Positions 1 to 64,000 of a stretch of DNA of 64,000 bases are shown in pieces; within the stretch, counting starts at the first letter, position 1, and each line of letters starts with the position of its first letter. The stretch covers positions 3,366 to 67,365 of the forward strand of contig JACZXZ010000007.1 in the NCBI GenBank assembly GCA_022571365.1, written 5' to 3'. The DNA is from Pseudomonadota bacterium (lineage in GTDB: Bacteria > Pseudomonadota > Alphaproteobacteria > G022571365). A program made the translations under genes and the position numbers. The notes beneath the pieces were generated by a model. The model made no database searches. It was not told where the DNA came from and worked only from the letters and a program-made list of their open reading frames with translations.

Positions 1-1143
1 TCGCTCGAGGACATCCACATGAACATAGAGGCCCGGCTCGAGGAACTCATCGGCGAGGCCGCCGGCCGGTTGCACACGGCGCGCTCGCGCAACGACCAGG
101 TGGCGACCGACCTCCGCATGTGGGTGCGCGACGCCCTCGACGGCCTCGACCACGCGGTCCGCGAGCTGCAGGCCGCGCTCATCACCCAGGCCGAGCACCA
201 CGCCGCCACCGTGATGCCCGGCCTCACGCACCTGCAGGGGGCCCAGCCGGTGACCTTCGGCCACCACCTCCTGGCCTATGTCGAGATGTTCGGCCGCGAC
301 CGCGGGCGGCTGGCCGATTGCCGGCGGCGTTTGAACGAGTGCCCGCTGGGCGCGGGCGCGCTCGCCGGCACCGCGTTTCAAATCGACCGGGAGGCGACGG
401 CCCGTGCGCTGGGCTTCGACCGGCCCGCGGCCAATTCGCTGGACGCCGTTTCGGACCGCGACTTCGCGCTCGAGTTCCTGGCTGCTGGGGCGATCGCGGT
501 GGTCCATCTCTCGCGGCTCGCCGAGGAGATCGTGCTGTGGACGAGCGAGCGCTTCGGCTTCGTCAGGCTTTCCGACGCCTTCACCACCGGCAGCTCGATC
601 ATGCCCCAGAAGCGCAACCCCGACGCGGCCGAGCTGGTGCGCGCCAAGGCGGGCCGCATCCTCGGCGCGTTGGCCGGATTGCTTGCCGTGATGAAGGGCC
701 TGCCTCTGGCCTATGCCAAGGACATGCAAGAGGACAAGGCGCCGGTGTTCGACACCGCCGACACCCTGACGCTCTGCCTCGCGGCCATGACCGGCATGGT
801 TCGCGACATGACGGTCGATGCCGACGCCATGCGGGCCGCCGCGGCGGAGGGTTTCACCACCGCCACCGATCTTGCCGACTGGCTGGTGCGCGCGCTCGGC
901 CTGCCGTTCCGCAAAGCCCACCAGATCACCGGTCGGCTGGTGAGGATGGCCGAGGAGAAGGGCTGCGGCTTGGCCGATCTGGACCTCGCCCAGATGCAGT
1001 CGGTGGAGCCGGCGATCACCGCCGAGCTGTTCGGCGTGCTCGGCGTGGAGGAGTCGGTTGCGAGCCGCACCAGCTTCGGCGGCACCGCCCCGGACAACGT
1101 GCGCCGGGCCGCCGCCGCCGCCCGGGAGAGGTACCTCAGATGA
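1..1143 (+). CDS. argH: argininosuccinate lyase, 5'-truncated at window edge
   Basis: ORF 19..1143 is open in frame back to nt 1. Translation carries the fumarate-lyase signature [12 protein letters not shown] and ArgH-like blocks ([13 protein letters not shown]). Confidence 0.9.
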
Positions 1144-1286
1144 AAGCGTTTCACCTAGGCCGTCTGATCGCCCTCGTCCTCCTCGCGATCGCGCTCGCCG
1201 CGCCGCTTGGCGCCTGCGGCAAGAAGGGGCCGCTTGAGCCCCCGGACAAGGAAAGCGAGTATCCGAGGACGTATCCCAGTGAGTGA
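1140..1286 (+). CDS. small putative lipoprotein (49 aa)
   Basis: ATG overlaps the argH stop (ATGA). Product [26 protein letters not shown]... has a signal peptide and a lipobox-like LGAC. It is the tail of frame-shadow ORF 120..1286. A small lipoprotein between argH and lysA is conserved in alphaproteobacteria. Confidence 0.5.
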
Positions 1287-2574
1287 TTTCGCCTACCGCG
1301 ACGGTCAGCTTCACGCCGAGGAAGTGCCGATCCCGCGGATTGCCGAGGATGTCGGCACGCCGTTCTATTGTTACGCCAGCGCCGGCCTGAAGCGCCGCTA
1401 CCGCGCCTTCGCCGACGCCTTCGCCGGACTGCCGGCGACCATCTGCTACGCGCTCAAGGCCAATTCCAATCTCGCTGTCGTGCGCACCCTGGCGACGCTT
1501 GGCGCCGGCGCCGACGTGGTCTCGGAGGGCGAGCTCAGGCGTGCGCTCGCCGTGGGCGTGCCGGCCGCGAAGATCGTCTTTTCCGGAGTCGGCAAGACCG
1601 AGGGCGAGCTGGCCCTGGCGCTCGAGACCGGCATCCTGCAGGTCAACGTCGAGTCGGAGTCTGAGCTCGAGGCGCTCAGTAACCTCGCCCGGGCGCGGGG
1701 GGTGAAAGCGCGGGTGGCGCTTCGGGTCAATCCCGATGTCGAGGCCGGCACCCACGAGAAGATCACCACCGGCCGGAAGGGCAGCAAGTTCGGTATCGAG
1801 GTGGAGCGGGTGCCCGGGCTCTATGCCCGCGCCGCCACGCTCTCCGGCATCGAGCCGGTGGGCCTCGCCGTCCATATCGGCTCGCAGATCACCGACCTCG
1901 CCCCGTTCAGGGCCGCCTTCGCGCGCATCGCGGGCCTGGTGGCCGAGCTCAGGGCCGCCGGTCATGCCGTCCGCCGGCTCGACCTCGGCGGCGGTCTCGG
2001 CATCGCTTACGGGCGCGAGACGCCGCCCAGCCCGGCCGAATACGCCAGCCTGGTCGAAGCGGTCATCGGCCCGCTCGAGGCGGAGCTGGTACTCGAGCCG
2101 GGCCGTGCGCTGGTCGGCGACGCCGGCGTGCTGGTCACCCGCGTGCTTCATGTCAAGGACGGGTCGACACGCCGCTACGTCATCGTCGACGCGGCGATGA
2201 ACGACCTCTTGCGCCCCGCGCTCTACGATGCCTATCACGCCATCAGGCTGGTTCAGGAGGCTCCGGCCGAAGCCGCAACGGCGCCGGTCGACGTGGTCGG
2301 GCCGGTGTGCGAGAGCGGGGACAGCTTTGCCGTCGGGCGCAGGCTGCCGCCGGTCGGGTCCGGCGACCTTCTCGTCATTGACTCGGCCGGCGCCTATGGA
2401 GCGGTCATGGCATCGAGCTACAATAGCCGACCCCCTGCGCCCGAGGTCCTGGTCAAAGGCACCGAGTACGCCGTGGTGCGGCCGCGCCCGGACATCGACG
2501 ATCTCCTGGGCCAGGACCTCATGCCCGACTGGCTTGCGGCACCGGGCGAGACCCGGTCGCGGGGGGCGGCGTGA
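1279..2574 (+). CDS. lysA: diaminopimelate decarboxylase
   Basis: ORF 1207..2574. GTG at 1279 ([16 protein letters not shown]...) gives 431 aa, typical for LysA. Shows the PLP-dependent Orn/DAP/Arg decarboxylase fold-III pattern (CYALKAN, GLGIAY, CESGD). Start is approximate. Confidence 0.88.
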   Translation: MSDFAYRDGQLHAEEVPIPRIAEDVGTPFYCYASAGLKRRYRAFADAFAGLPATICYALKANSNLAVVRTLATLGAGADVVSEGELRRALAVGVPAAKIVFSGVGKTEGELALALETGILQVNVESESELEALSNLARARGVKARVALRVNPDVEAGTHEKITTGRKGSKFGIEVERVPGLYARAATLSGIEPVGLAVHIGSQITDLAPFRAAFARIAGLVAELRAAGHAVRRLDLGGGLGIAYGRETPPSPAEYASLVEAVIGPLEAELVLEPGRALVGDAGVLVTRVLHVKDGSTRRYVIVDAAMNDLLRPALYDAYHAIRLVQEAPAEAATAPVDVVGPVCESGDSFAVGRRLPPVGSGDLLVIDSAGAYGAVMASSYNSRPPAPEVLVKGTEYAVVRPRPDIDDLLGQDLMPDWLAAPGETRSRGAA

Positions 2575-2602
2575 TGAAGGCCGGACCCGGCAGGGCCGAG
2601 CC

Positions 2603-2861
2603 ATGATCCAGGAGCGGGCGGCGCTGCCCCGGTTTCGCCTGCTCCTCGCCTGGGCGGCGCTCCTGTGGGAGCGGCTGTGGCCCGCTGGGCCGACCGCTGC
2701 CGGGCTATGGCGTGCTTGATACCAGCGACATCGATATCCCAGAGGAAAGGGATGTACAGAGGGCGCGCATCATTTTCGAGGAGCTTCGCCGCCGCGCCGG
2801 CCAGCGGTACCGCCCGGAGCCGGAGCGCGCATATATCAACCGTCTGCTGCGCCGCTTCTGA
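2603..2861 (+). pseudogene. remnant of a conserved inner-membrane gene (DUF4175/TIGR02302-like): N-terminal 39 codons fused out of frame to ~46 C-terminal codons
   Basis: N-fragment MIQERAALPRFRLLLAWAALLWERLWPA... stops at 2717-2719. A different frame continues ...DIDIPEERDVQRARIIFEELRRRAGQRYRPEPERAYINRLLRRF* to the stop at 2859-2861. The WERLWPA motif is typical of the gene that follows lysA in alphaproteobacteria. Confidence 0.35.
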
Positions 2862-3138
2862 TCACCGGTCCCGGCCGACCGCCTGAAGAGCAGCGCTCCC
2901 TCCGTAGTGTCTTAAGATCCCCTTGAGCGCGATCGGCGTCCAGGTGCCCCGGTCGACCAGCGCTTCGAGAACGCCGGCGCGCCGATTGAGCAGGGCTCCG
3001 CCTGACCGGACCCCGGCGGTGGCGCGTCCGCGTTGGGCCGGTAACAGCCAATTGCGTATGGCGCATTTGTTGCAACAAAAAACCGCTTGCTATCGCGTGA
3101 ATATATATCCAAAAAAACACACCCTTAGGAGGCAGACG

Positions 3139-4005
3139 ATGTCCGACCACCTATCACGATTTCGCGCAGTGCGGCGGTGGGTTTTGGCGGGCGTCGCGGG
3201 CGCAATCGTGGCCGCGGCGCTGGCCCTCGGGCTGGGCCTCGCCCCGGCGGTTGCGGAAGAGCCCCCGGCCGGCGAGGCGTCGGAACCCTTCCCGCCCTAT
3301 CCTGAGGTGTGGGGCCGGGAGCTGCCCTATCCCGGGGACGGCAGCTATTCCATCCACCAGGAAGTGTTCGAGGCCCCGGACGGCAGGGTGATTGTCAGTA
3401 TCTACGCCAGTCCTCTGCGCTCGGATGAGTTTGAATATCGCGTGTTGGACTTCTTCTCCGGCGAGATGCGGACCATCGACAAAAAGATCTCCTACGACAT
3501 CCGGTCTGGCGGGAAGCACAAGCGCTTGTACGCACTGGATATCGAGCTGGCCGACGGTGGCAGGCTCACATACAAGAGCCACCGGGTTAGTAACTGCACG
3601 GTCACCTACAACATCCATTACGTCAAGCGCGACAGAGATGGAGAGATCGTCGCCGACAAGATGCTGCTCTATCTCTACGACCGGCCCGTGCGCGTCGATG
3701 TCAACCCCTACTGCGAGATCAGTAGCGATCGGGCCCATTTCCACCAGAACTGGCGCCAGGTTGGGCTCGCGTTCGCACCGCTCAAGGACGGGACCTTTCT
3801 TGCTTACGACGGACCTTTCATCATTCGCTTCGATCCGGACCTGAACTCGCCCTTCATCGACAACAAGCGGCTGTTCCTGCTCGACCGGGTGGTGGTGATG
3901 GACCTGGTCGATGAGGCCTTCGCCCGCGATGGACCCAGCCTTCAGAACATCGACGACGTGATTTACGACTATCTCATCAAGCTTAGGGAGGAAGCACACA
4001 AATGA
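3139..4005 (+). CDS. hypothetical secreted/periplasmic protein (288 aa), no recognisable domain
   Basis: Strong SD (AGGAGG at 3127-3132) 6 nt before ATG 3139. N-terminus MSDHLSRFRAVRRWVLAGVAGAIVAAALALGLGLAPAVAEE looks like a signal peptide (possibly Tat, RRW motif). GC ~55% versus ~68% background. Confidence 0.6.
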   Translation: MSDHLSRFRAVRRWVLAGVAGAIVAAALALGLGLAPAVAEEPPAGEASEPFPPYPEVWGRELPYPGDGSYSIHQEVFEAPDGRVIVSIYASPLRSDEFEYRVLDFFSGEMRTIDKKISYDIRSGGKHKRLYALDIELADGGRLTYKSHRVSNCTVTYNIHYVKRDRDGEIVADKMLLYLYDRPVRVDVNPYCEISSDRAHFHQNWRQVGLAFAPLKDGTFLAYDGPFIIRFDPDLNSPFIDNKRLFLLDRVVVMDLVDEAFARDGPSLQNIDDVIYDYLIKLREEAHK

Positions 4006-5471
4006 CCCAGGCCATTAGACCGAAGACGCGGTTTCAAGACTTATTGTTCAAGCATTTCTCGCAAGGCGGCGAGGTCGCGAGCCCGGAGGAGGGCTGGCGG
4101 TTGACCTCTCCGCCCACGCCGAATAGCGGCTATAGCGTCGGCTGGATCCAGCTCGACCTTTCCAGTGCGGATAAGAAAAGTGAATTCGACGCCATCATGG
4201 CCGTTCTCGCCCGCGATCCCGTGCTAAATGAGAATATCGAGGCTATTCGCACAGCGCTGGAGAAGAAGGATGCCGACCTCACGGCGAGCGACAAATCTGT
4301 GATCAAGCAGTATGGCGACCTCATCAACCAGGCGCTGGCGAGCCCGGAAGGGAAGAGGACCCTCGACCAGATCGGGTTTGAGCGGCTGGAGGAGATAGAA
4401 GACGACATAGAGCACTTGAAGAGCATCGCCGGCCCCGAGGCCAAGCCCTTCCTCGAATCCCAGGAGGGCCAACTGCTCATCGCCGATTACATCAACCAGT
4501 TCGGCCCGCCGTCTCCGGACAAGCTCCAAAGATTCGTCCAGGGCGGGGAGGTCGAGCTCAACGACGGCAAGAACAAGATCAAGCTCGACGGCCCGCTGAC
4601 GTTCGAGAAATGGCGGGAGTATGTAGACAAGACACGCTTCGGCGAGAGCCACCCGACCATCATCGACAGCCGTTTCGACAACGTGAAGGACACGCTCGGA
4701 CGACACCGCCTTCTCCCGGACGCGCCGCGCGTCCGTCCGCAAGGCCAGCAGCCGGCCACGCCGTCCGGCGCACCCGGCCAGCGCTCGGGCCTCGAGGAGG
4801 ACAAGGCCGCCGCGCGCGCAGGCTCCGGGGCGGACCTCGCCGCCTCGCCCGAAGGGCGCCGGTTCCTCGCCGCGCTCAAGCCCAAGGCCGGCGAGGAAGT
4901 GGAGGAGGTTCTCTTGAAGCCCGTGAACCAGTGGACCAAAGGAGAGATGGGCGCCCTCATGGACGATCCCGACTACTGGCGGACCGCCGGGCCCCGGGGC
5001 CGGCTCCTGCAGGACAAGGCGCGGGCCTGGCACGACCACTTCTTCGGGACCGGCCCGGCGCCGGAGGACGAGACCGGCCGGATGCTGCCCTCGCGCCCGT
5101 CCCATCCCATCCCCACGGCCCCGGCCCCGGTTCGGGCGGCCGACGGCGGCGACCTTGCCGGTAGCGTGCTCGGCATCGGCAAGCGGGTGCTCGCCGCCGC
5201 GGCCGAGTCGGGCCTGAGTGAAGCGATCAGGGGCCTGCAGGGGGGCCTCAACGGCCTGCAGACCGGCGACCTCAACGGCCTCGCGGGGGTGAGGAGCGGG
5301 GCCATCGGGATGGACCGGCCGGCGCTCGCCGTCGATGGGATCTTCGGACCCAAGACCCGGTGGCGGCTCCGCCAAACCGTGGCCCGCTTCGGCCGGGCTC
5401 CGGTGGAGAAGAGCTTCGCCCGCAGCTTCGCGCGATTCCGCCCCAGCCACCGCCCGGGATCACGGGTCTAA
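4002..5471 (+). CDS. hypothetical protein (489 aa) with Pro/Ala/Gly-rich linker and C-terminal peptidoglycan-binding-like motif
   Basis: ATG overlaps the upstream stop (ATGA), suggesting translational coupling. N-terminal ~230 aa is low-GC and acidic with no known motif. C-terminus has ...LAVDGIFGPKTRWRLRQ..., resembling the DGxFGxxT core of PG_binding_1 domains. No signal peptide seen. Confidence 0.6.
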   Translation: MTQAIRPKTRFQDLLFKHFSQGGEVASPEEGWRLTSPPTPNSGYSVGWIQLDLSSADKKSEFDAIMAVLARDPVLNENIEAIRTALEKKDADLTASDKSVIKQYGDLINQALASPEGKRTLDQIGFERLEEIEDDIEHLKSIAGPEAKPFLESQEGQLLIADYINQFGPPSPDKLQRFVQGGEVELNDGKNKIKLDGPLTFEKWREYVDKTRFGESHPTIIDSRFDNVKDTLGRHRLLPDAPRVRPQGQQPATPSGAPGQRSGLEEDKAAARAGSGADLAASPEGRRFLAALKPKAGEEVEEVLLKPVNQWTKGEMGALMDDPDYWRTAGPRGRLLQDKARAWHDHFFGTGPAPEDETGRMLPSRPSHPIPTAPAPVRAADGGDLAGSVLGIGKRVLAAAAESGLSEAIRGLQGGLNGLQTGDLNGLAGVRSGAIGMDRPALAVDGIFGPKTRWRLRQTVARFGRAPVEKSFARSFARFRPSHRPGSRV

Positions 5472-5889
5472 GGACTCGGCACGGGAGCCGCTTCGCCGCC
5501 CCCTTCCCGCTCCGCACCCTGAGAGGCCGAACTCCGCCTCCGCGCCCGGACGGACGGCCCGGGCATTCGCCGCGCGCCCGGGGTTACCCCAAAGCGTGGT
5601 TGCTTTCCCGGAACGGTTTCCCTTTGGTCCAAGGCATTGACCGCCCCGGCCGATCCCGTCGCTGTCGTCCGGTCATCGCGGCGGTCGCGCCTTTGCCCAG
5701 ACCTTATCTACCAGACTTTGATCTATGAGGTGATTTCCGGCCGCCGCCGGGGTATTAAGGAGGCGCGGGCAGCCGTTGGCGGCCGGTCTCCGGTGACCGG
5801 TCGTTCGCCGGCAATGATCGTTGGCTGTCACCGGTGGCCGATCTTCGACGGCCGGTCCTTGGCGGCCAGTCCTTGGTGATGGGTGGGCG

Positions 5890-6870
5890 ATGACCGTTCT
5901 GGTAACCGGCGCGGCCGGGTTCATCGGCTTTCATGTCGCGACGGCGCTCTTGAAGCGCGGCGAGCGGGTGATCGGGGTCGACAACCTGAACGACTACTAT
6001 GATGTGGCGCTCAAGCAAGCCCGTCTGGACGGGCTCGCCCGCCACGACAGCTTTGCCTTCCACCGTATCGACATCGCCGACCAGGCGGCGATGGAAGGCC
6101 TCGCCGGGACCTACCCCGACATCACCCGGGTGGTGCACTTGGCCGCCCAGGCGGGGGTGCGGTACTCGCTGACCCATCCCCAGGCCTACATCCACGCCAA
6201 TCTCGAAGGGCATTTCGCGGTGCTCGAGACCTGCCGCCGGCTCGACCGGCTCGAGCATCTGGTCTACGCCAGCTCGTCCACGGTCTATAGCGGCATCACC
6301 AGGCTGCCGTTCTCGATCGAGGAGCGCGTCGACCGGCCGATCTCCCTCTACGCCGCGACCAAGATCTCCGGCGAGCTGATGAGCTATTGCTACAGCCACC
6401 TCTACGGGCTGCCCATGACCGGCTTGAGGTTCTTCACCGCCTACGGGCCCTGGGGCCGGCCCGACCTGTCGGCCTATATCTTCACCCGCCAGATCCTGGC
6501 CGGGGAGCCGATCCAGGTGTTCAACCACGGCGACATGAAGCGGGACTTCACCTATATCGACGACGCGGTGGCCGGTGCGGTGGCTGCCCTCGACCGCCCG
6601 CCGGCGGCCCGGGACGGGGCGGCGCCGCACCGCCTCTACAACCTGGGCAATCACCGGAGCGAGCCGTTGATGCGCTTCATCCAGGTGATCGAGAAGGCGG
6701 TCGGCCGCAAGGCCAAGATCAAGCTGGAGCCCATGCAGCCCGGCGACGCCAAGGAGACCTTCGCCGATATCACCGCCAGCCGGCGCGACCTCGGCTTCAA
6801 CCCGACCACCAACATCGACGAGGGCATCCCCAAGTTCGTGGCCTGGTTCCGCGACTACCACGGGGTCTAG
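5890..6870 (+). CDS. NAD-dependent epimerase/dehydratase (UDP-glucuronate/UDP-sugar 4-epimerase-like)
   Basis: ORF 5821..6870. ATG at 5890 gives MTVLVTGAAGFIGFHVA... (Rossmann GxxGxxG). YxxxK catalytic motif present (YAATKISGE). Confidence 0.85.
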   Translation: MTVLVTGAAGFIGFHVATALLKRGERVIGVDNLNDYYDVALKQARLDGLARHDSFAFHRIDIADQAAMEGLAGTYPDITRVVHLAAQAGVRYSLTHPQAYIHANLEGHFAVLETCRRLDRLEHLVYASSSTVYSGITRLPFSIEERVDRPISLYAATKISGELMSYCYSHLYGLPMTGLRFFTAYGPWGRPDLSAYIFTRQILAGEPIQVFNHGDMKRDFTYIDDAVAGAVAALDRPPAARDGAAPHRLYNLGNHRSEPLMRFIQVIEKAVGRKAKIKLEPMQPGDAKETFADITASRRDLGFNPTTNIDEGIPKFVAWFRDYHGV

Positions 6871-6874
6871 CTGG

Positions 6875-6958
6875 TAGCTGTCAGCCATTAGCCGCTAGCT
6901 ATTAGCCGTTAGCCATTAGCCGTTAGCCGTTAGCTATCAGCGTTCAGCCCTCAGCCTC
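6875..6958. repeat. 12 tandem copies of heptamer (T/C)AGCC(G/A)T
   Basis: Read directly: tagctgt cagccat tagccgc tagctat tagccgt tagccat tagccgt tagccgt tagctat cagcgtt cagccct cagcctc. Confidence 0.85.
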
Positions 6959-7020
6959 ATAAGCCGCCTGCGGAGGCGGCGCTAGCCGCCGCAACCTCAA
7001 AGCTAATAGCTAGCGGCTAA
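6888..7020. repeat. 18-bp perfect inverted repeats (ttagccgctagctattag / ctaatagctagcggctaa) flanking the heptamer array and a GC hairpin (6963-6980)
   Basis: Left arm 6888-6905 is the reverse complement of right arm 7003-7020. Internal hairpin is gccgcc-tgcgga-ggcggc. Lies between convergent epimerase and acyl-CoA ligase genes. Confidence 0.75.
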
Positions 7021-7035
7021 AACGGCCAGGGTTCC

Positions 7036-8829
7036 TCAATCGCCGTAAAGCGCCTCCAGGGCCGCGCCGTAAATCTCTTTGATCTTGTGCCGGCGGATCT
7101 TCAGGGTCGGGGTCAAAAGGCCGTTTTCCATGCCGAACGCCTCCCTTGCCAGCATGAAGCGGCGGACCCGTTCGATTGCGGAGAGGCCGCGGTTGACCCG
7201 CTCGACCGCCGGGGCGATCGCCCGGTGGAACCCGGAATCGCCGGCCAGGGCCGCGAGGCCGGCCGGCCTGCCGTGGGCTTCGGCCCAGCGTCCCATGACC
7301 TCTTCGTCGGGCACGATCAGGGCGACCAGATAGGGCCGGCGGTCGCCGTAGACCATGGCCTGGCTGATCTCCGGCTCGAGCGTGAGCTTGCCTTCGATGC
7401 GCTGGGGCGCGACGTTGTCGCCGCCGGAGTTTACGATGATGTCCTTCTTGCGGTCGGTGATCTGGAGGTAGCCGTCCTCGTCGATGAGCCCGATGTCGCC
7501 GGTATGGAGCCAGCCATCCCGGATCGCCTCCGCGGTCGCGGCATCGTCGCCCCAATAGCCCTGCATGACCAGCTCGCCTCTGACCAGGATCTCGCCGTCC
7601 CCGGCGATCCTGACCTCGACCCCGGTAAACGGCGGGCCGACGGTGTGGAGCTTGACCCGGCCCGGCGGGTTGCAGCTCACCACCGGCGCCGTCTCGGTCT
7701 GGCCGTAGCCCTGCAGGATATTGACGCCGAGCGCGGTGAAGAACAGGCCGATGTCGTAGCTGAGCGGGGCGCCGCCCGAGAGGAAGAATTTGAGCCGGCC
7801 GCCGAAGCGCGCCCTTAAGCGCCGCCGCACCAGGCGGTCGAGGACCGCGTCGACCAAGCGTTCATGCAGGCCAAGGCTCTCCGGCTTCTGGTATTTCCGC
7901 TTGCCCAGCTCGAGGGTCTTGAGAAACAGCTTTTCCTTCACCCCGGCGGCCCGCTCCACGCCGAGCGTGATGCGCTGGTACAGGGTCTCATAGAGGCGCG
8001 GCACCGCCGTCATGATGGTCGGCCGGACCTCGACCATGTTGGCGGCGAGATGCTCCGCCCCCTCGGCGTAGTAAATCTGGGCGCCGATGGTGATCGGGAA
8101 AAACTGCCCCGCGGTATGCTCGTAGGAGTGGCTCAAGGGCAGGAACGAGAGGAAAACCTCTTCGTCCTCGACGATGCCATCGGCGAACGCCTCAAGGGCG
8201 CCCTTGCAGTTGCTCAAAATAGCCCCGTGGCTCAGCATCACCCCCTTGGGCGTGCCGCCGGTGCCGGAGGTGTGGATGATGCAGGCGCTGTCGGTGCGCT
8301 TGAGGCGGGCGACCATGTCGGCGGCGTCGTCGGGCGCATCGCCGCCGCGCGCCAGCACCTCCGCCCAGGGGTGAATCTCGACACCGATATCCTGGCGGAG
8401 CCCGAGCGGCTCCATGGCGACCATGAACTCGAGCCGCGGCGCCCGGCGGGCGGCGTCGAGGAACGGCGGGGCCAGACGCGGGCCCGAGACGATGGCCGCC
8501 TTGGCGCCGCTGTTGGTGAGGACATGCAGGTGGTCGTCCGGCGCGTTGGTGGTGTAGGCCGGCACGGTGATGGCGCCGGCCGCCATGACGGCGACGTCGG
8601 AAATCAGCCATTCGGGGCGATTCTCGGCGATGAGCGCGACCCGGTCCCCGGGGCCGATGCCGAGGGCCCTCAGGCCCCGAGACAGGCGGCTGGCTTCGGC
8701 CGCGGCCTGGCGCCAGGACAGCGGCCGGTACCGGCCGTCGCGCTTGGCCCACAGGAACGGGCGGTCGCCGAGCCGGGCCGCCTGATCGAACAGCATCCGA
8801 GGGAGATTGGCGCAGGAGTCCGGGTTCAT
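7036..8829 (-). CDS. long-chain-fatty-acid--CoA ligase (AMP-dependent synthetase/ligase family)
   Basis: 597-aa ORF with AMP-binding motifs (IIHTSGTGGTPKGVMLSH, YGQTE, GWLHTGDIG). Confidence 0.85.
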   Translation of the reverse strand: MNPDSCANLPRMLFDQAARLGDRPFLWAKRDGRYRPLSWRQAAAEASRLSRGLRALGIGPGDRVALIAENRPEWLISDVAVMAAGAITVPAYTTNAPDDHLHVLTNSGAKAAIVSGPRLAPPFLDAARRAPRLEFMVAMEPLGLRQDIGVEIHPWAEVLARGGDAPDDAADMVARLKRTDSACIIHTSGTGGTPKGVMLSHGAILSNCKGALEAFADGIVEDEEVFLSFLPLSHSYEHTAGQFFPITIGAQIYYAEGAEHLAANMVEVRPTIMTAVPRLYETLYQRITLGVERAAGVKEKLFLKTLELGKRKYQKPESLGLHERLVDAVLDRLVRRRLRARFGGRLKFFLSGGAPLSYDIGLFFTALGVNILQGYGQTETAPVVSCNPPGRVKLHTVGPPFTGVEVRIAGDGEILVRGELVMQGYWGDDAATAEAIRDGWLHTGDIGLIDEDGYLQITDRKKDIIVNSGGDNVAPQRIEGKLTLEPEISQAMVYGDRRPYLVALIVPDEEVMGRWAEAHGRPAGLAALAGDSGFHRAIAPAVERVNRGLSAIERVRRFMLAREAFGMENGLLTPTLKIRRHKIKEIYGAALEALYGD

Positions 8830-8989
8830 CGCATCGAGCGGGCGGGCTTCACATCACGACATGCGGTCGGGATGGAAGTTAGCGGACCCCTCTGCTACAA
8901 AGCAACGTATTCGCGCGGGCATTCCCCCGTGAGGCTTGGCGCGCTTGCGATCAGGGCCTATATGGCTCGGGGCCTTCGAGGAGTAACGG

Positions 8990-10792
8990 ATGATGAGCAC
9001 CGCGACCGCCGTGCCGGTCGAAAGCGAGGCCCTGGGGGCGCTGCCCGAGTGGGATCTGGGCGATCTCTACCCGGGCCCGGAGGCCCCGGCCCTGGGTCGG
9101 GATCTCGAGGCGGCGGAGGCTGCCGCCAAGGCCTTCGGTGAGCGCTATCAGGGCCGGCTCGCCGGGCTTGGGGGCGGCGCGCTGGGCGCGGCGGTGGCCG
9201 AGTACGAGCGCATCGACGAGACGCTCTCCCGGATCATGAGCTACGCCCAGCTCCTCTATGCGGGCGATATGGCCACGCCCGAGATCGGCCGCTTCTTCCA
9301 GACCATGCAGGAGCGGACCAACGCCATCGCCACCGAAACCCTGTTCTTCACCCTTGAGCTCAACCGCCTCGACGACGCCGCGCTGGCCCGGAAGCTCAAG
9401 GCGGCCAGGCTCGCCCGCTACGGCCCCTGGATCCGGGACGTCCGCGCCTTCAGGCCGCATCAACTCTCGGACGAGGTCGAACGGCTTTTGCACGAGAAAC
9501 ACGTCGTCGGCCGCGCCGCGTGGATCCGCCTGTTCGACGAGACCGTGGCGGACCTGCGCTTTCCGGTCGGGGACAAGCGGCTCACCAGCGCCGAGGTGCT
9601 GCACCTGTTGTCCGACAAGGACCCGGCGGTCCGGCGCGAGGCGGCTTCCTCCCTGGGCCGGGTGCTGGGCGAGCAGGTGCGCACCTTCGCGCTCATCACC
9701 AACACGCTCGCCAAGGACAAGGAGATCGAGGACCGATTGCGCGGCTATAAGCGGCCGGTGTCTCCCCGCAATCTCGCAAACCACGTCGAGGACGAGGTGG
9801 TCGATGCGCTGGTGGAAGCCGTGAGGGGTGCCTATCCGGCGCTGTCACACCGCTACTACAAGATCAAGGCGCGCTGGTTCGGGGTCAAGCAGCTCGACTA
9901 CTGGGACCGCAACGCGCCGCTCGAGGAGGACGACGACCGGACGATCCCATGGGAGGAGGCGCGCGCCCGGGTGCTCGACGCCTATGCCGGCTTCTCGTCC
10001 AGGATGGCCGAGGTCGGCCGGCGCTTTTTCGACCATTCGTGGATCGATGCCGGCCCGCGCCCGGGCAAGGCGCCGGGGGCGTTCGCCCACCCCGCCGTGG
10101 CGGACGTCCACCCCTATCTGTTGCTCAACTATCAGGGCAAGACCCGGGATGTGATGACGCTCGCCCATGAGCTCGGCCACGGCGTTCATCAGCTGCTCGC
10201 CGCGCCCCGGGGGCAGCTCATGGCGGACACGCCCTTGACCCTGGCCGAGACCGCGTCGGTGTTCGGCGAGATGCTGACCTTCCGCGCGCTCCTCGATGCC
10301 GAGACCGACCGGGGAAGGCGCCGGGTCATACTCGCCGCCAAGGTCGAGGACATGCTCAACACGGTGGTGCGCCAGACGGCGTTCTACGAGTTCGAGAGCC
10401 GGGTGCACGACGAGCGCCGCAGGGCCGAGCTGACGCCCAGGCAAATCGGCGAGCTGTGGCTCGAGACCCAACGCGCGAGCCTGGGGCCGGCCATCCGCTT
10501 CGCGGACGACTACCAGTACTACTGGGCCTATATCCCGCACTTCATCCATACCCCGTTCTACGTCTACGCCTACGCCTTCGGCGAGTGCCTGGTGAACGCG
10601 CTCTACGCCGCCTACCAGGAGGCGCCGGCGGGGTTCGAGGAGAAGTATCTCGAGCTGTTGAAGGCCGGCGGCACCCTTCGCCATAAGGAGCTCTTGGAGC
10701 CGTTCGGCCTCGACGCGGGCGACCCGGCGTTTTGGGCCAAGGGGCTCGGCGTCATCGAGGGCTTCATCGACGAGCTGGAGGACTCGGCGTGA
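8990..10792 (+). CDS. pepF: oligoendopeptidase F (M3B metallopeptidase)
   Basis: 600-aa ORF with HELGH zinc motif (TLAHELGHGVHQ) and a downstream glutamate, as in the PepF family. Confidence 0.85.
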   Translation: MMSTATAVPVESEALGALPEWDLGDLYPGPEAPALGRDLEAAEAAAKAFGERYQGRLAGLGGGALGAAVAEYERIDETLSRIMSYAQLLYAGDMATPEIGRFFQTMQERTNAIATETLFFTLELNRLDDAALARKLKAARLARYGPWIRDVRAFRPHQLSDEVERLLHEKHVVGRAAWIRLFDETVADLRFPVGDKRLTSAEVLHLLSDKDPAVRREAASSLGRVLGEQVRTFALITNTLAKDKEIEDRLRGYKRPVSPRNLANHVEDEVVDALVEAVRGAYPALSHRYYKIKARWFGVKQLDYWDRNAPLEEDDDRTIPWEEARARVLDAYAGFSSRMAEVGRRFFDHSWIDAGPRPGKAPGAFAHPAVADVHPYLLLNYQGKTRDVMTLAHELGHGVHQLLAAPRGQLMADTPLTLAETASVFGEMLTFRALLDAETDRGRRRVILAAKVEDMLNTVVRQTAFYEFESRVHDERRRAELTPRQIGELWLETQRASLGPAIRFADDYQYYWAYIPHFIHTPFYVYAYAFGECLVNALYAAYQEAPAGFEEKYLELLKAGGTLRHKELLEPFGLDAGDPAFWAKGLGVIEGFIDELEDSA

Positions 10793-12138
10793 CCAAATCC
10801 TCGGAAGGCAGCACGCTCTCCGGCCGGGTCCGGCGCTATGCCCGGGTCTCGGCGACGGTCGGCGGGCTGGCCGCGCGCGTCGCGGGCGCGCACTATCTCG
10901 GCTTCGACCTCGACCGGGGCAAGCACGCGGCGGAGTTGGGGGCGGCGCTCGGCGGGCTCAAGGGCCCGCTGATGAAGGTCGCCCAGTTGATATCCACCGT
11001 TCCCGACGCGCTGCCCGAGGAGTACGTCCAGCAACTGACCCAGCTCCAGGCCAACGCGCCCTCCATGGGCTGGCGCTTCGTCCGGCGCCGCATGGCGGCG
11101 GAGCTGGGCCCGGACTGGCAGGGCCGCTTCAAGTCGTTCGAGCGCCAGGCGGCCAGGGCCGCTTCCCTGGGCCAGGTTCACCGGGCCGTCGGCCTCGACG
11201 GGAGCGCGCTCGCCTGCAAGCTCCAGTACCCCGACATGCAGTCGGCGGTCGAGGCCGATCTCAACCAGCTGAAGCTGGTGATGGCGATCTACGAGCGCTA
11301 CGACCGGGCGGTGGCGACCGGCGAGATCCACGCCGAGATCTCCACCCGCCTGGGCGAGGAGCTGGACTACGAGCGCGAGGCCCGTCACATGGCCCTCTAC
11401 GGCGCCATGCTCCGGCGCGAGCGCGGGGTAAAGGTGCCCGAGCTCGTGCCCGAGCTCTCGACCCGGCGGTTGTTGACCATGACCTGGCTCGACGGCCGGC
11501 CGCTCCTGGACATCGCGCAGGAGCCCCTCGAGCGGCGGAACCGGGTGGCCCACAATCTGTTCCGCGCCTGGTACCTGCCGTTTTACACCTACGGCGTCAT
11601 CCACGGCGATCCCCATCTGGGCAACTACACGGTCAGGCCCGACGGCACCTTGAACCTCATGGACTTCGGCTGCATCCGGGTGTTCCGGGCGTCCTTCGTC
11701 CAGGCTGTGATCGACCTTTATCATGCGCTCCAGAGGGGCGACCGGGCGCTCGCCGTCCACGCCTACGAGACCTGGGGCTTCGAGGGCCTGTCGCGCGAGC
11801 TCATCGAGGCGCTGAACCTGTGGGCGGAGTTCGTCTACGCGCCGCTCATGGAGGACCGCCCGCGGCGCATCCAGGAGAACGAGAGCGGCCTCTACGGCGC
11901 CGAGGTCGCGGCCAGGGTCCACCAGGAGCTGAGACGCTTGGGCGGGGTGACGCCGCCCCGGGAGTTCGTGCTCATGGACCGCGCCGCGATCGGACTGGGC
12001 TCGGTGTTCCTGCGCCTCAAGGCGGAGATCAACTGGTACGAGCTGTTCCACGGGCTCATCGACGGCTTCGATCAGGCCGCCCTCCACCGCCGCCAGGCCC
12101 GCGCCCTCAAGGCCGCCGGCCTGCCCCCGCCGGGGTGA
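10789..12138 (+). CDS. ABC1/UbiB-family atypical protein kinase
   Basis: GTG 10789 overlaps the pepF stop (GTGA). Translation carries ABC1/AarF kinase motifs (KVAQLISTVPDALPEEY, HGDPHLGN, IDFG). Confidence 0.78.
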   Translation: MTKSSEGSTLSGRVRRYARVSATVGGLAARVAGAHYLGFDLDRGKHAAELGAALGGLKGPLMKVAQLISTVPDALPEEYVQQLTQLQANAPSMGWRFVRRRMAAELGPDWQGRFKSFERQAARAASLGQVHRAVGLDGSALACKLQYPDMQSAVEADLNQLKLVMAIYERYDRAVATGEIHAEISTRLGEELDYEREARHMALYGAMLRRERGVKVPELVPELSTRRLLTMTWLDGRPLLDIAQEPLERRNRVAHNLFRAWYLPFYTYGVIHGDPHLGNYTVRPDGTLNLMDFGCIRVFRASFVQAVIDLYHALQRGDRALAVHAYETWGFEGLSRELIEALNLWAEFVYAPLMEDRPRRIQENESGLYGAEVAARVHQELRRLGGVTPPREFVLMDRAAIGLGSVFLRLKAEINWYELFHGLIDGFDQAALHRRQARALKAAGLPPPG

Positions 12139-12319
12139 GAAGGGGCCGCCGGCCTGCGCGCCTCCTCCTCCTTGGCGGCCTTCCCCGCGGGCGCGACCGC
12201 TTTGATTGTGCCTGTCCCGCCTCCCACACCCGTGGTCAACCGCCCCCTTGGCAAACCGGGCCGGAGGCGGCATTGTGTGCGCCCGCGAGATTGAGGATGC
12301 GCGCGTTGCCCGGGGGGCA

Positions 12320-12333
12320 TTGATTGAGATCAA
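12320..12333. promoter_or_regulatory. FNR/FixK-type box TTGATTGAGATCAA (perfect TTGAT-N4-ATCAA), inside extended palindrome GCATTGAT-TGAG-ATCAATGC
   Basis: Read directly, 73 nt upstream of the pntAA start codon. Confidence 0.5.
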
Positions 12334-12405
12334 TGCGCGCAAATCCAATTCAGGGGCAAACCGGATCGAAGGCCGGATCGGGTCCCGGATCGGGGTGGGA
12401 TCGCC

Positions 12406-13596
12406 ATGAAGATCGCCATAGTGAGGGAACGGCGCCGGGGCGAGCTGCGCGTCGCGGCCTCGCCCGACACCGTGAAAAAGCTCACCCGTTTGGGCGCCGA
12501 GGTGATCGTCGAGACGGGCGCCGGCGAGGGTGCCGCCTTTCCCGACGAGGCCTTTGTTGAGGCCGGCGCGACCATCGCCGAAGAGGAGAAGGCGGCGCTA
12601 GAGGAAGCCGACATCGTGCTCAAGGTGCAGCGGCCGCTGGCCGCGGCCGAGGGCGGCCCGGACGAGCTCGCGCTGATGAAGCCGGGCGCCATCCTGATCG
12701 GCTTGCTCGCGCCCTACGCCGACCACGGCGCCGCAGAGGCCTATGCCGAGCGCAGGCTCACGGCCTTTGCGCTCGAGCTCATGCCGCGCATTTCCCGGGC
12801 CCAGTCCATGGACGCGCTCTCGTCCCAGTCGAACCTGACCGGCTACCAGGCGGTGATCGACGCGGCGGCGGTCTTCGGCAGCGTCATGCCGATGATGATG
12901 ACGGCGGCGGGCACGGTCCCGCCGGCCCGGGTGTTGGTGCTCGGCGCCGGGGTCGCCGGGCTTCAGGCGATCGCCACGGCCCGGCGGCTGGGGGCGGTGG
13001 TCTCGGCCTTCGACGTCCGCCCGGCCGTCAAGGAGGAGGTGGAGAGCCTGGGCGCGGTGTTCATCGAGGTGGAATCGGCGGAGGCGGCCGAGACCAAGGG
13101 CGGCTACGCCCGGGAGATGAGCGCGGACTACCGGCGGCGCCAGACCGAGCGGGTCCACGAGATGCTCAAGACCCAGGACATCGCCATCTGCACGGCGCTC
13201 ATTCCGGGCCGACCGGCGCCGGTTTTGATCACCGGGGCGATGGTCAGGGACATGAAGCCGGGCTCGGTCATCGTCGACCTCGCCGTCAATGAGGGCGGCA
13301 ACTGCGAGCTCTCGGAGCCCGGCAAGGTGGTCCGCAAACACGGGGTCACGATCCTGGGCCATGAAAATGTGCCGAGCCGCGTCGCCACCGACGCCAGCGC
13401 GCTTTACGCGCGCAACCTGCTCAACTTCCTGACCCCGTTCTTCGACGCGGAAACGGGAGAGTTCAAGATTGATTGGGAGGACGAGATCGTCAAGCAAACC
13501 CTGCTCACGCGGGACGGTGCGATCGTTCGCCCGGCACCGGCCGGTAAAGGGGCGCCGACCGGTAAAGGGGCGCCGACCGGTAAAGGAGAGTCGTGA
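12406..13596 (+). CDS. pntAA: NAD(P) transhydrogenase alpha subunit, part 1 (dI domain)
   Basis: 396-aa ORF with alanine-dehydrogenase/PNT fold and Rossmann [23 protein letters not shown]-terminal GKGAPT repeats. Confidence 0.9.
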
Positions 13597-13979
13597 TGGA
13601 CCCGGCCGACCTCGCGGCAGGCGCCTCGGAGTCCGCAACCGGCGCCGCCCGGCTGGCCGCCGAGACGGCCGGCGGCCTCGACCCGTTCATGATCGGGCTC
13701 ACCGTTTTCGCCCTCGCCGTCATCGTCGGCTACTACGTGGTCTGGCGGGTTACGCCGGCCCTGCACTCGCCGCTGCTGTCGGTGACCAACGCGATCTCCA
13801 GCGTCATCATCGTCGGCGCCCTGGTCGCCGCCGGTCCGGTCGAGCTCAACTTCTCGAAGATCATGGGCTTCATCGCCGTGACCCTGGCCTCGGTGAACAT
13901 CTTCGGTGGCTTCATCGTCACCCAGCGCATGCTGCAGATGTTCAAGAAGAAACCTGCCGGGCGAGAGCCGGCGCCGTGA
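13596..13979 (+). CDS. pntAB: NAD(P) transhydrogenase alpha subunit, part 2 (membrane, dII)
   Basis: SD AAAGGAGAG at 13582-13590. ATG 13596 overlaps the pntAA stop. Product has ~4 TM helices, as in PntAB. Confidence 0.85.
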
Positions 13980-15370
13980 GCGAGAATCTCGCCGCGCTCG
14001 CCTACCTGGCGGCGTCCCTTTGCTTCATCATGGCCTTGAGGGGCCTGTCCTCGCCGGAGACGGCGCGCGCCGGCAACGTCTTCGGCATCGCCGGCATGGT
14101 CATCGCCATCACCACCACGCTCCTGTTGCCCGAGGTGGTGAGCTACGTTCAGATTCTGGCCGGCATCGTCGTCGGCGGCGCCATCGGCACCTTCATCGCG
14201 GTCAGGATCCAGATGACCGCCCTGCCCCAGCTGATCGCCGTCTTCCACAGTCTGGTGGGCCTCGCCGCCGTGCTGGTCGCCGCGGCCGCGCTCAATGCGC
14301 CCGAGGCCTACGGCATCGCCGCCGGCGCGGGGATCAAGGTCTCGAGCCTGATCGAGATGTCCTTGGGAACCGCGATCGGCGCCGTCACCTTCACCGGCTC
14401 CGTCGTGGCGTTCGCCAAGCTGCAGGGGCTGGTCTCCGGCAAGCCGCTGACCTTCCCGGGCCAGCACCTGTTGAACGCGCTTCTCGGCGTCGCTCTCGTC
14501 GCGGCTGCGGTGTGGTTCGTCCTCACCGGGTCGCACATGGGGTTCTGGGCATTGGCGGCCCTCGCCTTCACCCTCGGCTTGTTGCTGATCATGCCGATCG
14601 GCGGCGCCGACATGCCGGTCGTCATCTCCATGCTCAACTCCTATTCGGGCTGGGCGGCCTGCGGCATCGGCTTCACGCTCGAGAACAACCTGCTGATCAT
14701 CACCGGCGCGCTGGTGGGATCGTCCGGCGCGATCCTGAGCTACATCATGTGCAAGGGGATGAACCGGTCGATCATCAACGTCATCCTGGGCGGCTTCGGC
14801 GGGGAGGCGGCCCCGGCTCCGGCCGGGGCGGGCGATGAGGACAAGACGGTCAAGCCGGGCAGCGCCGAGGACGCCGCCTTCATCCTTAAAAACGCGCGTT
14901 CGGTCATCGTCGTGCCCGGCTACGGCATGGCGGTGGCCCAGGCCCAGCACGCCCTCAGGGAGCTGGCCGACCTGCTCAAGAAGGCGGGCGTCGGGGTGCG
15001 CTACGCCATCCATCCGGTGGCCGGGCGCATGCCGGGACACATGAACGTGCTCCTGGCCGAGGCCAACGTGCCCTATGACGAGGTCTTCGAGCTCGAAGCG
15101 ATCAACCGGGATTTCGCCTCCACGGACGTGGCCGTGGTCATCGGCGCGAACGACGTGACCAACCCGGCGGCCAAGAATGACCCCAAGAGCCCGATCTACG
15201 GCATGCCGGTGTTCGACGTGGAGAACGCCGGCACCGTGCTGTTCGTCAAGCGCTCGCTGGCCTCGGGTTACGCCGGCGTCGACAACGAGCTGTTCTACCG
15301 CGCCAACACCATGATGCTGTTCGGCGACGCCAAGAAGATGTGCGAGGGCATCATCAAGGCCCTGGGCTGA
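13976..15370 (+). CDS. pntB: NAD(P) transhydrogenase beta subunit
   Basis: GTG 13976 overlaps the pntAB stop (GTGA). 464 aa with multi-TM N-terminus and NADP(H)-binding dIII domain ([16 protein letters not shown]...[10 protein letters not shown]). Confidence 0.9.
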
Positions 15371-15574
15371 AGCGCCGATTCGGGCGGCCCTGCGCCCCAC
15401 ATGCCCTGGTGGCAGGGGATCGACGGCGGCTGCCCCGCCGCCGCGGGAAGGCCGAGGGGGCTCATGGGCGCCATCCGCCGTCTCGTGGGTCGTGGTCCGA
15501 CCGCTGAGGCTTGCGGCCGGCCGGGCCTATGCATAGGCTGTCGCGGTGTTCGCACAGAGAAGAGGGTGGGCTGA

Positions 15575-16780
<1,206 letters not shown>

Positions 16781-17080
16781 GGACAGGTCGTAACCTCCAC
16801 CGGGTTCGTGTCCTTCCGCTCCAATGGGGGGAGAGCCACCGGGGGCGGGGTTCGAGCCCCCGAGGCGTCCCGCGACCACGCTCCCCAGGGCCGATCCTGA
16901 GATCTTTCGACCTTCCCCGTGCCGGCATGGAGGCCGACGCGACGAGGTCTGTCACTGGAACCACCGACGCGCAGGAAGCAGAGCCGTTTGGCTCTCGGCG
17001 GCACGAAGGGTTCCGCTCCGCCAAGGGTGCCATGGGCATAAGCGGAGCGCGCTTGCCCTTGCGGACGGCCCCCCGCCTTG

Positions 17081-17986
17081 CTATTCCGCCTCGGCCAGCT
17101 TCCCGACCGGCGCCCAGCCCGCAACGCCGTGGAAGAAGCCGTTGGAGAAGGCGGCGCCGTTCACCAGCTCGGCCAGGCGCTCCTCCGCTTGCGGCGGATC
17201 ACGACCGTCGAGCCCATCGCGGAACAGCCGCGCCACCTGGACCATGTCGGTGTTGTGGGGCGACAGGCGGAAACGCCTGATTCCCATCTCTTTGAGCGCT
17301 TTGAGCTCCCCCCACAGGTTGCCGTAGGTGGAGGACAGGATCTGGGGACCGTTGATGGCGAGGAAGGGCACCCCGTCCAGGGTCTCGACGTCCATGCCGT
17401 CCGGATCCTGGTCGCAGACGAACTGGCAGTTGTCCTTCAGCAGGCCGCACGACCGGGCGTGATAGCAGCGCGCCGAGATCGCCAGAGGCAGTCGGCCGAA
17501 CACCTGAACCTCCAGTTCCACGTCGCTCGAGGCGGCGAGAACCGCCAGGGACTCGGCCGGCAGCTCCACCGGCAGGCACACGCGCGTCGCCCCGCGCTCG
17601 ACGAGGTAGGCGAGCGTAGCCTCGTTGTAGACGTTGATGAAAGGGCCGATGGCATGGGGCCGGCCCGCCAGCAGGGCCGCGGCCGAGATGTCGTTGGCCT
17701 CCACGTACAGCCCCTCGGTGGCGGCGATGGCGCGGACGTGGGCCGTCTCGCGCTCGTCCATGATTAAGGCCAGGGTCGAAAACACCACCTCCTTCCCGGT
17801 CCTCTCCAGGCGCTCCACCACGGCCGCGAGATAGGGCTCGAAAAGCGGTCGGCGTTTGGAGCACACCACCTCGCCGAGGCAGACGCTGTCCACCGGCGCC
17901 TCGTCCGCGATGCCGAAGTAGAAGTCCCGCCATGCCTCGGGGGCCCAGTTGAAAAGGACCGGGCCCAGCGTCAGCTTCGCTTCCAC
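17081..17986 (-). CDS. ubiV: U32-family protein UbiV (O2-independent ubiquinone biosynthesis)
   Basis: 301 aa. Similarity blocks to E. coli YhbV/UbiV (LGPVLFNWAPE, CSKRR, LSTLAL, conserved Cys ARCYHARSC). Directly downstream of ubiU. Confidence 0.75.
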   Translation of the reverse strand: MEAKLTLGPVLFNWAPEAWRDFYFGIADEAPVDSVCLGEVVCSKRRPLFEPYLAAVVERLERTGKEVVFSTLALIMDERETAHVRAIAATEGLYVEANDISAAALLAGRPHAIGPFINVYNEATLAYLVERGATRVCLPVELPAESLAVLAASSDVELEVQVFGRLPLAISARCYHARSCGLLKDNCQFVCDQDPDGMDVETLDGVPFLAINGPQILSSTYGNLWGELKALKEMGIRRFRLSPHNTDMVQVARLFRDGLDGRDPPQAEERLAELVNGAAFSNGFFHGVAGWAPVGKLAEAE

Positions 17987-18024
17987 CTACTTGTCCTCGT
18001 CCATTCCCCGGCGAGCGCGGCGCG

Positions 18025-19014
18025 TCAGCGCCACGTCTTCTCGTAGGCCCCGGCGGTCTCGCGCTGACCTTCCATGACCGCGTGGAGCGCCGGGGCGGGC
18101 ACCGGATCGCCTCTCGCCGCCGCATCCACGGCCCGGCGCAAGGCGGCGACCACCTGAGCGACATAGGCGCGGCCGCGCTGGCGGCCCTCGATCTTCAGCG
18201 CCGTCACGCCGGCCGCTATCAGTTCCGGCAACACGGAAATGGCGCTCAAGGAGGTGGGTTCCTCAAACAGGTAGGCCGCGCGCCCCCGGGTCACGAAGCG
18301 CCCCTTGCACAGGGTCGGGTAGCTCGCCGCCTCGCCGTCGGCGAAGGCGTTGATCGTGAAGTCGCCCAGCCTGCAGACCAACCTGCCACCTTGCTCGATG
18401 TACCGTACATGGCTCGCGGGCGAGCACACCCCGTTCATATTAGGCGACTGGCCGGTGACGTACGACGACAGGGCACAGCGCCCCTCGGCCATGCAGCCCA
18501 CGCTGCCGAAGATGAACACCTCGGTCTCCACCGGAATCTGTTTATTGAGCGCCGCAATCTCGGCGACGGTGAAGATCCGCGGCAGCACAACCCGCTTGAT
18601 GTTGAACTCCCGATGGTAGAAGCAGATGGCCTCGGCGTTGGAGGCCGAAGCCTGCACCGACAGGTGGCGGCGCAGCTCCGGGTGTTTGCGGGCTACATAG
18701 TCGATGAGGCCGATGTCGGCCAGGATAACGGCATCGGCCCCCAAACGGGCGGCGTCATCCACGGCACGGTGCCAGGGGCCAAGGTCGCCGGCGCGGGGAA
18801 AAGTGTTGATGGCGACCAGGATCTTGACCCCGCGGTCGTGGGCGTAGGAGAGCCCTTCTTTGAGCTCGTCCCGGGTGAAATTGAGCCCCGGAAAGTTGCG
18901 GGCATTGGTCTCGTCGCGGAAACCCAAGTAGACCGAGTCGCCGCCGGCGTCCACGGCGGCCTTGAGCGCGGCCGGCGTTCCTGCCGGGCACACCAGCTCC
19001 AGGGCTCTGTTCAT
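18025..19014 (-). CDS. ubiU: U32-family protein UbiU (O2-independent ubiquinone biosynthesis)
   Basis: 329 aa, aligns along its length with E. coli YhbU/UbiU (ELVCPAG, NARNFPGLNF, SVQASASN, EGRCALSSY, YPTLCKGR, KIEGRQR). Confidence 0.8.
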   Translation of the reverse strand: MNRALELVCPAGTPAALKAAVDAGGDSVYLGFRDETNARNFPGLNFTRDELKEGLSYAHDRGVKILVAINTFPRAGDLGPWHRAVDDAARLGADAVILADIGLIDYVARKHPELRRHLSVQASASNAEAICFYHREFNIKRVVLPRIFTVAEIAALNKQIPVETEVFIFGSVGCMAEGRCALSSYVTGQSPNMNGVCSPASHVRYIEQGGRLVCRLGDFTINAFADGEAASYPTLCKGRFVTRGRAAYLFEEPTSLSAISVLPELIAAGVTALKIEGRQRGRAYVAQVVAALRRAVDAAARGDPVPAPALHAVMEGQRETAGAYEKTWR

Positions 19015-19679
19015 GGCCGCTTCGCCCGGGCCCGACGGCTTCGCCGGCGCGGGGGGCTCAAGCGCTCTTCCAGACCGTCCAGCTCGGCGGCCAGCGCGTC
19101 GCTGCGCATGATCGCCGGGGCGATCGTCGCCGCGCGCAGGGTTTCCAGGTCCTCGGCCGCGCGGGCGAACACCGCGCCGGCGCCCCGGACCAGAAAGCGG
19201 GCCGGCCTCGCCAACGGACCGAGGAAGGAGAGCAGGTCGGCCACGATGTCGATCTCCGCGCCGTCCACGGCGTTGCGGAGCGCCACCACGGCCTCGGTCT
19301 CGCCCTCGATCACCAGATCGCGGGAAAAGAACAGGGCGTCCCCGTCTATACGCCCTTCCAGGAGATCAATGAGGCTCAGGAGGGGAGCGCGGATCGTGGC
19401 CGTCGCCTCGACCGCTCCCGCGCCGCCGAGGGCGACGAGGCTGGGCGCCTCCGCGTCGGGGTGCAACAGGAAGACGAAGGGCAGGTCCACCGGATCGATG
19501 AGGAACAAGGTATCGCCCAGCTCCGCCAGCCGCTCGAACATGGCGGGGTGGCGGCGGTGTATGATCGTCATCGCGACGGTCAGCGCCGGCTGCAACAAGA
19601 CCGGCGGCATCGGCCGTAGCGCCAAGCCGACCAGCAACACCGGGGACAAAGGCGGCGTCTGGCGTCGTGGCTCGCTCAT
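19011..19679 (-). CDS. ubiT: SCP2-domain protein UbiT
   Basis: Start taken at MSEPRRQ... (ATG 19679-19677 on - strand). The 19011..19841 ORF extends further upstream. Contains the LFFSRDLVIEGETEAVVALRNAVD block matching E. coli YhbT/UbiT. Stop overlaps ubiU start (ATGA). Confidence 0.65.
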   Translation of the reverse strand: MSEPRRQTPPLSPVLLVGLALRPMPPVLLQPALTVAMTIIHRRHPAMFERLAELGDTLFLIDPVDLPFVFLLHPDAEAPSLVALGGAGAVEATATIRAPLLSLIDLLEGRIDGDALFFSRDLVIEGETEAVVALRNAVDGAEIDIVADLLSFLGPLARPARFLVRGAGAVFARAAEDLETLRAATIAPAIMRSDALAAELDGLEERLSPPRRRSRRARAKRP

Positions 19680-19762
19680 CGCGAAGTATGGGCGCGGTAT
19701 GGGCCTTTTGGCGGCGTCGTCCTGGCGTGCCAGACGCTCCGTCCGCCGTCTTTCAGGGGCAT

Positions 19763-19776
19763 TGGCCAAGATCAAA
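19763..19776. promoter_or_regulatory. FNR/FixK-like box TTGGCCAAGATCAA (TTGg-N6-TCAA core, one mismatch)
   Basis: 84 nt upstream of ubiT start. Shares the flanking context GGGGCATTG...AGATCAA with the pntAA box. Confidence 0.4.
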
Positions 19777-19888
19777 TAACCTCCGACCACCGGCCGGTGC
19801 CGCTGGGGCTGCGCCCCCGACGCGGGTGCCGTGGCCCGCATCTCGCGGCGCCGGGCGGGGAAGCGGCGAGGCGTGAAGCACGGCCAGC

Positions 19889-20545
19889 TCAGCCGACGGC
19901 TTGATCAGGGTAAGCTAGCTCATGCCGGGCTCTCCATTCGTCCTTGACGTAGTTGACGATTATCAATTTCCGCACGCCGTCGATGGGGCGCTTGTGGAAT
20001 CCGTGCCAAGTGTTCGTTCCCGGAATAAAGATGAGCCCGCAGTTGAACTCGTAGGGCACGGTGGCGACGAGGTTCAACTTTTCGTCCAGTATATCGGTGC
20101 CCCATTTTTCCGACCCCGGGTCCGTCGACAGGTATACCAGCATGGTAAACAGCTTCGCGCTTATGTCGGTATGGGGCTCCAGCCAGAAACCATCCGTGTC
20201 CTGGCAGTACTCGATGCGGAGAAAACTCCCCTTCAGCGCCACCCCGCAGGTGCTTTCTAATTTCCTGATCGTTGTTCCGTTTTGCAGCGCCTTCGCTACC
20301 TCGCGGCAGACATCGAAACGGCGGCGGTTCTCCACCGAGAAAAAAGTCCTCGTGTCGTTGTTTGTCTCCCGTTTTCCCTTGGTGTCCTTGATGCGAGGCG
20401 GATCAAGAGGAAGTGCCTTTACTGCATTGCAGACATCCTCCGGGAACACGTCTCCGAGAAACCAATGCCGGTACGGCTTGGTCCCGGCCCGGCCGTGATC
20501 TAAACAAGCAAAGAACTTGTCCATTATCGCGGCGGTATCGATCAC
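19889..20545 (-). CDS. putative Fe(II)/2-oxoglutarate-dependent oxygenase (218 aa)
   Basis: HxD...H candidate iron ligands (WLEPHTD ... WHGFH). GC ~55%. Domain family not firmly assigned. Confidence 0.5.
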   Translation of the reverse strand: MIDTAAIMDKFFACLDHGRAGTKPYRHWFLGDVFPEDVCNAVKALPLDPPRIKDTKGKRETNNDTRTFFSVENRRRFDVCREVAKALQNGTTIRKLESTCGVALKGSFLRIEYCQDTDGFWLEPHTDISAKLFTMLVYLSTDPGSEKWGTDILDEKLNLVATVPYEFNCGLIFIPGTNTWHGFHKRPIDGVRKLIIVNYVKDEWRARHELAYPDQAVG

Positions 20546-20710
20546 TGGTGTGCCCTCTCTTCAAAGTTCGATATTCGCGCATTTCGACCGCCCCTTCCTG
20601 CTCCGAAGCCTCACGGCTTTCGACGCCTTATCGGAACAGGCTGGCCTCGCTCGGTTCATCGGCGTCCTTTTTCGCGATCGCGTTTGGGCCCTGGCAGCGC
20701 GCGCGAAATC

Positions 20711-21469
20711 CTAGACGCGGTAGACGTACTCCTTGCCCGGTTCGCGTTCGATGTCTGGTGGAAAGCTCTTGCGCTTGTCGGCGTGGTACCGGGCCGAGTG
20801 GTCGCCCTCCGACAGACGGTTGTAAGTGACGAAATAGAGGCGCCGGATCTTGTCGCTCATGTTGGGCTCCGAAGCGTGCGGCGCGTAGGAATCGAAGAAC
20901 GCCACGTCGCCCGGCTTGGTCGGGCAGGAAACGAACTCCATTCCTTCCATGTCCTCCTCGGTCAGCGGCTCCCACTCGCGGAACAGCCCCCGCTTGTGGT
21001 GCCCGGCCACCATCTTGAGGCACCCGTTTTCGACGGTCGCCTCGTCGATGCAGACCAAGACGCTGATGTAGTAACTGCCGTAATTCCACCAGCCGGCCTG
21101 GGAATCCTGATGCGGCTTGAAGCCGTCACCCCCGGGCATCTTGAAATTGATCTTCTCCTTGAACAGCACGGTCTCCTCGCCCAGAAGCTGACCCACCGGG
21201 GCTTTCAGCACCGTGCTCAGCTCGGCGAAACCCGAATGGAACGGCGAGATATTTTCAATGCGGTTAATCAGCTCCTTGCTGGGATCGAGCAGGCTTTGCT
21301 CGTGATAGACCCAATGCCTGCCGGGTTCCTCCGGGAGCGCGGCCAGTTCCCGTGTCCAGGCTTCGATCTTCTGCATTTCCGCCGCGTCAAACACAGCCCG
21401 AACGACGACGTATCCATCCCTGTGAAAATTGCTGATCTGCTGATCCGTAAGCACCAGCGTTGTTAGCAT
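20711..21469 (-). CDS. phytanoyl-CoA dioxygenase (PhyH) family Fe(II)/2OG oxygenase
   Basis: 252 aa with PhyH-like motifs (KPHQDSQ HxD, distal YAPHAS). Confidence 0.75.
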   Translation of the reverse strand: MLTTLVLTDQQISNFHRDGYVVVRAVFDAAEMQKIEAWTRELAALPEEPGRHWVYHEQSLLDPSKELINRIENISPFHSGFAELSTVLKAPVGQLLGEETVLFKEKINFKMPGGDGFKPHQDSQAGWWNYGSYYISVLVCIDEATVENGCLKMVAGHHKRGLFREWEPLTEEDMEGMEFVSCPTKPGDVAFFDSYAPHASEPNMSDKIRRLYFVTYNRLSEGDHSARYHADKRKSFPPDIEREPGKEYVYRV

Positions 21470-21598
21470 CGGAGGCCTCCCTTCGTGGCACTCGACGGTT
21501 GGAAGAAACGGCTCTCGCGGGGGCGGTCGGCCATGATCGTGACCCCGCGCGAGTCAGACTGGCCCGAGCGATGCTAACAGGCATTTCCCGTATGTCGT

Positions 21599-21612
21599 TT
21601 GATCTAGATCAA
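21599..21612. promoter_or_regulatory. perfect FNR/FixK box TTGATCTAGATCAA (fully palindromic)
   Basis: Read directly. 130 nt upstream of the PhyH-family gene start (- strand) and 545 nt upstream of the cytochrome gene. Confidence 0.5.
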
Positions 21613-22156
21613 TTTCCCGCTACCACGCCGGGGGATCGGCAACCGCGTGACGTGCTTTGTGTTACGCACCACCTCCGCCCATCGCCCCGCAGACGTGGTG
21701 GCGACTGGCTTCGAACGTTTTCCGCAGGGTCCCGGTGGTCTATCCGGCTCGCGGCCGGCTATTGCCGGTGACCGGTCGCCGGCCCAATACCAGCACCGAC
21801 CGGGAAGGGACGCTTCAGGGATTTCCTCGCTTCCTCCCTTTATGGGGGTTCTTTGATGATTGGGGCTCTTTGATGCCAAGATTATCGGCGTGCAACACGG
21901 CTATGAAGTATAATATTCATTCAATTAATTATGCACTTAGTAAGAGTTATACACTTAGTAATAATGTATCTAGAATTTAGATGCTAATGATTATAATTAT
22001 CACTTCCAATCAAAGAATCACTCCGTAACTTTTTCGTGAAACCGACTCGTATCTGTTGCTGGCAACCTTGAGCCAACGTACTTTAGCTTTGTGTGGTTCT
22101 TTGGCATCTCTTTCCTCCGAGCCACGTCTATTTACTTATTTACTGCGGAGGTAAAC

Positions 22157-23371
22157 ATGAGGGGTCGCGCAGGCAAATGGGCGGCATTGACCGTAACCGG
22201 GCTGGCTGCCGTTGCCTTGGCCGTCCTCCTTGCCATCGGGTTTTCCCGGTTCTCCTCAGGGGGGGTGAGCGGGGCTTCCATGCCGAGCGACTACTGGCGT
22301 CTGCCGCTTGCGCCCCAGGGCGAGGCACCGGACCATTGGAGCGCGCCCGAGCGGTCTCTGGCGCCGGAGTCCTGCGCCGAGTGTCACGCAGACCAGTACG
22401 AGCAGTGGCGGACCTCGCTCCATGCCGGCGCCTTTTCACCAGGGTTGGTGGGACAGTTGCTCACCTACGACGCCGGCCAGATTTCAGGCTGTATGCAATG
22501 CCACGCGCCCCTCGCCGAACAACCGCGGGATTTTAAGGCCGCGCGCGAGAAGGGAGTCGCTCACCTCGCCACGGGTCAAGGGCTGGCCGCCGCAGGTGTG
22601 GCCTGCGGGGCCTGCCACTTGCGCGGCCACCGCCGCTTTGGCCCGCCCCAGCGAGACACCGGCGCGACCGGCCAGAGTGATACCGACGCCCCGCATGGGG
22701 GAGTGTACCGGGCGGCGTGGTTCGAGGAATCCGAATTCTGCGCCGCCTGTCACCAATTTCCGCAGGACTACGCGGTCAACGGCAAGCCACTGGAGAACAC
22801 TGTCGTCGAGTGGCAAGAGAGTCCTTTCGCCGCCGAGGGGGTCACCTGCCAGACCTGTCACATGCCTGATCGCAGGCATCTGTGGCGCGGCATCCACGAT
22901 CCCGATATGGTCGCCAAGGGGCTCACGGCCCGGTTTTCCGCCACCGCCGAAGGCGCCCGCTTCACCCTGACCAACAGCGGTGTTGGGCACGCCTTTCCCA
23001 CCTACGTCACGCCCCGGGTGGAGATGCGCGCGGTGGCGTTGGATGACGCGGGACGGCCGGTGCCGGCCACTGCCGCCCGCCACGTTATCCAGCGCATCGT
23101 CTCCTCCACGGCCCGAGGATGGATCGAGCTCGCCGACAGCCGCCTTCTGCCTGGTGAGGAGGCGAGCCTCTTCCTGCCTTGGCAAGGCTACGCCAAGGCG
23201 CGGCTGTGGTTGGAAGTCAAGCCCGACGACTACTATGACAATCAGGTCTACGATGTTTTGTTGGCCGGGTTGGCGCCGGATTCCCCCTCGGCTATCCTGA
23301 TTGCCCGCGCCGATCGCATCGCGCGGGCCAGCAGCTACCGTCTGTTCGTCACCGAGATCGAGAGACCCTAG
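22157..23371 (+). CDS. pentaheme c-type cytochrome with N-terminal signal anchor
   Basis: SD GGAGGT 5 nt before ATG 22157. Five CxxCH motifs (CAECH, CMQCH, CGACH, CAACH, CQTCH). Hydrophobic N-terminus. Confidence 0.8.
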   Translation: MRGRAGKWAALTVTGLAAVALAVLLAIGFSRFSSGGVSGASMPSDYWRLPLAPQGEAPDHWSAPERSLAPESCAECHADQYEQWRTSLHAGAFSPGLVGQLLTYDAGQISGCMQCHAPLAEQPRDFKAAREKGVAHLATGQGLAAAGVACGACHLRGHRRFGPPQRDTGATGQSDTDAPHGGVYRAAWFEESEFCAACHQFPQDYAVNGKPLENTVVEWQESPFAAEGVTCQTCHMPDRRHLWRGIHDPDMVAKGLTARFSATAEGARFTLTNSGVGHAFPTYVTPRVEMRAVALDDAGRPVPATAARHVIQRIVSSTARGWIELADSRLLPGEEASLFLPWQGYAKARLWLEVKPDDYYDNQVYDVLLAGLAPDSPSAILIARADRIARASSYRLFVTEIERP

Positions 23372-23553
23372 ACCGCCGCGCACGGCCGAAGTGGTGAACG
23401 CGCCGGAGCAATCTCAGCCGCCACAACGCTGGCAGAGCGCAGGGCTGCGCTCCTCGGCCGCTCCGCCAGGCGCGGAAGGGCAGCGGGAAACCCGACTTGG
23501 CCGGGCACGGTCCGGGCGTGATACGGACCGCTGAGCCGGCCAAGGGCCATTCT

Positions 23554-24612
23554 TTATGGCCTCAGATGTAGCAGTCCCCGTCGATCGGCCCGGACAAGGA
23601 TGACCAGCGCGTAGCCGCACTGAAACAGGAGAAATGGCGCGAAGGCGAGCGCCCGGCGGTCGGGTGGAAGGTGGATGAGCCACAGCGCGCCAAGCCCCTG
23701 GAGGATCGCGATCAGGTAGTGATAGAGGCTGACCTGCACGTGGCTCAATCCCAGTCGGTTGGCGAGCTGATAGAGGTGGGAGCGGTGGGCCGCCGCGATC
23801 TTTTCGCGATGGATCAGACGACGGAGAAAGGTGAGGGTGGTGTCATAGATAAAGTGAAAAAACAGCAATGGCATCACCAGGAAGGACGTATGAGCGCTCT
23901 CGTATTGTGACGCGATAACCGCGAGGACTGCGAAAACAAACCCCAGAAACTGGCTTCCAACATCGCTCATAAAGACTCTTGCCTGGGGAAAATTAAAAAT
24001 CAGGAAACCTAGAGTGCTGAACAATATTATGAAGCACAGTGCGGCGACGAATGCGTTTCCATCCAGGAATGTAACAATGCCAAAAAACAACGCGACGATG
24101 ACCGCCGTGCCACCCGCGAGCCCGTTCAGCCCGTCCATGAAATTGAAGGCGTTGGTCAGCCCGATGATCCAGAGCGCGGTCAAGGGGTAGCCGAACCACC
24201 CCAGGGCCAGAGTGCCGAAATACGGGAACGAGAGAGTCTCGAGGACAAGGCCTGAGGCAAGAATCACGGCCGTGGCCAGAATCTGAGAGGCCAGTTTGAC
24301 GGCAAAGCTGAATTTGCGGATGTCGTCGACCAGGGACACCGCGGCGATCGCCAGGGCCGCCAAGGCGAACCCAGCCATGTAGGGTTCCGGGATGCGGGCC
24401 GCGCCGCCAAACCCGTACAGGGCGGCGTAGCCCAAGAAGAAGCTCACAACAATCGCCACCCCGCCACCCTTGGCCACCGGCTGGTCGTGCGACGACCGGT
24501 GGGTTGGCAGATCCATGATCTTCCAGTGCGTCATGATCCAAGTCGCAAAGGCGGAGATCGCAAACAAAGCTAAGGAAAACGGTATGTATATAAATAGGTT
24601 ATAAGTATTCAT
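23554..24612 (-). CDS. glycosyltransferase family 4 polyprenyl-phosphate sugar-1-phosphate transferase (WecA/MraY-like)
   Basis: Start chosen at MNTYNLFIY (ATG 24612-24610). Multi-TM protein with conserved VDDIRKF and NAFNFMDGLNGLA motifs. Confidence 0.8.
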   Translation of the reverse strand: MNTYNLFIYIPFSLALFAISAFATWIMTHWKIMDLPTHRSSHDQPVAKGGGVAIVVSFFLGYAALYGFGGAARIPEPYMAGFALAALAIAAVSLVDDIRKFSFAVKLASQILATAVILASGLVLETLSFPYFGTLALGWFGYPLTALWIIGLTNAFNFMDGLNGLAGGTAVIVALFFGIVTFLDGNAFVAALCFIILFSTLGFLIFNFPQARVFMSDVGSQFLGFVFAVLAVIASQYESAHTSFLVMPLLFFHFIYDTTLTFLRRLIHREKIAAAHRSHLYQLANRLGLSHVQVSLYHYLIAILQGLGALWLIHLPPDRRALAFAPFLLFQCGYALVILVRADRRGLLHLRP

Positions 24613-24772
24613 ATTAAGTTCTCGTACGCGAACTTGGATGGTCTGGCCGCGCTCGATATTAGCCCTTTGATGGTGCCGATCCAACACCCGCTCGGCTTCG
24701 AGGCTGCGGGGCGCGGCCGCGTCGTCCCTCTCTCCGGCGGATCGGGCGCGGGGGCAGGGGCCGCCGTCACCC

Positions 24773-24853
24773 GCCGTCACCCGCCGCGCGCAAGTTCATG
24801 CCGTCACCCGCCGCGCGCGAGTTCATGCCGTCACCCGCCGCGCGCAAGCTCAT
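24773..24853. repeat. 27-bp tandem repeat x3 (gccgtcacccgccgcgcgcaagttcat) plus 10-bp partial copies upstream
   Basis: Copies at 24773-24799, 24800-24826 and 24827-24853, 1-2 mismatches each. Third copy contains the rlmB stop and last six codons. Confidence 0.85.
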
Positions 24854-25631
24854 AGAGAGCCACGGCCGCGGTGTTGGCGACGTTGAGACTGGCGAAGGCG
24901 TCGGCGGTGGGCACCCGCACCAGGAGATCACAGGATTCGCGCGTGAGCCGCCTCAAGCCTTTGCCCTCCGCGCCCAGGACCAGCGCGATCTTGCCCGAGA
25001 GCCGCGCCCCGGCCAGGGTTTCCGCGGCTTGGGCGTCGAGGCCCACGCACCAGAACCCGGCCCCCTTAAGCGTGTGGAGCGCCCGGGCCAGGTTCGTGGC
25101 GCGTACCAGCGGCACGGTTTCAAGCGCGCCCGAGGCGGCCTTGGCCAGCGCCCCCGTGGGCTTGGGCGAACGACGGTCGGGAACGATCACCGCGCAGGCG
25201 CCGAAGGCCGCGGCCGAGCGCAGCACCGCCCCGACATTCCGCGGGTCGGTTACCTGGTCGAGGACGATCATCACCGCCCCGGCCAGATCGGCTGCGGCGC
25301 GGCAGACGGCCTCGAGCCCCGTGCCGGGCAGGGGCTCGACCTCGAGGGCGATGCCCTGATGCACTGCGCCCGGCGGGAGGACCCGATCGATGCGGTCGCG
25401 CGGGACCACTTCGGTCGCGGGCAAAACGCTGTCGCCTCGGGCCGTTCCGGCAAGCGAGCGTCGAATTTCGCGCCCGGCCTCGGCCGTGACCAGCAAGCGA
25501 TGCCAGCGCCGCTCGGGATTGGCGAGCGCGGCGGTCACGGCATGAACGCCATAGAGCCAGAGCCGGCCGAACCCCGGGCCGCGGCCGTGGCGATCCGCCC
25601 GGTCGGTGAGCGAGGGCTTGCGCTTTCCCAT
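24831..25631 (-). CDS. rlmB: 23S rRNA (guanosine-2'-O)-methyltransferase, SpoU/TrmH family
   Basis: Start at MGKRKPSL (ATG 25631-25629). SPOUT motifs (LDQVTDPRNVGAVLRSA, LVLGAEGKG, LNVANTAAVALYE). Confidence 0.8.
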   Translation of the reverse strand: MGKRKPSLTDRADRHGRGPGFGRLWLYGVHAVTAALANPERRWHRLLVTAEAGREIRRSLAGTARGDSVLPATEVVPRDRIDRVLPPGAVHQGIALEVEPLPGTGLEAVCRAAADLAGAVMIVLDQVTDPRNVGAVLRSAAAFGACAVIVPDRRSPKPTGALAKAASGALETVPLVRATNLARALHTLKGAGFWCVGLDAQAAETLAGARLSGKIALVLGAEGKGLRRLTRESCDLLVRVPTADAFASLNVANTAAVALYELARGG

Positions 25632-25797
25632 GATCGAGCTTATTATTTTGCGCGGATGAGAGCTGAAAGTCACTATCCCGGTGTCGTTGAGCGACGGGGC
25701 GGACACTAGGGGGGTGGTTTTTTTGCCTTCCAGATTGACAACCAACGGTAAAACTTCATAGTGCCGACGCCTGCTGCTGCGGCTTGCCTGAAATCGC

Positions 25798-25883
25798 GGA
25801 GGGGTGCCCGAGCGGCCAAAGGGAGCAGACTGTAAATCTGCCGGCGTACGCCTACGTAGGTTCGAATCCTACCCCCTCCACCA
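25798..25883 (+). tRNA. tRNA-Tyr (anticodon GTA), class II with long variable arm, CCA encoded
   Basis: ggaggggtgcccgagcggcc...gactGTAaatc...ggttcgaatcctaccccctccacca. Acceptor ggagggg/cccctcc. Confidence 0.9.
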
Positions 25884-25919
25884 CGGCTCGAGGGGGCAGC
25901 GTAGAAGGGTCTGAGAGGT

Positions 25920-25993
<74 letters not shown>

Positions 25994-26068
25994 GCGTTGA
26001 TGCGAGCGAACAACAAGATACCGTCATTGGCCACAGAGCTGTCATTGGCTCCAGACGGGGAAAGCTAA

Positions 26069-27307
26069 AGCGATGGCGAAGAAAGCGAAATTTGAGCGGA
26101 CGAAGCCGCACTGCAATGTTGGGACGATAGGCCATGTAGATCATGGCAAGACGACGTTGACGTCGGCGATTACGAAGCTGTTGGCGGCGACGGGTGGGGC
26201 TGAGTTCATCCCGTTTGGGGAGATTGACAAGGCGCCGGAGGAGAAGGCTCGGGGGATCACGATTGCCACGGCGCATGTGGAATACGAGACCGAGCGGCGG
26301 CATTACGCCCATGTGGACTGTCCGGGTCACGCCGATTATGTGAAGAACATGATCACGGGGGCGGCGCAGATGGACGGGGCGGTTTTGGTGGTTTCGGCGG
26401 CGGACGGTCCGATGCCGCAGACCCGGGAGCACATTCTGTTGGCGCGCCAGGTGGGGGTTCCGGCGATTGTTGTTTATCTGAACAAGGTGGACACGGTTGA
26501 CGACCCGGAGCTGTTGGAATTGGTTGAGCTTGAGATCCGGGAGCTGCTCACCTCCTATGATTTTCCGGGGGACGATATACCGGTTGTGAAGGGCTCGGCG
26601 CTGGCGGCGTTGGAAGGTGGGGACAAGACTCTGGGCGAGGACTCGGTGGTGGCGTTGTTGGCGGCGATTGACGACTACATTCCCCAGCCGGACCGTGCGA
26701 AGGACCGGCCGTTTTTGATGCCGATTGAGGATGTGTTCTCGATCTCGGGCCGGGGCACGGTTGTGACCGGCCGGATCGAGCGCGGGGTTGTGAAGGTTGG
26801 CGACGAGGTTGAGATTATCGGCATCCGGGAGACCCAGAAGACGATCTGTACCGGGGTGGAGATGTTCCGCAAGCTTCTCGACCGGGGGGAGGCGGGGGAC
26901 AATGTTGGCTGTCTTCTCCGGGGCGTGGGCCGGGACGAGGTGGAGCGGGGCCAGGTGTTGGCGGCGCCGGGGTCGATCACGCCGCACACCAAGTTCACGT
27001 GCGAGGCCTATATTCTGACCAAGGAGGAGGGCGGGCGGCACACGCCGTTTTTCACCAACTACCGGCCCCAGTTCTACTTCCGCACCACGGACGTGACCGG
27101 GCGGGTTGCCCTGCCGGAGGGGACGGAGATGGTGATGCCGGGGGACAACGTGTCGATGGAGGTTGAGCTGATCGCCCCGATTGCGATGGACGAAGGGCTC
27201 CGCTTCGCGATCCGCGAGGGCGGGCGCACGGTCGGGGCCGGCGTCGTCGCCTCCATCATCGAGTAGAACCTCGAATAGCGGGAAAAGGTTAAAAGGTTAA
27301 AGGGCGA
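26069..27307 (+). repeat. 1239-bp near-identical duplicate of 42763..44001 (tuf plus 41 bp of 3' flank)
   Basis: Single mismatch (26090 vs 42784). Identity extends 4 bp upstream of ATG and 41 bp past the stop (aacctcgaatagcgggaaaaggttaaaaggttaaagggcga). Confidence 0.9.
26073..27266 (+). CDS. tuf: elongation factor Tu (copy 1)
   Basis: 397-aa EF-Tu ([18 protein letters not shown]). Confidence 0.97.
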
Positions 27308-27425
27308 GATTTCCCCCGAGGTGCGTGGCGGCTGAACAAATGGAATCGGGTCGGATGCCCGGGCATGAAGCGTCGGGGTCAAGCGCTCTGGCACGACCGC
27401 CGGAGCCGGTTTGGGTTGACGCGCT

Positions 27426-27501
27426 AGGAGTGTAGCTCAACGGGTAGAGCACCGGTCTCCAAAACCGGGGGTTGTAGGTTCGAGTCCTGCCACTCCTGCC
27501 A
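27426..27501 (+). tRNA. tRNA-Trp (anticodon CCA), CCA end encoded
   Basis: aggagtgtagctcaacgggtagagc accggtctCCAaaaccgg ... ggttcgagtcctgc cactcct g cca. Confidence 0.9.
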
Positions 27502-27554
27502 GCTTGAGACCCGGTCGGGGACAGCAAAGATTGAAGGTGATCGGAACGGACGCT

Positions 27555-27752
27555 ATGGCGAAGACCAGTCCTGGTGAGTTCATCCAGCAGGTGCGACAGG
27601 AGGTTGCCAAGGTGACTTGGCCGAGTCGCAAGGAGACTATGATCACGACGGGAATGGTGTTCCTGATGGTCGTGCTCATCGCCCTGTTCTTCTTCTTCGT
27701 CGACCAAATCCTGTCTTTCGGCGTGCGCGTCATTCTGGGATTTGGAGGCTGA
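27555..27752 (+). CDS. secE: preprotein translocase subunit SecE
   Basis: [28 protein letters not shown]... followed by a single TM segment. Position between tRNA-Trp and nusG. Confidence 0.85.
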
Positions 27753-27757
27753 GATCC

Positions 27758-28288
27758 ATGGGCTTCCGGTGGTACGTGATTCACGTTTATTCGGGATTTG
27801 AGAAGAGGGTGGCCCAGTCGATTGGCGAGCAGGCGAGCCAGAAGGGCATGGGCCATATGTTCGAGGAGATCCTGGTGCCGGTCGAGGAAGTCGTTCAAAT
27901 GCGCCGCGGCACCAAGGTGAGCGCCGAGCGCAAGTTTTTCCCCGGCTATGTCTTGATTAAAATGGAGCTGGCCGACGACACCTGGCATCTGGTCAAGAAC
28001 ACGCCGAAGGTGACGGGTTTCCTCGGCGGCCGCGGCCGGCCGTCGCCGATCAGTGCGGCTGAAGCCGACCGCATCATGCATCAGATTCAGGAGGGGATCG
28101 AACGGCCGAAGCCCTCGGTCACCTTCGAGATAGGCGAGCAGGTCAGGGTCTGCGACGGGCCCTTCAACTCGTTCAACGGCTTGGTCGAGGATGTCGACGA
28201 GGAAAAGGCGCGGCTCAAGGTCGCGGTATCCATCTTTGGCCGCTCGACGCCGGTGGATCTGGAGTACTCCCAGGTTGAGAAGCTCTAG
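27758..28288 (+). CDS. nusG: transcription termination/antitermination factor NusG
   Basis: [18 protein letters not shown]... with NGN and KOW domains. Confidence 0.9.
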
Positions 28289-28370
28289 GCGTCGGCGCCC
28301 TTGCGCCCGCCGCGCGGGCCGGCCGGCGACGCGCCAGGCCCGGCTTCCCCGGATTAAATGACGAAGGCAA

Positions 28371-28799
28371 ATGGCGAAGAAGATCGAGGGCTACATCAAG
28401 TTGGAGATCCCGGCGGGTCAGGCGAACCCGGCGCCGCCGATCGGTCCCGCTCTGGGCCAACGCGGGATCAACATCATGGAATTCTGCAAGGCATTCAACG
28501 CCGCCAGCCAGAACATGGAACCGGGCGTGCCGATCCCGACCCTGGTCACGGTCTATGTCGACCGCAGCTTCAGCTTCGTCACCAAGTCGCCGCTGGCGAG
28601 CTATTTTCTCAAGCGCGCCGCTGGCGTCGAAAAGGGCGCCCAGACGCCCGGCAAGGACCCCGTGGGCCAGGTCACTATGGCGCAGATTCGCGAGATTGCC
28701 GGGCACAAGATGAAGGACCTCAACGCCAATGACATCGACGCCGCGTGCCGCATTCTGGTGGGATCGGCCCGCTCGATCGGTCTCGAGGTGGTGGGGTAG
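28371..28799 (+). CDS. rplK: 50S ribosomal protein L11
   Basis: [44 protein letters not shown]. Confidence 0.95.
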
Positions 28800-28803
28800 G
28801 GCG

Positions 28804-29517
28804 ATGGCGGGCAGAGGAAAGCGCCTGACCGACGCCTATGACGGTCTCGATCGCAGCGCTTCGTACGATGTCTCCGAGGCCGTCAAGCTACTCAAGGCCC
28901 GGGCGACCGCGAAGTTCGACGAGACCGTCGAAATCTCCATAAACCTGGGCCTCGACACGCGCCACTCCGACCAGCAGCTGCGCGGCATGGTGATGCTGCC
29001 GAATGGCACCGGCAAGACCGTGCGCGTCGCTGTGTTCGCCAAGGGCGACAAGGCGAAGGAGGCGCGGGATGCGGGCGCCGATGTGGTTGGCGCCGAGGAC
29101 CTGGCCGAGAAGGTGCAAAAAAACGAGATCGATTTCGACCGCTGCATCGCCACGCCCGACATGATGGCGATCGTCGGCCGCCTCGGGAGGATTCTGGGGC
29201 CCCGCGGCCTGATGCCGAATCCCAAGCTCGGCACGGTGACCGCGGACGTGGCCGAAGCGGTGGCGTTGGCCAAGCGCGGCCAGGTCCAGTTCCGCGCCGA
29301 GAAGGCGGGCCTCGTTCATGCCGGAATCGGCAAGGCGAGCTTCAGCCACGAGGCCCTGGTCGAGAACGTGAGGGCGTTCGTCGCCGAGATCCTCCGGGCC
29401 AAGCCGAGCGGCGTCAAGGGAACCTACGTCAAGAAGATCTCTTTAAGCTCGACCATAGGCCCGGGGTTGAAACTGGATGTTGCCGGCCTGACGGGTGCGC
29501 AGTCCCAGGCTGGCTGA
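28804..29517 (+). CDS. rplA: 50S ribosomal protein L1
   Basis: [17 protein letters not shown]... L1 family. In-frame start inside ORF 28729..29517. Confidence 0.9.
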
Positions 29518-29839
29518 TAGGAAATCCGCCGTCGGGAACGCCGATCCGGTGGCGGCTTGTGGGGGTGGGGCCGAAGGCCCAAGCCCTCACCTGTCCAGGA
29601 CTGCAGGTGCCCCCGCCGCAATGCCGCGGGGGCTTAAAGGGTGTTCCGCCTGCATGAGACGGGAGTTTGAACTGCTTCCGCGGCTTGGTGTTGAAGGCGC
29701 GGGAGCCGGCTTGAGCTTCTGGAATAAGCGAGGTGGGCCCTTGAGGCGTGAGCGAATGGAAGACCGTCGCTTGAGGGTCCTTGTGCGCCGGGGCCGGAGG
29801 GTCCTTGAACAATCCGGCCCCGCGGATCGGAGATCATAA
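29518..29839 (+). promoter_or_regulatory. rplJ leader (probable L10/L12 autoregulatory leader)
   Basis: 322-nt structured GC-rich untranslated region between rplA and rplJ. In other bacteria this position holds the L10 leader. Not modelled here. Confidence 0.35.
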
Positions 29840-30358
29840 GTGGATCGATCGCAAAAGGAAAAGCTAGTCGTCGCTATGCGTCGGATCTTTGAGGACACCG
29901 TCCTGGTGGTTGTCACCCACCAGGTGGGGCTCACGGTTGCTGAGATCACCGATCTCAGGCGACGGATGGACACGGCGGGAGCTGGCTTCAGGGTCACCAA
30001 GAATCGGCTCGCGCGTCTCGCCTTGAAGGATACCCGGTTCCAGGCGCTTTCCCCCTTGTTCTCGGGGCCGACGGCTATTGCCTATTCCGAGGATCCAGTG
30101 GCGGCGGCGAAAGTGGCCGTCGAGTTCGCCCGCGACAACGATAAGCTGACCATCATCGGCGGCGGCCTCGGCGAACGGGTGCTCGACGTCGTGGGCGTCA
30201 GGGCCCTCGCCGAGCTGCTGTCGCTCGACGAGTTAAGGGCAAAGCTGATCGGGCTCATTCAGTCACCGGCGACGGGCCTCGCCGGTGTCCTTCAAGCCCC
30301 GGCAGGCGAACTCACCCGGGTGACCAGCGCCTACGCGTCCAAAGATAAGGCGGCGTAG
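29840..30358 (+). CDS. rplJ: 50S ribosomal protein L10
   Basis: [20 protein letters not shown]... Confidence 0.92.
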
Positions 30359-30401
30359 GGCCGTTTGCGATCCCAAAAGCTCAGGCCGAGGAGTAGAAAA
30401 T

Positions 30402-30791
30402 ATGGCGAATTTGGAAAAAATTGTTGACCAGCTTTCGGACCTGACCGTCCTCGAGGCGGCCGAGCTCAGCAAGATGCTTGAGGAGAAGTGGGGTGTTTCC
30501 GCCGCCGCACCGGCCGCGGTGGCCGCCGCGGCCCCTGGCGCGGCCGGGGCGGAAGCCGCCGCCGAAGCCGCCGAGGAGAAAACCGAATTCACGGTCGTCC
30601 TCACGGCTTTCGGTGACAAGAAGATCAACGTGATCAAGGAGGTTCGCGCCATCACCGCCCTCGGCCTCAAGGAGGCCAAGGATCTGGTCGAAGCGGCACC
30701 CAAGCCGGTGAAGGAAGGGGTCAGCAAGGAGGAATCCGACAAGATCAAGCAGCAGCTTGAAGAAGCCGGTGCGACGGTCGAGATCACCTGA
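30402..30791 (+). CDS. rplL: 50S ribosomal protein L7/L12
   Basis: [32 protein letters not shown]... Ala-rich hinge, C-terminal KEAKDLVE. Confidence 0.95.
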
Positions 30792-31009
30792 GGTCGCAAT
30801 GGGTCCCGACGGACGGCCGGGAAAGCGTGCCCGATGAAGCGTGGCGCTCCCCGGCCTTCCTGCCTTCGCAGACCATGCCGGGCCGCGGAATTGCCGCGGC
30901 GTCCGGGCGTGACCTCACGGCGGGCTGGCGCGGCCAGCCGCCTTCGCCGGGCCCCAGGGCGGGTGTCGGCTGAAGGGCGCATATCATGACGAGTCCAAGA
31001 GGAGTGGTA

Positions 31010-39449
<8,440 letters not shown>

Positions 39450-39549
39450 TCTTCCGCATCCGCACCTCCCGCCTCCGGGCCGTGTCCTCCCGACCGCGCC
39501 GGGACGCGGAGACGGTGCTCAAAGCCCTTGGAAATCCGCCTTTTTTTGC

Positions 39550-39578
39550 TTGACTGAGGTTGGGCGTCTCACTAGTAT
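39550..39578 (+). promoter_or_regulatory. consensus sigma70-type promoter TTGACT-N17-TAGTAT upstream of rpsL
   Basis: -35 at 39550-39555, -10 at 39573-39578, preceded by a T-run (39541-39547). Confidence 0.5.
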
Positions 39579-39757
39579 GCGCCCACCTTTTTAGGGAGTT
39601 GGTGGTAGGACAAAGTCCTAGACGCAACTCCCGGCGATTGTTAAGGGAAACTCGTCCCACGCCACGCGAGTGTCGAGACTGACCCGCCGGGAGCAAGGTG
39701 GGTTTATTTTTTGCGTTTTGTCCTCGGACCGGAGCATGCGTGTAGGAAGCGACGTTC

Positions 39758-40129
39758 ATGCCGACGATCAACCAGTTGATCCGTATGCCACGGCGCGCGC
39801 CCAAGGCGCGCAACAAGGTACCTGCCTTGGAACGCTGTTCGCAGAAGCGCGGGGTATGCACGCGCGTCTATACGACGACGCCGAAAAAGCCGAACTCGGC
39901 CTTACGGAAAGTCGCCCGTGTGCGGCTCACCAACGGCTTCGAGGTCACCAGCTACATCCCCGGCGAAGGCCATAATCTGCAGGAACACTCGGTCGTCCTA
40001 ATCCGCGGCGGCCGGGTCAAGGATCTGCCGGGGGTACGCTACCACATCATCCGCGGCACCCTCGACACGCAGGGGGTCGGAGATCGCCGCCAGCGCCGCT
40101 CGAAATACGGCGCCAAGCGCCCGAAATAG
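39758..40129 (+). CDS. rpsL: 30S ribosomal protein S12
   Basis: MPTINQLIR...[11 protein letters not shown]... Confidence 0.95.
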
Positions 40130-40140
40130 GACAAATAGAG

Positions 40141-40611
40141 ATGCCCCGCCGCCGGGCCGCGGAGAAACGCGAGATCCTGCCCGATGCCAAGTACCGTGAT
40201 GTGGTGCTGGCCAAGTTCATCAACTGCCTGATGCACGGGGGCAAGAAATCGGGCGCCGAGAAGATCGTTTACAGCGCCTTGGACGATGTCGGAAAGCGCA
40301 CCGGACAGGAACCGCTCAAGGTCTTTCGCGAGGCGCTGGAAAACGTCAAGCCTTCCCTTGAGGTGCGCTCGCGCCGGGTCGGCGGCGCCACCTACCAGGT
40401 GCCGATCGAGGTCCGCGAGGAGCGCTCCCGGGCGTTGGCGATCCGGTGGATCATCGACGGTGCCCGCGGCCGTTCGGAGCACACCATGGTCGAGCGGCTC
40501 TCCCGCGAATTGATGGAAGCCGCAGAGAAGCGCGGCACCTCGGTGAAGAAGCGGGAAGATACCCATCGTATGGCCGAGGCCAACCGGGCCTTCTCCCATT
40601 ACCGCTGGTAG
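40141..40611 (+). CDS. rpsG: 30S ribosomal protein S7
   Basis: [20 protein letters not shown]... Confidence 0.95.
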
Positions 40612-40640
40612 ATCGCTGGCCAGAGCAGAGTGGACCGGCC

Positions 40641-42716
<2,076 letters not shown>

Positions 42717-42766
42717 CGGCCTTTTCAGATTCTTAACTGGAGCATCCGAGGACGGAGAACACAGCG

Positions 42767-43960
42767 ATGGCGAAGAAAGCGAAGTTTGAGCGGACGAAGC
42801 CGCACTGCAATGTTGGGACGATAGGCCATGTAGATCATGGCAAGACGACGTTGACGTCGGCGATTACGAAGCTGTTGGCGGCGACGGGTGGGGCTGAGTT
42901 CATCCCGTTTGGGGAGATTGACAAGGCGCCGGAGGAGAAGGCTCGGGGGATCACGATTGCCACGGCGCATGTGGAATACGAGACCGAGCGGCGGCATTAC
43001 GCCCATGTGGACTGTCCGGGTCACGCCGATTATGTGAAGAACATGATCACGGGGGCGGCGCAGATGGACGGGGCGGTTTTGGTGGTTTCGGCGGCGGACG
43101 GTCCGATGCCGCAGACCCGGGAGCACATTCTGTTGGCGCGCCAGGTGGGGGTTCCGGCGATTGTTGTTTATCTGAACAAGGTGGACACGGTTGACGACCC
43201 GGAGCTGTTGGAATTGGTTGAGCTTGAGATCCGGGAGCTGCTCACCTCCTATGATTTTCCGGGGGACGATATACCGGTTGTGAAGGGCTCGGCGCTGGCG
43301 GCGTTGGAAGGTGGGGACAAGACTCTGGGCGAGGACTCGGTGGTGGCGTTGTTGGCGGCGATTGACGACTACATTCCCCAGCCGGACCGTGCGAAGGACC
43401 GGCCGTTTTTGATGCCGATTGAGGATGTGTTCTCGATCTCGGGCCGGGGCACGGTTGTGACCGGCCGGATCGAGCGCGGGGTTGTGAAGGTTGGCGACGA
43501 GGTTGAGATTATCGGCATCCGGGAGACCCAGAAGACGATCTGTACCGGGGTGGAGATGTTCCGCAAGCTTCTCGACCGGGGGGAGGCGGGGGACAATGTT
43601 GGCTGTCTTCTCCGGGGCGTGGGCCGGGACGAGGTGGAGCGGGGCCAGGTGTTGGCGGCGCCGGGGTCGATCACGCCGCACACCAAGTTCACGTGCGAGG
43701 CCTATATTCTGACCAAGGAGGAGGGCGGGCGGCACACGCCGTTTTTCACCAACTACCGGCCCCAGTTCTACTTCCGCACCACGGACGTGACCGGGCGGGT
43801 TGCCCTGCCGGAGGGGACGGAGATGGTGATGCCGGGGGACAACGTGTCGATGGAGGTTGAGCTGATCGCCCCGATTGCGATGGACGAAGGGCTCCGCTTC
43901 GCGATCCGCGAGGGCGGGCGCACGGTCGGGGCCGGCGTCGTCGCCTCCATCATCGAGTAG
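42767..43960 (+). CDS. tuf: elongation factor Tu (copy 2)
   Basis: Protein identical to copy 1. Nucleotide differs at one synonymous site (42784 g vs 26090 a). Confidence 0.97.
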
Positions 43961-44017
43961 AACCTCGAATAGCGGGAAAAGGTTAAAAGGTTAAAGGGCG
44001 AATCAAGGGTCTCGATC

Positions 44018-44326
44018 ATGGCCGGTCAAAACATCCGCATCCGTCTCAAGGCTTTCGATCATCGCGTGCTCGACCAGTCGGCCAGCGAGATCGTCAGCAC
44101 CGCCAAGCGCACCGGCGCGGGGGTCCGCGGGCCGATCCCCCTTCCCACCAAGATCGAAAAGTACACGGTGAACCGTTCGCCGCATATCGACAAGAAGTCG
44201 CGAGAGCAGTTCGAGATCCGTATCCACAAGCGGCTTCTCGACATCATCAATCCAACGCCCCAGACGGTGGACGCGCTGATGAAGCTGGATCTCGCGGCCG
44301 GCGTCGACGTGGAGATCAAGCTCTAA
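44018..44326 (+). CDS. rpsJ: 30S ribosomal protein S10
   Basis: [21 protein letters not shown]... Confidence 0.95.
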
Positions 44327-44339
44327 AGGGGCCGCGCTC

Positions 44340-45173
44340 ATGCGATCCGGACTCATCGCACAGAAGGTCGGGATGACCCGCGTCTTCACCGAAGACGGCA
44401 CGCACGTGCCCGTGACCGTGTTGAAGATCGACGGTTGCCAGGTGGTGGCGACCCGCACCTCGGAGCGCCACGGCTATACGGCCGTCCAGCTCGGGTTCGG
44501 TGGAGCCAAGGTCAAGAACGTGACCAAGCCCATGCGCGGCCATTTCGCCAAGGCCAAGGTTGAGCCCAAGCGGAAGCTGGCCGAGTTCCGGGTCAGCCCC
44601 GACGCGCTGATCGAGGTCGGCGCGGAGCTCACGGCCGACCATTTCGTCTGCGGCCAGTATGTCGATGTCGCCGGGACGGCCATCGGCAAGGGGTTTGCCG
44701 GGGTCATAAAACGCCATGGGTTCCGGGGCTTGGGGGCCTCCCACGGCGTCTCGGTGAGCCACCGCAAACAAGGCTCGACCGGCCACAGCCAGGATCCGGG
44801 CAAGGTCTTCAAGGGCAAGAAAATGGCCGGCCATATGGGCGACATCCGGGTCACTACCCAGAACCTCCAGGTCGTTTCCACCGACGCCGAAAACGGCCTC
44901 ATCCTGATCCGGGGCGCGGTGCCGGGCGCCAAAGGCAGCTACGTGCTGGTCACCGATGCCCGGAAGAGACGGCTGCCCGAGGGCGTGCCGTTCCCAGCCG
45001 GCCTGCGCCAGACCGGCCAGCCGGCGGCGGCGGACAAGAGCGCGGCTTCCGCGCCGGCCGCTCAGGCGTCCGATGAGCCGGCAGCGGAGGCCGAAGAGAC
45101 GGCGGCGGAGGCCGAAGAGACGGCGGACGACTCCACCTCGGATGCGGCCGGGGTTCCGGAGGCCAAGGATTGA
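44340..45173 (+). CDS. rplC: 50S ribosomal protein L3 (with acidic Ala/Glu-rich C-terminal extension)
   Basis: [16 protein letters not shown]... 277 aa. C-terminal ~60 aa low-complexity with a 21-bp x2 repeat. Confidence 0.92.
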
Positions 45174-45795
45174 TGGCCATGAAGTGCAAGGTTATCAGCC
45201 TGGACAACAGGTCGGCCGGGAGCATCGAGCTGGACGACGAGGTATTCGGCCTGCCCGTTCGCAAGGATATCCTTCAGCGCATGGTCAACTGGCAGCTCGC
45301 GAAACGCCGTGCCGGCACCCATAAAACCAAGGGTTTGAGTGAGGTCCGAGGCTCGACCCGCAAGCCGCACCGGCAGAAGGGCACCGGCCGGGCCCGGGCC
45401 GGCACCCGTCGCGCCCCCCAGCACCGGGGCGGCGCCGTGGTCTTCGGCCCCGTGGTGCGCAGCCATGGCTTCAAGCTGCCCAGGAAGGTGCGCAGGCTTG
45501 CGCTGAAGACCGCGCTGTCGAGTAAGCAGGCCGACGGCAAGCTGGTGGTGCTTGAGGCGGCCGAGTTGGATGAGGCCAAGACCCGGGAGCTGGCGAAGCG
45601 CCTCGATGCGCTCGGCTGGTCGTCGGCGCTGATCATCGACGGTCCGGAGCTGAACCAGAACTTCGTCCGCGCCGCGGCCAACCTTCCCCAAGTCGACCTG
45701 CTGCCCCAGCAAGGCGCCAACGTCTACGACATCTTGCGCCGCGACACCCTGGTGCTGACCCGGGATGCGGTCCAGCATCTGGAGGCCCGGCTGAA

Positions 45796-45799
<4 letters not shown>
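45173..45799 (+). CDS. rplD: 50S ribosomal protein L4
   Basis: ATG overlaps rplC stop. [26 protein letters not shown]... Confidence 0.92.
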
Positions 45800-46119
<320 letters not shown>

Positions 46120-46122
46120 GCC

Positions 46123-46953
46123 ATGGCTTTGAGGACCTTCAATCCCACCACCCCGTCGCGCCGCGGCCTCGTCCTGGTCGACCGCTCGGAGTTGTGGAAG
46201 GGCAAGCCGGTCAAGGCGTTGACCGAGGGCCTCTCGGGCAAGGGCGGGCGCAACAACACCGGCCGCATCACCGCCCGGCGCATTGGCGGCGGCCACAAGC
46301 GGCGCTACCGCATCATCGATTTCAAACGGCGCAAGTTCGACGTGCCGGCGACGGTGGAAAGGCTCGAATACGATCCCAATCGGACCGCGTTCATCGCCCT
46401 CATTCGCTATGCTGACGGCGAGCCGTCCTACATCCTGGCGCCGCAGCGGCTTAAGGCGGGCGATCGGGTGACTTCGGGCGAGCGGGCCGACATCAAACCG
46501 GGCAACGCCATGCTGCTGAAGAACATCCCGACCGGCACCATCATTCACAACGTGGAGATGAAACCGGGTAAAGGCGGGCAGCTGGCGCGGGCCGCCGGCA
46601 CCTATGCCCAGCTGGTGGGGCGGGATGCCGGCTACGCGCTGCTCAAGTTGTCGTCGGGCGAGGTGCGGATGGTGCTGGCCGAATGCATGGCGAGCATCGG
46701 CGCGGTGTCCAACCCGGACCAACAGAACATCAAGCTCGGCAAGGCCGGCCGCAAGCGCTGGTTGGGCAAACGGCCTTCGGTGCGGGGCGTCGCCATGAAC
46801 CCGGTCGATCACCCCCATGGCGGCGGCGAAGGCCGGAGCTCGGGCGGCCGCCATCCGGTCACACCGTGGGGAAAACCGACCAAGGGCAAGAGGACGCGCA
46901 AGAAGAACAAGCCCACGGACGCGCTGATCGTCCGGTCTCGGCATCGCAAGTAA
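46123..46953 (+). CDS. rplB: 50S ribosomal protein L2
   Basis: [29 protein letters not shown]... Confidence 0.95.
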
Positions 46954-46967
46954 AAGGGGGACTGGAG

Positions 46968-47246
46968 GTGCCTCGTTCAGTCTGGAAAGGACCGTTTGTG
47001 GACGGCTATCTGCTCAAGAAGGCGGACGCACTCCGCGTCTCCGGCCGTAATGAGGTCATCAAGACGTGGTCGCGCAGGTCCACCATCCTGCCCCAGTTCG
47101 TGGGGCTCACCTTCGGCGTCCACAATGGCCACAAGTTCGTGCCGGTGCTGGTGACAGAAGACATGATCGGCCACAAATTCGGCGAGTTTTCGCCGACCCG
47201 CACGTTCTACGGCCACGCCGCCGACAAGAGGGCGAGGAGGGGCTGA
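46968..47246 (+). CDS. rpsS: 30S ribosomal protein S19
   Basis: GTG start after SD AAAGGGGGA. (M)[17 protein letters not shown]... In-frame part of ORF 46683..47246. Confidence 0.88.
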
Positions 47247-47249
47247 GCC

Positions 47250-47639
47250 GTGGGCAAACAATCCGCCGAACGCCGTCTGGCCGACAACGAGGCGCGGGCC
47301 TACGCCCGCCTCCTGCGCGTGAGCCCGCGCAAGCTCAACCTGGTGGCCCAGTTGATCCGCGGCAAGGACGCGAGCGCTGCGCTCACGGATCTCACCTTCT
47401 CGAAGCGGCGCATCGCGCGTGAGGTCAAAAAGGTTCTGGAATCAGCCGTCGCCAATGCCGAGAACAACCACCAGCTCGACGTCGACCGGCTGTTCGTCGC
47501 CGAGGCCACGGTGGGCCGGAGCCTGGTCATGAAACGCTTCCGCGCCCGCGCCCGCGGACGCCCCGGCGGCATCCAGAAACCGATTTCCAATCTGACCGTG
47601 ATTGTGCGCGAGCGCGAGGAGGCGGAGGAGGAAGCCTGA
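47250..47639 (+). CDS. rplV: 50S ribosomal protein L22
   Basis: GTG start. [30 protein letters not shown]... Confidence 0.92.
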
Positions 47640-48328
47640 TGGGCCAGAAGGTTAATCCGATCGGATTTAGGCTGGGCATCAACCGCACCTGGGATTCGCG
47701 GTGGTTCGCCGGCCGCGATTACGCCGACTTGCTCCACAAAGACCTGCGCTTGCGCGACTACCTGTTCAAGCGTCTGGACCAGGCCGGCGTGAGCAGGATC
47801 GTCATCGAGCGGCCGGCCAAGAAGGCGCGGATCACCATTCACACCGCCCGGCCCGGCGTGGTGATCGGCAAGAAAGGCACCGATATCGATAAGCTGCGCG
47901 CCGATCTGGTAAAGATGACGGGCGGCGAGGTGCACCTCAACATCGTGGAGATCCGTAAACCCGAAATCGAGGCCAAGCTGGTTGCCGAGAACATCGCCCA
48001 GCAGCTCGTGCGCCGGATCGCCTTCCGCCGCGCCATGAAGCGGGCGGTGCAGTCGGCCATGCGGCTCGGTGCCCTTGGCATCCGAATCAACTGCGGCGGC
48101 CGACTGGGCGGCTCGGAGTTCTCGCGCATGGAGTGGTACCGCGAGGGCCGGGTGCCGCTCCACACCCTGCGCGCCGAGGTGGACTACGGCGTGGCGACGG
48201 CCCGAACCACTTACGGCACCTGCGGCGTCAAGGTATGGATCTTCAAGGGCGAGGTCATGGCCCACGACCCGATGGCCCAGGACAAACGCATTGCCGAGCA
48301 GCAACAGTTTGGCCGCCCGCGCGCGTGA
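47639..48328 (+). CDS. rpsC: 30S ribosomal protein S3
   Basis: [24 protein letters not shown]... Confidence 0.95.
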
Positions 48329-48348
48329 GCTGAAGAGGACCAAGAGCT

Positions 48349-48768
48349 GTGTTGAGCCCCAAGCGCACCAAGTACAGAAAGCAGCATAAGGGTCGTATCC
48401 ACGGCATGGCCAGGAGCGCGACCAGCCTCCATTTCGGCTCATACGGCCTCAAGGCGGCCTCGCCGGGCCGGGTCACGGCGCGCCAGATCGAGGCGGCGCG
48501 GCAGGCACTCACCCGTCACATGAAACGCGCCGGCCGCGTGTGGATTCGCATCTTCCCGGACGTGCCGGTCTCCGCCAAGCCGGCCGAGGTGCGCATGGGC
48601 AGCGGCAAGGGCTCGCCCGAATACTGGGCGTGCCGGGTCAAGCCGGGACGGATCATGTTTGAAATCGACGGCGTGCCCCCGGACCTGGCGCGACGCGCGC
48701 TCGAACTCGCCGCCTCCAAGCTTTCGGTCGACACCCGCTTCATCACGCGCGTCGGCCTGGAGGACTGA
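48349..48768 (+). CDS. rplP: 50S ribosomal protein L16
   Basis: GTG start. [16 protein letters not shown]... Confidence 0.93.
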
Positions 48769-48771
48769 GCC

Positions 48772-48969
48772 GTGAAAGCCGAGGACCTGCGTGCCAAGAC
48801 CGATGACGAGCTCACGGACCAGTTCAAGGACCTCAAGAAGGAGGCGTTCAACCTGCGCTTCCAGCGGGCCAGCGGTCAGCTCGAGAACACCGCGCGGGTG
48901 CGCCAGGTGCGCCGCGACATCGCCCGCATCAAGACGACCCTCATCGAGAGGCGTCGGGCGGCGAGCTGA
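48772..48969 (+). CDS. rpmC: 50S ribosomal protein L29
   Basis: GTG start. [31 protein letters not shown]... Confidence 0.9.
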
Positions 48970-48979
48970 GGGGACGAAG

Positions 48980-49225
48980 ATGCCAAGGCGAATCCTGCAA
49001 GGAACGGTGGTCGCCGATGCCTGTGACAAGACGGTCACCGTGCGCGTGCACCGCCGGTTCAAGCATCCGTTCTATAAGAAATTCATCGTGCGCTCGAACA
49101 AATTTGCCGCCCATGACGAGGAAAACCGGTTCAAGGTGGGCGATGCCGTGCGCATCCGCGAATGCCGCCCGCGCTCGAAACGCAAGTGCTGGGAAGTGAT
49201 CGCCGAGGACGGCGAGGCGGGGTAG
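48980..49225 (+). CDS. rpsQ: 30S ribosomal protein S17
   Basis: [35 protein letters not shown]... In-frame start inside ORF 48791..49225. Confidence 0.9.
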
Positions 49226-49231
49226 GAAAGC

Positions 49232-49600
49232 ATGATTCAGATGCAGACCATTCTGGGAGTCGCGGACAACTCCGGTGCCCGCAAGGTGCAGTGCATCAAG
49301 GTGCTGGGCGGCTCCAATCGCAAGACCGCCTCGATCGGCGACGTCATCGTCGTCTCGGTCAAGGAGGCGATCCCGCGCGGCCGCGTGAAAAAGGGCGAAA
49401 TCCACCGCGCCCTGGTGGTTCGCACGGCTAAGGAGATTCGCCGACCCGACGGCAGCGCCATTCGCTTCGATCGCAACGCCGCGGTGCTCATCACCACCCA
49501 AGGCGAGCCCATTGGCACGCGCATTTTCGGCCCCGTCACCCGCGAGCTCAGGGCCAAGCGCTACCTGAAAATCATCTCGCTCGCGCCGGAGGTGTTGTGA
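49232..49600 (+). CDS. rplN: 50S ribosomal protein L14
   Basis: [28 protein letters not shown]... Confidence 0.95.
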
Positions 49601-49923
49601 CCGCCGTCAAGATGAAAATTAAGAAAGGCGATAGCGTGATCGTCATCACCGGCAGGGACAAGGGCAAGATGGGCGACGTGCTGAAAGTCCTGCGCCGCGA
49701 GAACCGGGTCATCGTGCAGGGCGTGAACGTGGTTAAGCGGCATACGCGGCCGGGCCCCAAGCAAGCCGGTGGCATTGTCGAGAAGGAGCTGCCGATCCAG
49801 GTCTCCAACATCGCTCTTGTCGACCCGGACTCCGACGCGCCGACCCGGGTCGGCTACAAGTTCCTCGAGGGGGGCCGCAAGGTCCGCTTCGCCCGGCGGT
49901 CCGGCGAGATCATCGACCGTTAG
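49597..49923 (+). CDS. rplX: 50S ribosomal protein L24
   Basis: GTG 49597 overlaps rplN stop, with GGAGG 4 nt upstream. Alternative ATG 49612 ([14 protein letters not shown]...). KOW motif present. Confidence 0.85.
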
Positions 49924-49934
49924 GCGGACGCGCC

Positions 49935-50474
49935 ATGCCGAGACTCAAGGACCACTACGACACGACGGTAAAGCCGGCCCTCGTGCAGCAGTTCGGTTAC
50001 AAGAATCCCATGCAGGTGCCACGGCTCGAGAAAATCGTTGTCAATATGGGGATCGGCGAGGCCGTCCAGGACGCCAAGAAGATGGAAGCCGCGGTCGGCG
50101 ACATGGCACTGATCACCGGCCAGAAGCCCATCGTGATCAAGGCCAAAAAGTCGGTCGCCACGTTCAAGTTGCGCAAGGGCATGGCGATCGGCTGCAAGGT
50201 GACCTTGCGGGGGACGCGAATGTATGAGTTCCTCGATCGCCTGATCACCGTCGCCTTGCCGCGGGTGCGCGACTTCCGCGGTCTGTCGAACGGGAGCTTT
50301 GACGGGCGTGGCAACTTAGCCCTCGGTCTCAAGGAACAGATCGTGTTTCCCGAGATCGATTACGACAAGGTCGATGAGATCCGTGGCATGGACGTCATCA
50401 TCGTCACCACGGCCAAGACCGATGCTGAAGGCTTGGCGTTGCTCAAGGGTTTCGACATGCCGTTCGGAAGCTGA
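49935..50474 (+). CDS. rplE: 50S ribosomal protein L5
   Basis: [33 protein letters not shown]... Confidence 0.95.
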
Positions 50475-50492
50475 TTTGAGGAGGTCTCAGAC

Positions 50493-50798
50493 ATGGCAAA
50501 GGTGAGTGCTGTCGAGAAAAATAGGAAACGCAAGCGCCTGGTTGAGAAATACACGGCCAAGCGTGCCCGGCTGAAGGCGATCGCGTGCGACCTGTCGCTG
50601 CCGTCCGAGGAGCGTTTTCTCGCGCGGCTGAAGCTGGCCAAGCTGCCGCGCAATTCCTCGCCGGTCAGGGTGCGCAACCGGTGTGATCTCACCGGCCGTC
50701 CGCGCGGCTTCTACCGCAAGTTCAGGTTATCGCGCATTGCGCTCAGGGAGCTTGCCAGCTCCGGACAGATCCCCGGCATGGTCAAGTCGAGCTGGTAG
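50493..50798 (+). CDS. rpsN: 30S ribosomal protein S14
   Basis: [20 protein letters not shown]... Confidence 0.93.
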
Positions 50799-50925
50799 GC
50801 GAGGTCTCAAGCCATGACTATGAGCGATACCGTGGGGGACATGCTGACGCGTCTCAGAAGTAGGCGAGGTTTCAAGCCATGACTATGAGCGATACCGTGG
50901 GGGACATGCTGACGCGTATCAGAAA
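50796..50925 (+). repeat. 65-bp tandem duplication (2 copies, 3 mismatches) spanning the rpsN stop, SD and first 14 codons of rpsH
   Basis: Copy 1 50796-50860, copy 2 50861-50925. Both begin with 'taggcgaggtNtcaagccatgactatgagcgataccgtgggggacatgctgacgcgt'. Confidence 0.85.
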
Positions 50926-51277
50926 TGGTCAGCGCGCGCACAAGCCGGCCGTGAGCTCTCCGGCCTCGAATCTGCGTGCCAACGTGCTCGAAGTGCTGAA
51001 GCGGGAAGGCTATATTCGCGGCTATTCCCGCCATGAAATCCGGACGGGGATCTCCGAGCTGCGAATCGAGCTCAAATACTACGAGGGCGAGCCCGTGATT
51101 AAGGAGATCACCCGGGTCTCCAAGCCCGGCCGCCGCGTCTATTCCAAGATCAAGGACTTGCCGTCGGTCTATGGCGGGCTCGGCATCGCCATCCTGTCGA
51201 CGCCGCGCGGGGTAATGTCGGACAGCGAGGCGCGTACCGCCCATGTCGGCGGCGAGGTCTTGTGCCGGGTATTTTAA
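50879..51277 (+). CDS. rpsH: 30S ribosomal protein S8
   Basis: [22 protein letters not shown]... Confidence 0.93.
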
Positions 51278-51286
51278 GGAAAGGCC

Positions 51287-51820
51287 ATGTCGCGCATCGG
51301 TAGTAATCCGGTCGAAGTGCCGGGCGGGGTCGAAATCCAAGTCTCCGGCCAGACGGTGACCGCCAAGGGCAGGCTGGGTGAGCGCAGCGTGACCCTGGTC
51401 GACGGAATCACGGTCAGGCTAGAGGACAACAAGCTGTGGCTCAAGCCGCGCGACGAGTCGAAGCGGGCGCGGGCCATGTGGGGCACCTCCCACAGCATGG
51501 TCGACAATCTGGTGACCGGCATCGGCGAAGGGTTCACGGCCACCTTGGAGATCAGCGGCGTGGGTTATCGCGCCGCCGTACGGGATAAGACGCTCCACCT
51601 GCAGATCGGATACAGCCACGATGTCGCGTATCCGGTCCCCGAGGACATCGCCATCACCTGCGAACGCCCGACCTTGATCTCGATTACCGGCGCGGACAAG
51701 CAGCGGGTGGGACAGGTGGCCGCCGAAATCCGTGCGCTGCGTAAGCCGGAGCCGTACAAGGGCAAGGGCATCAAGTATGAGAACGAGATCGTCCGCCGCA
51801 AGGAAGGCAAGAAGAAGTAG
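51287..51820 (+). CDS. rplF: 50S ribosomal protein L6
   Basis: [28 protein letters not shown]... Confidence 0.95.
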
Positions 51821-51830
51821 AGCCTGCGCC

Positions 51831-52193
51831 ATGCCTACCACAAAGCAGTTGTCCGAGCGCCGCAAGGCGCGGACCCGCACCCGAATCCGAAAAAGGAGCG
51901 GGGGCCGGCCGCGTCTTTCGGTATTCCGTTCGAGCCGGCATATCTACGCTCAGGTGATCGACGATAGTCGCGGCGTCACGCTTGCGGCGGCCTCCACCTT
52001 GGACAAGGCTCTCAAGGGCAAGCTCAAGACGGGGGCCGGTGTCGAGGCCGCCCGGGAAGTCGGCCGCCTGATCGCCGACCGGGCTCAGGCCGCCGGGGTC
52101 AGGGAAGTGGTCCTCGACCGCGGCGCCTATATTTACCATGGGCGGGTCAAGGCCTTCGCGGAGGCTGTTCGCGAGGGGGGTCTGTCGTTCTAG
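51831..52193 (+). CDS. rplR: 50S ribosomal protein L18
   Basis: [44 protein letters not shown]... In-frame start inside ORF 51732..52193. Confidence 0.9.
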
Positions 52194-52209
52194 CTGGAAG
52201 GATCGGTAT

Positions 52210-52755
52210 ATGCCAGATACGAGAGCCAGCCACGGAATGCGCGAGGAAAGCGAGTTTCTCGAGAAGCTGGTCAGCATCAACCGGGTGGCGAAGGTGGTCA
52301 AGGGCGGCCGGCGCTTCGGCTTCGCCGCCGTGGTCGTGGTCGGTGATACCAAGGGTCGGGTCGGCCACGGCCATGGCAAGGCGCGCGAGGTGCCGGAGGC
52401 GATCCGCAAGGCGACCGAGCAAGCCAAGCGCAGCCTGGTCCGGGTGCCGCTCAGGGAAGGCCGGACGCTCCACCACGATGTCCAGGGCCGGTTCGGCGCC
52501 GGCCGGGTGGTGCTGCGAACCGCGCCCCCGGGCACCGGCATCATCGCCGGCGGGCCGCTACGAGCGGTTTTCGAGTGCCTGGGCGTCCAGGACGTGGTTG
52601 GCAAATCCATCGGCAGCTCCAACCCGCACAACACGATTAAGGCGACCTTCGACGGGTTCCGCAAGCTCGTTTCACCGCGCGCCGTCGCCGCCAAGCGGGG
52701 CAAGAAGATCGGCGAGATCGTCAGCCGGCGCGGGAGCGCGGGGGCCAGGGAGTAA
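52210..52755 (+). CDS. rpsE: 30S ribosomal protein S5
   Basis: [38 protein letters not shown]... In-frame start inside ORF 52138..52755. Confidence 0.9.
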
Positions 52756-52759
52756 GACC

Positions 52760-52954
52760 ATGGTGGAGAAAAAGCGCACCATCAAGGTGACCCAGATCGC
52801 AAGTTCTATCGGGCGCGAGGCCGACCAGCGGCAAACCCTGATCGGCCTGGGGCTCAATAAGCTGCACCGCACGCGCGAGCTTGAGGATACGCCGGCGGTA
52901 CGCGGCATGGTCGACAAGGTCCGGCATCTGGTGCGCGTGAAAGAGGTGGGTTGA
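52760..52954 (+). CDS. rpmD: 50S ribosomal protein L30
   Basis: [36 protein letters not shown]... In frame within ORF 52343..52954. Confidence 0.9.
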
Positions 52955-52972
52955 GGCCTGGTGGAGGAACCC

Positions 52973-53629
52973 GTGAAGCTGAACGAACTATCGGACAAAC
53001 CGGGGGCCCGCAAGGCGCGCACGCGCGTCGGGCGCGGCATCGGCTCGGGCAAGGGCAAGACCTCGGGGCGCGGCCACAAGGGCCAGAAGTCGCGCAGCGG
53101 TGTTGCCATCAGGGGCTTCGAAGGCGGGCAGATGCCGATCTATCGCCGGCTGCCGGGGCGCGGCTTCAAAAATCCCTTCGCCAAACGCTTCCAGGTGGTC
53201 AACCTCGACCGGCTTCAACGGGCGATCGAGGCCGGCAAGCTGGATGCCAACAATCCGGTGACGGTCGAGGCCATGCGCGCGGCCGGTCTGGTGCGCAGGG
53301 TGCGCGACGGCGTGCGGCTACTTGCAAAGGGCGAGCTCAGGTCCAAAGTAACGATTGAAGTCACCGGCGCTTCCAAGGCCGCGGTGGCCGCCGTGGAGAA
53401 GGCCGGGGGCAAGGTCGTGCTGCCCGAACCCGCGCCTTCCCCCGACAAGCCCAAGGCCGGCAGGGGCGCCGAAGTCGAGCCCAAGGACGATAAGGGCGCC
53501 GAAGTCGAGCCCAAGGACGGCAAGGGCGCCGAAGTCAAGCCCAAGGCCGGCAAGGACGCCGAAGTCAAGCCCAAGGCCGGCAAGGACGCCGAAGTCAAGC
53601 CCAAGGACGATAAGGGCGCCGAAGCTTAA
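52973..53629 (+). CDS. rplO: 50S ribosomal protein L15 with ~70-aa repetitive Lys/Glu-rich C-terminal extension
   Basis: GTG 52973 with GGAGG 5 nt upstream. [28 protein letters not shown]... Core ~150 aa followed by (AEVxPKxGKG) x5 encoded by 30-bp tandem repeats. Confidence 0.88.
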
Positions 53630-53651
53630 AGTCTGAAGACAGGAGATCCGG

Positions 53652-54994
<1,343 letters not shown>

Positions 54995-54995
<1 letters not shown>

Positions 54996-55648
54996 TGAAT
55001 GTGATCCTGTTCGGCCCCCCCGGCTGCGGCAAGGGAACGCAGGCCAGGCGGCTGGAGGATCGATTCAACACGATCCAGCTTTCGACCGGCGACATGCTGC
55101 GCGCCGAGGTCGCCTCCGGAAGCGAAATCGGCCGGAAGGCGAAAGCGGTCATGGATGCCGGCCACCTCGTGCCCGACGGAGTCATGATCGCGATGATCGC
55201 CAACCGCATCGATCAGCCCGACTGCAAGAATGGCTTTCTCCTCGACGGCTTCCCACGCACGACGGCCCAGGCCAGGGCGCTGGATGAGATGCTGGCTGAG
55301 CAGGGACTCAGGCTGGACCACGTGATCGAGATCACGATCGACGCGGCGGTGTTGGCCGAACGCCTCGCCGGACGCTTCAACTGCGCCAGATGCGGCGCGG
55401 TCTATCACGACAAGTTCCAGCGGCCCAAGGTCGACGGTGTGTGCGATGTCTGCGGCAGCTCGACCGGGTTCACGCGGCGCGTCGACGACAAAGCCGATAC
55501 CGTCAAGGCGCGGCTCAAGGCCTATGACGAGCAGACGGCGCCGCTCCTACCCTACTACCAGGCCAGGGAGGTGCTGAGGAGGGTCGACGGGATGGGCTCC
55601 ATAGACGAGGTGACGCGGCAGCTCGAAGCGATATTGGAACAGGCGTAG
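54995..55648 (+). CDS. adk: adenylate kinase (with 4-Cys zinc lid)
   Basis: ATG overlaps secY stop. MNVILFGPPGCGKGTQ... Lid CARCGAVYH...CDVCGSS. Confidence 0.93.
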
Positions 55649-55756
55649 CTTGTTGACTTAGGCCGGGATCGCCATATAATCCGCGCACCCCAGGTGCCGC
55701 CCTGGGTGCGGTTTGGCCTGTCTTCGAGAAAACCTGAAGGATTAGAGGAACCATAG

Positions 55757-56125
55757 GTGGCGCGTATTGCTGGCGTTAACATTCCGACCCAGAAGCGGGT
55801 CGAGATCGCGCTGACCTACATCCACGGCATCGGCCGGACCAAAGCCCGGAAGATTTGCGGGACAGTCGGCATTCCCGACGAGCGGCGGGTGAATCAGCTC
55901 ACCGAAGATGAGGTGATGCGCATCCGCGAGGTTATCGACCGCGACCATCGGGTCGAGGGCGACCTGCGCCGGGAGGTGGGAATGAACGTCAAGCGCCTGA
56001 TGGATCTGGGCTGCTATCGTGGCTTAAGGCACCGGAAGGGTCTGCCGGTGCGCGGCCAGCGTACCCACACCAACGCGCGCTCGCGCAAAGGTCGGGCCCG
56101 GCCCATCGCCGCCAAGAAGAAATGA
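55757..56125 (+). CDS. rpsM: 30S ribosomal protein S13
   Basis: GTG start. [26 protein letters not shown]... Confidence 0.93.
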
Positions 56126-56180
56126 GGCCGCGGCCTGAGCATTGACGCCGGCGCGAAACGTCAAACGTTAAGGAAAGAGA

Positions 56181-56573
56181 ATGGCCACAACGACATCACC
56201 GCGTCTCAGACGCCGGGAACGGAAGAACATTACCTCCGGCGTCGCCCATGTGAGCGCGACATTCAACAACACGAAGATCACCATTACCGACGCCCAGGGC
56301 AACACCATTGCCTGGTCGTCGGCTGGCAGCCAGGGCTTCAAGGGCTCGCGCAAGTCAACGCCCTATGCCGCCCAGATGGCCGCCGAGGACGCCGGCCGGA
56401 AGGCCATGGAGCACGGCATGCGCACTCTTGAGATCGAGATCAAGGGGCCGGGCTCGGGCCGCGAGTCGGCCTTGAGGGCGCTTCAGGCTGTCGGCTTTAC
56501 CATCACCGCGATCCGCGACGTCTCGCCGATCGCCCATAACGGCTGTCGTCCGCCCAAGCGACGCCGGGTTTAG
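56181..56573 (+). CDS. rpsK: 30S ribosomal protein S11
   Basis: ...[31 protein letters not shown]... Confidence 0.95.
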
Positions 56574-56684
56574 GCTGCCCTAAGGGCGAATTAGGATCAG
56601 GGAGGCCGGCGCGGCCTGCCGGCCGGTACGTAGCGCGGACAGCCGTTGCGGATCGAGATCCGCGAAGGACAAGAGGTCACACCC

Positions 56685-57701
56685 GTGATTCAGAGGAATT
56701 GGACGGACCTGATCAAACCCAACAGGCTCATTGTCGAGCCGGGCGATGACCCGGCGCGCGAGGCCGTCGTGGTCGCCGAGCCGTTCGAACGCGGTTTGGG
56801 ACTCACTCTCGGCAACGCGCTGAGGCGAATTCTGTTGTCGTCGCTGCATGGCGCGGCGGTCACATCGGTGCAGATCGACGGGGTGCTGCACGAGTTCTCG
56901 TCGATCCCAGGCGTGCGCGAAGACCTCACCGATATTATCCTCAACATCAAATCCATCGCGCTTCGCATGCATGGCGAGGGGTCGAAGCGCATGACGCTCA
57001 AGGGCACCGGTCCCGGGGAGATCACGGCCGGGATGATCGAGACCGGACACGAGATCGAGATCATGAATCCCGAGCTCCTCATCTGTACCCTGGACAAGGG
57101 GACAAAGATCAACATGGAGATGACGGTGGAGGGCGGTAAAGGCTACGTTCCAGCCTCGCAGAGCCGCGCCCCCGATGCGCCCATCGGTTTGATTCCCGTC
57201 GACGCGGTGTTCAGCCCGGTGAAAAAGGTCGCCTACAAGGTCGAAAACACCCGCGTCGGCCAGGTTACCGACTACGACAAGCTTTCGATGCGGGTCGAGA
57301 CCAACACCACGGTCAGTCCGGAAGACGCGGTGGCCCTGGCGGCCCGCATCCTGCAGGATCAACTGCAGCTGTTCATCAACTTCGAGGAGCCCCAGGTCGC
57401 TATCGAGGCCGAGGAGCATGCCGAGCTGCCGTTCAACAAGAACCTGCTGCGCAAGGTGGACGAGCTGGAGCTCTCCGTGCGCTCGGCCAACTGCCTCAAG
57501 AACGACAACATCATCTACATCGGCGATCTGGTTCAAAAGACCGAGCAGGAAATGTTGCGGACGCCGAATTTCGGCCGCAAGTCGCTGAACGAGATCAGGG
57601 AAGTGCTCGACACCATGGGCCTCCATCTCGGCATGGAAATCCTCGATTGGCCGCCGGAAAACATCGAGGAGCTGGCGAAGAAGCTGGAAGAGCCGTACTG
57701 A
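56685..57701 (+). CDS. rpoA: DNA-directed RNA polymerase alpha subunit
   Basis: GTG 56685 gives [15 protein letters not shown]..., matching alphaproteobacterial RpoA N-termini. AAGAGG 10 nt upstream. ORF 56646..57701 in the supplied track opens with an upstream TTG. Confidence 0.9.
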
Positions 57702-57767
57702 TCCGGCCGGCTCGCCGGGGGGCGCGGCCGGGTTCCGGCGAGTCCAGGCCCGGGAGGAGGTACCGAC

Positions 57768-58196
57768 ATGCGTCACCGTGTCCGCGGCCGCAAGCTGAAC
57801 CGCACCTCGAGCCACCGCAAGGCGATGTTCGCCAACATGGCGGTCGCGCTGATCAAGCACGAGCAGATCAAGACCACCCTGCCCAAGGCGAAGGATCTCA
57901 GGCGGGTGGTCGAAAGGTTGATTACGCTCGGTAAGCGCGGCGGCCTGCACGCGCGGCGCCAGGCGCTTTCGATCCTCCAGGACACGGGACTCACGGAAAA
58001 GCTGTTCACCACGCTGGCGACCCGCTATGCCGACCGGAACGGGGGTTACACCCGCGTGGTAAAGGCCGGGTTGCGTTACGGCGACGCCGCGCCCATGGCG
58101 ATCATCGAGCTGGTTGACCGCGACCCGGAGGCCAAGGGCAAGGACTCCGGCCCCGTTCCGGGCGGGGAAGAGGAGGCCGCGGCGGCCGAGGCTTAG
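57768..58196 (+). CDS. rplQ: 50S ribosomal protein L17
   Basis: [42 protein letters not shown]... Confidence 0.95.
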
Positions 58197-58242
58197 ACTC
58201 CGTCACGGTTTGCCACGGATGACCAAGCGAGGCAGCCTGTTG

Positions 58243-58325
58243 GGCTGCCTCGTGTTTTGTCAGGTGGTACATTATGTTCGGCACGCTGCGGGAGCGGGTC
58301 CAGGCCTCCCTCGGCTCGGGCGTCA
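58243..58325 (+). repeat. chimeric partial copy of degP 5' region: ~36 bp promoter/UTR-like segment plus 38-bp perfect internal degP fragment
   Basis: 58243-58278 matches 60465-60500 (31/36). 58288-58325 is identical to 60863-60900 (inside degP coding for RERVQASLGSGV). Confidence 0.8.
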
Positions 58326-58333
58326 GAAGCGCG

Positions 58334-59620
58334 TCAAGCTGTCCCGTGGCGTTTTTCCTGAGTGGTGACGCCGAGTGATTCGGCCACCGCCCTGGCCGTC
58401 GCGCAGCCGGTGAGGTAGGCGCCATGGCAGGTGGCGATGAACTCGTGCGAGGCCGCCTCGCCGGCGAAGAATAGCTTATCGTCGATGGCCGCCGCCATGT
58501 CGCGCCGGGCGCCGCCGCGGCCCGGCAGCGCGCACGAGTATGCCCCGCGGACCAAGGGATCGCCGTCCCACGCCGAGCAGGTCGTCCTGACGATGTGCTT
58601 CTCGATGTCGTTGCCGTAGACGCCTTTAAGCTTTTCGATCGCGTAGTCGGCCATCGTCTGCGGCCCCGAGCGCTCGAGCCACGCGCTGAAGCGGCCGCCG
58701 ACCAAGCCCACGGCGTGGTCGCGGTCGAACGGGCGGATCTGGAAGGCGATCGACTCGGGCGTCTCGTTGTAGACCGTGAAGCCGTCCCCCTGGTCGGGTC
58801 CGAAGACGTCGCGGTCGAATTCGATGCCGATGCGGTTGTGGCTTCCCAGCGGCAGGCTCTCGATCGCCGCGAGCTTCCAGTCGGGAAGCCGCGGTTCGAA
58901 GTGGATGTCGCCAGCGCCGAGCACGCCGGTCGAGACGGTGACGATCGCCTTCGCCGCGGTCACCGTGCCCTTCGGCGTCGTCACCCTGATCTCGGGCCCG
59001 CCCCAGTCGATGCGCTCGGCGCGCGCATTCAGCGCGACCGGCACGCCCGAGAAGTAGGCGGCGACCAGCGACCCGTAGCCGTCGACCAGCGGCCAGTTCT
59101 CGCCCGTGTCGTTGTAGCTCGACGAATCGACCGTCGAAACCTGGTCCGAATCGACCGAGGCGAACATCGAGGTCCACAGGTCGAACATCGGCGTCCAGCG
59201 GTCCTCGCGCGCGGTGACCTCGGTGACGGCGACGTCGCGCCCGGCGTCGGCCGCGGCCTTGATCGCCCCGTGGCAGCGCTCGTCGAACGCCTCGCGCTCG
59301 CGGCATTCCGCCTCGGTCGCCCAGCGGTCGCCGAGGTGGATGCGCCGCGGAAAGTCGTCCTTGGTGTAGGCGTGACCCAGAGATTCGGCGATTTCCACAT
59401 AGGGGTTGAGACTCGCCGAATGCATCCAGTGGCAGCCCAGGTCGAAGGGGAAGGCGAAGGCCTCGGTGTCGGTGAAGGCGCGCCCGCCGATGCGGTGCGA
59501 GGCTTCGAGCAGAGTCACGCTGAGGCCCGCCTCGCGCGCCGTCCTGGCCGCCGCCAAGCCGGCCGAGCCCGCGCCGATGACGACCAGATCGACCGGCGAC
59601 GCCGGTTTTCCCATGACCAT
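58334..59620 (-). CDS. FAD-dependent amine oxidase family oxidoreductase
   Basis: Start at MVMGKPASPVDLVVIGAGSAGLAAA (dinucleotide-binding GxGxxG). Flavin amine-oxidase-like C-terminus (FFAGEAAS). ORF 58334..59782 has 54 extra upstream codons, unlikely to be translated. Confidence 0.78.
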   Translation of the reverse strand: MVMGKPASPVDLVVIGAGSAGLAAARTAREAGLSVTLLEASHRIGGRAFTDTEAFAFPFDLGCHWMHSASLNPYVEIAESLGHAYTKDDFPRRIHLGDRWATEAECREREAFDERCHGAIKAAADAGRDVAVTEVTAREDRWTPMFDLWTSMFASVDSDQVSTVDSSSYNDTGENWPLVDGYGSLVAAYFSGVPVALNARAERIDWGGPEIRVTTPKGTVTAAKAIVTVSTGVLGAGDIHFEPRLPDWKLAAIESLPLGSHNRIGIEFDRDVFGPDQGDGFTVYNETPESIAFQIRPFDRDHAVGLVGGRFSAWLERSGPQTMADYAIEKLKGVYGNDIEKHIVRTTCSAWDGDPLVRGAYSCALPGRGGARRDMAAAIDDKLFFAGEAASHEFIATCHGAYLTGCATARAVAESLGVTTQEKRHGTA

Positions 59621-59831
59621 TCCCTCCCTCGTTCCTACTCTAGCACACCGCCCCGCCCATCGCGCAGCCCCCGGTATTGGGCAAAGACGCGGGTGGCGCG
59701 TCCGGCTAAGCTTGGGTCGGGTTCCGGATTGATTGGGAGCCAAACCGCTGAGGGCCGTTCCTGACCCTTTGCGGACATTCAACGTGGCGCGGTTCTATGT
59801 CCCCAAATGACCCGAAGGCGACTTTGGCCAG

Positions 59832-60326
59832 CTAGAGAAGTCTCTTTGTAAGAATCACTTCGTAGTCTTCAAAGCCATAATTCTTGTATGCTTGGCGCGC
59901 TGTCTTGTTCTTGCTTTTGATGCAGACGGTCATCCAGTGTAGCCCTTTTGCCAGCATGGTACGTTCGAACTCTCGCATTAGGGCTGTCCCGATGCCTTGT
60001 CGGCGCCGTTCGCTCTGGACAAAAAGGTCAGAGATATAGGCACTTCGATCGAACTCTGAAGCGACTAGACAGTCCCCCGCTTTGTGGGCGTAACCTGCCA
60101 GCACTCCGACGATTTCTCTGTTTGCCTCAGCGACGAGAAAGACACCCTTGTCGGCGGTCAGCCGGTGGCGGAGATCGGACAGGTAGTCTTCCCAGACATC
60201 GCGTCCAGGCCTGAGGGGATATCCGACAATTTCGTGCTCAAAGTCTTGAATGTTCGCCACGGCCTGGCCCAAAGCGGTCCAATCCGCATCTTCTCCAGTT
60301 CGAATGGTAAATGTCGCGTGCTTCAT
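59832..60326 (-). CDS. GNAT family N-acetyltransferase
   Basis: 164 aa with acetyl-CoA binding motif A (VQSERRRQGIGTALM). GC ~52%, well below surroundings. Confidence 0.8.
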   Translation of the reverse strand: MKHATFTIRTGEDADWTALGQAVANIQDFEHEIVGYPLRPGRDVWEDYLSDLRHRLTADKGVFLVAEANREIVGVLAGYAHKAGDCLVASEFDRSAYISDLFVQSERRRQGIGTALMREFERTMLAKGLHWMTVCIKSKNKTARQAYKNYGFEDYEVILTKRLL

Positions 60327-60506
60327 GATGTGGAATATATATGGCGTGCGTCACGTAGAACAGGTTACGACCGTTCATGGCTATGAGCTGACATTGCGCC
60401 GCGACCCGGCCAGCGTCCGCTGATGGCTATGAGCGGACCTTCGACAAACTGAGACACTACCGTCGGCTGCCTCTTGTTTTATCGGGTGGTACACTATGTT
60501 AAGGCC

Positions 60507-62015
60507 ATGTTGAAGGATCCGGGGCGGCAACGGTGGCGGAAGATGGCCGGTTTCGGCGAAAAGCTGAGGACGGGTGGCACGGGCTGGGGGTCCCGCCTGT
60601 CGCTCGCGATGCTCGTTGGATCGCTGGTTCTGCTGGTGGCCGGCCCTTGGGCCGAGCCTAGGGCCCAGACCGCCCAGACCAAGGCGGTGCCGGAGACGAC
60701 GGGCGAGATCGAGCTGTCCTTCGCGGCCGTGGTCAGGCAAGCGGCGCCCGCCGTCGTCAACATCTATACCCGCAGGGTGGTGCGATCGGGGATCGCCTCG
60801 CCGCTGTTGAAGGATCCGCTTCTGCGCCACTTCTTCGGCGAGGGCTTCGGCTTCGGCATGCCGCGGGAGCGGGTCCAGGCCTCCCTCGGCTCGGGCGTCA
60901 TCGTGCGACCGGACGGTTTCCTCGTCACCAACTATCACGTCATCCAGGATAGTGACGAGATCACCGTGGTGCTGGCCGACCGCCGCGAGTTCGGCGCCAC
61001 CATCCTGCGCACCGACGAGCGTACCGACCTGGCGGTGCTCAAGATCGACACCGGCGGCGAGGAGCTGCCCTTCCTCGAGCTCAGGGATTCGGACGAGCTC
61101 GAGGTCGGGGACCTGGTGCTTGCCATCGGCAACCCCTTCGGGATCGGCCAGGCGGTGACCAGCGGCATCGTCTCGGCGCTGGCCCGCACCCAGGTCGGTA
61201 TCACCGATTTCCGCTTCTTCATCCAGACCGACGCGGCGATCAACCCCGGCAACTCGGGCGGGGCCCTCGTCTCCATGGACGGCCGGCTGGCCGGCATCAA
61301 CACGGCGATTTTCTCGAGAACCGGCGGTTCGCTCGGCATCGGCTTCGCGATTCCGTCCAATATGGTGGCGACGGTGATCGCCGGCGTGACCAGCGGCGGC
61401 CGCCTGGTGCGGCCGTGGCTCGGCGCCAGCGGTCAAAGCGTGACCGCGGACATCGCCGAGTCGCTCGGCTTGGCCAGGCCGGGCGGGGTCATCATCGCCC
61501 GGGTCTACCCGGGCGGCCCGGCGGATGGCGCGGGCCTGGAGGTTGGCGACGTGGTCACCGCGGTCAACGGCCGGGAGGTGGAAGACAGCGAGGCTCTTCG
61601 GTTTCGCATCGCCACCCTGCCCATCGGCGGCGGCGCGACCCTGGCCTTGCACCGCCGCGGCAGCGATCGGACCGTTACGGTCTTGCTCGAGGCGCCGCCG
61701 GAGGATCCGCCGCGCCAGGAGACGATGCTCCGGGGGGCGCACCCGCTGTCCGGCGCGACGGTGGCCAATCTCTCGCCAGCCCTGGCCGATGAGCTTGCCC
61801 TCGACCTCTTCGCGCGGGGCGTCGTCATCCTCGACACCGCCCGTGGCAGTCCGGCGCAACGGTTCTTCGCCACGGGCGACATCCTTCTCCGCATCGCCGG
61901 CCTCGAGACCGAGACAGTCGATGCGCTCGAGCGCGCCCTGATGCAACCGGCGCGCGTCTGGAACATCGCCCTGCGCCGGGGCGGCAAGGTGGTGAACCTG
62001 GCGGTCTCCGGATGA
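60507..62015 (+). CDS. degP: periplasmic serine endoprotease DegP/HtrA family (trypsin domain + PDZ)
   Basis: Catalytic triad context (TNYHV, DLAVLK, GNSGGAL), C-terminal PDZ. Start uncertain: ATG 60507 or 60543, with TTG 60474 opening the ORF. Confidence 0.85.
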   Translation: MLKDPGRQRWRKMAGFGEKLRTGGTGWGSRLSLAMLVGSLVLLVAGPWAEPRAQTAQTKAVPETTGEIELSFAAVVRQAAPAVVNIYTRRVVRSGIASPLLKDPLLRHFFGEGFGFGMPRERVQASLGSGVIVRPDGFLVTNYHVIQDSDEITVVLADRREFGATILRTDERTDLAVLKIDTGGEELPFLELRDSDELEVGDLVLAIGNPFGIGQAVTSGIVSALARTQVGITDFRFFIQTDAAINPGNSGGALVSMDGRLAGINTAIFSRTGGSLGIGFAIPSNMVATVIAGVTSGGRLVRPWLGASGQSVTADIAESLGLARPGGVIIARVYPGGPADGAGLEVGDVVTAVNGREVEDSEALRFRIATLPIGGGATLALHRRGSDRTVTVLLEAPPEDPPRQETMLRGAHPLSGATVANLSPALADELALDLFARGVVILDTARGSPAQRFFATGDILLRIAGLETETVDALERALMQPARVWNIALRRGGKVVNLAVSG

Positions 62016-63328
62016 GCAGCCTGTTCGAGGCCCAGGCTCCGCGTCCGCTGGCCGACCGCCTGCGTCCGCGGAGGCTGGATGAAGTCGTGGGGCAGGACCA
62101 CCTCTTGGCCCCGGACGGCCCGATCGGCCGCATGGCGGCGCAGCGCCGGATCGTTTCCATGATCCTGTGGGGCCCGCCGGGCTCGGGCAAGACCACGATT
62201 GCGCGGCTGCTGGCCGATGTCACCGACTTTCATTTCGAGCCCCTGTCGGCCGTGTTTACCGGGGTCGCGGATCTCAGGCGGGTGTTCGATGAGGCTAAGA
62301 AGCGCCGCGAGGCCGGCCGCGGCACCCTGTTGTTCATCGACGAGGTTCACCGCTTCAACCGGATCCAGCAGGACGGCTTCCTGCCCTACGTGGAGGACGG
62401 CACGGTCACGCTCGTGGGCGCGACCACGGAAAACCCGTCCTTCGAGCTCACCCCGCCGCTCTTGTCCCGCTGTCAGGTATTGGTCTTGAAGCGCCTCGAC
62501 GACGCCGCGCTCGAGCGCCTGCTCGTCCGCGCCGAGGCCGAAGTGGACCGCCGGCTGCCGCTCGACGGCGACGCCCGGTCCGCGCTCAAGGCCATGGCCG
62601 ACGGCGACGGGCGGTTTGTGTTGAACCTGGCCGAGGAGCTGTTCGCCCTGCCGCCCGCGGCCGACGACGGAACGGCGGTGCTGGATACGGCCCGGCTCGC
62701 CGCCATGGTCCAGCGCCGCGCGCCACTCTACGACAAGGCCCAAGAGGGCCACTACAACCTGATCAGCGCGCTCCACAAGTCTTTGCGGGGCTCGGACGCC
62801 GATGCCGCGCTTTACTGGATGGCGCGCATGCTGGCGGGCGGCGAGGACCCGCTTTACATCGCCCGGCGACTGGTGCGATTCGCGGTGGAGGATGTCGGGC
62901 TCGCCGACCCCGACGCGCTCGTGCAGGCGCTCGCCGCCTGGGACACCTACGAGCGTCTGGGCTCGCCCGAGGGCGAGCTGGCGCTCGCCCAGTGCGTGAT
63001 CTATCTGGCGACGGCGCCCAAGTCCAACGCCGCCTACCGCGCCCTTGGCACGGCCCAGGCGGCGGCCAAGAAGACCGGCTCGCTCATGCCGCCCCTGCAT
63101 ATCCTGAATGCGCCGACGCGGCTCATGCGCGATCTCGGCTACGGCAAGGACTACGTCTACGACCACGACACGGAGGCGGCGTTCTCGGGCCAGGACTACT
63201 TCCCCGAGGGCATGGAACGGCGCCAATTTTACCGGCCCGCCGACCGCGGCTTCGAGCGCGAGATCAAGAAGCGCCTGGAGTACTGGCGGAAGCTGCGGGA
63301 ACGAAAGGGTTCCGGCCGGGATCAATAA
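62012..63328 (+). CDS. rarA: replication-associated recombination protein A (AAA+ ATPase)
   Basis: ATG overlaps degP stop. Walker A GPPGSGKTT, Walker B LFIDEVHRFN, MgsA C-terminal domain. Confidence 0.9.
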   Translation: MSSLFEAQAPRPLADRLRPRRLDEVVGQDHLLAPDGPIGRMAAQRRIVSMILWGPPGSGKTTIARLLADVTDFHFEPLSAVFTGVADLRRVFDEAKKRREAGRGTLLFIDEVHRFNRIQQDGFLPYVEDGTVTLVGATTENPSFELTPPLLSRCQVLVLKRLDDAALERLLVRAEAEVDRRLPLDGDARSALKAMADGDGRFVLNLAEELFALPPAADDGTAVLDTARLAAMVQRRAPLYDKAQEGHYNLISALHKSLRGSDADAALYWMARMLAGGEDPLYIARRLVRFAVEDVGLADPDALVQALAAWDTYERLGSPEGELALAQCVIYLATAPKSNAAYRALGTAQAAAKKTGSLMPPLHILNAPTRLMRDLGYGKDYVYDHDTEAAFSGQDYFPEGMERRQFYRPADRGFEREIKKRLEYWRKLRERKGSGRDQ

Positions 63329-63332
63329 CGTA

Positions 63333-64000
63333 ATGGAGCGATTTTCGCCGCACGCCCGGGGCCTCCTGATCGCAGGAGCCGGGGCCCTCTGTTTCACCCC
63401 CGACACCCTCTTGATCCGCCTGGTCGGAACCGGGACCTGGGAGCTGGTGTTCTGGCGCTCGGTCTTCGTGTTATTGGCCATTTCCCTGTTCCTGGGGACC
63501 CGGTACGGCCGGACCCTGCCGTCGGTCGTCCGTGCCGGCGGGGCGGCCCTGGTCCTCTCCGCCGCCCTGTCCGTCCTGACCACGGTCCTCTTCATTTTCG
63601 CCGTGGCCAACACCCGGGTGGCCAACGTCCTGATCATCCTGAGCACGGCACCCTTCTTCGCCGCCGTCTTCTCCAGGCTCTTCCTGGGCGAGACGGTGCC
63701 CCGGCGCACCTGGGCGGCGATCCTGGCGGCGGCCGCGGGAATGGCCATCGTCTTCTACGATTCCCTGGGCGGCGGCCGGTTGACGGGCGATCTCCTGGCC
63801 TTCGGCGCCACTTGCGCGGTCGGCGGAAACCTCGTCGTGCTGCGGGGGGCGAAGCGGGTCGACATGATCCCCGCCTATGGCATCGGCGCCGTGGCGGCGG
63901 CGGTCTGCTCGGCGCCCCTGGTGACTACTTTCGCCCTTTCGGCCGCCGATCTCGGATGGTTCATCCTCATGGGCATTGTCGTCGCCACCGCCTTCGCCCT
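63333..64000 (+). CDS. DMT-superfamily (EamA-like) transporter, 3'-truncated at window edge
   Basis: ATG 63333 gives MERFSPHARGLLIAGAGALCFTPDTLLIRL..., a multi-TM hydrophobic protein open to the window end. Not in the ORF track because no stop is reached. Confidence 0.55.
   Translation, partial: MERFSPHARGLLIAGAGALCFTPDTLLIRLVGTGTWELVFWRSVFVLLAISLFLGTRYGRTLPSVVRAGGAALVLSAALSVLTTVLFIFAVANTRVANVLIILSTAPFFAAVFSRLFLGETVPRRTWAAILAAAAGMAIVFYDSLGGGRLTGDLLAFGATCAVGGNLVVLRGAKRVDMIPAYGIGAVAAAVCSAPLVTTFALSAADLGWFILMGIVVATAFA

Follow-up and report, generated by a model that had tools for sequence, protein, structure and literature searches.

The locus described here raises two questions: what kind of DNA separates a sugar epimerase gene from an acyl-CoA ligase gene that converge on it, and what part, if any, this DNA plays at the ends of their transcripts. 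It lies in the window, that is, the whole stretch of 64,000 nucleotides that was analysed, where the following features are referred to by position.

5890 to 6870, plus strand: NAD-dependent sugar epimerase/dehydratase gene, 326 amino acids (Pfam PF01370, E=1e-50, and PF16363, Epimerase/GDP_Man_Dehyd; list of open reading frames)
6868 to 6958, plus strand: forward heptamer array of 13 units YAGCYNN, with core units TAGCCGT, TAGCCAT and TAGCTAT and TAG in three frames (direct reading, Tandem Repeats Finder, pattern matches)
6875 to 7006, no strand: stretch of 132 nt missing in strain locus L263, bounded by the direct repeats TAGCT at 6875-6879 and 7007-7011 (allele comparison)
6888 to 6906, plus strand: left arm of a perfect 19-bp inverted repeat, 100% complementary to the right arm and made of array units 4-6, including the atypical TAGCCGC
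6907 to 7001, no strand: segment between the arms, flipped in L012 and L264, which contains AACCTCAAA as well as the GC hairpins and the distal heptamers (allele comparison)
6963 to 6980, no strand: GC hairpin H1, GCCGCC-TGCGGA-GGCGGC, with a 6-bp stem and a 6-nt loop (direct reading, folding)
6976 to 6992, no strand: alternative GC hairpin H2, GCGGCG-CTAGC-CGCCGC (direct reading; partly among the inverted-repeat pairs)
6999 to 7020, minus strand: inverted heptamer arm, TAGCCGC TAGCTAT TAGCTTT on the minus strand, which holds the right arm, 7002-7020 (inverted-repeat and pattern search)
7036 to 8829, minus strand: long-chain acyl-CoA ligase (AMP-binding) gene (Pfam PF00501, E=4e-79)

An earlier note, made from the letters alone, had described the genes flanking the array as convergent, and Pfam confirms an epimerase on the plus strand and an AMP-binding ligase on the minus strand. 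The repeat-hairpin element occupies the whole 165-nt spacer between them. It is non-coding, extends from the stop of the epimerase (6870) to that of the ligase (7036), shows stops in six frames and is within the 3' untranslated region of both genes. The stop codon of the epimerase, TAG (6868-6870), is also the opening triplet of the heptamer array, and the stop codon of the ligase is 15 nt from the inverted heptamer arm. The genes located up to 10 kb on each side of the element are metabolic or hypothetical. The exact epimerase protein is present on 22 contigs, and the exact epimerase and ligase proteins are found on many metagenome contigs and in the metagenome-assembled genome (MAG) GCA_022560825.1. 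The nearest named homologues of the ligase belong to MAGs of Alphaproteobacteria/Rhodospirillales.

The units of the array read, in order, TAGCTGG, TAGCTGT, CAGCCAT, TAGCCGC, TAGCTAT, TAGCCGT and TAGCCAT (units 1-7), followed by TAGCCGT, TAGCCGT, TAGCTAT, CAGCGTT, CAGCCCT and CAGCCTC (units 8-13). The array had previously been given as 12 copies of YAGCCRT; it is real, although it comprises 13 units and begins at 6868 instead of 6875, and the proposed consensus matches exactly only 5/12 of the units to which it was applied. A safe consensus for the whole array is YAGCYNN, the centre being better conserved (TAGCYRT). Tandem Repeats Finder describes positions 6875-6934 with period 7 (8.6 copies, 75% matches) and with period 14 (84% matches), and period 21 is also called. 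Three consecutive YAGCYNN units are matched 13 times in the 64-kb window, always at the array, against 0.16 expected from shuffles, and TAGCCGTTAGCCRT, with up to 2 mismatches, is matched 8 times in the window against 0.25 expected. As had been pointed out, TAG occurs in every frame: the nine TAG triplets of the array follow each other in 7-nt steps and cycle through all three frames, and the opposite strand likewise carries TAA in all frames. The array is a heptanucleotide simple-sequence repeat, a kind already known: the 13 units, the Tandem Repeats Finder calls and the pattern counts all correspond to head-to-tail 7-nt copies above chance, its place is intergenic and its copy number is polymorphic by whole units among close strains.

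The hairpin gccgcc-tgcgga-ggcggc was found at 6963-6980, where it had been reported, 4 nt after the end of the array. Its loop differs among strains (TGCGGA, CGCGGA or CGCGGC), and since H1 and H2 overlap, the two hairpins are mutually exclusive. The core sequence of the element is GGCGGCGCTAGCCGCCGC. With respect to the 18-bp exact inverted repeats that had been proposed to flank the element, they are indeed perfect, but they extend over 19 bp (6888-6906/7002-7020) and are built from heptamers. Four further registers of the left array can pair with the right arm as well, at 78-89% complementarity. The 19-bp inverted repeat is not an independent feature: it is the heptamer array pairing with its own reverse complement.

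According to the folding predictions, the 165-nt spacer can close up along its whole length into a single long stem-loop, whichever strand is considered. On both strands the GC hairpin caps a long predicted stem (-76 and -82 kcal/mol), and each of these folds is more stable than those of shuffled sequences (z -3.6 and -3.0). Every allele, including the minimal one of 33 nt, folds into a stem-loop across the spacer. The earlier view that this is not random intergenic DNA is supported.

The spacer was extracted from about 25 contigs whose flanking genes are 96-100% identical. In the main clade the flanking genes differ at no more than 20 of 4575 nt, and ten contigs share the forward layout and the 165-nt spacer of the window, apart from point changes in individual units. 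A forward allele of 8 units, exactly 35 nt shorter and identical in the 5 samples, is carried by five contigs of a different study that belong to the same 90%-identity ligase cluster; these contigs and L574 (SAMN17320295) were reached through protein P0122. Thirteen and eight forward units are found in strains with flanks at least 99.5% identical, which agrees with the earlier suggestion that the array is slippage-prone. The earlier note had also proposed to compare repeat number between strains, identical numbers counting against its reading; in this comparison copy number varies, and the observation withstands that test. The sequence of the units changes between strains as well: L266 and the main-clade contig L003 carry different unit strings, and in L003 and L575-L579 the right arm is replaced by GCTAATGGCTAATGGCTAA.

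Larger rearrangements are also found. In L012 (ERZ27267501), a member of the main clade, the core is inverted, 14 nt corresponding to two left units are lost and there are a few substitutions. A second subclade, with flanks 96-98% identical to those of the window, comprises L263, L264, L265 and L266. In this subclade L264 is flipped and L265 and L266 are in the forward orientation, the contigs of the latter two stopping within the array. The spacer of L263 has 33 nt and lacks the 132 nt between the TAGCT at 6875 and that at 7007; its remnant, TTTAGCTGG-TAGCTA-CCGGCTAAA, is a 9-bp hairpin. L011 (SAMN16252679), of the main clade, and L574 have N-gaps at the array; in the L574 scaffold 10 N connect a left half of the forward type with a right half of the flipped type. 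Because both orientations are found in both subclades, at least two inversion events, or an exchange of alleles, would be needed. Judging from the alleles, some of the apparent inversions could correspond to recombination between strains or to mixed assemblies and not to separate events.

In relatives whose ligase shows 68% protein identity, the epimerase and ligase genes are still paired, but the spacer between them is unrelated and devoid of heptamers, which indicates that the array is young and lineage-specific. The relatives of another protein, P0009, have a different neighbour (SET-domain genes) and are for this reason uninformative on the spacer. The element is dispensable, since L263 keeps only 33 nt of it and distant relatives lack it.

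The reading that we consider probable is that of a lineage-specific, hypervariable heptanucleotide repeat of the TTAGCYR type, in which a forward array, a GC core hairpin and an inverted array follow one another and which has a putative role at 3' ends. This reading accounts for the 165-nt spacer and also for the fact that several metagenome assemblies break or are scaffolded with N there. Comparison of the alleles shows rapid remodelling among near-identical strains, by gain and loss of units, unit substitution, inversion of the core and the 132-nt deletion. The array can serve as a fast-evolving strain marker. In nature, three processes act cleanly on this one small locus among strains with flanking genes 96-100% identical: microsatellite slippage, homogenisation of the arms or inversion between them, and deletion of a hairpin.

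Different events would have produced this variation. The number of units would have changed by replication slippage, of which changes by whole units (from 13 to 8, or the loss of 2) are the signature. We infer from the allele comparison a step in which the inverted arms would have interacted, by template switching or by recombination, so that the core was flipped and the arms homogenised. The perfect match of the 19-bp arms, even in the atypical unit TAGCCGC, would follow from such homogenisation. The deletion may have taken place by slipped mispairing across the base of the hairpin. In quasipalindromes, copying of one arm perfects the palindrome, segments between inverted repeats invert, and hairpins are deleted between short direct repeats. 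These three outcomes are all seen among the strains at the window locus, although quasipalindrome or inverted-repeat mutagenesis is a mechanism, here deduced from the alleles, and not a family of elements.

With respect to function, modest confidence can be placed in the most likely role of the predicted hairpin, that of a structure at transcript 3' ends which would act as a barrier to read-through into the opposing gene and/or protect from 3' exonucleases. This structural role is favoured because the element is in both 3' untranslated regions and a strong hairpin is predicted in all alleles. The TAG and TAA triplets would, in addition, close the six reading frames. It is just as possible that the element is close to neutral and is tolerated only at sites that do not require a promoter.

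The possibility of a bidirectional terminator had also been raised. Stable hairpins are predicted on both strands in every allele, and the GC-rich stem-loop of an intrinsic terminator is provided by H1 (6963-6980) and the outer arm stem. There is no U-tract 3' of the stem, however: the sequence that follows the hairpin is GGCGGC-GCUAGCC on the plus strand and GGCGGC-UUAUGAGG on the minus strand, and no terminator-like site was detected between 6000 and 8000. Having no U-tract on either strand, the hairpins are not canonical intrinsic terminators, and the element may or may not act as a bidirectional terminator. The consensus scan is weak in this genome; terminator-like sites across 60 kb of the window are not above shuffles, and the missing U-tract is therefore uninformative.

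The promoter consensus scan gave no sigma-70-like site at the locus. At the gathering threshold, Rfam 15 gave no match at the locus and only tRNAs in the whole window. At a permissive threshold, the hits between 6750 and 7150 were noise, the best being Flavobacterium-1, whose 14.6 bits fall far short of the gathering score of 58.9. Eighteen related hairpin-array loci gave no Rfam family at the gathering threshold either. Integron attC sites possess 7-bp core sites between cassettes; by inspection, their motif RYYYAAC/GTTRRRY does not fit TTAGCYR in either topology, and attC was discarded.

The unit of the array is not confined to this lineage. Three consecutive TAGCYRT units (21 nt) occur in at least 120 stretches of species-representative genomes from many phyla, against about 17 chance hits by our own estimate, which takes a uniform base composition. 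The matches listed include Bacteroidota, Gemmatimonadota, Acidobacteriota, Cyanobacteria, Clostridia, Desulfobacterota, Chloroflexota, Planctomycetota, Saccharibacteria and two archaeal MAGs, as well as isolates of Maribacter, Hymenobacter and Dyadobacter, and the layout seen in the window (forward array, short spacer, inverted array) is common among them. An array was considered to have an inverted partner when at least 2 inverted units lay within 300 nt. The control heptamers, taken from viral contigs only, include some with palindromic cores and some with stops on both strands. Counts of threefold repeats and proportions of partnered loci were as follows.

TAGCYRT (target), viral contigs: 61 stretches, 36% of loci with an inverted partner
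TAGCYRT (target), genomes, among the matches listed: 29% of loci with an inverted partner
TGACYRT (control), viral contigs: 47 stretches, 0% with an inverted partner
TACGYRT (control, palindromic core), viral contigs: 21 stretches, 10% with an inverted partner
TGGCYRT (control, palindromic core), viral contigs: 36 stretches, 3% with an inverted partner
TCAGYRT (control), viral contigs: 45 stretches, 9% with an inverted partner
TAACYRT (control), viral contigs: 99 stretches, 4% with an inverted partner
TAGTYRT (control), viral contigs: at least 120 stretches, 3% with an inverted partner among the matches listed

The abundance of the unit is thus not special, control heptamers being as common or commoner in viral contigs. 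What distinguishes TTAGCYR is its inverted pairing, about 8-11 times that of the control heptamers. Against four pooled controls (TGACYRT, TACGYRT, TGGCYRT and TCAGYRT), the difference gives p ~2e-8 for viral and ~4e-8 for genome loci (Fisher). That the palindromic core alone causes the pairing is weakened by the 10% of TACGYRT and the 3% of TGGCYRT. The topology 5'-TTAGCYR..YRGCTAA-3' exceeds its mirror image by 28 to 5, and the spacers of paired arrays, with a median length of about 40 nt, fold by themselves. According to crude ORF calls, 76 genomic TTAGCYR elements are placed between tandem (51), convergent (19) or divergent (6) genes.

Two phage contigs of 57-58% GC (IMGVR_UViG_3300021255_003533 and 3300028833_000521) carry a cassette of the form [TTAGCTR x4-5]-TTTG-GCGCGC-loop-GCGCGC-AAGTAACTT-[YAGCTAA x4-5] at most of the listed gene junctions that bear arrays. 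Where the flanks were read, the cassette is placed between a stop codon and the next Shine-Dalgarno/ATG, and this position before the next ribosome-binding site suggests that the cassettes lie within polycistronic transcripts. A BLAST search of one cassette-rich contig against GenBank phages found no relative. In the searchable literature, a search with sequence strings found no paper that prints TTAGCYR arrays, the 7-mer matches being mostly primers.

These observations invite a broader interpretation. It is conceivable, though we hold it doubtful, that head-to-head TTAGCYR arrays with a foldable spacer form a coherent and undescribed class in many bacterial phyla and in some phages, in which it would mark many gene junctions, with a preferred topology and a putative specific reader. 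Somewhat less likely still is the stronger proposal of a distinct functional class, in which the TTAGCYR "zipper hairpin" cassettes would be served by a conserved protein or RNase reader and would act as intergenic insulators or processing sites. The number of genome stretches in many phyla, isolates included, relative to the chance estimate speaks for this proposal, as do the proportions of partnered loci relative to 0-10% in six controls, the bias in topology together with the self-folding spacers, and the repeated cassettes of the two phage contigs. However, the viral count of the unit falls within the range of the controls (21 to more than 120), about two thirds of the arrays have no partner, core sequences vary by host, and no binding protein or co-occurring gene was identified. 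The element is, moreover, dispensable in L263 and absent in close genera, and the control heptamers come from viral contigs only. The unit also contains or approaches the palindrome TAGCTA, which could bias its mutational origin without any function.

As candidate readers one may think of an RNase specific for double strands, which would process intercistronic hairpins, or of a ring-shaped RNA-binding protein that would recognise a UAG at each 7-nt step. HutP recognises UAG triplets spaced 4 nt apart, and a transcript of the forward array would present UAG every 7 nt as in HutP/TRAP-type sites, a resemblance only: the window array has 13 units in a 3' untranslated region, whereas HutP-type sites are 3+3 in a leader. 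We know of no HutP/TRAP-type protein in this lineage.

Slippage alone, which belongs to the hypervariable-repeat reading that we prefer for the window, leaves over two facts at the level of the class, the excess of inverted pairing and the 28:5 topology. The pairing and the preference in topology, in distant phyla and in phages, suggest either that the near-palindromic unit favours a specific mutational route or that an intergenic RNA/DNA signal has gone unrecognised, and this by-product may outweigh the local finding in importance. If the class is real, its self-complementary unit would be a built-in hotspot of inversion and deletion, and the window element would be its first alphaproteobacterial example, caught flipping in a natural population.

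It is improbable that the element is a non-autonomous mobile element (MITE or REP/BIME-like), although the earlier note had seen a resemblance to MITE/REP-like elements. On this reading the 132 nt would be an insertion with terminal inverted repeats built of heptamers, and L263 the empty site. The presence/absence polymorphism does fall exactly between two TAGCT pentamers, the ends are inverted and perfect over 19 bp, the place is intergenic, the tetranucleotide GTAG at 6873-6876 resembles that of REP heads, and the two phage contigs carry multi-copy cassettes laid out in a similar way. Nevertheless, TAGCT is part of the repeat unit, so that such a "TSD" is expected by chance, and the terminal repeats are a microsatellite in two orientations, strain-variable in length, with arms of 3 to 13 units. 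The "empty" site of L263 retains two forward units, one to two inverted units and a hairpin, which fits a deletion better. Neither a second copy of the element nor a second locus with the heptamer array is present in the 64-kb window or in the fetched flanks of the strain loci, and a 22-mer of the core has only 2 exact and unrelated matches in JGI metagenome contigs, a set that does not include the source organism. No dispersed copies sharing a conserved core were thus found in the window, the strain loci or the JGI contigs, and no transposase or recombinase was found among the genes up to 10 kb on each side. REP/BIME elements and MITEs are, like the window element, small intergenic palindromic DNA often placed between convergent genes, but they consist of many dispersed copies of one conserved sequence, and none were found for the window element. 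REPs have an associated RAYT transposase (PMC2817692). They can also stabilise upstream mRNA. In contrast with the more than 100 copies per genome of a REP/BIME family, each an imperfect palindrome of 20-40 nt, there is a single locus in 64 kb, with no RAYT among the called neighbours.

More improbable again is a programmed invertible switch (inverton), in which a recombinase would flip the core and change the expression of a neighbour gene. Invertons share with the window element a segment bracketed by (here perfect) inverted repeats, of which natural populations contain both orientations. The core of L012 and that of L264 run opposite to the core of strains with the forward layout, in the first case with flanks at least 99.5% identical and in the second within the other subclade, and the scaffold of L574, from one sample, combines both orientations. 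However, the segment contains no promoter-like site or other internal oriented signal, with a 3' end on each side of it there is no obvious target for a change of orientation, and the hairpins are nearly symmetric, so that a flip changes little. No invertase or recombinase (no recombinase Pfam) is encoded among the genes 10 kb on each side, and the flipped alleles also differ in units and substitutions, as expected for rare evolutionary events and not for rapid switching.

An artefact of short-read metagenome assembly at a repeat, which the breaks and N-runs of several assemblies at the array might suggest, is scarcely credible, since the 165-nt sequence was recovered independently in at least 10 contigs that differ in sample, study and assembler, the 5 samples with the 8-unit allele agree in its sequence, and the inverted allele comes from two unrelated assemblies with allele-specific substitutions.

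The hypervariable repeat thus remains the preferred reading, in which the heptamer microsatellite is what was already known and the paired "zipper hairpin" layout, recurring specifically with TTAGCYR across phyla and phages, is what appears to be new. According to Mrazek 2007, as cited in PMC4679880 and PMC4692102, among long simple-sequence repeats those with a 7-nt unit are the most over-represented in the intergenic DNA of prokaryotes, and slippage of the polymerase has been proposed as their origin. The window array resembles these long repeats and the cyanobacterial STRR of Calothrix/Nostoc in being composed of 7-nt units arranged head-to-tail, intergenic, degenerate and polymorphic in length among strains, with an origin by slippage. 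STRR-rich genomes, however, contain many arrays, whereas there is one in the 64 kb of the window, where it comes together with an inverted arm and with a hairpin in the core.

In Xanthomonas, the heptamer GGGAATC forms intergenic arrays of 2-26 units that vary in length and sequence between close species (Rehm et al. 2015, PMC4692102). It is G-rich, has been proposed to form G-quadruplexes and occurs about 185 times per genome; inverted pairs were noted, and the example shown is convergent and could form stem-loops or cruciforms (PMC4692102). This repeat shares with the window element the variable intergenic heptamers and some inverted pairs, but unlike in TTAGCYR pairing is occasional and not a dominant property. 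The heptamer TAACTGA of Beggiatoaceae, Cyanobacteria and Bacteroidetes (169 direct and 1 indirect) has been proposed to act in translational regulation (MacGregor 2015, PMC4679880). Like TTAGCYR, it is an intergenic heptamer that contains a stop codon and is patchily distributed across distant phyla; however, it is mostly direct and located just upstream of start codons, whereas the window element is paired and placed at 3' ends. Heptamer repeats, with the units GGGACCG and MTYCTGA, have also been described in Geobacter (PMC2700814).

TTAGCYR heptamer arrays, built on the same unit as the array in the spacer between the convergent epimerase (5890-6870, +) and acyl-CoA ligase (7036-8829, −) genes of the window, are carried by many bacterial phyla and by two archaeal MAGs among the genome contig matches listed (loci L014-L133). 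A frequent layout in these listed matches consists of a forward TTAGCYR array, a short spacer and an inverted array.

Examples of TTAGCYR array loci (genome contig matches)
L020, 3170-3400
L021, 7099-7227
L026, 4955-5010
L050, 6795-6995
L111, 6341-6420
L121, 1550-1660

Among the matches listed, an inverted partner is present in 29-36% of the TTAGCYR loci versus 0-10% for six control heptamers, the latter drawn from viral contigs only. Paired arrays also show a preferred topology, the arrangement 5'-(TTAGCYR)n..(YRGCTAA)n-3' outnumbering its mirror 28:5 among the matches listed in L014-L194, viral contigs included. Hairpin potential alone would predict 1:1.

Most of the array-bearing gene junctions listed for two phage contigs contain the cassette [TTAGCTR x4-5]-GCGCGC hairpin-AAGTAACTT-[YAGCTAA x4-5]. 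At those junctions whose flanks were read, the order is stop codon, cassette, and next Shine-Dalgarno/ATG. A BLAST search with one cassette-rich phage contig found no relative among GenBank phages.

Phage cassette loci
L185, L187, L144 and L169, contig IMGVR_UViG_3300021255_003533
L168, L182, L189 and L190, contig IMGVR_UViG_3300028833_000521

TTAGCYR arrays are often directly adjoined by heptamer arrays of unrelated units, and 359 of the 1012 TRF rows for these array loci have period 7, far more than any other tandem-repeat period.

Unrelated heptamer units beside TTAGCYR arrays
L014, CAGTGRT
L031, TAAATCG
L043, CAATCAA
L050, CACCTGT
L096, CAAAAAC
L110, GGACTGG
L128, TCTCAAT

With respect to strain versions of the window locus, short-read assemblies end, or are scaffolded with runs of N, exactly at the heptamer repeat.

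Assembly breaks at the repeat
L265, contig end
L266, contig end
L011, 1336-1467
L574, 3294-3467

In L574 a half of the forward type is joined to a half of the flipped type (core in the orientation opposite to that of the window), which could reflect either mixed strains or a palindrome of greater length. In relatives whose ligase is 68% identical to that of the window, two contigs share about 130 nt of nearly identical spacer downstream of the ligase (L267, 4066-4322; L268, 4288-4555; TAGCCCTGGAAC..GGCAAAGGCGCTGAGGCGCC..); this stretch may be either a short gene missed in annotation or a conserved non-coding element. The core, i.e. the segment between the inverted arms (6907-7001), has 25 nt (GGCGGCGCTAGCCGCCGCAACCTCA) in common with positions 2270-2450 of L272, an unrelated metagenome contig (JAEEGL010714696.1), where tandem GC hairpins separated by AACCTCA may represent a small REP-like hairpin family.

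Upstream of the epimerase, a 489-aa ORF devoid of any Pfam match (4002-5471, +) is whole in the window and in L006 (8113-9582), while its counterpart in L004, L005 and L007 (8180-9582) is split by gene calls into 382 and 101 aa; one gene versus two among strains suggests a frameshift polymorphism.

The window contains other repeats:

13533-13586, tandem repeat, 18 nt x3, 94% matches
24773-24853, tandem repeat, 27 nt x3, 94% matches
26069-26368 and 42763-43062, perfect direct repeat, at least 300 nt long, the copies separated by 16.7 kb
26539/43233 and 27283/43977, smaller shared motifs
50795-50924, two tandem copies of a 65-nt stretch, 96% identical, at the rpsN/rpsH junction
53446-53624, six in-frame 30-nt repeats inside ORF 52961-53629

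The direct repeat probably reflects duplication of a gene, for which tuf would be one candidate. The 65-nt duplication, which copies the ribosome-binding region and first codons of ribosomal protein S8, may be genuine or may have arisen in assembly. In an ORF taken as ribosomal protein L15 because of its position before secY, the 30-nt repeats encode KPK(D/A)GKGAEV-like decapeptides that make up the C-terminal tail.

Follow-up and report, generated by a model that had tools for sequence, protein, structure and literature searches.

In the 64-kb stretch of alphaproteobacterial DNA analyzed here (the window), the transhydrogenase genes pntAA-pntAB-pntB are preceded by a 14-bp dyad, TTGATTGAGATCAA, which is real rather than a product of chance and which most likely represents a genuine operator of a dimeric CRP/FNR-family regulator. 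Judged by its sequence, its rarity, and its substitution pattern, this element (the pnt box) is a predicted member of the FNR/FixK operator family, and it probably serves as a bound, functional site. More tentatively, we propose that it acts from within the leader on transcription driven by an upstream promoter, P1, and that it more likely dampens this transcription than induces it. We infer the activity and start point of P1, the occupancy of the site, the protein concerned, the dependence on oxygen, and whether the effect is negative or positive. The pnt box seems best filed as an ordinary predicted regulatory site, a new example of a well-known kind of operator, and on comparative grounds it is a lineage-specific gain and no conserved regulon member.

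If functional, the site would link NADH/NADPH exchange in one alphaproteobacterial lineage directly with a sensor of the FNR type. We found no report, in the literature searched, of a direct FNR/FixK/Anr-family site or of such control at pntAB; redox control of these genes has been attributed to ArcA in E. coli (PMC3974632) and, indirectly, to RedB in R. capsulatus (PMC9603517). This is a single predicted site from an uncultured organism; its motif family is familiar, as are the operon and the idea, so that its value is local and lies in annotation and in a testable hypothesis rather than in any new principle.

Table 1. Features of the pnt and ubiTUV regions of the window
Feature	Coordinates	Strand	Remarks
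Primary σ70-type promoter P1 of pnt (inferred)	12248..12276	+	Conserved in outgroups
20-bp palindrome GCATTGAT-TGAG-ATCAATGC	12317..12336	.	3-bp extension on each side strain specific
Core CRP/FNR-family dyad TTGAT-TGAG-ATCAA (predicted)	12320..12333	.	Perfect consensus; half-sites invariant in relatives
Tandem CCGGATCG, three copies	12361..12392	+	12-nt spacing, between box and ATG; copy number strain variable
pntAA, NAD(P) transhydrogenase alpha, dI part	12406..13596	+	PF05222, PF01262; NF006942, 442 bits
pntAB, alpha subunit, 4-TM part	13596..13979	+	PF12769
pntB, beta subunit	13976..15370	+	PF02233, 656 bits
ubiV	17081-17986	-	NCBIfam equivalog above cutoff
ubiU	18025-19014	-	NCBIfam equivalog above cutoff
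ubiT	19011-19679	-	NCBIfam equivalog above cutoff
Imperfect FNR-type box of ubiT	19762..19775	-	22 nt, then GAGCGT (19734-19739); class II-like spacing
Second perfect box, TTGATCTAGATCAA	21599..21612	-	22 nt, then TGtTAGCAT (−10 at 21571-21576)

Sequence, rarity, and conservation of the pnt box

The original prediction described a perfect FNR/FixK box inside a 20-bp palindrome, 73 nt before the transhydrogenase operon, and both the sequence and the coordinates bear this out. Read directly, the box matches the consensus TTGAT-N4-ATCAA at all 10 defined positions, lies within a perfect palindrome of 8+4+8 bp, and ends exactly 73 nt before the ATG of pntAA. It is situated in a 267-bp intergenic region, and the second perfect box of the window likewise is intergenic. 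A noncoding dyad of this quality directly 5′ of pntAA is statistically unexpected: the window holds two perfect copies of TTGAT-N4-ATCAA (at 12320 and 21599), where dinucleotide shuffles lead one to expect 0.01; none of 100 shuffles of the window reached two, and related loci, mostly alphaproteobacterial and totaling 1,155,075 bp, contained one perfect box only. The pnt genes themselves were identified through Pfam and NCBIfam (Table 1), and the gene to their left (10732-12138), on the same strand as pntAA, encodes an ABC1-family kinase that scores well below the UbiB cutoff. The C terminus of PntAA (about 13530-13593) contains the hexapeptide repeat P(A/T)GKGA, the copy number of which differs among close relatives; their PntAA proteins are 384, 390, or 396 amino acids long, and the window encodes the longest form.

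The source of the DNA is an uncultured alphaproteobacterium that is Rhodospirillales-like, the named matches to its UbiU being from Magnetospira, Magnetospirillum, and Rhodospirillales MAGs (73 to 76% identity). Short metagenomic and MAG contigs encode a PntAA that is identical or 93 to 99% identical to that of the window, and all of them keep the box. The contigs of the same species (L081-L084 and L165-L172) are 99.5 to 100% identical and were uninformative for footprinting, and relatives with a PntAA at 80 to 92% identity were absent from the collections searched. In the five relatives with a PntAA 93 to 99% identical, both half-sites are invariant; across L081-L084, L175, L176, and L183, the half-sites are unchanged, and the spacer reads TGAG, CGAG, or GCAG. 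The window (left flank GGGGGGCA) shares its TGAG spacer with L082 and L183 (left flank GGGGGTCA), while L175 and L176 (left flank GGGGGTCG in both) have CGAG and GCAG, respectively. Four positions of the 20-mer thus vary, two in the spacer, two in the left flank, and none among the 10 half-site positions (hypergeometric P = 0.043). Invariant half-sites around a drifting spacer are the signature expected for an FNR-type operator, and they lend modest support to the assignment. It is no more than modest because close relatives share 94% identity over the entire leader; invariance of the 10 half-site positions taken alone is not significant (about 0.39), and conservation of the box does not visibly exceed that of the leader around it (about 94%).

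The 20-bp palindrome did not stand up as a functional unit, its 3-bp extension being lost in relatives (TCA in L082/L183 and TCG in L175/L176). The constrained unit looks like the 14-bp core only, and neither the full palindrome nor the flank that forms part of the 9-mer GGGGCATTG appears to belong to it. The core itself was retained despite a different upstream gene (L175), a different number of leader repeats, and the absence of the ubiTUV segment (L183).

The picture changes beyond this group of close relatives. No box with one mismatch or fewer was present within 400 bp 5′ of pntAA in about 150 loci at up to 69% identity (genome_contigs and metagenome_contigs), and the nearest outgroups, L173 and L174 (PntAA 71 to 73% identical, reached via the protein database), also are without it. 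Since the box is missing from these distant loci, it appears to have been gained in this genus-level lineage. The case offers a small, clean example of regulon turnover, in which a perfect operator was gained downstream of a promoter that is older and conserved, in a leader that has expanded.

Promoter P1 and the pnt leader

That older promoter presumably is P1, which has a −35 hexamer TTGGCA (12248-12253; five of six matches), a 17-nt spacer, and a −10 hexamer CATTGT (12271-12276). The motif CCCTTGGCAAA-N14-GGCAT(T/A)GT occurs 5′ of pntAA in the window and in L004, L023, L087, L088, L093, L173, and L174, and L005 and L092 carry the variant GGCATGTT; the remaining intergenic sequence of these outgroups (PntAA 63 to 73% identical) is unalignable. 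In L175, a RelB/ParE pair replaces the ABC1 kinase upstream, and homology to the window begins about 15 nt before the −35 hexamer, which marks the P1 motif as the point where the regulatory unit of pnt begins. From its sequence and conservation, P1 would be the primary pnt promoter, with transcription starting near 12283. A strict, simple σ70 scan returned no promoter in 12100-12450. We also considered a σ54 reading of the TTGGCA motif and set it aside, since inspection revealed no conserved GC 12 nt past the GG. A fuller form of the motif, CCCTTGGCAAA-N14-GGCATTGTGTGCC (12248-12282 in the window), is conserved 5′ of pntAA across alphaproteobacterial lineages; conservation that runs past the −10 into GTGTGCC could reflect an additional operator or the region of the start site.

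If transcription starts near 12283, the center of the box (12326.5) would lie at about +43, in the transcribed leader. This leader is 40 to 80 nt longer in the window than in outgroups, and the extra length contains the box, a segment (12355-12383) that copies the P1 region at 76% identity, and the 12-nt tandem repeats. The copy forms a 29-nt direct repeat (12250-12278 versus 12355-12383, GGCAAACCGG...) and stands just after the box; it suggests local duplication as the origin of the longer leader. L183 has one tandem unit fewer, and its box therefore lies 61 nt from the ATG rather than 73 nt as in the window. A further short repeat, GATCGCCAT, is found across the pntAA start codon (12399-12419).

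An RNA element in the leader was considered and rejected, as the predicted fold of 12283-12420 is no better than that of shuffled sequences (z = −0.56). Rfam at the gathering threshold yielded nothing in the leader and only three tRNAs elsewhere in the window, a search of the leader for a terminator found none, and the hairpin that the palindrome might form is short and AU-rich and is not followed by a U-run. Given the lack of a significant fold, an Rfam match, or a terminator, a DNA-level role would be the simplest for the box.

Box geometry, regulator, and direction of the effect

At class II promoters activated by FNR, FixK, or Anr, among them narG, dmsA, and nirB of E. coli and ubiT of S. 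granuli (site at −40.5), the same 14-bp consensus stands in noncoding DNA 5′ of an energy or redox operon, centered near −41.5, and a −10 hexamer is expected about 22 nt beyond it (n = 23 to 28). Both of the other boxes considered in the window reproduce this box-N22-(−10) geometry. The second perfect box (21599, minus strand) has a good −10 hexamer at n = 23 to 28, TAGCAT preceded by TGt, and the ubiT box (19762, minus strand) has GAGCGT, in which the A2 and T6 positions are present. The pnt box (12320, plus strand) differs from these in that its hexamer at the same spacing, GCAAAC, is poor; over n = 17 to 36 on the plus strand, there is no hexamer with at least three of six matches to TATAAT or with A2/T6, and the box sits about 43 nt past the inferred start. 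By this purely sequence-based test, two of the three boxes in the window look like standard FNR-activated promoters, and the pnt box is a positional outlier. Because the two conforming boxes come with a proper −10 hexamer, an FNR-type regulon appears to operate in this organism. Anaerobic induction of pnt nonetheless does not follow from the sequence, as the box would sit at about +43 and a −10-like hexamer is absent at the class II distance.

The second perfect box shows textbook class II geometry for the gene at 20711-21469 (minus strand). Its product is a PhyH-family Fe(II)/2-oxoglutarate dioxygenase, the best NCBIfam match being methylphosphonate hydroxylase, below the cutoff; it is odd for a family of O2-dependent enzymes to stand behind an "anaerobic" box. 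This box also lies about 480 to 545 nt upstream of a divergent gene for a multiheme cytochrome c (22091-23371).

The members of the CRP/FNR family share the TTGAT-N4-ATCAA core, and sequence alone cannot discriminate between them. Neither the regulator of the pnt box, for which FNR, FixK, Dnr/NnrR, and RedB-like proteins are candidates, nor its signal can thus be assigned. A tblastn search with E. coli FNR as the query detected no CRP/FNR-family gene, either in the 64 kb of the window or among the loci retrieved. In the reading that we tentatively favor, the operator was gained in the genus-level lineage and would be bound by a protein of the FnrL/FixK/Anr type whose gene lies in another part of the genome. 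The box would lie at about +37 to +50 from P1 (TTGGCA-N17-CATTGT), within the transcribed leader of pntAA-pntAB-pntB, and the active, low-oxygen form of the regulator would bind there and modulate P1-driven transcription, most probably by dampening it. One possibility is that RNA polymerase is hindered just after promoter escape; another is that the regulator recruits polymerase to a promoter on the minus strand (CATCCT, 12294-12299), divergent from P1 and overlapping it.

Two observations on position count against this reading: +43 is outside the range documented for FNR repression in E. coli, and the putative divergent −10 hexamer is 2 bp nearer to the box than is canonical. Repression by FNR at E. 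coli ndh, fnr, hmp, and nrdAB resembles the proposed arrangement in its operator, in a possible negative effect on a σ70 promoter, and in its respiratory or redox targets, but the sites there extend from upstream of −35 to those overlapping +1 (PMC3688515), whereas the center of the pnt box would be near +43 from the inferred P1 start. The behavior of E. coli pntAB, which goes up under ArcA control in anaerobic respiration (PMC3974632), also counts against dampening. The two cases are alike in that transhydrogenase transcription is tied to oxygen or redox; they differ in that ArcA is a two-component response regulator with another operator and that it activates, whereas dampening is favored for pnt here.

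On the strand opposite the pnt box, CATCCT lies at n = 21 to 26, which is 2 bp nearer than canonical, so that the box would be centered at −39.5 for a divergent promoter. A precedent may exist in the autoregulation of E. coli crp, where, as Hanamura and Aiba reportedly described in 1991, CRP acting from a site near +42 turns on a divergent promoter, and the promoter of crp is thereby occluded. The pnt dyad, at about +42 to +43, would be placed similarly, with an A2/T6 hexamer (CATCCT) on the opposite strand and a polymerase footprint covering P1. The likeness is incomplete in that the spacing between box and hexamer is 20 rather than 22 nt, the regulator would be FNR-like rather than CRP, and the divergent RNA is hypothetical. 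We consider it very improbable that a full switch of the crp kind operates here, with an anoxic FNR-type regulator firing the CATCCT promoter from about +43, the footprint covering the housekeeping promoter P1, and the transhydrogenase, a consumer of proton motive force, being turned off. Were it true, an antisense RNA would be made that extends into the ABC1/UbiB-like kinase gene upstream, at its 3′ end, and direct repression by an FNR-family protein would operate by a mechanism of a kind not described for pntAB.

The main alternative to dampening is that the box is an activating FNR/FixK site that switches on a downstream promoter, P2, at low oxygen, placing anaerobic induction on top of basal transcription from P1. 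P2 could be of class II, with a start near 12368, or of class I, with the box at about −61.5, the hexamers GGGGCA-N17-GATCGG, and a start near 12388. Precedent speaks for such activation: 19 of 23 activated E. coli promoters have their sites centered at −41.5 ± 4, and most perfect-consensus FNR-family sites are activating (PMC3688515). It would also be physiologically plausible, given the rise of E. coli pntAB through ArcA in anaerobic respiration (PMC3974632). Although −10 elements are often poor in GC-rich alphaproteobacteria, and although the 76% copy of the P1 region just after the box could hold a degenerate duplicated promoter, the stretch 17 to 36 nt past the pnt box offers no hexamer of the kind that the other boxes in the window have at n = 23 to 28, and a conserved promoter already exists upstream. 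The class I variant fares no better, its hexamers matching at only three and two of six positions and its start leaving a 5′ untranslated region of about 6 nt in L183, which has one 12-nt repeat fewer. Overall, we hold activation of a P2 to be possible but somewhat unlikely.

It may also be that the dyad is weakly bound or unbound and has no regulatory effect, being a recent, near-neutral match in a leader that was expanded by duplication and repeats. Such an origin would fit the lack of the box at about 150 more distant pntAA loci and in L173 and L174, the two nearest outgroups, as would the even conservation of the leader (about 94%, with the box no better than its surroundings) and a position that is noncanonical for activation and repression alike. 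However, a perfect 10/10 match is very rare, the substitutions in and around the box all avoided the half-sites (P = 0.043), and the box was kept across strains that differ in upstream gene, repeat number, and ubiTUV segment, and we regard a neutral dyad as unlikely.

A last alternative, which concerns the signal and not the sign of the effect and so overlaps the other readings, is that the site serves a paralogue without direct O2 sensing (an NO-responsive Dnr/NnrR, a RedB-like "redox brake," or a cAMP/2-oxoglutarate-type CRP relative), such that pnt responds to redox, NO, or carbon status rather than oxygen. The family core does not discriminate against such proteins, and the CRP/FNR-family protein RedB of R. 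capsulatus lowers pntA expression, an effect reported to be indirect (PMC9603517); but nothing in the window identifies the regulator, and the co-occurring ubiTUV boxes point to the O2-responsive branch, as documented for ubiTUV (PMC10470549, PMC11707229), which makes this paralogue quite unlikely.

The ubiTUV neighborhood

The genes for O2-independent ubiquinone hydroxylation, ubiT, ubiU, and ubiV, occupy 17081..19679 on the minus strand (Table 1; NF047962, NF047963, and NF047965), with the ubiT start at 19679 fixed by conservation in the alignments of relatives. As the original prediction held, a related box does exist at ubiT: the plus strand at 19756-19775 reads GGGGCATTGGCCAAGATCAA, which on the ubiT strand gives TTGAT-CTTG-GCCAA, with two mismatches, 82 nt from the ubiT ATG. 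The box persists in L180 and L182 (UbiU 90% identical) as TTGAT-CTTG-GCCAA and in L178 (UbiU 81% identical) as TTGAT-GATG-GCGAA. The locus thus has ubiT, ubiU, and ubiV on one strand and an FNR-like motif 5′ of the first gene. Experiments in E. coli demonstrated FNR control of ubiTUV (PMC10470549); in S. granuli, an alphaproteobacterium, such control was inferred, the site lying at −40.5 (PMC7713065), and of the ubiTUV loci in Pseudomonadota, 87% are predicted to be under it (PMC11707229). The TTGAT-N4-GCCAA box, its 82-nt distance, and the same-strand ubiT-U-V order fit these conserved sites; it differs from them in its second half-site, which is degenerate in the window (two to three mismatches) and in relatives.

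The flank that the two boxes were claimed to share fared less well. The 9-mer GGGGCATTG does occur only twice in the window, at the pnt and ubiT boxes, but relatives differ at both genes: they carry GGGTCA or GGGTCG beside the pnt box and GGGACA or TGGACA beside the ubiT box, where CAATGCCCC becomes CAATGTCCC or GAATGTCCA. Moreover, the shared flank is promoter proximal at ubiT and promoter distal at pnt. With a flank that differs in relatives and lies on opposite sides with respect to transcription, GGGGCATTG was rejected as an extended motif or a mark of common origin and looks like a strain-specific coincidence. We likewise rejected a box with one mismatch, TTGACGATTATCAA (19953-19966), as a second ubiT site; it lies in the coding 3′ end of a 218-amino-acid open reading frame (19889-20545, minus strand, no family match), reads TCGATAATCGTGAA in L178, and is probably a by-product of coding sequence.

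The original prediction saw oxygen-dependent control of pnt as coherent with its anaerobic ubiquinone neighbors. The FNR-type ubiT site agrees with the published work, whereas the neighbor link to pnt proved weak. L183 (96 to 98% DNA identity) has an intact pnt box and lacks window positions 16851-23550; its aspartate aminotransferase gene is followed directly by a glycosyltransferase gene, and missing at this locus is the intervening 6.7-kb segment, which in the window carries ubiV, ubiU, ubiT, the 218-amino-acid open reading frame, the PhyH-family gene, and the multiheme cytochrome c gene. Because L183 keeps the pnt box without the ubiTUV segment, the adjacency of pnt and ubiTUV is not fixed and provides weak support for coregulation. 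The segment looks like a strain-variable "low-oxygen" island with two FNR-type boxes, and the G+C content is 54 to 60% in 20000-22500 compared with about 68% around it. In L178, a gene for a Rieske/VanA_C-type oxygenase (613-1740) is inserted between the homologue of the 218-amino-acid open reading frame and ubiT, placing another oxygenase beside the O2-independent ubiquinone genes.

Follow-up and report, generated by a model that had tools for sequence, protein, structure and literature searches.

Does a cluster of three genes in an uncultured Rhodospirillales-type alphaproteobacterium encode the O2-independent route of ubiquinone biosynthesis, and is it activated by an FNR-type regulator when oxygen becomes scarce? 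Both suggestions had been made in an original prediction for a 64-kb stretch of DNA, referred to here as the window. Profile scores, alignments, and comparisons with related loci indicate that the minus-strand trio at 17081–19679 is a ubiT-ubiU-ubiV operon for O2-independent ubiquinone biosynthesis, an explanation that includes activation by an FNR-type regulator bound to an upstream box and to which we assign a probability of roughly 0.85. The three genes are the following:

19011..19679, minus strand: ubiT, 222 aa, SCP2-domain accessory factor (NCBIfam NF047962, Pfam SCP2)
18025..19014, minus strand: ubiU, 329 aa, U32-family Fe-S protein, by homology one half of the O2-independent hydroxylase (NF047963)
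17081..17986, minus strand: ubiV, 301 aa, GTG start, U32-family Fe-S protein, by homology the partner of UbiU (NF047965)

The predicted assignment of one SCP2 protein and two U32 proteins to UbiT, UbiU, and UbiV was borne out by the profile comparison, in which each protein scored above the cut-off of its curated NCBIfam equivalog model (63.1 bits against 46.9 for UbiT, 509.9 against 440 for UbiU, and 365.4 against 275 for UbiV). UbiT also matches Pfam SCP2 at 2.3e-7, and both U32 proteins carry the Pfam Peptidase_U32 domain. Pairwise alignment with the E. coli K-12 proteins gives identities of 51% for UbiU, 35% for UbiV, and 28% for UbiT. The compact, co-oriented layout also proved correct: all three genes lie on the minus strand, with a 4-nt ATGA overlap between ubiT and ubiU (19014–19011) and 38 nt between ubiU and ubiV. 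Wherever all three genes were found in a relative (about 75 of 80 loci), they follow the T-U-V order, and ubiU is paired with ubiV in every relative with a detected ubiV. Taken together, the equivalog scores, the gene order, and the tight spacing support the ubiTUV identity.

The locus is an ordinary copy of a known proteobacterial three-gene system. E. coli UbiT (YhbT), UbiU (YhbU), and UbiV (YhbV) belong to the same three families, ubiV directly follows ubiU there as well, and the Fe-S motifs match except for the first UbiU cysteine (PMC6747719). However, ubiT of E. coli is divergent from ubiUV, with one FNR site per unit and an additional constitutive promoter for ubiT, whereas the genes in the window are co-oriented as T-U-V behind a single intergenic region. 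Relative to E. coli, the C-terminal tail of UbiT is also extended by about 50 aa, and it is matched up to residue ~207–222 in most relatives. Pseudomonas aeruginosa ubiUVT (PA3913-PA3911), essential in that organism for anaerobic ubiquinone synthesis, is likewise a single same-strand operon, but it is gammaproteobacterial, has the order U-V-T, and adjoins molybdopterin genes; its control by an FNR homologue is formally demonstrated according to PMC11707229 (10.1101/2020.03.22.002311). The locus also resembles the alphaproteobacterial ubiT-ubiU-ubiV loci with a predicted FNR site before ubiT, one of the same-strand architectures of the ISME J 2024 survey, which have the same order, tight spacing, and an FNR-type palindrome ~80 nt before ubiT; the window differs in its weaker box and in two oxygenase-like genes, with a perfect FNR box of their own, directly upstream. 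Both the system and its FNR sites have already been described for Pseudomonadota in published work (mBio 2019, mBio 2023, ISME J 2024). With the pathway, Fe-S ligands, oxygen donor, gene architectures, and FNR sites all described, nothing is added conceptually by this copy.

Judging from the homologous systems of E. coli and P. aeruginosa, UbiU and UbiV would form a heterodimer with one [4Fe-4S] cluster per subunit. The pair would hydroxylate the ring of ubiquinone precursors without O2, using prephenate, the reported oxygen donor (PMC10990095), and UbiT, as a lipid-binding protein of the SCP2 type, would present the hydrophobic intermediates.

The Fe-S ligands were defined experimentally in E. 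coli (PMC6747719). Loss of the four cysteines from the U32 proteins, which had been named as an outcome that would speak against the prediction, was not observed. In UbiV, C42, C174, C187, and C191 align with E. coli C39, C180, C193, and C197, so that all four ligands of the CXnCX12CX3C pattern are kept. The ligands of E. coli UbiU are C169, C176, C193, and C232, arranged as CX6CX16CX38C (PMC6747719). Three of these align exactly with C180, C197, and C236 of the window protein; the first ligand position is occupied by Gly173, and a cysteine follows one residue later at C174, which gives CX5CX16CX38C with four cysteines present and a CX5C spacing in place of the E. coli CX6C. Position 173 is a cysteine in 112 of 121 relatives. 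UbiU in the window may be a natural variant with its first Fe-S ligand shifted by one residue, a point that may interest specialists.

The second part of the question concerns the region before ubiT, and the extent of this region depends on the ubiT start codon. Some gene callers pick a longer ORF of 276 aa that reaches 19841. This choice was rejected, as E. coli UbiT aligns from the ATG at 19679, relatives match from residues 1–10 of the shorter protein, and the extension is broken by two 1-nt indels in the locus of a sister species (L092). Because ubiT starts at 19679 and not at 19841, the predicted box is intergenic:

19762..19775, unstranded: degenerate FNR/CRP-family box TTGGCCAAGATCAA, reading TTGATCTTGGCCAA in gene orientation
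19783..19797, minus strand: short GC hairpin plus TTATTT, immediately preceding the box (consensus scan)

The box had been described as lying 84 nt upstream of ubiT with one mismatch to the FNR core. The box itself is real; 82 nt separate it from the ubiT ATG, with its centre 89.5 nt away, and the single mismatch holds for TTGA-N6-TCAA, whereas the full TTGAT-N4-ATCAA consensus is missed at two positions (8 of 10 bases match). The promoter-distal half is perfect and the proximal half reads GCCAA. A similar asymmetry is seen in the two validated FNR sites of E. coli ubiUV and ubiT, F1 (TTGATTTAAGGCAG) and F2 (TTGATTTATACCGC), which combine one good TTGAT half-site with a degenerate second half (PMC10470549); the second half in the window is better than in either of them, as is the overall match. 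Sites of this quality are frequent, with 36 in the 64-kb window at up to two mismatches to the 5+5 consensus (about one per 2 kb) and 32 at up to one mismatch to the 4+4 core, so that the sequence match by itself could be due to chance. A weight matrix derived from the ubiT-upstream boxes of relatives, with training sites of 12.7 to 26.2 bits, gives the box 14.7 bits and places it fifth among ~64,000 positions.

Position is more informative than sequence match. The architecture of the survey was reproduced in 38 of the 75 Rhodospirillales-type relatives, which have a box with at most two mismatches 40–120 nt before ubiT, against a background expectation of 3.9% per 81 nt; in about half of the relatives, no box precedes ubiT. 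The distances cluster around a median of 83 nt (interquartile range 79–88), and the centre of the window's box lies at 89. The box is weaker than most of its counterparts, which mostly have no mismatch or one, but where relatives have two-mismatch boxes, five of six lie 79–94 nt from ubiT. Conservation among the closest sequences is not informative: four strain-level contigs and one sister species (L092) carry the identical box, and at ~7% divergence roughly one 14-mer in three should be unaltered anyway. A relative with 81% identity (L094) retains the TTGAT half.

The original prediction had further placed the box in the same sequence context as a perfect box before pntAA, a gene identified by its match to NF006942 (441.7 bits, cut-off 383):

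12320..12333, unstranded: perfect FNR box TTGATTGAGATCAA, ~80 nt before pntAA

The shared string, GGGGCATTG-N4-AGATCAA, is indeed common to the ubiT box and the pntAA box (12314–12333) and is found in the window at these two places only, but this test is circular, since the two sites themselves served to define the pattern. The GGGGCA flank was rejected as an extended recognition motif. Two strain contigs and the sister species have GGGACA instead; the flank is promoter-distal at pntAA but proximal at ubiT, and the third perfect box does not have it. A flank that varies between strains is no evidence for the box.

The main support for FNR-type control is thus positional, as the box shares its distance from ubiT with the FNR boxes of relatives, and action of an FNR-type regulator through 19762–19775 at low O2 is rather likely on these grounds. 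Such a regulator (FnrL, FixK, or similar) would bind the box at low O2 and activate a promoter ~40 nt downstream of it. FNR activation sites centre near −41.5 (class II) or at −61.5 and beyond (class I) relative to the transcription start. The promoter scan yielded no recognisable sigma-70-like −10/−35 pair downstream of the box, and an Rfam scan of the window returned three tRNAs only and no match in the operon leader. As indirect evidence, an FNR-type regulon would be suggested by three sites of the window that fit TTGAY-N4-RTCAA; a tblastn search of the 64-kb window with E. coli FNR found no fnr-type gene (best E-value 1.5). In the published survey, FNR sites precede ubiT or ubiU in 87% of 1566 ubiTUV loci of Pseudomonadota, and the first gene is preceded by a site in 65% or 78% of the same-strand architectures (PMC11707229). 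The predicted parallel with FNR control in E. coli is accordingly plausible and agrees with the literature, although it does not extend to the operon structure, as E. coli has no T-U-V operon. With this operon the bacterium can probably continue ubiquinone synthesis once oxygen runs out, a capacity in keeping with a nearby multihaem cytochrome gene and with the further FNR-type boxes of the neighbourhood.

Regulation of ubiTUV might also involve the genes that precede it, which include the following features:

19889..20545, minus strand: 218-aa gene with the NCBI family name 2OG-Fe(II) oxygenase and a visible HxD...H...R motif
19953..19966, unstranded: stronger FNR-like box TTGATAATCGTCAA (gene orientation), one mismatch, in the 3' end of the 218-aa gene
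20711..21469, minus strand: PhyH-family (phytanoyl-CoA dioxygenase-like) Fe(II)/2OG oxygenase gene, 252 aa (Pfam PF05721, 3e-32)
21599..21612, unstranded: perfect FNR box TTGATCTAGATCAA (on the ubiTUV strand), 136 nt before the PhyH-like ATG

The 218-aa protein gave no match to Pfam or NCBIfam, and all NCBIfam equivalog matches of the PhyH-like protein fall below cut-off. The box at 19953–19966, 280 nt before the ubiT start, is the third best matrix match in the window. Its sequence codes for a conserved peptide, L-I-I-V-N (within RKLIIVNYV), and unlinked homologues of the 218-aa gene carry versions with one to four mismatches, mostly two to four, at the same codons; a comparison of five independent lineages found those linked to ubiTUV only marginally better. 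This box is probably largely a by-product of coding, and its role as a true ubiTUV site was not established.

The perfect box farther upstream provides the basis for another explanation, which accepts the ubiTUV identity and takes the proximal box as a chance or decayed match without function; here the operon is either constitutive or controlled at low O2 by read-through from 21599–21612 across the PhyH-like and 218-aa genes. Such an arrangement has a model in a related locus (L097), where PhyH, 2OG_Oxy_3, the 218-aa homologue, ubiT, ubiU, and ubiV follow one another with gaps of 16–17 nt and the single perfect FNR box precedes the whole series; L041 and L098 have a similar arrangement. The proximal box is, moreover, a two-mismatch site only, and Magnetococcia are reported to have no FNR sites at ubiTUV (PMC11707229). 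Yet in the window the PhyH-like gene, the 218-aa gene, and ubiT are separated by gaps of 165 and 209 nt, and the hairpin and T-run just before the proximal box would, on its sequence, be a possible weak terminator of the upstream gene. One strain variant converts a G-T pair of the hairpin to G-C, and such sites are no commoner in the window than in shuffled sequence. The canonical distance of the proximal box from ubiT and the similar placing of the two-mismatch boxes in relatives also argue against chance or decay. Exclusive control from upstream or constitutive expression is therefore unlikely, and FNR-type activation through the proximal box is preferred, with some read-through from the perfect box possible in addition.

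Two other explanations concern the proteins themselves. TrhP and RlhA share with UbiU and UbiV the U32 domain, a four-cysteine Fe-S motif, and prephenate-linked O2-independent hydroxylation (PMC6747719; PMC10470549), and given the common Peptidase_U32 domain and a secondary match to TrhP, the pair could be RNA hydroxylases of this type or true peptidases. The TrhP scores of 163.5 bits for UbiU and 20 bits for UbiV, however, fall far short of the 534-bit cut-off, and the proteins do exceed the cut-offs of the UbiU and UbiV models; the UbiV-specific CXnCX12CX3C is present; and TrhP and RlhA are single proteins acting on tRNA or rRNA with no SCP2 gene partner, in contrast to the paired genes behind an SCP2 (ubiT) gene that define the ubiTUV locus structure (PMC11707229). 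An identity other than ubiquinone hydroxylases is thus extremely improbable. The displaced ligand of UbiU raises the further concern that the operon is present but UbiU is impaired and the pathway decaying. CX5C is limited to this species-level cluster, relatives at 90% identity read the canonical GGLCVM, and five clustered amino-acid changes flank G173/C174. All three ORFs are nevertheless intact, with the cysteine kept one residue away, and the same protein sequence was recovered from 12 contigs, four of which, from different samples, were examined. Codon changes relative to the sister (36 synonymous, 33 non-synonymous) appear roughly consistent with purifying selection. Because 7 of ~120 relatives have no cysteine at the first ligand altogether, this position is the tolerant one. 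Decay is accordingly very improbable.

FNR-boxed Fe(II)/2OG-oxygenase-like genes recur before ubiTUV in one clade and are co-operonic with it in several related lineages. Homologues of the 218-aa gene stand directly upstream of ubiT in L041, L092, L097, and L098, and perfect FNR boxes precede equivalent oxygenase modules in L097, L098, and L116. The family is widespread, with 2734 homologues in a homology search. A family-wide role in the ubiquinone pathway was rejected, as the gene occurs in three genomic contexts without ubiTUV, and an unbiased metagenome scan found ubiTUV nearby in 1 of 80 loci; the linkage is specific to one clade. Ubiquinone requires three ring hydroxylations, and L097 has three oxygenase genes. 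A functional tie of the upstream oxygenase-like genes (PhyH-like, 218-aa, and, in relatives, 2OG_Oxy_3) to quinone biosynthesis at very low O2 is very improbable; if it exists, the genes might encode ring hydroxylases that use O2 with high affinity and so cover the microoxic range. On a plainer reading, nothing beyond shared FNR control and clade-specific synteny lies behind the linkage, and the presence of such genes before ubiTUV in this clade is a small point that may interest specialists. The operon of L041 begins with an FkbO/RidA-like, possibly chorismatase-like gene.

The genes for anaerobic ubiquinone synthesis lie on the minus strand as follows:

19679..19011, minus strand: ubiT, 222 aa, ATG start
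19014..18025, minus strand: ubiU, 329 aa
17986..17081, minus strand: ubiV, 301 aa, GTG start
15578..16780, convergent with ubiTUV: aspartate aminotransferase gene, bounding the locus on the downstream side

As anticipated in the original prediction, these are three consecutive, co-oriented ORFs, with an ATGA overlap between ubiT and ubiU and a 38-nt spacing between ubiU and ubiV. Each protein scores above the curated cut-off of the matching NCBIfam equivalog model (UbiT, 63.1 bits versus 46.9; UbiU, 509.9 versus 440; UbiV, 365.4 versus 275), and the model for the paralogous tRNA hydroxylase TrhP, with its cut-off at 534, yields 163.5 and 19.9 bits. Pfam detects SCP2 in UbiT and Peptidase_U32 in both UbiU and UbiV; identity to the E. 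coli K-12 proteins, with the locus aligned, is 51% for UbiU, 35% for UbiV, and 28% for UbiT. Together with the gene order and the Fe–S cysteines, the equivalog scores support the proposed reading as an operon for O2-independent ubiquinone biosynthesis. The C-terminal tail of UbiT (residues ~150–222, 19011–19220) extends about 50 aa beyond the length of E. coli UbiT and ends in a basic stretch, RRRSRRARAKRP; its length is conserved in most Rhodospirillales-type relatives. One 532-aa protein, P0176, carries Pfam SCP2 and Peptidase_U32 on a single chain and appears to be a natural UbiT–UbiU fusion or else a merged gene call.

The system itself is already known. The UbiUVT pathway was published in 2019 (PMC6747719), work in E. 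coli from 2023 demonstrated that FNR controls it (PMC10470549), and a survey from 2024, covering 1566 ubiTUV loci, reported four conserved architectures and candidate FNR sites in 87% of the loci, Alphaproteobacteria included (PMC11707229). The window locus is a routine case of the same-strand, ubiT-first architecture; only its arrangement sets it apart from the E. coli locus, with its divergent ubiT, and from that of P. aeruginosa, with U-V-T rather than T-U-V order. By orthology, UbiU and UbiV would pair as a heterodimer, each subunit holding one [4Fe-4S] cluster, and would carry out O2-independent hydroxylation of the ubiquinone ring (PMC6747719). The oxygen donor is prephenate (PMC10990095), and UbiT is a lipid-binding protein of the SCP2 type that corresponds to UbiJ in the anaerobic pathway (PMC10470549; 10.1101/2020.03.22.002311). 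The analysis establishes the identity and arrangement of the genes, the conservation of the ligands, and the position of the box with its comparative support; we infer the enzymatic activity of ubiTUV, an FNR-type regulator, and induction. Under low O2, an FNR-family protein would probably activate transcription at a box about 89 nt before ubiT.

Alignments of E. coli UbiT and of most relatives begin at about Met 19679. A longer, 276-aa ubiT ORF from 19841, picked by some gene callers on near-identical metagenome contigs, was rejected on the basis of alignment and indels in the sister species, in which two single-base indels break the frame of the extension and conservation holds from ATGAGCGAGCCACGA onward. 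Since ubiT starts at 19679 and not at 19841, positions 19680 to 19888 (209 nt) are intergenic. A scan of relatives, restricted to one genome per species, gave 80 related loci with UbiU identity of at most 76%, all from Rhodospirillales-type organisms such as Magnetospira, Kiloniella, Telmatospirillum, and Magnetospirillum. Every locus with a full set of detected genes (about 75 of the 80) keeps the T-U-V order on one strand, the remainder being truncated by contig ends or having an undetectable ubiT or ubiV. An identical UbiU protein is encoded by 12 metagenome contigs, four of which were examined, each from a different sample. The scan and these contigs point to an uncultured alphaproteobacterium as the source, the collections searched containing no cultured organism closely related to it.

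The ligands of the Fe–S clusters have been defined experimentally in E. coli as C169, C176, C193, and C232 in UbiU (CX6CX16CX38C) and C39, C180, C193, and C197 in UbiV (CXnCX12CX3C) (PMC6747719). Loss of these cysteines would have spoken against the assignment; instead, all four UbiV ligands align (C42, C174, C187, and C191 in the window), and UbiU retains four cysteines, of which C180, C197, and C236 align exactly and the first is shifted by one residue. The column of the first ligand holds Gly173, with cysteine at 174, resulting in CX5C in place of CX6C (FGSVGCMAEGRC versus FGGLCVMAEGRC in relatives):

18474-18500, minus strand: ubiU codons 172-180, shifted-cysteine segment, GSVGCM versus GGLCVM in relatives

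In a set of 121 close UbiU sequences, the remaining three cysteines never vary and the first occupies the canonical column in 112; it is absent in seven, five of which have an extra cysteine at the column of window residue 231, and the shift is confined to the 97% cluster that includes the window sequence. The canonical motif is present in relatives at 90% identity, and the window gene differs from it by about seven clustered nucleotide changes in 21 nt. Judged from the sequences, the spacing deviation is real. The first cysteine is termed "strictly conserved" in the published description, yet a minority of close homologues (proteins P0189, P0196, P0209, P0219, P0221, P0224, and P0235; locus L037) lack it and carry Ser or Gly at that position.

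The regulatory part of the original prediction, an FNR-like box upstream of ubiT, concerns the following site:

19762-19775: proximal box, TTGGCCAAGATCAA; in gene orientation, TTGATCTTGGCCAA

The box is present and, as claimed, has one mismatch to TTGA-N6-TCAA, but two to the fuller consensus TTGAT-N4-ATCAA: its promoter-distal half is perfect, and its proximal half reads GCCAA. The motif match by itself is weak proof because sites of such quality are common in the window, with 36 having at most two mismatches to TTGAT-N4-ATCAA and 32 at most one to TTGA-N6-TCAA. Comparative data argue for function. Of the 75 relatives with enough sequence upstream of ubiT, 38 have a box with at most two mismatches 40–120 nt before the estimated start (13 perfect and 19 with one mismatch), compared to a background of 3.9% per 81 nt in other parts of these loci. 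The distances to ubiT in these relatives cluster tightly around a median of 83 (interquartile range, 79–88), and the centre of the window box lies 89 nt from the ATG. With a weight matrix built from the relatives' sites, the proximal box ranks 5th of about 64,000 positions; its 14.7 bits fall near the low end of the training range (12.7–26.2), the training sites themselves being consensus-selected. Neither four strain-level contigs nor the sister species (90% UbiU identity) show any change in the box; this carries little weight because about 7% intergenic divergence would leave it unchanged about a third of the time. In an 81%-identity relative, the homologous segment is TTGATGATGGCGAA, with the TTGAT half kept. 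In E. coli, the experimentally validated sites, F1 (TTGATTTAAGGCAG) and F2 (TTGATTTATACCGC), likewise combine one good half with a second half that is poorer than in the window box (PMC10470549). No recognisable promoter hexamers were found downstream of the box, and no fnr homologue within the 64-kb window. On balance, the proximal box is probably a functional FNR/CRP-family site, with a probability of roughly 0.6–0.7.

Across the whole window, FNR-like 14-mers with up to two mismatches are about four times as frequent as in dinucleotide-preserving shuffles (36 versus 8.8), mostly in coding sequence, an excess likely due to codon or peptide bias. Directly before the proximal box, a hairpin followed by TTATTT (19797..19783) may end the upstream transcription unit; the scan count for such features is no higher than in shuffled sequence.

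A context shared with the perfect box before pntAA had also been put forward. The string GGGGCATTG-N4-AGATCAA is indeed common to both, occurring in the window only at 12314 and 19756, but this count is circular, the two sites being the source of the pattern. Seen from pntAA, the GGGGCA flank is on the upstream side of the box; seen from ubiT, it is on the downstream side. It reads GGGACA in two strain contigs and the sister species and is absent from the third perfect box; the shared context thus has no value as evidence. The pntAA box (12320-12333) follows, by 182 nt, the end of an ABC1/UbiB-family kinase-like gene (10732-12138, plus strand) that scores below the UbiB equivalog cut-off.

Upstream of ubiT lie two Fe(II)/2OG-oxygenase-like genes, preceded by a perfect FNR box and a divergent cytochrome gene:

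20545..19889, minus strand: 218-aa gene, directly upstream of ubiT
21469..20711, minus strand: PhyH-family gene
21599-21612: perfect FNR box, 136 nt before the PhyH start
22091-23371: multihaem cytochrome c gene, diverging from this box

The 218-aa protein has no match in Pfam or NCBIfam; it belongs to a large family named 2OG-Fe(II) oxygenase at NCBI, with a visible HxD...H...R motif. Some transcription from the perfect box, which lies 1.9 kb upstream, may read through into ubiTUV. G+C is 0.56–0.63 over the two genes, versus about 0.68 around them, with a minimum of 0.43 at 21800-22199, between the PhyH-like and cytochrome c genes; the low-G+C stretch (19800-22200) suggests an inserted segment plus an AT-rich divergent promoter region. 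A further FNR-like box with one mismatch (19953-19966), located in the 3′-terminal part of the 218-aa coding sequence, is largely a coding by-product because it encodes a conserved peptide, RKLIIVNYV, and unlinked homologues have weaker versions at the same codons.

Oxygenase-like genes directly upstream of ubiTUV behind an FNR box (19889-21612, minus strand, in the window) are also found in the related loci L116 (4125-10297), L097, L098, and L041, and the boxes ahead of the relatives' modules are perfect or have one mismatch. A 218-aa homologue directly precedes ubiT in the sister species and in L098 (454-4630). In one clade, such genes adjoin ubiTUV, forming a single tight operon in L097 (3314-7886; PhyH, 2OG_Oxy_3, 218-aa homologue, ubiT, ubiU, ubiV, with gaps of 16–17 nt) and in L041 (2670-6978), where ubiT and the homologue share 4 nt and an FkbO/RidA-like gene comes first. 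In the 81%-identity relative (L094, 1-2092), the PhyH-like and 218-aa genes are reduced to remnants, and a Rieske/VanA_C-type oxygenase gene stands before ubiT instead. The linkage is not family-wide: three other 218-aa gene contexts lack ubiTUV, and an unbiased metagenome scan found ubiTUV nearby in only 1 of 80 loci of the family. In 11 of 63 modules from these metagenome loci (L099–L178), a box with at most one mismatch lies within 300 nt upstream, versus about 2% expected, and the oxygenases, a family of O2-dependent type, seem, independently of ubiTUV, to be frequent members of an FNR-type low-O2 regulon. That the FNR-boxed Fe(II)/2OG oxygenases are functionally tied to low-O2 quinone biosynthesis, or take a direct part in it, is unlikely from the evidence at hand.

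The usual partner of the 218-aa family is a ~210-aa 2OG-FeII_Oxy_3 protein. The 392-aa protein heading the L041 operon (2743-3921) combines a RidA/L-PSP domain with a faint FkbO/Hyg5 chorismatase-like N-terminus and could supply a hydroxybenzoate ring precursor. Elsewhere in the window, three tRNA genes (25798-25990 and 27426-27498), which account for all Rfam matches, adjoin the EF-Tu, ribosomal-protein, and rpoBC region.

Follow-up and report, generated by a model that had tools for sequence, protein, structure and literature searches.

Two candidate O2-dependent hydroxylase genes behind an FNR box beside ubiTUV

Why should genes for enzymes that consume O2 stand beside the genes of a ubiquinone hydroxylation pathway that works without it? 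In the 64-kb stretch of DNA that we analysed (the window), a PhyH-family gene and a second oxygenase gene, ORF218, lie upstream of ubiTUV and downstream of a palindromic FNR/FixK-type box (Table 1). A sequence-only reading of the locus had left two answers side by side, namely that the oxygenases hydroxylate an isoprenoid or quinone-related substrate, or that they are unrelated cargo. The reading that we prefer, with a probability of about one half, is that phyH and ORF218 are an FNR-activated unit, probably acquired horizontally, whose products would be O2-dependent tailoring hydroxylases induced at low oxygen, sharing a regulon with UbiTUV and HemN and having no role in quinone hydroxylation. 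Compared loci and contigs are labelled with L-numbers below.

Table 1. Features of the oxygenase-ubiTUV locus, with positions in the window
Feature	Position	Strand	Basis or remark
ubiV	17081-17986	-	NCBIfam equivalog 365.4, cut-off 275
ubiU	18025-19014	-	NCBIfam equivalog 509.9, cut-off 440
ubiT	19011-19679	-	NCBIfam equivalog 62.3, cut-off 46.9
ORF218-ubiT spacer, 209 bp	19680-19888	-	72% GC
ORF218, putative Fe(II)/2OG oxygenase, prolyl-hydroxylase-like fold, 218 aa	19889-20545	-	fold and motif only
phyH, PhyH-family Fe(II)/2OG dioxygenase, 252 aa	20711-21469	-	Pfam and fold; RBS GGGAGG before ATG
Extended -10-like element TGtTAGCAT	21571-21579	-	read from sequence
FNR/FixK-type palindrome TTGATCTAGATCAA	21599-21612		perfect match to TTGAT-N4-ATCAA
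417-bp segment	21659-22075		absent from near-identical contig L088
Multihaem c-type cytochrome, MtrC/ExtKL-like, divergent	22157-23371	+	

The PhyH protein is a complete Fe(II)/2-oxoglutarate (2OG) oxygenase by Pfam and fold, as had been proposed. It matched Pfam PhyH (PF05721) at E=3e-32 (113 bits against a cut-off of 22), its motif H120-x-D122, H198 and R209/R210 was invariant across 88 sequences, and its AF2 model (pLDDT 90.1) had proline hydroxylase H11, GriE, SnoN, EvdMO1 and PHYHD1 as top Foldseek matches, with EctD lower down. The best NCBIfam match was the methylphosphonate hydroxylase family NF052437, nearly full-length at 172.7 bits (E=1e-50) but under the equivalog cut-off of 500. 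PhyH thus appears closest to the phosphonate alpha-hydroxylases by sequence, and to hydroxylases of free amino acids and ectoine by predicted fold. Like PhnY and PhnY*, it would most likely hydroxylate a small, polar, aminophosphonate-type compound.

For the second putative oxygenase, fold and an invariant motif (H125, D127, H181 and R192 among homologues) bear out the earlier assignment without any profile match. Searching Pfam, NCBIfam and the PDB sequences with ORF218 gave no match, and it could be classified only via structure prediction. The top Foldseek matches of its AF2 model (pLDDT 91.8) were PasI/PolD, Tpa1/OGFOD1 and PHD2 (E 1e-10 to 1e-6), with a probability of 1.0 and TM of 0.53-0.68 to prolyl-hydroxylase-like structures, at an identity of only 12-19% to any solved structure. 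Of the 2734 homologues found, 120 were listed, and a precomputed PF13640 match was present in two of these. ORF218 is a divergent paralogue (28-31% identity) of the PF13640 proteins, here called Oxy3, with which its family is usually paired, and would be a prolyl-hydroxylase-like enzyme that normally works beside such a paralogue on either a protein or a small molecule. Because both products look like ordinary Fe(II)/2OG oxygenases, with an activity that we infer from motif and fold, they should still need O2.

The neighbouring ubiT, ubiU and ubiV, with scores that are all above the equivalog cut-offs, are genuine genes of O2-independent ubiquinone hydroxylation. The gap of about 210 bp given earlier for ubiT and the oxygenases is correct with the ubiT ATG at 19679, a start consistent with the length of UbiT in L094 (223 aa) and with where the SCP2 domain falls; taken at its longest, the ubiT ORF extends to 19841. 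Within the spacer are a hairpin and T tract (19797-19783) and a two-mismatch FNR-like site, TTGATCTTGGCCAA, at 19775-19762, some 90 bp before the ubiT ATG. With this hairpin and degenerate site between genes of the same strand, co-transcription of phyH-ORF218 with ubiTUV is uncertain, and the terminator scan is no basis for deciding it since matches in the region (5) were not above those in shuffles (4.4). An Rfam scan of 19600-22200 returned nothing credible.

The box itself is as perfectly palindromic as had been claimed. It is centred at 21605.5 with the PhyH ATG 136 bp downstream, and it is one of four sites with at most one mismatch in the 64-kb window, against 0.48 expected. A second perfect site lies at 12320, upstream of pntA, so that both perfect sites precede genes; no fnr gene was seen in the window. 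With transcription predicted to start near 21564, the box would be centred at about -41.5, the geometry of class II activation, which is consistent with an activating promoter directed toward phyH. Copies of ATTTCCCG do flank the box on both sides, but the window holds three against 2.7 expected by chance, a frequency that led us to reject them as a meaningful repeat and to take them as box flanks only. The box is kept in L087 and L088, and equivalent boxes precede PhyH orthologues in L094, L092, L008, L009, L011 and L032. On its other side stands the multihaem cytochrome gene, a recurrent neighbour of the window's PhyH clade (L087, L094 and L002). The 417-bp segment that parts this gene from the box is bounded by a 9-bp repeat, ACGTGCTTT/ACGTACTTT, and contains the sole sigma-70-like match of the promoter scan (21948-21976, plus strand); no terminal inverted repeats of the segment were found.

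Loci from other genomes show how far this arrangement extends, with the proviso that locus counts overstate independent events because closely related MAGs contribute many of the related loci. An FNR box (at most one mismatch, at most 350 bp upstream) was present in 10 of 88 PhyH loci, two pairs of near-identical contigs included, against about 0.03 expected per locus. Nine of these belong to the window and gammaproteobacterial clades and one (L035) to the phosphonate-context group. The FNR-linked branch comprises alpha- and gammaproteobacterial sequences whose genes form hemN-phyH operons or have ubiTUV or a UbiM-type gene as a neighbour. Directly upstream of phyH in 13 gammaproteobacterial loci is hemN, with a spacing of 20-25 bp in most, and in 11 of the 13 a perfect FNR box precedes hemN. 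Five gene orders place PhyH close to ubiTUV or ubiUV (window/L087, L094, L026/L048, L009 and L047), and it occurs near ubiUV in six distinct loci of about 85. Additionally, a one-mismatch FNR-like box precedes ubiM-aldolase-DUF6969-phyH in L089, a UbiH/UbiM-family gene lies near PhyH in L037, and in L009 a PhyH paralogue (38% identity), itself preceded by a perfect FNR box, is encoded shortly upstream of ubiU-ubiV.

FNR control of PhyH seems to be clade-specific, since a larger sister group (about 62% identical), whose 62 loci lie in phosphonate, CDP-alcohol and hopanoid (head-group) contexts, is essentially without FNR boxes. Part of this sister group, the only clade with phosphonate genes, adjoins PEP mutase and phosphonopyruvate decarboxylase. 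One MAG, NP992, has both an FNR-clade and a phosphonate-clade copy of PhyH (L048 and L012). Neither pepM and ppd nor a PhnZ partner was found, whether in the window or among the FNR-context loci with annotation, and no HD domain (PhnZ) was seen among the annotated neighbours of L087, L089, L091, L092 and L094. The window also yielded no hemN, selD or hopanoid genes; a marginal match to an HpnA-type epimerase query (E=0.006) was disregarded. No residue position strictly discriminates FNR-context from phosphonate-context PhyH, and the comparison therefore proves neither the same nor a different substrate for the two groups; moderately discriminating positions (128, 129, 133 and 165) fall in two lower-confidence loops of the model.

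The ORF218 family leads to similar surroundings. An FNR box lies upstream of the operon head in 14 of 62 ORF218 loci, against 1.2 expected, often together with hemN and in one case with ubiTUV, and the neighbourhoods consistently feature FNR, hemN, Usp and hemerythrin. The operon types include hemN-Oxy3-ORF218 and Oxy3-ORF218-hemN, and in L112 an Oxy3-ORF218 pair is followed by ubiTUV; apart from window/L087, this is the only locus with ORF218 near ubiTUV. Azospirillum and Roseiarcus are cultured carriers of ORF218 and Oxy3. Among the oxygenase loci, hemN is a commoner neighbour than every ubi gene. Occurrence beside ubiTUV is thus found in other genomes, for PhyH in several gene orders and for the ORF218 family in L112. 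Because both families recur in low-oxygen gene neighbourhoods, we regard the pairing as a conserved, unstudied pattern rather than an accident. The suggested control of the pair by the FNR box is plausible given the class II geometry and the boxes that precede orthologues of both families far above background. We found nothing relevant in the literature tying PhyH or 2OG oxygenases to FNR, Anr, FixK, hemN or ubiUV.

Under the preferred reading, falling oxygen would lead FNR to bind the palindrome about 41.5 bp before the predicted start and activate the extended -10 promoter. PhyH and ORF218 would then be made together, possibly with read-through into ubiTUV, which seem to own a separate and weaker FNR-like site. 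Extra or specialised enzyme copies would sustain O2-limited hydroxylation when only traces of oxygen are left. Parallels are the induction of animal PHD2/3 by hypoxia and that of Pseudomonas hemF by Anr.

Chance cargo, that is, an acquired two-gene module that came to lie beside ubiTUV behind a box belonging to the cytochrome gene, with nothing shared in regulation or function, is in our view unlikely. The GC content of the pair is lower than its surroundings, although the figure of about 55% given earlier for both genes holds for ORF218 (55.7%) and not for PhyH (59.6%); ubiTUV have 67-71% and the whole window 65.2%. The phyH-ORF218 pair turns up in other, unrelated settings in L091 and L097, L094 has no ORF218, and in L088, where only about 126 bp part the box from the cytochrome ATG, the box could serve the cytochrome gene. 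Against this, the window has the 417-bp segment, with which the box is at a distance of about 545 bp from the start of the cytochrome gene, FNR boxes precede both families in cytochrome-free loci, and the -10 element and its spacing fit transcription toward phyH. The cargo half of the sequence-only reading was partly right, in that the pair looks like a lower-GC module found elsewhere, and wrong in that it probably belongs to the same low-oxygen regulon. Its other half, an isoprenoid or quinone substrate, is not supported: PhyH is nearest to phosphonate alpha-hydroxylases in sequence and to hydroxylases of free amino acids and ectoine in fold, ORF218 is prolyl-hydroxylase-like, hemN outnumbers the ubi genes as a neighbour, and the majority of PhyH orthologues have phosphonate and head-group genes around them. 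A broader role in ubiquinone or haem biosynthesis, with the two enzymes as high-affinity O2-dependent hydroxylases or oxidative decarboxylases at trace oxygen and UbiUV and HemN serving at zero oxygen, would account for the adjacency to ubiTUV in several gene orders, the UbiM-type flavin hydroxylase in L089 and L037, the hemN-phyH operons, L112, and the boxed PhyH paralogue near ubiU-ubiV in L009. We nevertheless consider it quite improbable: the substrates of the fold relatives are free amino acids, ectoine, phosphonates or proteins rather than membrane polyprenyl phenols, no ubi gene lies within 7-10 kb in most loci of both families, other ubi genes are not linked, and the sister PhyH group keeps company with phosphonate and head-group genes.

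Alternatively, ORF218, and possibly PhyH, could gauge oxygen, as a PHD-like hydroxylase that modifies EF-Tu, a ribosomal protein, UbiT/U/V, HemN or some other protein in step with residual O2 and so tunes the switch between O2-dependent and O2-independent pathways. Its fold likeness to Tpa1/OGFOD1, PHD2 and the Pseudomonas prolyl hydroxylase and the placing of its family in FNR, hemN, Usp and hemerythrin neighbourhoods speak for such a role, and hypoxia-induced PHDs are a known feedback design; the best fold matches, however, are the small-molecule enzymes PasI and PolD, and no conserved candidate substrate gene adjoins. We consider this explanation quite improbable as well. EF-Tu was dropped as a candidate substrate because tuf lies nearby in the window but not in the other loci. 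Also improbable is the idea that both families are dedicated parts of the bacterial low-oxygen programme, sensing the O2 that is left and deciding when haem and ubiquinone synthesis pass from the O2-dependent to the O2-independent route, through hydroxylation of a pathway protein (such as UbiT, UbiU, UbiV or HemN) or intermediate; if true, bacteria would have their own version of the feedback loop of hypoxia-induced PHDs. Repression by FNR, silencing the O2-requiring genes in anoxia and leaving ubiTUV to be turned on from a separate promoter, would be a sensible way to shut off useless enzymes, and ubiTUV may have an FNR-like site of their own. The box, however, lies upstream of the -10 and start region rather than over it, at an activating distance, the gammaproteobacterial phyH shares an operon with hemN, and control of hemN by FNR, Anr and FixK is activating in studied bacteria; we hold repression to be very improbable.

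FNR regulons are usually seen as a switch to oxygen-free chemistry, whereas here two uncharacterised, strictly O2-consuming families appear to be conserved members, placed in the low-oxygen programme of many alpha- and gammaproteobacterial (meta)genomes beside the O2-independent replacements HemN and UbiUV. If confirmed, the FNR-activated unit that we favour would point to a dedicated micro-oxic metabolic layer, or to oxygen gauging, that is missing from model organisms, and would give two abundant families of 'hypothetical' oxygenases a testable physiological setting. The PhyH family should meanwhile not be uniformly annotated as phosphonate dioxygenases.

The nearest characterised relatives are the phosphonate hydroxylases PhnY/PhnY* for PhyH and prolyl-hydroxylase-like enzymes for ORF218. 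PhnY-type enzymes hydroxylate the alpha-carbon of phosphonates (PMC8942020). The PhyH of the window has the fold and the complete HxD...H...R motif in common with the PhnY/PhnY*/FzmG-type alpha-hydroxylases, and some of its close homologues are named '2-aminoethylphosphonate dioxygenase' by JGI. Its score, however, is far below the cut-off and neither PhnZ nor phosphonate genes are nearby, so the phosphonate assignment, drawn from this sub-threshold HMM match and from relatives, is tentative; a setting behind an FNR box and close to hemN or ubiTUV, as in this clade, has not been described for phosphonate enzymes. ORF218 has the same double-stranded beta-helix and iron and 2OG motif as the PF13640 prolyl-hydroxylase-like proteins (PHD2, Tpa1/OGFOD1, Pseudomonas PPHD) and as PasI/PolD, but differs in matching no Pfam or NCBIfam profile and in lacking, in the window, the usual PF13640 partner paralogue. 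E. coli FNR acts as an activator of ubiUV and of a ubiT promoter, bound to sites that precede the starts by about 33-36 nt (PMC10470549). As in the FNR/Anr-controlled ubiUV(T) genes of E. coli and P. aeruginosa, the ubiTUV orthologues of the window stand beside FNR-type sites; in those two species no oxygenase genes are attached to ubiUV(T), whereas at this locus the site before ubiT is degenerate and the sole perfect site heads two oxygenases.

The best-supported reading of the two oxygenase genes beside ubiTUV is that PhyH and ORF218 (a 218-aa ORF) represent families that would belong to a low-oxygen regulon, because both lie repeatedly behind FNR boxes (TTGAT-N4-ATCAA-type palindromes) in several lineages. 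The neighbouring UbiT, UbiU and UbiV all pass their NCBIfam equivalog cut-offs. The sequence-only reading had put both oxygenase genes at about 55% GC, which holds for ORF218 (55.7%) and not for PhyH (59.6%); ubiTUV range from 67 to 71% and the whole window averages 65.2%. A WecA/MraY-like glycosyltransferase family 4 gene is likewise low in GC (58.7%), so the lower-GC stretch is patchy over 19.9-24.8 kb. The window, part of an uncultured Pseudomonadota MAG, carries two tuf copies, and the oxygenase/ubiTUV region has the tuf-rplKAJL-rpoBC and ribosomal protein clusters directly downstream of it.

Positions of genes and sites in the window
Feature	Position	Strand	Remark
ubiV	17081-17986	minus	
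ubiU	18025-19014	minus	
ubiT	19011-19841 (ORF)	minus	start most likely ATG at 19679
ORF218	19889-20545	minus	218 aa
PhyH	20711-21469	minus	
Multihaem cytochrome c	22157-23371	plus	divergent from PhyH
Glycosyltransferase family 4	23554-24780		
tuf copies	26073-27266; 42767-43960		
Perfect FNR box, phyH	21599-21612		TTGATCTAGATCAA
Perfect FNR box, pntA	12320-12333		TTGATTGAGATCAA; pntA at 12406
Extended -10-like element	21579-21571	minus	cTGtTAGCAT
One-mismatch FNR-like site	19953-19966		TTGACGATTATCAA
Hairpin with T tract	19797-19783		
Segment absent from L088	21659-22075		417 bp

PhyH, named by NCBI a phytanoyl-CoA dioxygenase family protein, matches the Pfam PhyH family (E=3e-32). Its top NCBIfam match, near full length, is the methylphosphonate hydroxylase PhnY* model (E=1e-50); scoring 172.7 bits where the cut-off is 500, it is a relative and not a member. 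The closest structural matches of an AF2 model (pLDDT 90.1) are proline hydroxylase H11, leucine hydroxylase GriE, SnoN, EvdMO1 and PHYHD1, with EctD lower in the ranking, and most of them have small-molecule substrates. With H120, D122, H198 and R209/R210 invariant, PhyH is by motif and fold a complete Fe(II)/2OG oxygenase. ORF218, which NCBI names a 2OG-Fe(II) oxygenase, has no profile or sequence match in Pfam, NCBIfam or PDB. It has 2734 homologues, and shares 28-31% identity with PF13640 proteins. Its predicted fold (pLDDT 91.8) matches PasI/PolD, Tpa1/OGFOD1, PHD2 and a Pseudomonas prolyl hydroxylase, and with H125, D127, H181 and R192 invariant it too is by motif and fold a complete Fe(II)/2OG oxygenase, in agreement with its earlier putative assignment.

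The fully symmetric FNR box reported ahead of phyH is present, and the window holds four FNR sites with at most one mismatch against 0.48 expected. The ATTTCCCG octamers described as flanking repeats do sit beside the box, at a frequency no higher than chance. An extended -10-like element follows the box, which would put transcription initiation near 21564 and centre the box at about -41.5, a predicted class II activating arrangement; a ribosome-binding site, GGGAGG, precedes the PhyH ATG. The only other perfect box in the window precedes pntA by about 80 bp, which suggests that the pntAB transhydrogenase genes are also in the FNR regulon. A one-mismatch site within the 3' end of ORF218, over LIIVN codons and about 280 bp ahead of ubiT, probably arises by coincidence from the coding sequence.

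Between the phyH box and the cytochrome gene lies a segment that is present in L087 and absent from L088, a 98-99% identical contig. One half is GC-rich and the other AT-rich; tandem 17/18-nt repeats occur in the segment, as does a promoter-like site, TATACA-17-TAGAAT. It is bordered by a 9-bp repeat (ACGTGCTTT/ACGTACTTT), resembling an insertion with target-site duplication, and lengthens the box-to-cytochrome distance from about 126 to about 545 bp.

No terminator-like site was found between PhyH and ORF218. The 209-bp spacer between ORF218 and ubiT contains a hairpin with a T tract and, about 90 bp before ubiT, a two-mismatch FNR-like site, TTGATCTTGGCCAA; in the related locus L094, TTGACTGTGGTCAA lies 97 bp ahead of ubiT. 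Because such sites precede ubiT in both, phyH-ORF218 and ubiTUV are most likely two neighbouring FNR-type units, with read-through possible. In E. coli, ubiUV and ubiT are activated from FNR sites located 33-36 nt ahead of the starts (PMC10470549).

By sequence the PhyH family is tight: there are 4143 matches, and those listed are nearly all 252 aa with 68-98% identity. A simple NJ tree and context mapping divided 88 loci from other (meta)genomes, their ORFs called by a crude in-house procedure, into three groups; many loci, here and in the ORF218 set below, come from related MAGs, so the counts overstate independent events. Group (i), 62 mostly Rhodospirillales loci, has PhyH between CDP-alcohol phosphatidyltransferase and nucleotidyltransferase genes, in part of the group adjoined by a PEP-mutase/nucleotidyltransferase fusion and phosphonopyruvate decarboxylase, and the set is embedded among hopanoid genes; one of the 62 has an FNR box. 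Across many Rhodospirillales MAGs (L007-L086, e.g. L014:4000-16000), a phosphonate/CDP-alcohol head-group cluster (the fusion, Ppd, two CDP-OH transferases, nucleotidyltransferase and PhyH) sits inside a hopanoid cluster with hpnN, hpnA, ispH and hpnH, which hints at an undescribed hopanoid-linked phosphono- or phospho-lipid.

Group (ii) is the alphaproteobacterial clade of the window. L087 and L088 (98% identical to the window PhyH) share its synteny. At 80-86% identity, the order is cytochrome, hemN, then PhyH-ubiT-ubiU-ubiV without ORF218 in L094 (81%); DAO-type flavoprotein-PhyH-ORF218-FrhB in L091 (86%); hemN, a PrpD-like gene and FNR box-PhyH in L092 (80%); and hemN and Usp ahead of ubiM-aldolase-DUF6969-PhyH, the latter preceded by an FNR-like box with one mismatch, in L089 (81%). 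In the last (L089:6935-10759) 78 bp separate the box from the ubiM gene downstream of it, whose product is a UbiM-type O2-dependent flavin ubiquinone hydroxylase, and the aldolase_II, DUF6969 and PhyH genes come next on that strand; this O2-dependent Ubi hydroxylase may also be FNR-controlled.

In the gammaproteobacterial group (iii), hemN is directly upstream of phyH in 13 loci, mostly 20-25 bp away, and in 11 of the 13 a perfect TTGAT-N4-ATCAA precedes hemN. L009 and L011 have a separate perfect box for phyH itself, and several loci have hemerythrin-like and ccm genes downstream. In L009 and L047 of this group ubiU-ubiV are also present. Outside it, placement beside ubiTUV recurs in L087/L088, L094 and L026/L048 (the last two ordered PhyH-selD-ubiT-ubiU-ubiV). 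Also PhnY*-like is a 255-aa paralogue, 38-39% identical to PhyH (L009:5214-5981 and L037:12721-13446), which a perfect box of its own precedes by about 100 bp; the L009 copy is separated from the nearby downstream ubiU-ubiV by a single ORF.

An FNR box with one mismatch or none occurs no further than 350 bp ahead of PhyH in 10 of the 88 loci, where about 0.03 would be expected per locus; L035 is one of them, the other nine belong to groups (ii) and (iii), and two pairs are near-identical contigs. One MAG, NP992, has two PhyH copies, one in the phosphonate/hopanoid context (L012) and one upstream of selD-ubiTUV (L048). No alignment position strictly separates FNR-context from phosphonate-context copies; positions 128, 129, 133 and 165, within two lower-confidence model loops, differ moderately.

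ORF218 usually adjoins Oxy3, an approximately 210-aa PF13640 paralogue, as in Azospirillum, Roseiarcus and many metagenomic loci. An FNR box stands no more than 250 bp from the operon head in 14 of the 62 ORF218 loci whose upstream region was long enough to score (1.2 expected); operon types include FNR box-hemN-Oxy3-ORF218, FNR box-Oxy3-ORF218-hemN and FNR box-ORF218. L112 reads hemerythrin, FNR box-Oxy3-ORF218, Usp, then FNR box-DUF6455-ubiT-ubiU-ubiV. PhyH-ORF218 pairs recur in L091 and L097, with PhyH remnants beside ORF218 in L002.

Two unrelated 2OG-oxygenase families, each in several lineages, have FNR boxes and hemN, ubiTUV, ubiM, Usp, hemerythrin or cytochrome neighbours, and this recurrence argues against pure chance placement. 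That the box represses is argued against by its geometry and by the operon shared with hemN. The suggested quinone-related substrate, and with it direct participation in quinone hydroxylation, is not supported: the substrates of the structural relatives are small polar molecules or proteins, hemN neighbours these genes more often than any ubi gene does, and the sister PhyH group accompanies phosphonate/head-group genes. We favour O2-dependent tailoring hydroxylases that would be induced at low O2, presumably as compensation or as a "hypoxic isozyme", with a small aminophosphonate-like molecule as the likely PhyH substrate and ORF218 as a prolyl-hydroxylase-like enzyme.

Full-text literature searches combining PhyH/2OG oxygenases with FNR, Anr, FixK, hemN or ubiUV yielded nothing relevant, and the founding UbiTUV paper mentions neither dioxygenases nor gene-neighbourhood findings. 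A phosphonate inventory covers PhnY*/FzmG-type dioxygenases hydroxylating the phosphonate alpha-carbon (PMC8942020), and the FNR-linked PhyH clade is not among its contents. The enzyme superfamilies and the regulator are already known; what appears to be new is their conserved, previously undescribed association.

Follow-up and report, generated by a model that had tools for sequence, protein, structure and literature searches.

What is a stretch of some 250 bases, lower in GC than any other of its size nearby, doing directly in front of a cytochrome gene in a GC-rich alphaproteobacterial genome: is it a strongly regulated, possibly xenogeneically silenced, promoter, or the scar of a foreign insertion that now drives the gene? 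These two possibilities had been raised by a sequence-only reading of the locus, which, within the 64,000-nt stretch of DNA analysed here (the window), is laid out as follows.

22157..23371, plus strand: gene for a pentahaem c-type cytochrome of 404 aa with a signal-anchor N-terminus; the "pentaheme" label it had been given is correct, as five CxxCH motifs are present.
21880..22140, no strand: AT-rich island (36% GC), its core at 21900-22000 falling to 22% GC.
21470..21879, no strand: GC-rich rest (63% GC) of the 687-nt gap, reaching the divergent gene.
20711-21469, minus strand: divergent PhyH-type dioxygenase gene at the far end of the gap.

The best solved relative of the cytochrome is the pentahaem c552 structure 5ze8 (E = 1e-5), and its family is found in Alphaproteobacteria, Zetaproteobacteria, Gallionellaceae and Gemmatimonadota. 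The gene is 67% GC with a GC3 of 0.79 (neighbours, 0.81-0.86), and the locus, which adjoins the ribosomal-protein/rpoBC cluster, is syntenic across strains and partly so in L168 (69-71% identical; L numbers denote the loci compared). RpoB puts the organism, an uncultured Rhodospirillales-like alphaproteobacterium, near Rhodospirillales/Dongiaceae (80% identity). In the GC-rich part of the gap (21470-21879), neither a coding/pseudogene signal nor homology elsewhere was found.

The AT-rich stretch of ~250 bases is real, and the GC drop reported from the letters alone stands, as do its GC-rich surroundings, with the figures needing correction in both cases: positions 21880-22140 are 36.0% GC rather than ~30% (21.8% in the core at 21900-22000 and 26.0% over 21900-22030), and the window averages 65.2% rather than ~68% (sd 5.0 for 261-nt windows), which places the island ~6 sd lower. 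The 261-nt GC minimum of the whole 64 kb (35.2%) starts at 21900, and only three segments of the 64 kb fall below 42% GC over 100 nt, the island reaching 21% and the remaining two 37-39%. When compared with the intergenic regions of the window (~34 approximate regions, ribosomal-operon promoters included), the island, having an 80-nt GC minimum of 0.21, lies far below the ~33 others, of which the next-lowest reaches 0.40, the median being ~0.56. In dinucleotides, too, the island is extreme within the 64 kb, as the 131 nt of its core hold 21 TpA steps (2.0 +/- 1.9 window-wide), which is the window maximum. An assembly artefact can be dismissed because 6 independent metagenome contigs carry the island in near-identical form, and another 6 contigs, from related strains, have it as well. 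Being present and collinear in all sampled strains of the species but one (L173), and also in the 92%-identical orthologue L167, it is ancestral to the clade.

What the island contains is best appreciated from its central part, where the following features are found.

21992..21997, plus strand: perfect -10 hexamer TATAAT, with a predicted transcription start at ~22004 and a leader of ~153 nt.
21983..22001, minus strand: Fur-box-like 19-mer GATAATTATAATCATTAGC (17/19 against GATAATGATAATCATTATC).
21968..21982, no strand: palindrome ATCTA-GAATT-TAGAT, where the -35 of the TATAAT promoter would lie.
21999..22024, plus strand: direct repeats ATCACTTC / ATCACTCC, 18 nt apart.
22026..22039, no strand: TAACTTTTTCGTGA, a one-mismatch copy of TCAC-N6-GTGA and a candidate operator.

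The hexamer is indeed perfect and sits where it had been placed, and the palindrome said to surround it, TGATTATAATTATCA at 21988-22002, is a 7-1-7 palindrome with 6/7 pairs, which the Fur-box-like 19-mer takes in. The hexamer is kept in all orthologues but L174 (TATGAT), and the best -35 at 16-18 nt from it matches the consensus at 3/6 positions. A second TATAAT at 21909-21914 is polymorphic among strains; an alternative -10 candidate, TAGAAT at 21971-21976, lies inside the neighbouring palindrome, and a TATACA-17-TAGAAT pair was listed as well, the TATACA -35 of which is not conserved in orthologues. The block at 21964-21984 that holds this palindrome is invariant in 9/9 aligned orthologues.

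The candidate Fur box overlaps the perfect TATAAT, the presumed active -10, 160 nt upstream of the ATG. Its 17/19 match was reached by 0/2000 dinucleotide shuffles of the island, and the 13/14 matches to the 7-1-7 motif TGATAATnATTATCA by 1/2000, with the caveat that the host's own Fur motif may differ from both of these consensuses (the classical 19-bp GATAATGATAATCATTATC and the 7-1-7 motif). It is the best-scoring site of the 64 kb, and a score of >=16/19 was seen in 1.01 Mb of loci only in its orthologous copies. For Rhodospirillales, the literature reports a Fur-type box similar to AATGATAATnATTATCATT (PMC1698941); the candidate matches this consensus at 16/18 positions by hand count, and close orthologues keep 14-16 of the same 18 positions. 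Against the 19-mer, the score is 17/19 in L001-L006, L171 and L172 and 15/19 in L174-L176, and L167 retains 13/14 on the 7-1-7 core. The box was not found in homologues of <=73% identity, the AT-rich islands of distant relatives being without a significant Fur match, and is thus specific to this species-level clade. A search of the 64 kb for a fur gene found none, which is uninformative about the rest of the genome.

Taken together, these observations favour the "strongly regulated promoter" half of the earlier proposal: the -10 lies in a Fur-box match, palindromes and repeats are kept, and the whole is positioned directly 5' of the gene and its ribosome-binding site. The reading towards which we lean, with moderate confidence, is that the island is a native regulated promoter-operator together with the start of the ~150-nt leader of the pentahaem cytochrome gene, the control region being probably repressed by Fur in response to iron. 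RNA polymerase would start near 22004 from the TATAAT; an iron-loaded Fur or Fur-family protein at 21983-22001 would cover the -10 and shut the promoter, so that the cytochrome would be produced under iron scarcity. A second regulator might use the family-wide TCAC-N6-GTGA-like site at 22026-22039, and the leader may add translational control through anti-Shine-Dalgarno pairing with the Shine-Dalgarno sequence. The AT-richness would persist because AT-rich protein-binding sites and easily melted DNA are packed into the region, rather than because of recently acquired foreign DNA.

Known Fur-repressed sigma-70 promoters, in which a classical 19-bp Fur box or a 7-1-7 motif overlaps the -10/-35, resemble the island in several respects: its 19-mer (17/19) and 7-1-7 core (13/14) are centred on a perfect -10 and kept in close orthologues, and the Fur-alpha box is described from Rhodospirillales, Sphingomonadales and Caulobacter, the host belonging to a group reported to rely on Fur, rather than RirA/Irr, as the main iron regulator (PMC1698941). 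They differ in that the target here is a multihaem cytochrome and not an uptake system, and in that the island's site is embedded in an AT-rich tract that is far longer and holds further repeats, and is absent from the promoters of distant homologues. It is also counter-intuitive that a haem-rich protein should be repressed by iron-loaded Fur, which would be odd unless the protein serves iron acquisition.

Other regulators were considered as well. The region was compared by hand with the consensus sequences of ICE (Irr), Zur, FNR/FixK, IHF and extended -10 sites, and none of these readings fits. A sigma-54 reading of TGGCAACCTTGAGCC was rejected because there is no match, the GG-GC spacing is one base short and TGGCA is altered to CGGCA in several strains.

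A different kind of repression, by a nucleoid-associated silencer of the MucR/Ros type, for which the AT-rich, TpA-dense island would be the nucleation point of a complex that keeps the cytochrome gene off until a counter-silencer acts, is possible but rather unlikely as the principal explanation; such silencing need not conflict with the promoter reading and could operate alongside Fur. Much as in the DNA bound by xenogeneic silencers (MucR in alphaproteobacteria; H-NS, Lsr2, MvaT and Rok in other bacteria), the island has a GC content ~30-40 points below that of the genome, is very TpA-dense and is located at a promoter (PMC9410896); it has both the lowest GC and the highest TpA density of the window (22-36% vs 65% GC), and in alphaproteobacteria, to which the host belongs, MucR is described as a xenogeneic silencer that acts on AT-rich DNA (PMC9410896, PMC5881533). 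The island is, however, short and purely intergenic, its AT-rich part spanning only ~130-250 nt, and the adjacent cytochrome gene is native in composition and vertically kept in the clade, which leaves nothing "xenogeneic" at the locus. A search for MucR/Ros found no such gene within the window, a result uninformative about the rest of the genome.

Further insight was gained from homologous cytochrome loci. In several distant lineages, an equally AT-rich gap occupies the corresponding position, between the cytochrome gene and a divergently oriented gene whose product is a small, secreted NPC-repeat protein, and this recurrence at the corresponding position again speaks for a regulated promoter. 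Loci with the divergent NPC-repeat arrangement have a median 80-nt GC minimum of 0.31 vs 0.50-0.56 for other arrangements (Mann-Whitney P = 4e-5). The NPC-repeat protein has no Pfam, NCBIfam or literature match, and its homologues are all labelled "hypothetical". Among such divergent control regions (L009, L010, L169, L170, L089, L110, L020 and Emcibacter-type loci), 80-nt minima of 0.15-0.38 are seen in loci of 54-69% GC, a drop comparable to that of the island, whose position relative to the cytochrome start also matches; L009 and L089 carry, by eye, a TATAAT in an AT-rich context, and a TCAC-N6-GTGA-type element is shared between these regions and the island. The differences are that alignable similarity is not significant (best z = 1.9 for local alignment of the island to the islands of distant relatives), that the window is without an NPC-repeat gene and that the Fur-like box is found only in the window's clade. 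A by-eye resemblance of the island to L009, ATTATAATTA...TATCACTTC, was also noted, and is not claimed as homology because the alignment is not significant.

The element shared with these relatives, TCAC-N6-GTGA, is found upstream of homologous cytochrome genes, exactly in L010, L170, L169 and L168 (0.07 expected) and with one mismatch in 11/30 lineages (1.8 expected; reached by 0/300 shuffles). As it was first spotted by eye, this enrichment test is partly post hoc; in an unbiased motif scan, it came top among motifs other than GC-only ones. A scan for exact palindromes with 5-nt arms across homologues gave no dominant motif. The window's copy, TAACTTTTTCGTGA, is invariant in close orthologues, as is the whole of 22004-22040 among the aligned ones, and the ATCACTCC copy (22017-22024) of the ATCACTYC repeat, reported earlier and indeed present twice, is invariant too, whereas the ATCACTTC copy (21999-22006) varies at 22003.

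It would follow from our preferred reading that the partner NPC-repeat gene was lost in this lineage and its control region retained. A bolder version, that the island is the surviving half of a conserved AT-rich bidirectional module that in many Alphaproteobacteria co-regulates the cytochrome and the secreted Cys-rich NPC-repeat protein through a TCAC-N6-GTGA regulator and was here rewired to Fur, is unlikely. Were it true, the cytochrome would be an iron-starvation-induced periplasmic/extracytoplasmic redox protein, e.g., a ferric reductase or an iron-acquisition component, and the variable repeats and whole-island deletion would represent strain-level expression switches.

Equally doubtful is the possibility that the device operates mainly at the RNA level, with 22003-22156 being a structured leader that controls translation or stability (through CCUCCG sequestering the Shine-Dalgarno sequence, a long-range stem of 11 bp, or an element akin to a thermometer or riboswitch) and the upstream AT-rich DNA being merely a strong promoter. 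The leader features that such a device would use are given below.

22011..22103, plus strand: 11-nt inverted repeat CAAAGAATCAC (22011-21) / GTGGTTCTTTG (22093-103), which could form a long-range stem within the leader.
22114..22151, plus strand: anti-Shine-Dalgarno CCTCCG (22114-19) and Shine-Dalgarno CGGAGG (22146-51), flanking two copies of the 8-nt repeat TATTTACT (22129-44).

The inverted repeat, which encloses a palindrome, GTTGC-TG-GCAAC (22055-22066, with a T/C variation at its centre, 22060), is perfectly complementary in L004, L171, L174-176 and L167, and the window's G at 22096 would pair U.G in the 11-nt stem; the C-to-T change at 22115 in L171 would likewise retain a U.G pair between the anti-Shine-Dalgarno and Shine-Dalgarno sequences. 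Retained wobble pairing at both variable positions (22096 G/A and 22115 C/T), the presence of both pairs of elements and the invariance of the leader's first 37 nt would all suit an RNA device. On the other hand, leader folding energies are no better than those of shuffles (z = -0.2 and +0.6), sequence variation is too low for covariation and the leader repeats are equally readable as DNA operators, while Rfam returned only three tRNAs elsewhere for the whole window at gathering thresholds and nothing for 21400-22300 even at E <= 1. The evidence for anti-Shine-Dalgarno/Shine-Dalgarno pairing is weak.

Does the island still matter to its owner? The strains provide arguments both ways, a good part of which comes from repeats and from one deletion.

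21842..21875, plus strand: two 17-nt repeats in tandem, ATGGGGGTTCTTTGATG / ATTGGGGCTCTTTGATG, at the island's upstream border, strain-variable in copy number.
21929..21961, plus strand: two 15-nt direct repeats TTATGCACTTAGTAA / TTATACACTTAGTAA (21929-43 and 21947-61), variable and slippage-prone.
21661..22087, no strand: the 427-nt segment missing from L173, spanning the whole island and bounded by the direct repeat GCTTTGTGT (21654-62 / 22086-94).

The 15-nt repeats include the direct repeat CACTTAGTAA, which had been reported to occur twice and does so at 21934-43 and 21952-61; in L002 and L171, their region differs by substitutions and a 2-nt indel, and in L167 it holds an 8-nt TTAGTAA unit at least 4 times. 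The 17-nt repeat, the core of which, TTCTTTGAT, is present again, inverted, at 22009-22017, has 5 copies in L176, and TATTTACT has 4 in L167. Three short tandem repeats, lying within or next to the promoter and leader, thus differ in copy number between the window and other strains (2 vs 5, 2 vs >=4 and 2 vs 4). In this, the region resembles the copy-number-variable repeat promoters of contingency/phase-variable loci, the difference being that its units are 8-17 nt long and present in few copies, vs the long homopolymer or tetramer tracts of the latter.

That the island might be a relic of little present function, i.e., the left-over divergent control region of the lost NPC-repeat gene, drifting neutrally and given to slippage and deletion, with the cytochrome transcribed from elsewhere, seems to us quite improbable. 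This would accommodate the divergent partner that relatives have and the window lacks, as well as the copy number variation of the three repeats and the state of L173, which has deleted the island and retained an intact ORF with unremarkable pN/pS (relaxed selection on its cytochrome gene after the island loss was not detected), so that the island may be dispensable. Nonetheless, neutral DNA in a 65% GC genome should not stay 22-26% GC clade-wide, out to the 92% orthologue, and the Fur-like site, TATAAT (the L174 hexamer aside), the 21-nt palindrome block and the 37-nt downstream block are kept in all island-bearing orthologues. Substitution rates are less unanimous: between the window and L167, noncoding 21957-22143 is ~95% identical vs 88.6% at 4-fold sites (binomial P = 0.001), indicating constraint, and this is tempered by an 8-strain test, more favourable to the relic, in which 9-11% of noncoding core columns are variable vs 14% at 4-fold sites, which is not a significant difference (P = 0.2-0.4).

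A foreign or mobile origin, the other half of the original proposal, is not supported by these comparisons, and the idea of an insertion scar (of a MITE-/IS-like element or a promoter-carrying cassette) now driving the cytochrome gene has very little left to recommend it. The 427-nt island-bearing segment is an indel between strains flanked by a 9-nt direct repeat, 151 nt of the core lie between the arms of a 9-nt inverted repeat (TTCTTTGAT / ATCAAAGAA), and neighbours such as orf218 and the GT4 gene are lower in GC; a discrete AT-rich indel with short flanking direct repeats directly upstream of a gene is what a MITE or IS with an outward-facing promoter might look like. However, since L167, the outgroup orthologue, has the island, as does every strain other than L173, its absence from L173 is derived, and the phylogenetic pattern is that of a deletion, best explained by a secondary loss of the 427 nt through microhomology. 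The L173 junction is imprecise (GCTTTGT-TTTGTGTG), and the GCTTTGTGT copies differ in L167, L171 and L174-176, with ~1.5 such repeats estimated to occur by chance in 900 nt. No inverted repeat is found at the indel ends (21661... / ...22087), the 9-nt one being internal (21849 / 22009), nor is there a transposase remnant or, by BLAST, a second copy in the window or in ~1 Mb of loci (only orthologous copies were found) or any similarity to plasmids and phages. Analogous AT-rich islands at the corresponding position in distant lineages and the host-like codon composition of the cytochrome gene point the same way.

Finally, that the island itself encodes a small protein or small RNA or acts as an iteron-plus-AT-rich replication-origin-like element is scarcely credible, as the ATG-initiated 25-codon ORF that does exist (21904-21981) is put out of frame in L002 and L171 by the 2-nt indel, gives way to repeats in L167 and has no Shine-Dalgarno sequence, no terminator precedes the cytochrome start, and the 17-nt direct repeats beside an AT-rich stretch, which superficially resemble iterons and an unwinding element, come with no DnaA box (>=8/9), no CtrA box (TTAA-N7-TTAA) and no rep gene nearby, the neighbours being the dioxygenase and the cytochrome at a locus beside the ribosomal-protein/rpoBC cluster.

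The island is, then, an ordinary kind of feature that is unusually extreme in form, and it illustrates that DNA of extremely anomalous composition in a GC-rich genome can be a regulatory module of long standing, maintained by selection, and need not be foreign, which calls for caution in genomic-island scans. The comparison has also revealed a conserved partnership of the cytochrome with an unannotated secreted NPC-repeat protein. The locus offers a handle on the regulation of a widespread and uncharacterised family of pentahaem cytochromes, in the form of a candidate Fur box on a -10, a palindrome that recurs across the family and a natural allele in which the putative promoter is deleted, and, if the Fur link is true, the cytochrome would have a role in iron limitation.

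The AT-rich island (21880-22140) makes up the last ~260 nt of a 687-nt intergenic gap, the first 410 nt of which have a GC content of 63% and show neither a codon-position signal nor homology to any fetched locus. That a low-GC island lies upstream of the cytochrome gene, as the sequence-only reading had proposed, is borne out by windowed GC, which amounts to 36.0% for the island against 65.2% for the window and falls to 26.0% at 21900-22030 and 21.8% at 21900-22000; the minimum of all 261-nt GC windows in the 64 kb starts at 21900, ~6 sd under the mean. The figures then offered (“~30%” for the island and “~68%” for the background) had the right direction and were slightly too extreme. The TpA density of the window is also at its maximum in the island core, and, among ~34 approximate intergenic regions (ribosomal-operon promoters among them), the island has an 80-nt GC minimum of 0.21, the next lowest being 0.40 and the median ~0.56. 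The second-lowest-GC intergenic stretch of the window is found at 59783-60493 (711 nt, 80-nt minimum 0.40), between two minus-strand genes.

The elements of the island and its flanks are as follows; every motif named by the sequence-only reading is present where it was placed, and the “pentaheme” label agrees with five CxxCH motifs in the downstream gene.

20711-21469, minus strand: PhyH-type dioxygenase gene, the other flank of the 687-nt gap
21842-21875: two 17-nt tandem repeats (five copies in L176, a strain of the same species-level clade)
21909-21914: polymorphic TATAAT, within a variable block
21929-21961: TTAGTAA-containing repeats (two copies of the unit; expanded to at least four in L167, the 92%-identical orthologue, and altered in the same-clade L002 and L171)
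21968-21982: palindrome ATCTAGAATTTAGAT, within an invariant 21-nt block
21988-22002: palindrome TGATTATAATTATCA, containing TATAAT at 21992-21997
22004-22040: 37-nt invariant block, holding ATCAAAGAA, ATCACTCC and a TCAC-N6-GTGA-like element (one mismatch; TAACTTTTTCGTGA, 22026-22039)
22055-22066: palindrome GTTGC-YG-GCAAC
22093-22103: GTG(G/A)TTCTTTG, partner arm of an 11-nt inverted repeat
22114-22119: anti-SD CCTCCG
22129-22144: repeat TATTTACT, two copies (four in L167), followed by the SD and ATG
22157, plus strand: ATG of the cytochrome gene, with GGAGG at 22147-22151

The tandem repeats whose copy numbers differ by strain (21842-21875, 21929-21961 and 22129-22144) may serve expression tuning, or may be mere slippage.

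The surroundings of the island are patchy in composition. Besides the island (21%), only two segments contain 100-nt windows below 42% GC (37-39%), and these other two AT dips of the window (23931-24090 and 24511-24670) lie in the region of a GT4/WecA-like transferase gene (23554-24780, 57% GC), which has a GC content below that of the window, as does a 218-aa ORF without a family at 19889-20545 (56% GC, GC3 0.71). A perfect 11-nt inverted repeat, TGTTAGCATCG / CGATGCTAACA, is seen at 21461-21471 / 21569-21579, with one arm over the PhyH start codon. In the syntenic relative L168 (69-71% identical), the space between PhyH and the cytochrome is occupied by two genes (L168:1294-2201), one of the radical-SAM type and one a 77-aa ORF bearing a TAT signal; its counterpart in the window is no more than 410 nt of non-coding, GC-rich DNA. 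Immediately upstream of the locus are genes for a U32 peptidase and an SCP2-domain protein (18025-19841), which overlap head to tail, a pair that may resemble the UbiU/V-UbiT set of oxygen-independent ubiquinone synthesis. The tRNA-Tyr/Gly-tuf-...-rpoBC cluster lies ~4 kb away, and its ribosomal-protein/rpoBC region encodes two 397-aa ORFs: 26073-27266, which is EF-Tu, and 42767-43960, a probable second tuf copy judging by its length and its place after a fusA-sized ORF. As RpoB shares 80% identity with that of the closest named taxa (Rhodospirillaceae SYSU D60014, Hypericibacter, Dongiaceae), the host is an uncultured Rhodospirillales-like alphaproteobacterium.

The most specific feature of the island is a near-consensus putative Fur box over a perfect -10: the minus strand of 21983-22001 reads GATAATTATAATCATTAGC, which shares 17 of 19 positions with the classical Fur consensus and 13 of 14 with its 7-1-7 core. 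When the AT-rich island was shuffled 2000 times with dinucleotides preserved, no shuffle reached a score of 17, and the site outscores every other in the window. Across 176 loci (1.01 Mb of real DNA, low-GC genomes and their AT-rich gaps included), scores of at least 16 belonged solely to its orthologous copies. Of the 19 matches, 15-17 are retained in close orthologues, and L167 has 13/14 on the core. Two main weaknesses of the promoter model are that the Fur-like site is limited to this clade and that the -35 of the TATAAT promoter is poor. A Fur box placed on a -10 is the textbook layout for repression, and a near-consensus box over a perfect -10 would imply iron-dependent repression. According to a comparative study, alphaproteobacteria outside Rhizobiales and Rhodobacteraceae, Rhodospirillales included, use a Fur-type box that resembles AATGATAATnATTATCATT (PMC1698941), a string that the window site matches at 16 of 18 positions by hand count. 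Fur specifically, as the regulator at 21983-22001, is put forward tentatively; the island as a whole is best accounted for as the native regulated promoter-operator of the cytochrome gene and the start of a ~150-nt leader, a model which, as stated, we consider somewhat probable. Silencing of the island by a MucR-type protein would be compatible with such a native promoter.

Substitution rates suggest, without establishing, constraint on the island: the noncoding block 21957-22143 of the window is ~95% identical to that of L167, versus 88.6% for the 4-fold sites of the gene (binomial P = 0.001), and, when eight strains are compared, the share of variable columns is 9-11% in noncoding DNA and 14% at 4-fold sites, a difference that is not significant. 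The stronger argument for constraint is the clade-wide persistence of 22-26% GC within a 65% GC genome. A structured leader RNA is kept as a possibility secondary to the promoter reading. Weak evidence for it comes from 22096 G/A and 22115 C/T, both of which would retain wobble pairing in putative stems; Rfam gave no match, and the leader folding energies equal those of shuffles.

Nine metagenome contigs encode the same cytochrome protein, and the six of them that were fetched all carry the island, with no differences beyond some few SNPs and a single 2-nt indel; the island is likewise present in L171, L172, L174, L175 and L176 (cytochrome ~96-97% identical, 11-14 amino-acid differences) and in L167. 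What also speaks against the promoter model is a natural allele, L173 (16 amino-acid differences; L173:740-1009; NCBI GCA_044345325.1, contig JAZHCF012256976.1), which lacks positions 21661-22087 (427 nt, the whole AT island), yet has an intact cytochrome ORF; its PhyH gene looks fragmented. As the more distant L167 and all other strains carry the island, the L173 state is best taken as a secondary deletion of the microhomology type, and not an empty insertion site. Its junction lies, imprecisely, in a short direct repeat GCTTTGT(GT); the 9-nt repeat flanking the 427-nt segment is not conserved in other strains and is at chance level in 900 nt. The “scar of a foreign insertion” raised by the sequence-only reading is therefore not supported, and specific tests disfavour a mobile or foreign origin: in addition to the deletion pattern, no inverted repeats stand at the ends of the L173 indel, neither the window nor ~1 Mb of related loci contains a second copy of the island, comparison of the island with plasmids and phages gave no similarity, and the cytochrome gene has a host-like composition (GC3 0.79). 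A coding or small-RNA function and a replication-origin-like element were likewise disfavoured by specific tests.

The cytochrome family is large (Alphaproteobacteria, Zetaproteobacteria, Gallionellaceae, Gemmatimonadota and others), and many alphaproteobacterial loci pair its gene with one for a small secreted protein consisting of a signal peptide and 6-20 NPC(A) repeats, rich in K, H and M, for which Pfam, NCBIfam and the literature gave no match and whose homologues are all labelled “hypothetical”. In some proteins the NPC-repeat module is joined to a cytochrome P460 domain, and in other hits it is fused to CCP/MauG- and SoxA/TsdA-type haem domains. Where this partner is divergent (L009, L010, L013, L016, L020, L169, L170), the intergenic gap is strongly AT-rich (80-nt minima 0.15-0.38), even in loci of 54-69% GC, whereas a co-directional partner (Bradyrhizobium and others; L031, L088, L116, L011, L015, L087) or its absence goes with an ordinary dip (medians 0.56 and 0.50; Mann-Whitney P = 4e-5 for divergent versus other arrangements, the lineages not being fully independent). 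No NPC-repeat gene occurs in the whole 64-kb window, and the island gives no significant alignment with the distant ones, which share its position and composition, the TCAC-N6-GTGA palindrome being the sole exception as regards sequence. The exact palindrome stands upstream of four homologues (0.07 expected) and, with at most one mismatch, 11 lineages out of 30 have it (1.8 expected; 0/300 shuffles that high), the copy at 22026-22039 in the window being among them, an enrichment test that is partly post hoc, the motif having first been spotted by eye; an unbiased scan with 4-nt arms placed it top among non-GC-only motifs. The palindrome, with TT[C/T]GTGA as its right half, is found upstream of the cytochrome gene in L010, L170, L169, L168, L110, L025, L020, L099 and L013. 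The AT-rich bidirectional control region of these relatives is the probable ancestor of the island, which is a striking instance of an ordinary type of feature.

Follow-up and report, generated by a model that had tools for sequence, protein, structure and literature searches.

The junction between rpsN and rpsH in the DNA stretch analysed here (64,000 nucleotides, referred to as the window) carries a tandem duplication of 65 nt, which repeats the translation initiation region of rpsH and thereby creates a short decoy ORF ending on the authentic rpsH start codon. The duplication is probably a recent and tolerated event which keeps the translational coupling between the two genes, is nearly neutral or mildly costly to its host, and is now drifting and decaying. 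The window holds the str-S10-spc-alpha ribosomal-protein gene cluster, and the positions of the relevant genes and sequence elements are compiled in the table below. Its exact S8 protein was found in 42 collection blocks and corresponds to NCBI record MCH7540581.1.

Table. Genes, repeat copies and initiation elements at the rpsN-rpsH junction (positions refer to the window).
Feature	Position	Strand	Remarks
rplE	49935-50474	+	Pfam-confirmed
rpsN (ribosomal protein S14, 101 aa)	50493-50798	+	PF00253, E 5.7e-28; stop codon TAG at 50796-50798
Copy 1 of the 65-nt unit	50795-50859	+	Last base before the rpsN stop, TAG, 15-nt spacer with SD, decoy rpsH codons 1-15 plus 1 nt
SD 1 (GAGGU)	50801-50805	+	8 nt ahead of the decoy ATG (50814)
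Copy-specific difference 1	50806 vs 50871	+	C (ancestral) at 50806; T (derived; rpsH SD-AUG spacer) at 50871
Decoy upstream ORF	50814-50882	+	22 codons plus UGA; out of the rpsH frame
Copy-specific difference 2	50853 vs 50918	+	C (derived; CTC Leu, decoy codon 14) at 50853; A (ancestral; ATC Ile, rpsH) at 50918
Copy 2 of the 65-nt unit	50860-50924	+	Non-functional TAG copy, working SD, true rpsH 5' end
SD 2 (GAGGU) for rpsH	50866-50870	+	Inside the decoy ORF; 8 nt upstream of the rpsH AUG
AUGA stop/start overlap	50879-50882	+	Decoy UGA at 50880-50882, rpsH AUG at 50879-50881
rpsH (ribosomal protein S8, 132 aa)	50879-51277	+	PF00410, E 7.7e-47
rplF	51287-51820	+	Pfam-confirmed

Two repeat finders recognized the segment as a period-65 tandem repeat of 2.0 copies, 63/65 identical and with a TRF score of 246, in which the copies adjoin head to tail without any spacer and with a start-to-start spacing of 65. 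A match of this kind cannot be of chance origin. The repeated unit includes the first 46 nt of rpsH, and 46 nt is also the maximum length over which the copies match perfectly. Microhomology is absent at the boundaries of the duplication, since the left flank reads ...CTG followed by G and the unit ends on ...GAA followed by A, and neither boundary base matches. The preliminary description of this DNA had already noted that the segment is present twice, which is confirmed, but had counted three mismatches between the copies. In the true register there are two, and the third, located at the unit boundary, arose because the frame used in that description (50796-50925) was shifted by one base.

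The intercistronic distance between rpsN and rpsH amounts to 80 nt, compared to gaps of at most 22 nt or overlaps between the other genes of the operon. Because 65 mod 3 = 2, the ORF starting in copy 1 quits the S8 frame at the junction of the copies and terminates on the rpsH start; a back-up UGA in the decoy frame is available at 50886-50888. The predicted duplex of SD 1 with the anti-SD sequence has an energy of -6.7 kcal/mol, and the value for SD 2 is identical. These elements had also been recognized in the preliminary description, and its assignments of an SD and an ATG in copy 1, of a 22-codon ORF and of the termination of this ORF within the ATGA at the start of rpsH all agree with the sequence, down to an exactly matching translation of 50814-50882.

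Contigs encoding exactly the S8 or S14 protein of the window were collected from public assemblies, and their junctions were compared. The same duplication is present in 12 of them (L001-L005, L007, L009, L010, L196, L198, L199 and L202), in which both copy-specific differences recur, except for a G at the equivalent of position 50853 in L004. A diverged version of the duplication occurs in two NCBI metagenome contigs (L094 and L096), bringing the total to 14 resolved contigs. They derive from about seven sources (CHEN21, LIUR22, ZHOU22, ZHAO22, BAIS20, ERZ272674xx/ERZ27267525 with MEGAHIT k141-style names, and GCA_0442321xx/4xx), which comprise both contig-level and scaffold-level assemblies and represent different samples, studies and assemblers. 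Moreover, Ile14 is invariant across 16/16 aligned S8 variants of the cluster, so the Leu14 codon of copy 1 does not represent an rpsH strain variant. The preliminary description had considered the repeat as a potential assembly or sequencing artefact of a genome that is truly single-copy, an option which is extremely unlikely in the light of these data. It is true that short-read assemblers can mishandle repeats, that scaffolds L006 and L008 exhibit N-gaps exactly within the repeat, and that two contigs from the Logan source (L200 and L201) terminate inside copy 1, but such breaks are also what is expected of a genuine repeat. An artefact would hardly reproduce the same junction and the same SNPs in 14 contigs from independent sources, De Bruijn assemblers are unable to make junction k-mers that are missing from the reads, the divergence of copy 1 in L094 and L096 is not expected of an artefact, and close relatives assemble cleanly as single-copy. 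As judged from the assembled contigs, the duplication thus appears to be genuine, with an assembly artefact effectively excluded.

A view on the relatives of the window indicates how narrowly the duplication is distributed. The S8 cluster at 90% identity consists of 24 members. The duplication is found in the contigs whose S8 is 100% identical to that of the window (L001-L010 and others) and, with a decayed copy 1, in those with the 99% identical variant P0126 (L094 and L096). The variants with 98% (L097-L102, L109-L113 and L205), 97% (L105-L108) and 95% identity (L091) are all encoded at single-copy junctions with a gap of 15 nt. In the comparison with related genomes which the preliminary description had called for, these closest sister strains as well as 158 distant loci thus turned out as single-copy. 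The latter consist of 79 GTDB species representatives (S8 73-81% identical), in which the rpsN-rpsH gaps range from 7 to 21 nt, and of 79 relatives from JGI metagenomes (S8 at most 80% identical, identified in a protein-based scan) with gaps of 9-19 nt, which were used as negative controls. TRF applied to 160 related loci covering 725 kb did not detect a tandemly duplicated gene start, and an exact 50-nt DNA pattern gave 0 matches in the JGI metagenome contigs. The nearest labelled relatives in a scan of GTDB genomes are Stellaceae, Defluviicoccus and Rhodospirillales MAGs; a habitat look-up via the BioSample accession found no papers. Because all carriers share one and the same junction, which does not coincide with any microhomology, a single duplication event is indicated. 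On the strength of these sequence comparisons, the duplication is to be regarded as derived, lineage-specific and young, and as belonging to one species-level lineage of an uncultured alphaproteobacterium.

The age of the event may be estimated from the copies themselves. The single-copy relatives, which read GGTCTC or GGTCCC around the equivalent of position 50806, give C as the ancestral state there, at unit position 12, and A as that of 50918, at unit position 59, indicating that each copy has gained one substitution after the duplication. Third-codon-position divergence over rpsH-rpsE shows a mean of 0.9% and a maximum of 1.8% within the duplication clade, and values of 2.3-3.2% between this clade and the single-copy lineages; the divergence between copy 1 and copy 2 is 2/65 or 3.1%. 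These values fit a duplication event shortly after the divergence from the single-copy strains, followed by drift at an approximately neutral rate, although the estimate is very imprecise with only two differences. In the sub-lineage of L094 and L096, which branched off early in the duplication clade as judged from the Val54 state of its S8, the ATG of copy 1 has been converted to AGG and three further substitutions have been acquired in the same copy, whereas copy 2 is unchanged. Positive selection on this copy 1 was considered, because four substitutions per 65 nt are found there versus 1-2 per 705 nt in the flanking genes, but was rejected, since the difference is suggestive without being significant given the uncertainty of the background rate. 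The derived T of position 50871 is missing in L006, L094 and L096. As a separate observation, the first base of decoy codon 14 (equivalent to 50853) is an unusually variable single site among very close strains, being represented by A in L006, L094 and L096, by C in the window type and by G in L004, which correspond to Ile, Leu and Val codons, respectively. The upstream ORF as such is not conserved, because its ATG is lost in L094 and L096 and the ORF is absent from all other lineages compared.

Two contigs, L203 and L204, carry the rpsH haplotype of the duplication clade and yet are single-copy, and their rplF haplotype matches or resembles that of scaffold L006. They could be either revertants of the duplication or recombinants, and this combination of features indicates a recombining population in which the duplication is polymorphic, being kept in 14 of the 16 junction-resolved contigs with the rpsH haplotype of the clade. 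Note that rpsH starts with GTG rather than ATG in these two contigs (GCCGTGACTATGAGC; L203:143 and L204:143, from JGI 3300032104 and ENA ERZ25043467). The possibility that L006 represents a three-copy allele was dismissed as unproven, because its N-gap is located within the repeat and its downstream haplotype matches that of the single-copy contigs L203 and L204; this scaffold may consist of overlapping contig ends or be chimeric.

The arrangement of the elements suggests how the duplication may be tolerated. Ribosomes finishing rpsN would restart on the decoy 15 nt downstream, or bind directly to SD 1, translate the 22 decoy codons and terminate at the UGA of the AUGA overlap, with the second UGA following two codons later. 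They would then reinitiate at the rpsH AUG, aided by SD 2 located 8 nt upstream; decoy translation with subsequent reinitiation had already been suggested in the preliminary description and is a reasonable assumption. By this route, a chain of short-gap coupling would be kept up despite the intercistronic distance of 80 nt and the output of S8 would be little changed, while the cost would consist in a useless 22-residue peptide produced at the level of a ribosomal protein; the mutation would have spread through the lineage and would now be subject to drift. Translational coupling within the operon is suggested by the short gaps or overlaps between its other genes, which are the hallmark of this mode of expression. 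A random 65-nt insertion would be expected to break the coupling chain, but the duplicated unit brings along its own SD and AUG and should leave it intact, which in turn would render the mutation nearly neutral. In E. coli, translational coupling to rplE extends over the genes from rpsN to rplO (PMC3616713). A precedent for overlapping uORFs acting via translational coupling has been demonstrated experimentally in the alphaproteobacterium Sinorhizobium meliloti (PMC13285730). The duplication is perhaps not entirely neutral with respect to expression, because the initiation region of rpsH is predicted to be opened more easily in the duplicated allele than in the single-copy one (12.2 vs 15-16 kcal/mol). 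In addition, Pro-UGA-C forms the end of the decoy, and termination in this context is poor in E. coli. A ribosome stalled at the end of the decoy would cover the rpsH start; a C-terminal proline can indeed stall termination in E. coli, although this effect appears to be species-dependent (PMC7246954).

Some of these features may also be read as signs of a function, namely that the duplication has been retained by selection because the decoy tunes the synthesis of S8. It might do so by making S8 less dependent on the translation of rpsN, by keeping the rpsH initiation region opened, or by throttling it through slow termination at the Pro-UGA, which lies over the rpsH start. In E. coli, the deletion of perfect tandem repeats about 100 bp long occurs at roughly 1e-5 per generation, and in view of such a rate the persistence of the duplication in most of the clade throughout its diversification could hint at retention by selection. 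This argument is tempered by the perfect match between the copies extending over 46 nt only, and the deletion rate of E. coli may not be that of this organism. The lower predicted opening energy and the clean coupling junction formed by the AUGA overlap together with the double UGA are in accordance with such a role, and uORF coupling and occlusion of ribosome binding sites are real phenomena in alphaproteobacteria (PMC13285730). Nevertheless, selection for the decoy is an unlikely explanation, since L094 and L096 dispense with the decoy ATG and exhibit four substitutions in copy 1 but an unchanged copy 2, single-copy alleles occur on the same rpsH haplotype, nothing similar is seen among the single-copy loci of sister strains and more distant relatives, which number about 180, the RNA exhibits no significant structure (z = 0.11), and the divergence of the copies fits a neutral clock. 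In its most novel form, which is likewise unlikely, this reading would make the duplication a newborn regulatory uORF, in which a selected and translated relay of 22 codons would shift the dependence of S8 on upstream translation or on mRNA structure. If true, the birth of a uORF would have been caught in the act, derived from the initiation region of the main gene itself and located in a core ribosomal-protein operon.

Two further readings were considered. The preliminary description had proposed that autoregulation by S8, which represses the spc operon in E. coli (PMC3616713), might be altered by the duplication, meaning that the duplicated 5' region of rpsH would be bound by S8 as an authentic site or as a mimic of one. 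This proposal is unsupported and appears very improbable, because the operator in E. coli overlaps the start of rplE rather than that of rpsH and such RNAs are reported to be narrowly distributed to Gammaproteobacteria (PMC3616713), whereas the host is an alphaproteobacterium and the feature is located between rpsN and rpsH, away from rplE. Rfam did not report a match at the gathering threshold, and a search of 49500-51400 with E values up to 10 gave chance-level matches only; across the ribosomal-protein cluster, no known ribosomal-protein leader RNA was recognized at the gathering threshold applied to the whole window. Single and duplicated alleles fold no better than shuffled controls (z = -0.85 for the single-copy junction and z = 0.11 for the duplicated junction of 181 nt), and neither this 181-nt fold nor the Rfam search up to E = 10 revealed a stable hairpin with an internal loop mimicking helix 21 of 16S rRNA; furthermore, the decoy start is lost in one sub-lineage. 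A scan for promoters and terminators identified none in the repeat, and a leader-peptide transcription attenuator was rejected as a candidate because 50795-50925 contains no terminator-like element; two terminator-like sites are located elsewhere, at 50556-50571 on the minus strand and at 51250-51267. Finally, the C-to-T exchange in copy 2 creates the decoy codons GGU UUC (50868-50873), at which a programmed -1 frameshift would lead to an N-terminally extended S8. The derived T at 50871 does generate a run of U in the decoy frame, and the rpsH frame is open from 50864 on, but GGU UUC is not a canonical slippery site of the type X XXY YYZ, no stimulatory structure is predicted, and the T is missing in L006, L094 and L096. 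An extension by 22 residues would also be without precedent among the homologues, those listed being all of 132 aa and the members of the cluster of 130-132 aa, which leaves this reading with practically no likelihood. The tolerated duplication with preserved coupling is therefore retained as the preferred explanation.

Tandem repeats are also present in other genes of the same cluster. The 3' end of rplO (ORF 52961-53629) contains six tandem 30-nt units with 90% matching at 53446-53624, which encode a lysine- and glutamate-rich repeat of 10 residues in a C-terminal extension of L15. The called length of L15 is 198, 208 or 218 aa among near-identical strains, and the gene is uncalled in several scaffolds; the array looks like a copy-number-variable repeat within a ribosomal-protein gene. 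Likewise, the 3' end of rplC (ORF 44340-45173) harbors a 21-nt unit repeated about three times with 82-91% matching at 45053-45126, which is located close to the C-terminal end of an L3 protein that is unusually long with its 277 aa. The cases of rplO, rplC and rpsH suggest that the ends of ribosomal-protein genes are sites where this lineage readily gains tandem repeats. TRF further reported arrays at 6868-6956 (TAGCCGT x 8.6, with super-periods of 14 and 21 nt), 13533-13586 (18-nt unit x 3) and 24761-24853 (27-nt unit x 3, 94% matching). The only gathering-level matches of Rfam in the 64-kb window are three tRNA genes on the plus strand (25798-25880, 25920-25990 and 27426-27498). Among the related loci, the rpsQ-rplN spacer of Roseospirillum parvum 930I (L060:1210-1338) contains a 47-nt unit x 2.7 with 92% matching, each copy of which holds a GC-rich palindrome of the GGGACCCCGG type, within a spacer of 240 nt at the boundary of the S10 and spc operons. 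This repeat was rejected as a comparable case, because it is of a hairpin type, resembling REP elements or terminators, and does not duplicate an initiation region.

The rpsH duplication may be regarded as a natural experiment, in which wild populations tolerate the duplication of a complete initiation region in a core ribosomal-protein operon, apparently because the coupling chain is re-established by the copy itself. Three natural alleles are available, namely the single-copy state, the duplication with an intact decoy and the duplication with a mutated decoy ATG, and this set could serve to measure how efficient termination-reinitiation is and how much fitness is lost by expressing a useless peptide at a high level. 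The case also provides a concrete example for the origination of a uORF and a warning for annotation, in that the rpsN-rpsH gap of 80 nt in this species should not be mistaken for a leader with a regulatory function. The finding does not establish a new class of biology.

In comparison with known systems, the event resembles the common and reversible short tandem duplications produced by slippage or unequal exchange, because it is arranged head to tail without a spacer, is derived relative to all outgroups and is polymorphic in its clade (L203 and L204 being single-copy, and the assemblies of L006 and L008 being N-gapped), with other variable repeats such as the 30-nt array of rplO in the same operon. 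It deviates from usual slippage duplications in its lack of junction microhomology, a feature which is typical of them but not obligatory. Further differences are that it has persisted until the copies diverged (2/65, and 4/65 in one sub-lineage), and that it repeats an entire initiation region within an operon ranking among the most strongly expressed and best conserved. The resulting gene arrangement resembles the coupled uORFs of the AUGA or UGAUG type, such as those known from S. meliloti (PMC13285730), in presenting an upstream SD and AUG, a short ORF with an overlapping stop codon, and a second SD just ahead of the main start. Unlike these, the decoy is of known origin as a frame-shifted copy of the 5' end of the main gene and is located between two coupled cistrons of a polycistronic operon instead of a 5' leader; unlike regulatory uORFs, it lacks conservation and shows no evident regulatory input. 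With the autoregulation of the spc operon by S8 in E. coli, the duplication shares the operon, the protein and the dependence of downstream genes on coupling, but the E. coli operator, an mRNA mimic of helix 21 of 16S rRNA, is located at rplE, two genes upstream, and has been described for Gammaproteobacteria, whereas nothing resembling a structured operator is found in or near the duplicated segment. The rpsH duplication thus adds one more case to each of two known categories, short tandem duplications on the one hand and AUGA-coupled upstream ORFs on the other. It is unusual because it affects a core ribosomal-protein operon, because its origin can be traced to the start of the main gene itself, and because a natural allelic series is available.
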